From: a virus
Taxonomy: Duplodnaviria; Heunggongvirae; Uroviricota; Caudoviricetes
Length of the DNA stretch: 17,937 nucleotides
Virus record (IMG/VR): IMGVR_UViG_3300044642_000188
Reading direction: 5' to 3' (one strand)
In this document: one piece after another, positions 1 to 17,937 of the stretch
Position numbering within the stretch: position 1 is the stretch's first letter
How the letters are laid out: every line of letters begins with the position of its first letter
Program-made: the position numbers and the translations under genes
Notes under the pieces: model-generated
The model's input: only the letters and a program-made list of their open reading frames with translations
What the model was told of the DNA's origin: nothing
Database searches by the model: none

Positions 1-1470
1 TGTAATGCTTGTAACAGTTCCTACAGACCAACATCTGTCAGCTGTAAGATCATAGTTTACACCATTGATACCTAATTGTCTAGTGTCTGGAACAGGTGTA
101 TATCCTAAAGCATCTTCTTTATTATTAAATATATTCCAATCTGTGCTAGACAAGTAACCATCTGTAGATGCATTAGCTTGACTAATAGATATTGTAGGAG
201 TGAGTCCTCCTGTAGAAGCAAGAGGAGCAGATACAGATATATTAGAAATGTATGTTAAAGAAGGAATGTCTGCAGCCACTAGAGCTCTATATGTAGGAGT
301 TCCTGCTCCACCATCAGGACCAGCAAACACTGTGTTAGCTGCTGCATTAGCTAATACAAAACTTAAAGCAGGAGTTGTTGTAGGAGTTGCTACAGATGTA
401 GTGAATAGTGGAGGTAAGTTACCAGAACTAAAACTTGTTACCTTTTCTGGAAGATCTGGATAATCGTTAGTAATTGTAAAGTTTGGATATGATCCAGATA
501 TGCTGATACCATAACCAGCATTTAAATTTACAGTTTGGTCAGGAGCAGTGTTAACTATATTTATAACTGGAATAGTGTTAGGATTGCTTACAGAAGCAGA
601 AATACCTAGACCAGCAGTAACACCTACGCTTGTAACTGTACCTACAGACCAACTTCTATTGGCTGTTAAATCATGAGCAATACCATTGATTGTCAATTCA
701 ATAGCATCATCTACAGGTACATATCCTAGAGTTGTAGTGATATCACCACCGCTCACTGGAGTGGCTGATGTTATAAGTCCTTTACCGTTTACAGCAAACT
801 TAAGGAAGTTGTTACTTCCATAAATGTCTGTATTAACTGTATCTAATGTTAGTGTAACTGGGGATCCAGTGAAACCAAATCCATCTACATCTCCTACAAA
901 ACTTAATGATTGAGCTGGATAGTTGATTGGTATAGGTGTTACGTTTGTAATCCTACCCTTACCATCCACTGTAATACTAGGAACATTTCCTGAATTACCG
1001 TATGTTCCAGGTGCACCAAATACTGTTGCTAGTGTAGCAGTTACAGAACCTGGTCCGTTAGCTGTTACATCTCCTGTTAAATTTGAAATATAATTACCTG
1101 AAGGTTGATAGCTAGTTGAATCTAAGCTACCATCACCCTTAACAAATTGTGATGATGTACCACCTGTTGTAACAAGAGCAGAAGCTTCTAGTGTACCAGC
1201 AAAAGCAAGATTGTATAATCCACCAATTGTAGTGTTCTTATTCAACGCTCCACCCAACATAACTGCACCACCAGGAGTTAGTTGCTCAATACCGTTTGAA
1301 AATATATAACCTAAACCAGCATCTTGGAACTTTTGATCTATTTTCTGTAGAGCAATCTCAAGGTTGTCATTATTGTTAATGCCTGTATATATTAAGTTAT
1401 TACCTTCGTAGAATACGCAGGTAGCACTTAATACAATAGGGCATGGTTCAGCTGAACAAGTAATGTCCAT
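1..1470 (-). CDS. Tail-fibre / fibre-like virion structural protein (partial, 3' end beyond the left edge; at least 490 aa)
   Basis: Manual translation: ATG at 1470-1468, in-frame TAA just upstream (1482-1480), and no stop down to base 1. Begins MDITCSAEPCPIVLSATCVFYEGNNLIYTGINNNDNLEIALQKID. Gly/Thr/Ser/Val/Asn-rich, with fibre-like motifs SSQFVKGDGSLDS, ITVDGKGRITNV and TINGIAHDLTANRSWSVGTVTSV. Absent from the ORF track because no stop lies inside the window. Confidence 0.85.
   Translation of the reverse strand, partial: MDITCSAEPCPIVLSATCVFYEGNNLIYTGINNNDNLEIALQKIDQKFQDAGLGYIFSNGIEQLTPGGAVMLGGALNKNTTIGGLYNLAFAGTLEASALVTTGGTSSQFVKGDGSLDSTSYQPSGNYISNLTGDVTANGPGSVTATLATVFGAPGTYGNSGNVPSITVDGKGRITNVTPIPINYPAQSLSFVGDVDGFGFTGSPVTLTLDTVNTDIYGSNNFLKFAVNGKGLITSATPVSGGDITTTLGYVPVDDAIELTINGIAHDLTANRSWSVGTVTSVGVTAGLGISASVSNPNTIPVINIVNTAPDQTVNLNAGYGISISGSYPNFTITNDYPDLPEKVTSFSSGNLPPLFTTSVATPTTTPALSFVLANAAANTVFAGPDGGAGTPTYRALVAADIPSLTYISNISVSAPLASTGGLTPTISISQANASTDGYLSSTDWNIFNNKEDALGYTPVPDTRQLGINGVNYDLTADRCWSVGTVTSIT
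7..108 (-). repeat. Fibre internal repeat type A, copy 2 (LGYTPVPDTRQLGINGVNYDLTADRCWSVGTVTS)
   Basis: Aligns with copy 1 at 628-729 (offset 621 nt, 207 aa); 46 of 60 nt identical between 10-69 and 631-690 by manual count. Confidence 0.85.
628..729 (-). repeat. Fibre internal repeat type A, copy 1 (LGYVPVDDAIELTINGIAHDLTANRSWSVGTVTS)
   Basis: Direct translation; matches 7-108. Confidence 0.85.
757..1074 (-). repeat. Fibre internal repeat type B, two tandem ~60-aa units
   Basis: GDVTANGPGSVTATLATV...ITVDGKGRITNVTP (934-1074) versus GDVDGFGFTGSPVTLTLDTV...FAVNGKGLITSATP (757-894); period 177-180 nt. Confidence 0.75.
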
Positions 1471-1494
1471 ATTAATAGATTAGAAGTGTGTTGT

Positions 1495-1531
1495 AAATAT
1501 AACAAAGCGAATGTGCATGAAACACATTCGC
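1495..1531 (-). terminator. Putative intrinsic terminator hairpin downstream of the 1647-aa gene
   Basis: Perfect 9-bp inverted repeat GCGAATGTG (1507-1515) / CACATTCGC (1523-1531) with a 7-nt loop, followed on the minus strand by TTTGTTATATTT. The U-tract is interrupted. Confidence 0.6.
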
Positions 1532-1559
1532 AAAGGTAACAAATATAGTTTATTTTCAA
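1531..1559 (-). promoter_or_regulatory. Bacteroidota primary-sigma-type promoter (-33 TTG, -7 TAnnTTTG) upstream of the fibre gene
   Basis: Minus strand reads TTG (1559-1557), 18 nt, TACCTTTG (1538-1531). A second TAnnTTTG (TATATTTG, 1547-1540) lies in the spacer. Matches the established Bacteroides/Flavobacterium consensus and sits about 60 nt upstream of the ATG at 1470. Confidence 0.65.
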
Positions 1560-1608
1560 TGAGTTACGATGAAGAATGCCACATAATATAGCAATAATTC
1601 ACCCTATT

Positions 1609-4600
1609 TTATCTTAGGAAACCAGATTGGGACTGTGCTTTAATACCTAAGTCCTTGGCTAGGTCTGGGAAGAACATTGGAAGCATACCTTGAGCCTGAC
1701 TGGTTACAGGGAAAGAACGTAGTAAATACTTAATAACGTAGTTCTTTTCCTGAAGTTTCTCATCTCCTACAGCTATAGCGTAGTTCTCAATCATGAAGTT
1801 CTTAACCAATGTTTTATAGTTGGTGATGTGAGATATAGATGGGAATATACCTGAAGACACTAGACTTGTAATACTAGTTGGGTCATAGAAGTATAAGATC
1901 TCATCCTTAAGTTTATCAGAAGCTTTCAATAAGAACTTGTATTGGTTCTTAACTGTTTCATCTTCATCATCATCAGGAGCATTTGCCTTTAATCCAAGGA
2001 ATAATCCGTATAGTGTAAGCATGAATATAACGTCAATCATCTGAGACTTAATGTTCTTTCTAACTAGGTCCATGAATTCAGCCTCAGTCATTTTAAGTTC
2101 CTTGCCTGTTTCTTTTTCATAGTCAGCTTTCTTCTTCTCAAACAACGTTCTCATAAACTCAACACCTTTATCATTAGCTTGCAATGAGTTAGTTAAGTTA
2201 GTTAAGCTTCCTAATAAGTCCTCAGACATCACTCTAAACACCATTCTCATTCTACCCCACTCATAAGCGTCTGATGCAGAGTTGTATTTTAAGTTACCAG
2301 CTCTTACATCTACAAGTCTAGGAATCCAGTTCTTAAACATCATGAACGACTTACCGTAGATACTCATGTTGATTAAACGAACATCATCTTCTGATAAAGA
2401 TCCTAATGCATCTTTGGTTAAAGACTGCACCTTTCTTCTTACATCTAACACTGAGTCAGACTTTCTATCCACTCCAGGTATAACAAACTCATTGTTCACT
2501 ACAGATCCTAGTTTTAATACACCCTTTTCTTCAACAAGTTTTTTAACGTCTTCTTCAAACTTTTGTTCTAAAGCTTTTCTTTGTTCTGCTGTTCCTTGAT
2601 ATCTGTTAGCATATTCAGGAGTGGCTCTTAGAAATTCTCTAGCGTTTACAATCTTACCATCCTCAACAATAGAGTTCTTAAGGAAGCTAAAGAAGTTAAC
2701 TGTCTGTACGTGTAAGTCAGAGTTCCTCATTAATACCATTAGGAATTCTTGAATGTTCTCTTGACTTAACTTACTGAGAGACAACTTCTTAGCTATTTCT
2801 TTATTATAATTATCTGTTAGTGGTAGGAAGTATTCAAGAGCACCTATCACCAGCTTCTTATCTTCACCATTCATCTTACCAGCAGCTAGCCAAAGTTCTG
2901 TACCAATAAAATCAGTAGGATTAAAGTACTTACCTGAGTTGATGATTGATTGAGCTGTACCACCAAACAAGTTGGATGTAGCAGACAACACGTTGAGTCC
3001 TAACGCTTTAAGTTGGAATGTGTTATTCAACTGATCAATCACCTTATTGATACTAACTTGTCTTCCCTCTAGGTTTTCTGGGAATATCTTATATCCAATC
3101 TTGCTATTAATCTTCTCTCCAAACTTACCAAACTTACCTAGTAGCTGATCAAAGCTATCACTTTGTAAATACTTCTGACCATACACAATAGCTTTTACCA
3201 TGTCTTCAACAAGCTTGGTGTTCTCATTGTTATCTGGAGTGTATTGTAACACACCATCTTTGTATTCAGTTTTACCAAATACAGATGTAGCGATTGCTTT
3301 CTTATTTTTTTCTACACGTACAAGTGCTCTAGCTTGAGCCTCGATATTACTTAAATACTTATACTTAATAGCCATCTCATTGTATAAAGCTATTGTTCTA
3401 AATAAGTCTGTACTCACCTCACCTTCAATCTCTCTAGTAAAATATGTAGGGATTGTATCAATAGGTTTACCTGTAAGTGGGTTTGTCTTACCAAATCCAA
3501 CATCACCTTCGTCAATAGATATTGATCTTAGAAATTGCTCTCCTAAAGATATGTTTCCACCAAATATAATCTTTTCCATTAATCCCTTTCTTACATAAGG
3601 AAGGAACGTTCTAGCTTCAGCTTTATTGATGTAGCCAATCTCTTTGTATTCATTGTTCTTCTCTATAATATAATTATAGAAGTCAAGAGCAGCTTTGTTA
3701 TCAGGTTTGTGTAATTCTTTCCATTCATTAGATTCCCACTTAGATCTATCAGGGAACTTTTTAACTAGGTCATATTGTAACCAACCAATTGATTCTGAAG
3801 TACTTGCATCGTACTTCCTCTTAGCATCATTCTTCTCTCTTACAATTGCAGAGTTGATTTCTTCATCTGTACCTATTCTAGCTTTATCATCAATTCTCTT
3901 ATACTCTTCTTCTAGCTTCTCATCTAAGAACTTCTTAAACTCTTGAGCATCAACGTTTTCTCTAATCCAAGCATAGTCTTTATCATTGATTTTAGTTCTT
4001 AGTTCTTTATAGAACTTAGAATCAAACTCATCTATAAGTTCGTTACTATCTTTCTTCTTGATTAAGTCAAAGTAGTTTTTAATTGTTAATCCTTTGGAAG
4101 CAGCTAGTTTATCGTACGCTTCTTTTAAATCTTGTAGTCTTTTGGTCTCTGTAAGAGTATCCATAGAAGCTAAGCCAAATGCTTTGTTTGCTTTCTTAAA
4201 CAACACTTCCACTCCCTTCAACTGTAATGTGGTAGTAGAAGAGAAGAATCTAGTAATACCCTTGATAATCTTTTCAGGAGACAATAAGTTATCTACCTCA
4301 ACACTACCTGCTATAATTGTATCTGCAAACTCTTCTGCTACAGTGTTTAAATCACTTTGTAAATCTCTAGCATCATCTGCTGTATCTCTAAGCTCTTCTT
4401 TAATCTTCTTATCTTCTTCTGATAAATCTCCAGTGAATAAGAATCTAAGTTCAGAGTCTAGCTTTGTATACATATCAAGAGCATCCTGTGCTGTTTCAAT
4501 CTCTTCTTGGAAAACGTTCATGTCTGCCTCACTAAAAGATTTAGGATCTTTACCAGCCCAGTTAGCATTGTAATTATCAATTGTAGTTTTGATTTGCTTG

Positions 4601-6552
4601 TTCAGCACCTTAGCCTGATACAATAGAGGTTTAACATTCCCTTTCATTTGTAACTGTCTGATCGCTGTAAAGAGAGCATTCAACTGCTCAGCTTTAGATA
4701 GCTTCTCAGAAGGTAGTGCTTTCTTTTCAGAAATCTGTTTGTATACAGCATTAAGTTTCTCAATGAGAGCATCAATCTTTTTATTACCTGTCTTCTCTCC
4801 TTCAAGACCTACAGGGATTAGATAGTCATCTTGAATAGCTTTAACACTAACATCACCTATCTTAATTGACTGAAGTTTAGGAAGGTCTCCAGTTTTAGCA
4901 TTACCTTGAGAGTAGAATGCTTTAATAGGAATCATTCTTGTTTGCTTAAAGTCTTGAGGATTAACATTATATGTGTTCTGAAGGATAGCTTTGTATTGCT
5001 CCATCTGTAATCTCCAAGCATTCACCTTATACCAAGGAATGTCATCATACTTATCTACGTTAAGATCCATAAACTTCCAGTCAAGGATGTTTGTCTTACC
5101 ATCAGGTTCAATAGCTAAGAAGTCAATAGTACCAGCTAAGTCACGCTTAGGATCATATACAATTGCCTCAGACATAAATCTTGTACCACCATTTTCTTTA
5201 GGGAATGAATTTAAACGTTCCTTTAGATTTACCTTTAACATCTCATACATAGTCCTATCATTAGGATCTAGTTTGGAAACATATCCATCATCATTAAGGG
5301 GTTCTGTTCTTAGGAAACCGTCAGCATCTACAAACACCTCAAATGCATGTTCAATATCTTTATGTCCTGCTGTACCTTTCTCAGCTTTTAAATCATCCAC
5401 TGCTTTAGCAAACTCACTCTTAGTTAAGTCATTAGCTTTAAATCTTCTATCGTACCAATCACTAACTAAGTCAGTAACCCTTCTAAGAACTTTCACTCCA
5501 TCTACATAGTATCCATCATCCTTCTTAACAACCTTAGCTTTAAGATCCATGATAGAATCGTATATCTGTTGTTGTTTATCCTTTTGTAGATAAACATCAT
5601 TTTCAGAATCTCTAAGCTCATCAACTGTTCCAACAAACTCTCCAGATAACACTTGCATTGCAGCTTGGTCAAATCCAGACTTTTGGAATAAAGATTTAAG
5701 AGCGTTTACAATTGTTTGCCACCAGCTCTCAGCCTTGGCTATTAACTCAGGCTTTTCTGTTAAACCTTCGTTCTTATTAATAACTGTCTCTGTAAGCACC
5801 TTAGCAATAGCTTCTTTCTTAAGCTTCAATATATCAGGCTTACCATCAGCAGTTTGGTAGTTTGGATCAGATCCATATTCACGAAACACATCATTTAATA
5901 TGTTATAACTGTTGATTTCTTTCAATAGTTTGTTGAATAATTTAGGATCTAATTGCTGGATTATTTCAACAGCAAAGTGCATAGCTTCTTCTGTAAGAGC
6001 TACTTCTTCCTTACCCTCAACAACCTGTACTAACTTTTGTGTAATCAAAGCAGCACCATTAGCATCCACCTTAACACCATTCACAACAACCTTGTCCATT
6101 TGCTTAACATCAACTCCTATACGAGTTAAGAAGTCCTTAACCATAGCAATGGTTTTAGGAGAAGCTTTAGAACTCACTGTATCTGTAGGCTTTTGAAACA
6201 ATGTTCCCTGTACAGCAATCTTTTCCCATTCTTGTTGAGCAAGTGGGTTTACATCAACTTCCACCTTAGAGTTGTTACCTGCCACTGTAAGTTTAGATCT
6301 AACCAAAGACTTTCCTTCAGGAGCATTAAACTCCTTGTTTATCTTATTGATAAGCTCTAACTGTTTTTTGTTCTGACCAGTTCCTGCAGGAGAGAATAAA
6401 TATGTTGCTGTATTACCTTCACCATACTTTCTAAAAAGGTTAGACTTGGTAATGCTTTTCCATACTGAGTGATAGATGTCTGTTAATCGATCAGCCAATA
6501 TAGGATGGTCAGCTCTATAATTGTTCTCTATATACTTTACTTTACAACTCAT
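1609..6552 (-). CDS. Large crAss-like virion ejection/cargo protein (1647 aa) with zincin-like, PD-(D/E)xK nuclease and hydrophobic-helix regions
   Basis: Intact ORF starting 14 nt downstream of the RNAP gene, a position occupied by giant co-ejected proteins in crAss-like phages. Motifs EEAMH, GTIDFLAIEPDGKTNILDWK and FMMFKNWIPRLV; mostly helical composition. Confidence 0.85.
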   Translation of the reverse strand: MSCKVKYIENNYRADHPILADRLTDIYHSVWKSITKSNLFRKYGEGNTATYLFSPAGTGQNKKQLELINKINKEFNAPEGKSLVRSKLTVAGNNSKVEVDVNPLAQQEWEKIAVQGTLFQKPTDTVSSKASPKTIAMVKDFLTRIGVDVKQMDKVVVNGVKVDANGAALITQKLVQVVEGKEEVALTEEAMHFAVEIIQQLDPKLFNKLLKEINSYNILNDVFREYGSDPNYQTADGKPDILKLKKEAIAKVLTETVINKNEGLTEKPELIAKAESWWQTIVNALKSLFQKSGFDQAAMQVLSGEFVGTVDELRDSENDVYLQKDKQQQIYDSIMDLKAKVVKKDDGYYVDGVKVLRRVTDLVSDWYDRRFKANDLTKSEFAKAVDDLKAEKGTAGHKDIEHAFEVFVDADGFLRTEPLNDDGYVSKLDPNDRTMYEMLKVNLKERLNSFPKENGGTRFMSEAIVYDPKRDLAGTIDFLAIEPDGKTNILDWKFMDLNVDKYDDIPWYKVNAWRLQMEQYKAILQNTYNVNPQDFKQTRMIPIKAFYSQGNAKTGDLPKLQSIKIGDVSVKAIQDDYLIPVGLEGEKTGNKKIDALIEKLNAVYKQISEKKALPSEKLSKAEQLNALFTAIRQLQMKGNVKPLLYQAKVLNKQIKTTIDNYNANWAGKDPKSFSEADMNVFQEEIETAQDALDMYTKLDSELRFLFTGDLSEEDKKIKEELRDTADDARDLQSDLNTVAEEFADTIIAGSVEVDNLLSPEKIIKGITRFFSSTTTLQLKGVEVLFKKANKAFGLASMDTLTETKRLQDLKEAYDKLAASKGLTIKNYFDLIKKKDSNELIDEFDSKFYKELRTKINDKDYAWIRENVDAQEFKKFLDEKLEEEYKRIDDKARIGTDEEINSAIVREKNDAKRKYDASTSESIGWLQYDLVKKFPDRSKWESNEWKELHKPDNKAALDFYNYIIEKNNEYKEIGYINKAEARTFLPYVRKGLMEKIIFGGNISLGEQFLRSISIDEGDVGFGKTNPLTGKPIDTIPTYFTREIEGEVSTDLFRTIALYNEMAIKYKYLSNIEAQARALVRVEKNKKAIATSVFGKTEYKDGVLQYTPDNNENTKLVEDMVKAIVYGQKYLQSDSFDQLLGKFGKFGEKINSKIGYKIFPENLEGRQVSINKVIDQLNNTFQLKALGLNVLSATSNLFGGTAQSIINSGKYFNPTDFIGTELWLAAGKMNGEDKKLVIGALEYFLPLTDNYNKEIAKKLSLSKLSQENIQEFLMVLMRNSDLHVQTVNFFSFLKNSIVEDGKIVNAREFLRATPEYANRYQGTAEQRKALEQKFEEDVKKLVEEKGVLKLGSVVNNEFVIPGVDRKSDSVLDVRRKVQSLTKDALGSLSEDDVRLINMSIYGKSFMMFKNWIPRLVDVRAGNLKYNSASDAYEWGRMRMVFRVMSEDLLGSLTNLTNSLQANDKGVEFMRTLFEKKKADYEKETGKELKMTEAEFMDLVRKNIKSQMIDVIFMLTLYGLFLGLKANAPDDDEDETVKNQYKFLLKASDKLKDEILYFYDPTSITSLVSSGIFPSISHITNYKTLVKNFMIENYAIAVGDEKLQEKNYVIKYLLRSFPVTSQAQGMLPMFFPDLAKDLGIKAQSQSGFLR
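1984..2040 (-). other. Putative membrane-interacting helix in the 1647-aa protein (aa 1505-1523)
   Basis: MIDVIFMLTLYGLFLGLKA: 19 mostly apolar residues in an otherwise highly charged protein, followed by acidic PDDDEDE. Confidence 0.55.
4900..5490 (-). other. PD-(D/E)xK (RecB/AddB-like) nuclease domain in the 1647-aa protein
   Basis: Ordered motifs RVTDLV, KGTAGH, SEAIV, GTID477, D491-W-K493 and Q516-MEQ-Y520 (QxxxY). Boundaries approximate. Confidence 0.8.
5790..6090 (-). other. Degenerate zincin-like domain in the 1647-aa protein
   Basis: ALTEEAMHFAV (E188-E-A-M-H192, 5977-5991), EExxH in place of HExxH, with a downstream KKEAIAKVL helix resembling the third-ligand helix. Boundaries approximate. 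Confidence 0.55.
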
Positions 6553-6566
6553 TGTTTATCAGTTAT
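6553..6566 (-). promoter_or_regulatory. A-rich translation-initiation region without a Shine-Dalgarno sequence
   Basis: TAA-ATAACTGATAAACA-ATG: no GGAG-like element, A at -3. The fibre start (CTATTAAT-ATG) is similar. Consistent with known Bacteroidota initiation. Confidence 0.5.
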
Positions 6567-9500
6567 TTATTGTCCACAAGGATTAGGGTTATCAGCTCCT
6601 TCTAAATCGCCTTCAAATTCAGCAGGAGGTTTAGGCATATTGTTTAACGCTGCAGCATTGATTCTATCTTCATACTGACCAATTGTTTCGCCAGAAACTT
6701 TTGATATAGTCTCGTGTGCTTTCTCATGTAACAAAGCAAACGTTAAGAACTCGTTAAATGATTTGAACTGTTCTGCAGGAAGTGCTGTAGCTTTACTACC
6801 ATCTGCCTGTGTAACAGGACTGGTCCAAGCTTTATCATCAAACTTCTTCTGCATTAGATCTTTAACCATTTGGATCTTCTCTCCTTTGTTTAAGTTTCTC
6901 ATTGCTACAGGAACATCTTTGTTTGTAGAGATTTCATCAACAAACTCTATAGCTGTATTCAAGAAAGACTTATCAGCTTCTAATTGCTCTAAAGTTACAT
7001 ACGCACTTAAACCTGGTTTAGGTTTTAATTCTTCTCTTACTTCCATTAACAGTTTAGGAAACTCTGTTCTCCATTTAGATTTAGGAGACTCTTGTGTATG
7101 GGTAAGTTCAGCATTTCCTGTAGCTAACAAAGCTTTAAGAGCTGATGGATTTTGTTCAAAAGAAGCTTTCATTAATTCCTTCATTATTCTTGAAGAGTTT
7201 GCATCCCATGCTTTTGTATTTAATCCTTTAATTTTTCCTCCTAATTCTTTTGCATTAGCTCCTGAGTATTCTTGAAACTTAAGTAACATATCATAAAAAC
7301 TAGGAGTAAGACCAAATTCAGGAGAATTATAAACTGAGCTATATAGTAGTTTAGCTGCTTGAAATGCTCCTTCAACATTTTCAAAGCCTACACCATCTGC
7401 TGTTGTAAAAGGTCTATTAGCAAAGTTACTTAACTCAGCATTCTCTCCTGTACCTGCATAGATGTTAATCTTTTTAGAGCTATCTATAACTGGTTGAGGT
7501 TTAGTTGATTGAGTTTCATTAACTTGACCAAACCTAGCTTTAAACTGTTGTTCATTAGAAATATCTTGACCAGATATGTTTCTAAATTTCCAACCTTTAG
7601 GAGCTAGTATAGTAGTAGGTATTCCTAATTTAATTCCAGCTTTAGCTCCAGCTTCATCAAATCCTGTTTGTCCACCAGTTCTAATTGATTCTATTTTGTT
7701 CTTAAGATTAGGAGATTCTACAATACCTTTTAATATTCTATAAGTCATTAAATCTACTTCTTCTTGATTCCATCCAGCTTCTCTCATAGTGTATATACCA
7801 TTTCCTGCTATGTTTAATGTTTTAGCGTTCACTGAATTCAATTGGTCTACTATTACATTAACTTGAGATGTTATATCAGCTTTATTAATATCAGAAGTTT
7901 CCGTCTTTGTAGGAACAGCTAAAGGTATATATTTCTTATTTTGTTCTAATACAGATGACTTAGTTAACTTCTCACCAGCAGAATTAAAGTTGTAAGCAAA
8001 AGCAATAGTTGCATCAGCACTTGCATTTTTGATAGTTCTATTTTTATATCCTGATGTAGGTTCTTCTTGAAACTCTATAACTGGTTGAGTTTCAGTGGTT
8101 ACAGGTGCAATATCATATACATATAGTCTACCCTTACCATTAACCCAATCTTTAGTCTGTTGGTACATAAGATCATTCTCAGATTTTGCACCATCATCCT
8201 TAAGCATTTTTTCTTTACCGCCAGCTTCTTCAATAGTTAAAAGACCACGATTTGTAATATTATAAGGTAGTCCACCTATAGTTCTAACTTGTGTTTGACC
8301 TACAGGAATACCTATTTCATCAGCTTGTCTTTGAGAACGTATTGTAGCAGTTTTAGTACCAGCTTTAATCTTCTCAATATTAGCAGGTTGCATCTGAATA
8401 GTCTTATCCATAGATTGTAAAGGTACAACTTTAGGTTGAGTTTGCCCACCATAATGTGCAATTATTTCTTCGTCTGTAATCTCATTAGCAATCTTTACAG
8501 TGCCATTGTTTAATACAGAAGGAATATTATTCTCATAGTATTCAGAAGCTAATTGACCGTCACCATATAGATTAATTAATTTATATACATGGCTACCCAC
8601 TCCTTTATCATCATACACAATCACTGGACTACCGTCAGCATATTTAACCTTTTGATAACCGTATATGTCTTTTAAAGATAGGTCACCTTTAGATTTCTTA
8701 ATTGCAAACATTGAGTTGGTTACATTTTCACCATTAGTCATGTTAACTCTTGTTCCTGTAAAAGGATCTTCAACCACTCTAGGAACCTTAACAAAATCAT
8801 ATTTCAAGCTAGCTGCATTATAACGCTCACTCAATAACAATATCTTTCTGTCTGTAGACTTGATTCCTAAGTTCTTAATGTTAGGGAAAGCTGGAGAGAA
8901 GTATTGGTAAATGTCATTATCATATATATCCACAGCAATAGGAGACTCCTGAGCTAAGAAGAACTTAGGCTTCACCTTACCAAATATCTTTTCATCCTTC
9001 CAGTTGTTCCTTTGGAATGCACCTTGGGCAAATGATAGTAATGAATCATTAGATACAAGAGGAGCTATTACTGGAGCAATGATTTTGCTATAGTCTTCAA
9101 TAGGAATAATGTTCTTTATAGATATACCTGTTTGGTATGTACCCTGGAGAATAGATAATTTAACTATGTTTTTGTACAGCTCTGTAGTAGATGAGTTATC
9201 TCTGAGCTCTCTCATATATCCTGTATATAAGTTCTCATCGTAAGCATCTTTGTTATTAGCTAACAGTTTAATACTCTTAGCACCATCCACTCTATCAGAA
9301 CTAACCACTTGTAGATCGTTTAAGATTGTAAGTCCTGGGTTATTACGCTTAGCCTCAGCTAGTTGAGAAGCTACAGATGTACCTGCATCAACTAACAATG
9401 CTTTAATCTCACTGTTTAAACCACTCTTAGTTTGGATGATGTAGTCTAGGAAAGAAGCTTTTAGTTTGTTAGCAATTCTATCATAGTCATCAGCACTTAA

Positions 9501-12500
9501 GTATTGATCTTTTGCAAAAGACTTTAATATTGAATTAGTTATAACTCTAAACTCATCCTTCTCAAGCTTGAATATCTCACCCATAGCTTCCATAGAAGAA
9601 GCAATAAGCTCAGCCTGCTTACCTATAAATGAAGCATCTAACAACTCATTTACAGAACTGATAATGTTAATATCTTCAGCAACTTCTGTTCTTGTTTCCT
9701 TCTTAAACAATGCATCACCACTTCTAAACTTGGTAGTGTCATAGTTAATCGCTTGACCAAAGTTAAATAGATACTCAGCCATCTTAGCGTATTTCAAGAA
9801 CTCGTTTAGTATAACATGTTGCTCAGCATTCTTAGGTTCACTAAGTTCTCCTTTAGAATAGTATTCTGAAATGTTATCTTCAAGAGTGTCAACGCTAACA
9901 CCTGCAGAGCTAATCAATGTTCCAGTTGTAACAAACTTAGACTTAACAGCATCTATGTTCTTTTGGTTAAATAAACCTCTAGCTCCTGTGTTATCTAAGT
10001 ATGTTAAATACTCCTTAACAATTGGTTGGTTCATGAACATTGCTGTTGTCTCAATTGGAACACCAATTCTTTCTAAGTACATAAATGTACCTACAGCTAA
10101 GTCAGAACCTATAATCTTAAGGATGTATGGATCTTTAGCCACATCCACAAACGCTGTTGCATATCCAGATAGTTTACCAGAAATATACTTACCAGCCTTA
10201 TCTAGAATTGAAGATAAGGATATACGTTCTTCACCATTAACATTCACTGTATTATGTGGAAGAGCCACCTTACCATCACCTAATATCTTTCTATCAACCT
10301 CATTAACAAGCTCAAACTTACTAGGATCAATATATGCAGAAATCTTTTGTGTAAGAGAATGGTTAGTGATGTTTACAGCAGCAATACCCACCCAACGCTT
10401 AGCAGTTACGAATGCGTGTCTAAGTTTAGTTAGATAGTTTCTATCAAGCATCCTGTTCTTGATAGTGCTTTCATCATACCCTCTTAACTTATCTAATTTA
10501 GAAGCTAAGTCTTTTAAACCAGCATCTCCTATGGGAGAAATCAATCTCTCAAAGTTCTCTGGAAGTGTAAGAAGTTTTGTTAAAGAATCGTAGTATTCAT
10601 TCTCTAAAGACTTCTTATACATGTCTCTAACAAACTTATCTTTCAACTCAGCTTGTAGAGTGGCATCACCCATTTTTTCTAGTTGCTTCATAATAACATC
10701 CTCAAAGTCTGTACTATCAGAAACATCTTCTAATAAAGCATCTAATAGATTAGAATATCTATCTACAAGGTTATTAGGATCTTCCAATCCATAGGTTAAT
10801 ATCTGTGCAGCTTCTAATAAGTTAGCCTTTTTAATTTTCTTGTTTTCCAAAGTTTCATCAAATACATTAGCATAGAACTCTTTAGTAGCTTCTTCAGAAC
10901 CTTTGTATTTAACTAGACGGATGTCACCATTCTTATCTAAATAAGTAGCCTTTAAATAAGTGTTTAATTTATCTATATCAAAGTCAGATCCAGCCTTTGT
11001 AGTGATTTCAGAAGGAACAACAATAGTATCTCCCATAAATTGTGGTAAGAAACCTTTCACTCTAAACACCTCAATATTACTTAATTCCTGTGTAGGAATA
11101 CGGAAACCAACTCCCGTAAGAATAGAACGTCCTTCTTCTGTACTGTTTAAATAGTTAAGTAGGGCCTCATCATTAGGAAACTTCTTACCAAACTTCACTT
11201 TAAACCAATGTGGTAATAACACCTCACAATAAGGTTGGTCCTTAGTATAGAACTTAAGAGTGTCGTCTGTTAATCTTACCTTCTTCTTATCTTCTTCAGA
11301 CAGGTTATTGTATTCTACTTTAGAGATTTCTTTAAATCCATCTTTTGTTTTAAGAGCAATCTTTCTACCAGCTTTCGCATCCTCCCATCCTGTTACAGGA
11401 ACCTGCACCTTAGGACCACCATTCATCTTAGGAGATGTGATGGCTTTATCCACCATTGAATAAAGAATATTTCTAATCTGTACGTAGGCATTAGATGCTT
11501 CAAATGGAATTCTAAATTGACCATTCTCATCTAATTGTACAGTATCTTTAGCATTGTCAGACATCTCTCTTCTAAGCATTTCATACTCAAGAAGTTTAGA
11601 TACGTCTACATTATTTGTAAGTTTAAACCCATCACCAAGATCTTCAATACCAAGCTTTCTTAATAGCTCGTTATATCCATTCTCGTGCATCCTATCTAAT
11701 ATCTCTTTGTTACGAGAATATTCTTTAGCTGCCTCAGGACTTGTAGCTACACCATTGTTAAATAAGTTTAAGCTAGCTAGTTTAGTAACCTGAGAACCAC
11801 GAGTTTGTTGCTTAGATCCTTCATAGCTATTCTCCACTTGAATACCATAAGCACTCCAAGGAACTTGTATCTTATTATCAAATCCAGCATCATTTAGACT
11901 ACCATCTCCATTATACAAACTGTACAATGTTTCAGTGCCCACCTTTCTGCCAGACTCAAATATAACATAGCCTATGTCTTCCTTCATCATCTTAACATAA
12001 AGCTTCTCTAGGTTAGTTCCTTCTACAGCCTTGTAGTATAAAGGCATTTGAGAGAACTTATCTAACACTAAATCAAACTGAGTAGAACCATACTTGTTAC
12101 CAGTTACAATAGGTTTCAACACCTCTGTAACATATTTTGGTTCTGGTTTAGATATAGTCTTCTCATCCTGAGCTCTTAGTGAATCATTAGTATAAGCGTA
12201 ATCACCCTTGGCAGCCATTTTATTTCTAGTGTAAGCCATTTGCCATTGGTGCCAATCTTCAGCCTCATCAGACCATTGACCATTCTTATTCTTAACCTCT
12301 CTATATGTACCATCCATTAAATAAGAAGCAGCATCAGCCTCATTAGTCTCACCTAATAATCTACCTAACACCTTTACATCCTTTAATGTAATAGTGTTGG
12401 TGTAAGGTTTGAACTTCTGGAATCCTGGATCTCCTTCATTCAATTCAATCTCTCCAGCTTTATTTAGTTCCTGATTAAGGAATGTGTTATAGTCTGGGAA

Positions 12501-15500
12501 ATCAAATGTAGTTCTTCTACCAGATAAGAAAGACTTAACACGTTTAGTTTCATCTAGGATGTTATCTTTAATCTTAAATTGATATGGATCACCAAATAAG
12601 ATTTTGTGGTATTCTATATTGTTGATTATATAGTTTGCATTAGCAAAACTTATAATGTTCTTTAACTTTTTCTCAGAAAGCTTAAACTTATTAAACTTCT
12701 CTGCTTTTGCAAATACATCATCTAGTTTAGGATAAGAGTATTCACCCTTAGTGTTTACATAGATCTCTCCGTTTGCAGCAAGTGTTTTGAATGTAACATC
12801 AGATACACCATCAATGTAATCCTTAATAGACTTGTTGATGTCTCCTATATTAGCTTCAATGAATGCATTGATTTCTTCTTCAGATGCCTCTTTAGCAATC
12901 AAATTATTGATACTAGCTAATGTATCTTTAGAAAGAATATCATTAAAGAAGCGAAGCTCAGAAGCTTTGTTTCCTACATTCATAAGTTGAGTTCTACTAG
13001 CAGCAGTTAGTGCTAAGTTGATCTCATCCTTTAAATATCCTTTAAAGGTTGTATAAATCTTACCCCAAGCTGTTCCGTTTTCAAATGCTGAGAAACGAAC
13101 GTTGTTACCTAGGTTCATCATCCATTCTGTAGAACCATCCGCAGGAATAAGTACATAGTAGTTACCATTAAGGTTTTGGTTAAACTCTTGTGTGAATCTT
13201 TCTCCTTCAGTTAATCTACTAGTAGCTGTACCATCATTCTCATCTACAAGCTTAGTTCCCTGGATGTAACTAACCTTTATAGATCTAATTCTATTACCAT
13301 CTTCATCAAAGAATAATCCACCCTTCTTTAACACTTGGCTACTTGCAGAGAAAATATCTTTAAGCTCTGGTCTAGCTTCAAGAAGCTCATCTAATGTATT
13401 TGCTTCATTAAATAAGTTCTCAAATAAAGAAGGAGCATTATTTTCTGCAAATGAGTTTGTTCTTCTGTTCTCAACGTTAAAATAGGTAGCATCAATGTTA
13501 GGGTTGGTCACCTTTACATATAGCTCAGAGATGAGACTTAATGGACCATTAATGTCTAAAACCTTACCTGTAACACTTAATATATCATTCTTTCCTCTAA
13601 GAGAAACAATCAATCCACCAATAGCGTTAGCAAACTTATTCTTTTGAACAGTCTTTAACTTTGAATAGACTTCCATAGGGAATTCAATACCTAGATTACC
13701 TAGGAATGTTATCATCTCTTCAGGAGTCTTATTTGACACATTAGTTAAGTCTCCAACTTTGTAAGTCTTTGTACCACGGTCATAGCTAATTAAAGAACCT
13801 TCCACTTTAGATAAAGCTTTCATGTTCTCTATCCAACCTTCTTTAACTGAGTTAGCAGCAGTGTATAAGTTAGCAGATCCTGTGTACACCTCATCTCCAC
13901 TAACGTATTGAATAAGTGCATCAGGCTTTTGCTTGGTGAATGTTTGATAGAAGTTAACAAACAATCTCCAATCCTGTGCTTCAAACTTAGAGAAGTCAAT
14001 AACCATGTTGTTTCTATTACCACCCACACGAGTGAATAGACGTACATAGTTACTATCATATTTAGCAAGATCAATCAGCTTATCTACAACAGAAGTAACC
14101 TTTGTTGTATTAGCTAGCTTATCTAACACTGTAGCAAATGATCTAGTAAAGTTTAATAGCTTGTATCCCATTACGTCAGATAGTTTCTGAGCAGGGAGAG
14201 CCATACTACTTGCGTTCTCTTGATTACTTGGTGTGGTTTCAGTTAATGTACCAATAAGTAACTTGATAGCAAACGAAGAACTCTTCTTCCAATCTGTAGA
14301 GAATGGTTCAGGAGCGTAATCATTTTTATTTACGTTCTCATCATTAATACTAATACTTTGATTCTCATCAAACTCAAGTTTAAATGTACGTAAGAACTCT
14401 TTTGTTTTATTAACTAATTGATTCCAAGCGTTTTCACCTAACATTTCCAATTTGCCTTCTTCAGCATATTGACTTTTAACTTGGTTAAATATATCAGGAG
14501 CTGTAAGTTTTTCTGGATTGTACAAAGATGTATTAGTTCCAAACATAATTTGGAAAGATCTAGCTGTAATATCCTGAACAAACTCATGTGTTTGTTTTTC
14601 ACTTAATCCTTCAACAGCTCTGTATTCAGACATGTCATTCTTAACACTCTCTGGAACAGTCATTTCTTTAAACTTACCTGCATTAATAGCTTTGAATAAC
14701 TCTTGCTTTTGTGTAGGTTTGTTTACAAACTGTTTAACAAACTCAATAATGTTTCTAAAGAAGTTTAAGATTCTTTCACCAATGCTTCTAGCAGGAAGTT
14801 TACCCACCTTGAAATCAGCAAAGTCATCAGCTATTCTTTCCTTAGCTTGCTTATCTGTAGCCTGGTCATAAGCAATCTTCTTACCAGATTGTCTATCTGT
14901 AAATGTACCAGGCTTAGATTTAAACTCATCTAATATAGCTTGTCTTTGTTCTTCTGTAAGGAAAGCTTTCCATATACCCTCAAATACCTCGTGGTATTCT
15001 GTACCTCTAGCGGCTGACTTATAGAACTTAGCCACACCATTCTCAAATGCACCCCAAGCTTTCTCACCATCATTTGTACTGATGATGTTATCTAATATCT
15101 CAAATGGAATACCTGGAACATTTTCTGCAGCCCATTTCTTAAATATTTCTATCTCAGCATCATTAATTCTTTCTACACCATTAGCACCCACTCTTCTATA
15201 CTCACTGTTTGAAGGAGGTTTAGTGTTACCAAAGTTCTTAGGAGCAGTAGGTCCTTCTAACTCAGCTAGTAATTCTTTTAATTCCTCTACACCTTTAGAT
15301 GTTCTTTCTAAAGTTTCTTCATATTCTTTGATCTTTTCATTTATTGGGCCAATCATAGACGTATTAGACAAAACAGATGGTAGTTTAAGTTTTTCTCTAT
15401 TTTTAACTAATTCTTCTATTGCTTCTTTTAATCTTGGTATAATATCGTTCTCACGCTCAGATATTGCCATTTTTAAACGATATATAGTATCAGCTTTTTT

Positions 15501-17936
15501 CTTAGCATCTTCAGCAGAAACTACAGGAGCAGCAGTAACAGGAGCAACAATTGGTTGGGCTTCCATAGCTTCAATTTGCTCACGCATCTCTTTACGAGGA
15601 TCTTGTAAATAATCCCAATAGTCACGTTGCATTCTACCAGCAGCCTTCTCTATAAAGTAGTGTTTAATTACACCCATTAAAAGACCTTGACCAAGATTAT
15701 CAGTATCATGAGCTGCATACTGAGTAGCCCCTGAATCAGCTCCAGATAAAAAATGTCTTAGGGTTTCAGCTTCTCTTAGATTAAGACCTTCTATAGGTAT
15801 GATAGAGTTTTTAGTCACAATATCATAGCCATAATCACTTCCCTGTCCTAATCTTTCATCTCGATTAAAAGCATAGTTTGGATTATTTTTGAAGTTTCTT
15901 TCCCCATTTTCCTGAAAATAAGTAGTAAAATTATAACTCTCTTTAGTTTCAGGATTGTTGATATATATTTTTTCTGGACGACCATTTGGAGCAAATTCAA
16001 GAACCAAATTATTTAAAGATACAATTGGTATCTTCATATCCATTTCAATAGTCTTAGCTATTTTTTCACGTTGTTCAACTGTAAGCTTTGGATCTTGTAG
16101 CTGCTGTTTTTTAGTATCTAAATACTTCTGCACAGCAGGTATGTACTTTTCAAATCTTTTAGATTGGGCATCTAACAACTCCTGTGCTTTAGAAAGCATA
16201 TCTAAACTAGACTGTATAACAGGAGATATTAAAGCAGGTACAGCAACTGTAGGTTGTTCTTCTGTTTCTAAAGACTCTGTAGAAGTAACCACTGCAGGAG
16301 CAGCCTCTGTACCATAAGGAGTGGTTTGTGTAACTGTAGCAGCTGTTGTTACAACTGGAGCAGCAGCTTGTTGATTTTTTATAGCCTGTAAACGAGCACT
16401 AATGTTTAATGCTGCAAACTGTAGAATAGAATCTTCTACACTCTTTGTAGCATCAAACAATGGTTTACCATCAGTACCCATTGTATTCTTTAAAAAATCT
16501 AAATAAGGTTTAGCTTTCTCAGCATTTGCAGCAATTGCTTGTATCCTAGGATTAGAAATAACTTCAGCAACAACATTACCATCACTGTTAATTGTTGCTG
16601 TAAACTTAGTTTCACCTAGAGGTTCCTTTAGAGATATTGTATTTTCTGTTCCATTTACAAAGAACTCACCTAGCTTATCAGCAGATGGTGCTGCTTCAGC
16701 CACAGGAGCTGCTGCTGGGGCAGCCTGCTGTACAGGAAGATCTAATCCCTCAAGGATAGCATACTTCCTAACATAGTTGTAAGGAACTGCGTCTGTAGGT
16801 TTGTTTACATATGTAGATAGAGGAGTGTCTGTAATAGAACGGTTCTTACCATTAGGATACTTACTAGATAGTAAATATGATTGATAGTTAACCCACTCTC
16901 TGTTCTGTAGGAATCCATCTTCAAAGTATAACTCAATGAATGGTTCACTAGTCTTCTTTAAAGATTCATTGTTAACATTGTTAAATGTACCTTTTAGCTT
17001 GCTAACAATAGCAGCTTCATTACTAGCAATGTCAGCAAAGTTATATTTATCACCACCAATATACAGCTCCATAGATCTTTCATCTATATGTATTTGGTTA
17101 TCTTTAGTGTCCTTACCTTTTCTCCAATAGAGAACATTCTGTAAGAAGTCTGTATATAATCTATTAAGTTCAATAGTTTCACCCTTAGCATTCTGAGACT
17201 GCACTTCTTCTGACAATAATCTAATAGCTTCAAAGATGCTCTTAGCCTCATCGTTTGTAAAGGTTCTGTTATCTACGTATTGTAATGTATCACCATATTG
17301 TAACACAGGTCTACCTACAGGGAACTTTAAGTTCTCTCCATTGTAAGCAAGTGTTCCAGTGGTAGAAATAACAATTAAGTTCTCTTGAGTAGCAATCTTC
17401 TTCTGAGGAACAAGATTATCTCCTACAAACTTTCTTTCATTTCTATCAGTAATAGGCACACCCTTAGATACACCAAAATCATAAATTGTATAGGTTCCTG
17501 CAGGAGCTGCAAATAACTCAGCTCTTTTAACAGTCCATGCTCTAGACATTTCTTTTGCCTGAGCTTCTTCTTGTTTTCTAAAACGTGGATCTCCTTTACT
17601 ATTATATAATGCAGCAGTAGGCATTGTTGAGAACACTACAACATTCATATCAACAGGTTGACCCACCTCAGTAAGTTGTTTACCATCTTTGTCTACAAAG
17701 TAGTTCTTACCATTAGATTGAACTACATATACAGCAGCAACTAAACCATTCTCTACACTAGTATCTGTAGATCCAGATAACTCACCTAATCCTTTTAATC
17801 CTAGAGATTCTTCTTGATTAGGAGTTACAAGGATTATCTTCATGTTAGCCCTGTTACCAAAGTTTTTAACATTGTTTAAGAACTGTCTAGATCTAACCTG
17901 ATGTGGTTTAGCTAGTTGTTCCCAAGTTTCAGAAGC
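6567..17936 (-). CDS. Giant virion-packaged DNA-dependent RNA polymerase polyprotein of crAss-like phage type (partial at 5' end; at least 3789 aa)
   Basis: Catalytic motif GSDFDIDKL (D2287-D2291, 10971-10985) preceded by GFRIPTQ. Other crAss-RNAP-like blocks: ILFGDPYQF, LDKFSQMPL, FESGRKVG, GSQVTKL, GGPKVQVP, FVDVAKDPY. The frame is open from 17843 to the window edge (ASETWEQLAKPHQVRSRQFLNNVKNFGNRAN-MKIIL), so the real start probably lies outside. Confidence 0.92.
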   Translation of the reverse strand, partial: ASETWEQLAKPHQVRSRQFLNNVKNFGNRANMKIILVTPNQEESLGLKGLGELSGSTDTSVENGLVAAVYVVQSNGKNYFVDKDGKQLTEVGQPVDMNVVVFSTMPTAALYNSKGDPRFRKQEEAQAKEMSRAWTVKRAELFAAPAGTYTIYDFGVSKGVPITDRNERKFVGDNLVPQKKIATQENLIVISTTGTLAYNGENLKFPVGRPVLQYGDTLQYVDNRTFTNDEAKSIFEAIRLLSEEVQSQNAKGETIELNRLYTDFLQNVLYWRKGKDTKDNQIHIDERSMELYIGGDKYNFADIASNEAAIVSKLKGTFNNVNNESLKKTSEPFIELYFEDGFLQNREWVNYQSYLLSSKYPNGKNRSITDTPLSTYVNKPTDAVPYNYVRKYAILEGLDLPVQQAAPAAAPVAEAAPSADKLGEFFVNGTENTISLKEPLGETKFTATINSDGNVVAEVISNPRIQAIAANAEKAKPYLDFLKNTMGTDGKPLFDATKSVEDSILQFAALNISARLQAIKNQQAAAPVVTTAATVTQTTPYGTEAAPAVVTSTESLETEEQPTVAVPALISPVIQSSLDMLSKAQELLDAQSKRFEKYIPAVQKYLDTKKQQLQDPKLTVEQREKIAKTIEMDMKIPIVSLNNLVLEFAPNGRPEKIYINNPETKESYNFTTYFQENGERNFKNNPNYAFNRDERLGQGSDYGYDIVTKNSIIPIEGLNLREAETLRHFLSGADSGATQYAAHDTDNLGQGLLMGVIKHYFIEKAAGRMQRDYWDYLQDPRKEMREQIEAMEAQPIVAPVTAAPVVSAEDAKKKADTIYRLKMAISERENDIIPRLKEAIEELVKNREKLKLPSVLSNTSMIGPINEKIKEYEETLERTSKGVEELKELLAELEGPTAPKNFGNTKPPSNSEYRRVGANGVERINDAEIEIFKKWAAENVPGIPFEILDNIISTNDGEKAWGAFENGVAKFYKSAARGTEYHEVFEGIWKAFLTEEQRQAILDEFKSKPGTFTDRQSGKKIAYDQATDKQAKERIADDFADFKVGKLPARSIGERILNFFRNIIEFVKQFVNKPTQKQELFKAINAGKFKEMTVPESVKNDMSEYRAVEGLSEKQTHEFVQDITARSFQIMFGTNTSLYNPEKLTAPDIFNQVKSQYAEEGKLEMLGENAWNQLVNKTKEFLRTFKLEFDENQSISINDENVNKNDYAPEPFSTDWKKSSSFAIKLLIGTLTETTPSNQENASSMALPAQKLSDVMGYKLLNFTRSFATVLDKLANTTKVTSVVDKLIDLAKYDSNYVRLFTRVGGNRNNMVIDFSKFEAQDWRLFVNFYQTFTKQKPDALIQYVSGDEVYTGSANLYTAANSVKEGWIENMKALSKVEGSLISYDRGTKTYKVGDLTNVSNKTPEEMITFLGNLGIEFPMEVYSKLKTVQKNKFANAIGGLIVSLRGKNDILSVTGKVLDINGPLSLISELYVKVTNPNIDATYFNVENRRTNSFAENNAPSLFENLFNEANTLDELLEARPELKDIFSASSQVLKKGGLFFDEDGNRIRSIKVSYIQGTKLVDENDGTATSRLTEGERFTQEFNQNLNGNYYVLIPADGSTEWMMNLGNNVRFSAFENGTAWGKIYTTFKGYLKDEINLALTAASRTQLMNVGNKASELRFFNDILSKDTLASINNLIAKEASEEEINAFIEANIGDINKSIKDYIDGVSDVTFKTLAANGEIYVNTKGEYSYPKLDDVFAKAEKFNKFKLSEKKLKNIISFANANYIINNIEYHKILFGDPYQFKIKDNILDETKRVKSFLSGRRTTFDFPDYNTFLNQELNKAGEIELNEGDPGFQKFKPYTNTITLKDVKVLGRLLGETNEADAASYLMDGTYREVKNKNGQWSDEAEDWHQWQMAYTRNKMAAKGDYAYTNDSLRAQDEKTISKPEPKYVTEVLKPIVTGNKYGSTQFDLVLDKFSQMPLYYKAVEGTNLEKLYVKMMKEDIGYVIFESGRKVGTETLYSLYNGDGSLNDAGFDNKIQVPWSAYGIQVENSYEGSKQQTRGSQVTKLASLNLFNNGVATSPEAAKEYSRNKEILDRMHENGYNELLRKLGIEDLGDGFKLTNNVDVSKLLEYEMLRREMSDNAKDTVQLDENGQFRIPFEASNAYVQIRNILYSMVDKAITSPKMNGGPKVQVPVTGWEDAKAGRKIALKTKDGFKEISKVEYNNLSEEDKKKVRLTDDTLKFYTKDQPYCEVLLPHWFKVKFGKKFPNDEALLNYLNSTEEGRSILTGVGFRIPTQELSNIEVFRVKGFLPQFMGDTIVVPSEITTKAGSDFDIDKLNTYLKATYLDKNGDIRLVKYKGSEEATKEFYANVFDETLENKKIKKANLLEAAQILTYGLEDPNNLVDRYSNLLDALLEDVSDSTDFEDVIMKQLEKMGDATLQAELKDKFVRDMYKKSLENEYYDSLTKLLTLPENFERLISPIGDAGLKDLASKLDKLRGYDESTIKNRMLDRNYLTKLRHAFVTAKRWVGIAAVNITNHSLTQKISAYIDPSKFELVNEVDRKILGDGKVALPHNTVNVNGEERISLSSILDKAGKYISGKLSGYATAFVDVAKDPYILKIIGSDLAVGTFMYLERIGVPIETTAMFMNQPIVKEYLTYLDNTGARGLFNQKNIDAVKSKFVTTGTLISSAGVSVDTLEDNISEYYSKGELSEPKNAEQHVILNEFLKYAKMAEYLFNFGQAINYDTTKFRSGDALFKKETRTEVAEDINIISSVNELLDASFIGKQAELIASSMEAMGEIFKLEKDEFRVITNSILKSFAKDQYLSADDYDRIANKLKASFLDYIIQTKSGLNSEIKALLVDAGTSVASQLAEAKRNNPGLTILNDLQVVSSDRVDGAKSIKLLANNKDAYDENLYTGYMRELRDNSSTTELYKNIVKLSILQGTYQTGISIKNIIPIEDYSKIIAPVIAPLVSNDSLLSFAQGAFQRNNWKDEKIFGKVKPKFFLAQESPIAVDIYDNDIYQYFSPAFPNIKNLGIKSTDRKILLLSERYNAASLKYDFVKVPRVVEDPFTGTRVNMTNGENVTNSMFAIKKSKGDLSLKDIYGYQKVKYADGSPVIVYDDKGVGSHVYKLINLYGDGQLASEYYENNIPSVLNNGTVKIANEITDEEIIAHYGGQTQPKVVPLQSMDKTIQMQPANIEKIKAGTKTATIRSQRQADEIGIPVGQTQVRTIGGLPYNITNRGLLTIEEAGGKEKMLKDDGAKSENDLMYQQTKDWVNGKGRLYVYDIAPVTTETQPVIEFQEEPTSGYKNRTIKNASADATIAFAYNFNSAGEKLTKSSVLEQNKKYIPLAVPTKTETSDINKADITSQVNVIVDQLNSVNAKTLNIAGNGIYTMREAGWNQEEVDLMTYRILKGIVESPNLKNKIESIRTGGQTGFDEAGAKAGIKLGIPTTILAPKGWKFRNISGQDISNEQQFKARFGQVNETQSTKPQPVIDSSKKINIYAGTGENAELSNFANRPFTTADGVGFENVEGAFQAAKLLYSSVYNSPEFGLTPSFYDMLLKFQEYSGANAKELGGKIKGLNTKAWDANSSRIMKELMKASFEQNPSALKALLATGNAELTHTQESPKSKWRTEFPKLLMEVREELKPKPGLSAYVTLEQLEADKSFLNTAIEFVDEISTNKDVPVAMRNLNKGEKIQMVKDLMQKKFDDKAWTSPVTQADGSKATALPAEQFKSFNEFLTFALLHEKAHETISKVSGETIGQYEDRINAAALNNMPKPPAEFEGDLEGADNPNPCGQ
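6600..7004 (-). other. C-terminal zincin-like metallopeptidase domain (intact HExxH)
   Basis: FALLHEKAHET (H3706-H3710, 6714-6728) followed by YEDRINAAAL, which supplies a candidate third Zn ligand (Glu). Confidence 0.65.
7026..7476 (-). other. NADAR (YbiA-like) domain
   Basis: INIY...LSNF...DG...VEGAFQAAK...AKELG...W...IMKELMKASFEQNPSALKALLATGNAELTH...LLMEVREEL, collinear with E. coli YbiA as recalled (INFY...FSNF...DG...SEHYFQAQK...KFEQH...LLLAT...LLMELREQL). Confidence 0.85.
7483..8089. repeat. Exact 16-bp direct repeat TCTATAACTGGTTGAG flanking the SLOG domain
   Basis: Copies at 7483-7498 and 8074-8089; offset 591 nt (197 codons, in frame); both encode QPVI linkers. Confidence 0.85.
7530..8070 (-). 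other. YpsA-like SLOG domain (permuted motif order)
   Basis: YKNRTIKNASADATIAF (R3269), LNIAGN (7800-7814) and IRTGGQTGFDEAGAKAGIKLGIPTTILAPKG (7662-7679 for TGGQTG): motifs of the cpYpsA / former 'putative MoCo carrier' SLOG family. Confidence 0.75.
8101..8406 (-). other. ASCH/PUA-like domain
   Basis: IQMQPANIEKIKAGTKTATIR (GTKTATIR 8337-8360) matches the ASCH signature GxKxx(T/E)xR with its preceding strand-helix; ends in a YVYDI strand; about 100 aa. Confidence 0.7.
9700..13200 (-). other. Double-psi beta-barrel RNAP catalytic core region (approximate limits)
   Basis: Spans from YYVLIPADGS to AINYDTTK and includes RIPTQ (RIP at 11094-11102) and DFDID (10971-10985). A DxDxD-bearing core is established for two-barrel polymerases. 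Confidence 0.75.
14800..15150 (-). other. N-terminal zincin-like domain of the RNAP protein with altered HExxE motif
   Basis: AWGAFENGVAKFYKSAARGTEYHEVFEGIW (H951-E955, 14979-14993), then ERIADDF. A zincin-like domain ahead of the RNAP core is known in crAss-like polymerases. Confidence 0.7.
15205..16730 (-). other. Ala/Pro/Thr-rich linkers separating unidentified inserted segments in the RNAP N-terminal region
   Basis: QQAAPAAAPVAEAAPS (~16680-16730), QQAAAPVVTTAATVTQTTP...EAAPAVVT (~16239-16373), AQPIVAPVTAAPVVSAE (~15510-15560), GPTAPKNFGNTKPPSNS (~15205-15255). Confidence 0.6.
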
Positions 17937-17937
17937 A

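Follow-up and report, generated by a model that had tools for sequence, protein, structure and literature searches.

A hypervariable slot of linker-joined cassettes in a putative crAss-like virion RNA polymerase gene, with short linker repeats as probable sites of recombination

The window (the whole 17,937-nt stretch of phage DNA that was analysed here) carries a giant gene whose product is 4826 aa in full, as seen in the protein collection (P0004), and 3758 aa when read from the first ATG in the window (P0001). A catalytic DFDID motif lies at P0001 residue 2287 (window 10971-10985) and is common to 73 of the retrieved homologs. A DFDxD-type motif within one giant polypeptide is characteristic of the gp66-type virion RNA polymerase of crAss-like phages, and on these sequence features we identify the gene as a crAss-like virion RNA polymerase. 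By analogy with phi14:2 and crAss001, the virion probably carries the enzyme and ejects it into the host. The sole DNA similarity to deposited phages is a weak match between the SLOG part and the "putative RNA polymerase" of Bacteroides crAss phages (137-156 nt, 71%), and the related contigs originate mostly from lake and other freshwater metagenomes. The 3' neighbors of the gene encode a protein of 1647 aa and one that is fibre-like; ORFs for small cassettes, orphan cassettes or immunity proteins were not seen downstream of the polymerase gene within the window.

The tail of the polymerase has a polyvalent-type architecture, in which ASCH-like, SLOG, NADAR and HExxH domains follow the polymerase. 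From a body ending ..AHYGGQTQPKVVPLQSM, it runs through the ASCH-like cassette, ETQPVI, the SLOG cassette (cpYpsA), ETQSTKPQPVI, the NADAR cassette and KPKPG to a 147-aa HExxH domain (Table 1). An earlier note on this DNA had labelled the three cassettes ASCH, SLOG and NADAR, and Pfam bears out the last two, both of which pass the gathering score: SLOG (cpYpsA) reaches 41.3 bits against a cut-off of 26.2 (E = 1.7e-10) and NADAR 47.5 bits against a cut-off of 35.1 (E = 3e-12). The NADAR cassette also matches YbiA in the PDB (2b3w, E = 4e-4). The ASCH label (PF04266) stays below the gathering score (13.2-13.5 bits, cut-off 21.2, E = 0.12-0.15), with only the N-terminal motif matching, and a profile search of PDB sequences with an eight-sequence ASCH alignment found no match. 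The AF2 model built from that alignment (the cassette with seven homologs) has a pLDDT of 89.8, compared with 47.5 for the single-sequence model, and its top 12 Foldseek rows in the PDB are all ASCH-family (probability 0.8-1.0, TM about 0.5, E from 4e-3 upward), the best being the ASCH/PUA-like folds of PH0355, E. coli YqfB and ZmASCH of Zymomonas. Because ASCH/PUA-like folds match a confident model though the Pfam score is below cut-off, the first cassette is predicted to have an ASCH/PUA-like beta-barrel fold and is best called ASCH-like. Stand-alone homologs of 105-108 aa match this cassette end to end. The C-terminal domain matches Pfam DUF4344 ("putative metallopeptidase") weakly, and its nearest named Atlas clusters, which are a lead only, are the zinc peptidases M85/GtgA at 0.89-0.90; it is probably a small zincin-like metallopeptidase.

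Table 1. Positions in the window of the polymerase gene, its tail domains and the four linkers (J0 to J3)
Feature	Position	Strand	Remarks
Giant virion RNA polymerase gene, crAss-like (assigned from sequence)	6567..17937	-	extends past the right end of the window
J0, end of the conserved body, QTQPKVVPLQSM	8409..8444	-	carries the first handle, AAACTCAACC
ASCH-like cassette	8094..8408	-	P0001 residues 3146-3250
J1, linker ETQPVI, GAAACTCAACCAGTTATA	8076..8093	-	includes most of the 16-nt exact repeat
SLOG cassette, circularly permuted YpsA family	7518..8075	-	residues 3257-3442; Pfam PF12694; phrog_10774
J2, linker ETQSTKPQPVI	7485..7517	-	second copy of the 16-mer, GAAACTCAA repeat, AAACCTCAACCAG copy of the 12/13 pair
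NADAR cassette	7026..7484	-	residues 3454-3606; Pfam PF08719
J3, linker KPKPG, AAACCTAAACCAGGT	7011..7025	-	12/13 match to J2
Conserved C-terminal domain, 147 aa	6570..7010	-	HExxH motif (HEKAH)

Short repeats recur at the linkers and are present where the earlier note had placed them: GGTTGAGTTT at 8434-8443 and 8083-8092, TCTATAACTGGTTGAG at 8074-8089 and 7483-7498, TTGAGTTTCA at 8085-8094 and 7509-7518, and the pair CTGGTTGAGGTTT (7490-7502) and CTGGTTTAGGTTT (7013-7025), which are equal at 12 of 13 positions. The spacings it gave (351, 591 and 477 nt) are all multiples of three, each pair falls in one codon phase of the minus-strand ORF, and the linker peptides are QTQP(KV), ETQPVI, ETQSTKPQPVI and KPKPG, as it had read them. 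At the DNA level the linkers share one motif family, ..GAA/AAA ACT CAA CCA/TCA .. CAA CCA GTT ATA GA.., and the bases in common among the junctions are ACTCAA.. / CAACCAGTTATAGA.

Searching with the tail retrieved relatives with 95-99% identical bodies and, across all close variants, 97-100% identical C-terminal HExxH domains. At least eight cassette arrangements exist between these flanks; the tail is not invariant. The arrays comprise no cassette but a 12-residue spacer (P0011, P0012 = L031), ASCH only (P0007), only X, a 197-aa domain (P0009 and P0010), X and NADAR (P0006, and P0008 with a mosaic NADAR), ASCH, an AlkB-type oxygenase and NADAR (P0005), ASCH, SLOG and NADAR (the window), and ASCH, Y, SLOG and NADAR (L001 and L002). 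A Pfam search of X and Y found no match. One metagenome scan and one genome scan turned up L031 as the single close relative, together with L130, a distant MAG contig. As judged from these alignments, the gene has a hypervariable slot at its 3' end, with the conserved polymerase body on one side and the conserved C-terminal HExxH domain on the other.

The junctions of P0005-P0011 were mapped to the residue at the protein level, and the nucleotide comparison covers the DNA of three relatives. With a slash marking the junction, the ASCH part closes with ..TTETQ/P, after which comes VIEFQ (SLOG), VIDNST (Y) or TAAQSEQP (spacer); behind ..ALTQ/, the end of X, stands STKPQPVID (NADAR) or PTAAQSEQP; and SLOG, which ends ..NETQ/, leads into STKPQPVID. 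Different partners stand after the same Thr-Gln, and three unrelated upstream domains therefore exchange downstream partners there. J1 is the site of a 213-nt Y-cassette indel relative to L001 and L002 and also of the ASCH/TAAQSEQP junction in P0007, and the partner upstream of TQ/STKPQPVID at J2 is SLOG in the window, X in P0006 and P0008, and AlkB in P0005. At J0, QTQPKVVPLQ is kept in all variants, including the cassette-less one, and the true variable boundary lies after ..PLQSM, 6-7 codons downstream of QTQP; every close relative with a NADAR cassette has J3 in the form KPK[PA]G. Near-identical phages differ in their arrays, and the breakpoints recur at linkers. Handles had been claimed at every junction: TQ(P/S) and QPVI do recur as breakpoints, at junctions of differing cassette pairs as expected of a conserved exchange-point motif, but the body-side QTQP and KPKPG are not observed breakpoints.

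At the nucleotide level, the window and L001/L002 (98-99% identical) align in two BLASTN segments with a 23-nt overlap. In L001, ACTgAAACTCAAcCAGtTATAGA and ACTaAAACTCAAtCAGcTATAGA, a direct repeat matching at 20 of 23 positions, flank the in-frame Y cassette of 71 codons, and the window bears at this site one chimeric copy of the repeat, with left-hand variants joined to the right-hand flank. A single chimeric copy of this kind is what recombination or slippage between direct repeats classically leaves behind. When the window is compared with the cassette-less L031, 1386 nt are replaced by 18 nt and no microhomology is evident at the junctions, and therefore the handles are not used in every event. 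The earlier note had also proposed that recombination between any pair of repeats would remove or insert exactly one domain. The in-frame Y indel at a linker repeat agrees with this, but no relative was found to carry the product of any of the three simple pairwise deletions that the window's own repeats predict; the distant P0014 does contain TQPVIDSS.

Sequence comparison further indicates that cassettes move between distant lineages. The SLOG cassette of L082 shows 91.7% nucleotide identity with that of the window over 556 nt (20 of 185 codons differ synonymously), whereas the 1300 aa upstream of SLOG in the two polymerases are 31-33% identical and no DNA similarity to the window was found in L082 outside the SLOG cassette. 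The match is bounded by I-(E/N)-FQEEP at its start and KARFG at its end. Similarly, the X and AlkB cassettes recur at 77-81% identity in phages with body identities of 36-47%. In P0013 and P0014, NADAR stands before SLOG, the reverse of the order in the window, and TQPVI lies ahead of each. In many more distant relatives, too, cassettes are bordered by TQP-type linkers, among which the form TQPSTSV recurs. In a scan of IMG/VR the 17-nt handle was found only in L001/L002, plus five unrelated chance matches, and it is therefore not widespread as exact DNA.

Taken together, the variable arrays, the breakpoints and the Y indel make it probable that the linkers are recombination sites for in-frame gain, loss and exchange of cassettes in the hypervariable slot, with the shared DNA favoring these events. 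The slot would hold single-domain cassettes (here ASCH-like, SLOG and NADAR) on short Thr/Gln/Pro linkers, and recombination within the linkers would add, remove or swap whole cassettes with the reading frame intact. The partners in exchange would be co-infecting relatives and, on occasion, two linkers of the same genome. The agent could be a short-homology recombinase, host recombination, replication slippage or template switching; the nearest record, at 79% completeness, yielded no RecT, ERF or RecA gene. The suggestion that the linkers act as homology handles gains support from the variable arrays, the linker breakpoints and the repeat-flanked indel, and linker homology itself may promote exchange rather than mark where viable events survive. 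The breakpoints at linkers are partly a survivorship effect, because surviving domain-level indels must break between domains. The "accordion" part of the suggestion fits one repeat-flanked indel, but most of the variation requires exchange between genomes, which must dominate over an intragenic accordion because the cassettes concerned in most differences are not present in the window.

The similarity among the linkers was compared with two null models. Over the four linker windows, the pairwise longest common substrings add up to 56 nt. In 4000 random sets of non-overlapping windows from the same gene body the sum is 35.0±2.8 nt with a maximum of 47, and none of the 4000 sets reaches 56; shuffling synonymous codons with the protein unchanged gives 39.0±4.1 nt (P = 0.0007 for the linker set). 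The 16-mer by itself shows a modest excess under synonymous-codon shuffling (P = 0.023), and the minor codons CCA and ATA are found in both of its copies. The linker repeats are real and non-random. Codon shuffling had been named by the earlier note as a check, and it gives fewer matches than observed; the accompanying remark that shared synonymous positions hint at a common DNA origin holds, modestly, because the linker similarity exceeds both the random-window and the synonymous-codon nulls.

These values bear on the main alternative, in which the linkers are kept as a functional peptide, either a cleavage site at which the HExxH domain or another virion protease would release the cassettes after ejection, or a flexible spacer, with DNA likeness and recombination as by-products. 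We regard this explanation as improbable on its own. TQP/QPV-type linkers persist at cassette borders even where the bodies are only 40-60% identical, and a conserved HExxH domain lies on the same polypeptide. Selection for the peptide would explain why the motif is so broadly conserved. In crAss-like phages, large virion-protein genes neighbor the gp66 gene and are in some phages fused into a polyprotein, a zincin-like protease is encoded next to gp66, and proteolytic processing of the polymerase polyproteins has been proposed (Drobysheva et al., bioRxiv 10.1101/2020.03.07.982082). However, the synonymous positions are more alike than the peptide needs, as seen in the linker-set shuffles, in the shared CCA and ATA codons and in the Thr codon ACT, which is used at 17 of the 23 TQP sites in the fetched loci against a background of 42%. 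P0013 and P0014 have TQPVI linkers but show no match to the window's C-terminal HExxH domain, and a functional peptide leaves the repeat-flanked indel unexplained. A functional peptide is compatible with linkers that also serve as recombination sites and does not exclude them. A joint with both purposes, that is, DNA handles giving access to a cassette pool of freshwater crAss-like phages and a cleavage site for the C-terminal zincin-like domain that would free the enzymes after ejection, is somewhat less doubtful than the peptide alone, though we hold it to be speculative and unlikely.

It is very unlikely that the matches are coincidental, arising from low-complexity T/Q/P/K linkers and biased codons, with the array varying by illegitimate or flank-driven homologous recombination and selection for intact domains. 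The 10-mers are singly ordinary (19 repeat families of at least 10 nt occur within 2.4 kb), the gene body has another, unrelated in-frame 16-mer repeat, and the L031 junctions without microhomology would agree with this explanation. None of these features accounts for the outcome of the random-window comparison, for the confinement of the peptides TQP and TQS to junctions J0, J1 and J2 (three of the four) within 3789 visible residues, or for a 20/23 repeat at an actual indel. In addition, the four best 23-nt self-matches of the L001 tail (22, 21, 21 and 20 of 23) without exception pair one linker with another in frame, and codon-order shuffles of that tail give at least 20 of 23 in 2% of trials. 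Collapse or mis-joining of strains by metagenome assemblers at short repeats is hardly credible: all of the sequences are metagenome assemblies and 16-23-nt repeats do lie at the junctions, but these repeats are far below the assembly k-mer length, the frame is intact through thousands of codons in every variant, L001 and L002 show the same array in two samples, P0009 and P0010 are on separate contigs, and the window contains none of X, AlkB and Y, so that mis-joining of its own sequence could not have produced them.

If recombination at the linkers does build the array, a phage can rapidly re-equip an essential and probably injected protein with different enzymes, the frame being unbroken. 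The diversity of domains in polyvalent proteins, which has long been remarked on, would then have a concrete mechanism that can be tested. The cassettes (ASCH-like, SLOG, NADAR, AlkB-type oxygenase and others) form a catalog of candidate early counter-defence or RNA/nucleotide-repair activities in a group of abundant, mostly uncultured phages. They may be injected helper or counter-defence enzymes, and the reshuffling of such a kit looks built-in. The natural joints also suggest places for experimental domain exchange in model crAss-like phages.

Polymorphic toxin loci such as CdiA and Rhs carry a conserved short motif before exchangeable, variable C-terminal modules that are swapped by recombination. 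The window resembles them in that a short conserved sequence marks the recombination point of variable modules. It differs in that no orphan cassettes or immunity genes were seen in it, in having several serial cassettes instead of one terminal toxin, in the conserved domain that stands after the variable part, and in the nature of the cassettes, which are predicted nucleotide- or ADP-ribose-processing enzymes and not toxins. A survey of viral SLOG-NADAR-Macro associations found SLOG and NADAR together, and also fused, in DNA viruses, and proposed that they process ADP-ribose-derived immune signals early in infection (Viruses 2022, PMC9503650). The viral exemplars in that survey are "typically standalone proteins", whereas SLOG and NADAR are here in-frame cassettes of a putative virion polymerase. 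The gp66 protein of phi14:2 is the RNA polymerase itself and bears the DFDxD motif (10.1101/2020.03.07.982082). The window's gene is alike in encoding a giant protein with a DFDxD catalytic motif, and differs in its accessory cassette array and linkers, which are absent from the crAss polymerase literature consulted, including that study. No description of the window's linkers was found in the literature on polyvalent, crAss polymerase and viral SLOG/NADAR proteins.

The closest known system is that of the polyvalent proteins, giant multi-enzyme proteins of phages and conjugative elements with variable domain content, in which two to fifteen unrelated domains share a polypeptide that is predicted to accompany the DNA into the host and to act early (Iyer, Burroughs, Anand, de Souza and Aravind 2017, PMC5512222). 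The same study drew the analogy with polymorphic toxins for these proteins. By comparison with them, the window's tail may likewise be delivered with the DNA and act against host defences. The likeness lies in unrelated enzymatic domains strung on a giant phage protein whose content differs between relatives. The differences are that PMC5512222 describes no linkers, DNA joint, NADAR, SLOG or ASCH, that the carrier here is an essential polymerase of the crAss type, and that the variation is resolved among 95-99% identical genomes to repeat-flanked junctions. Variable multi-domain "polyvalent" phage proteins are thus already known, and what is new here is the linker-joined cassette array on a putative virion RNA polymerase.

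The NADAR cassette in the polymerase of a close relative with an X+NADAR array (P0008, residues 4073-4218) is a mosaic, in which both ends are identical to the window type and the middle is replaced, leaving 70% identity overall between the two. Homologous exchange therefore takes place within cassettes too. In some phages (L114, L115, L116 and L123, at about 4001-4336), the SLOG cassette is matched over its second half alone (query residues 80-192, from ..ITLNIAGNGIYTMKG onward), and unrelated sequence precedes the match. These second-half matches may represent a half-domain or a permuted form.

In the polymerase homologue P0052, an ASCH-like cassette of 70% identity is located far upstream in the protein (residues 1575-1685) and is directly followed by the motif PKNF..TKPP.NSEYRRVG. 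Because the same motif (..PKNFGNTKPPSNSEYRRVG) is found in the N-terminal part of the window polymerase, these results suggest that such polymerases have a second insertion slot. At the end of the conserved body, ..PLQSM directly precedes both the ASCH cassette and the X cassette, a 197-aa domain of the relatives' arrays, and its Met may have been the initiation codon of a small gene that once stood alone and was taken up in its entirety. ASCH-like proteins of 105-108 aa also occur on their own, and the Met with which they begin maps only a few residues from the start of the cassette.

Another exact in-frame repeat of 16 nt, TGTAAACAAACCTACA (peptide VNKPT), occurs at residues 345 and 1039 of the window's polymerase product (P0001); both copies are in the polymerase body, distant from any domain border, and a single 16-mer repeat within 11 kb is about the chance level.

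Coordinates of the features discussed, in window positions
Feature	Position	Strand	Basis
1647-aa protein downstream of polymerase gene	1609-6552	-	ORF
C-terminal 147 aa of polymerase	6570-7010	-	HExxH motif
Junction of body and ASCH cassette (…Q S M / D…)	8406-8414		alignment A1
PKNF..TKPP.NSEYRRVG motif	about 15200-15300		shared with P0052

Residues 339-532 of the protein downstream of the polymerase gene show a weak PHROG match to the exonuclease family phrog_298 (E 3.4e-4). As for the host, a distant contig (L130, JBBAJX010000014.1) is binned with a Sediminibacterium sp. MAG (Bacteroidota), and its polymerase body and C-terminal domain are 56% and 49% identical, respectively, which hints at the hosts that phages of this group may infect.

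Across every array variant, the C-terminal domain shows 97-100% identity. This HExxH domain could serve in processing of the array, or in packaging or ejection. Its match to Pfam DUF4344 is weak, and in the Atlas the named clusters closest to it are those of small zinc peptidases (M85, GtgA/PipA).
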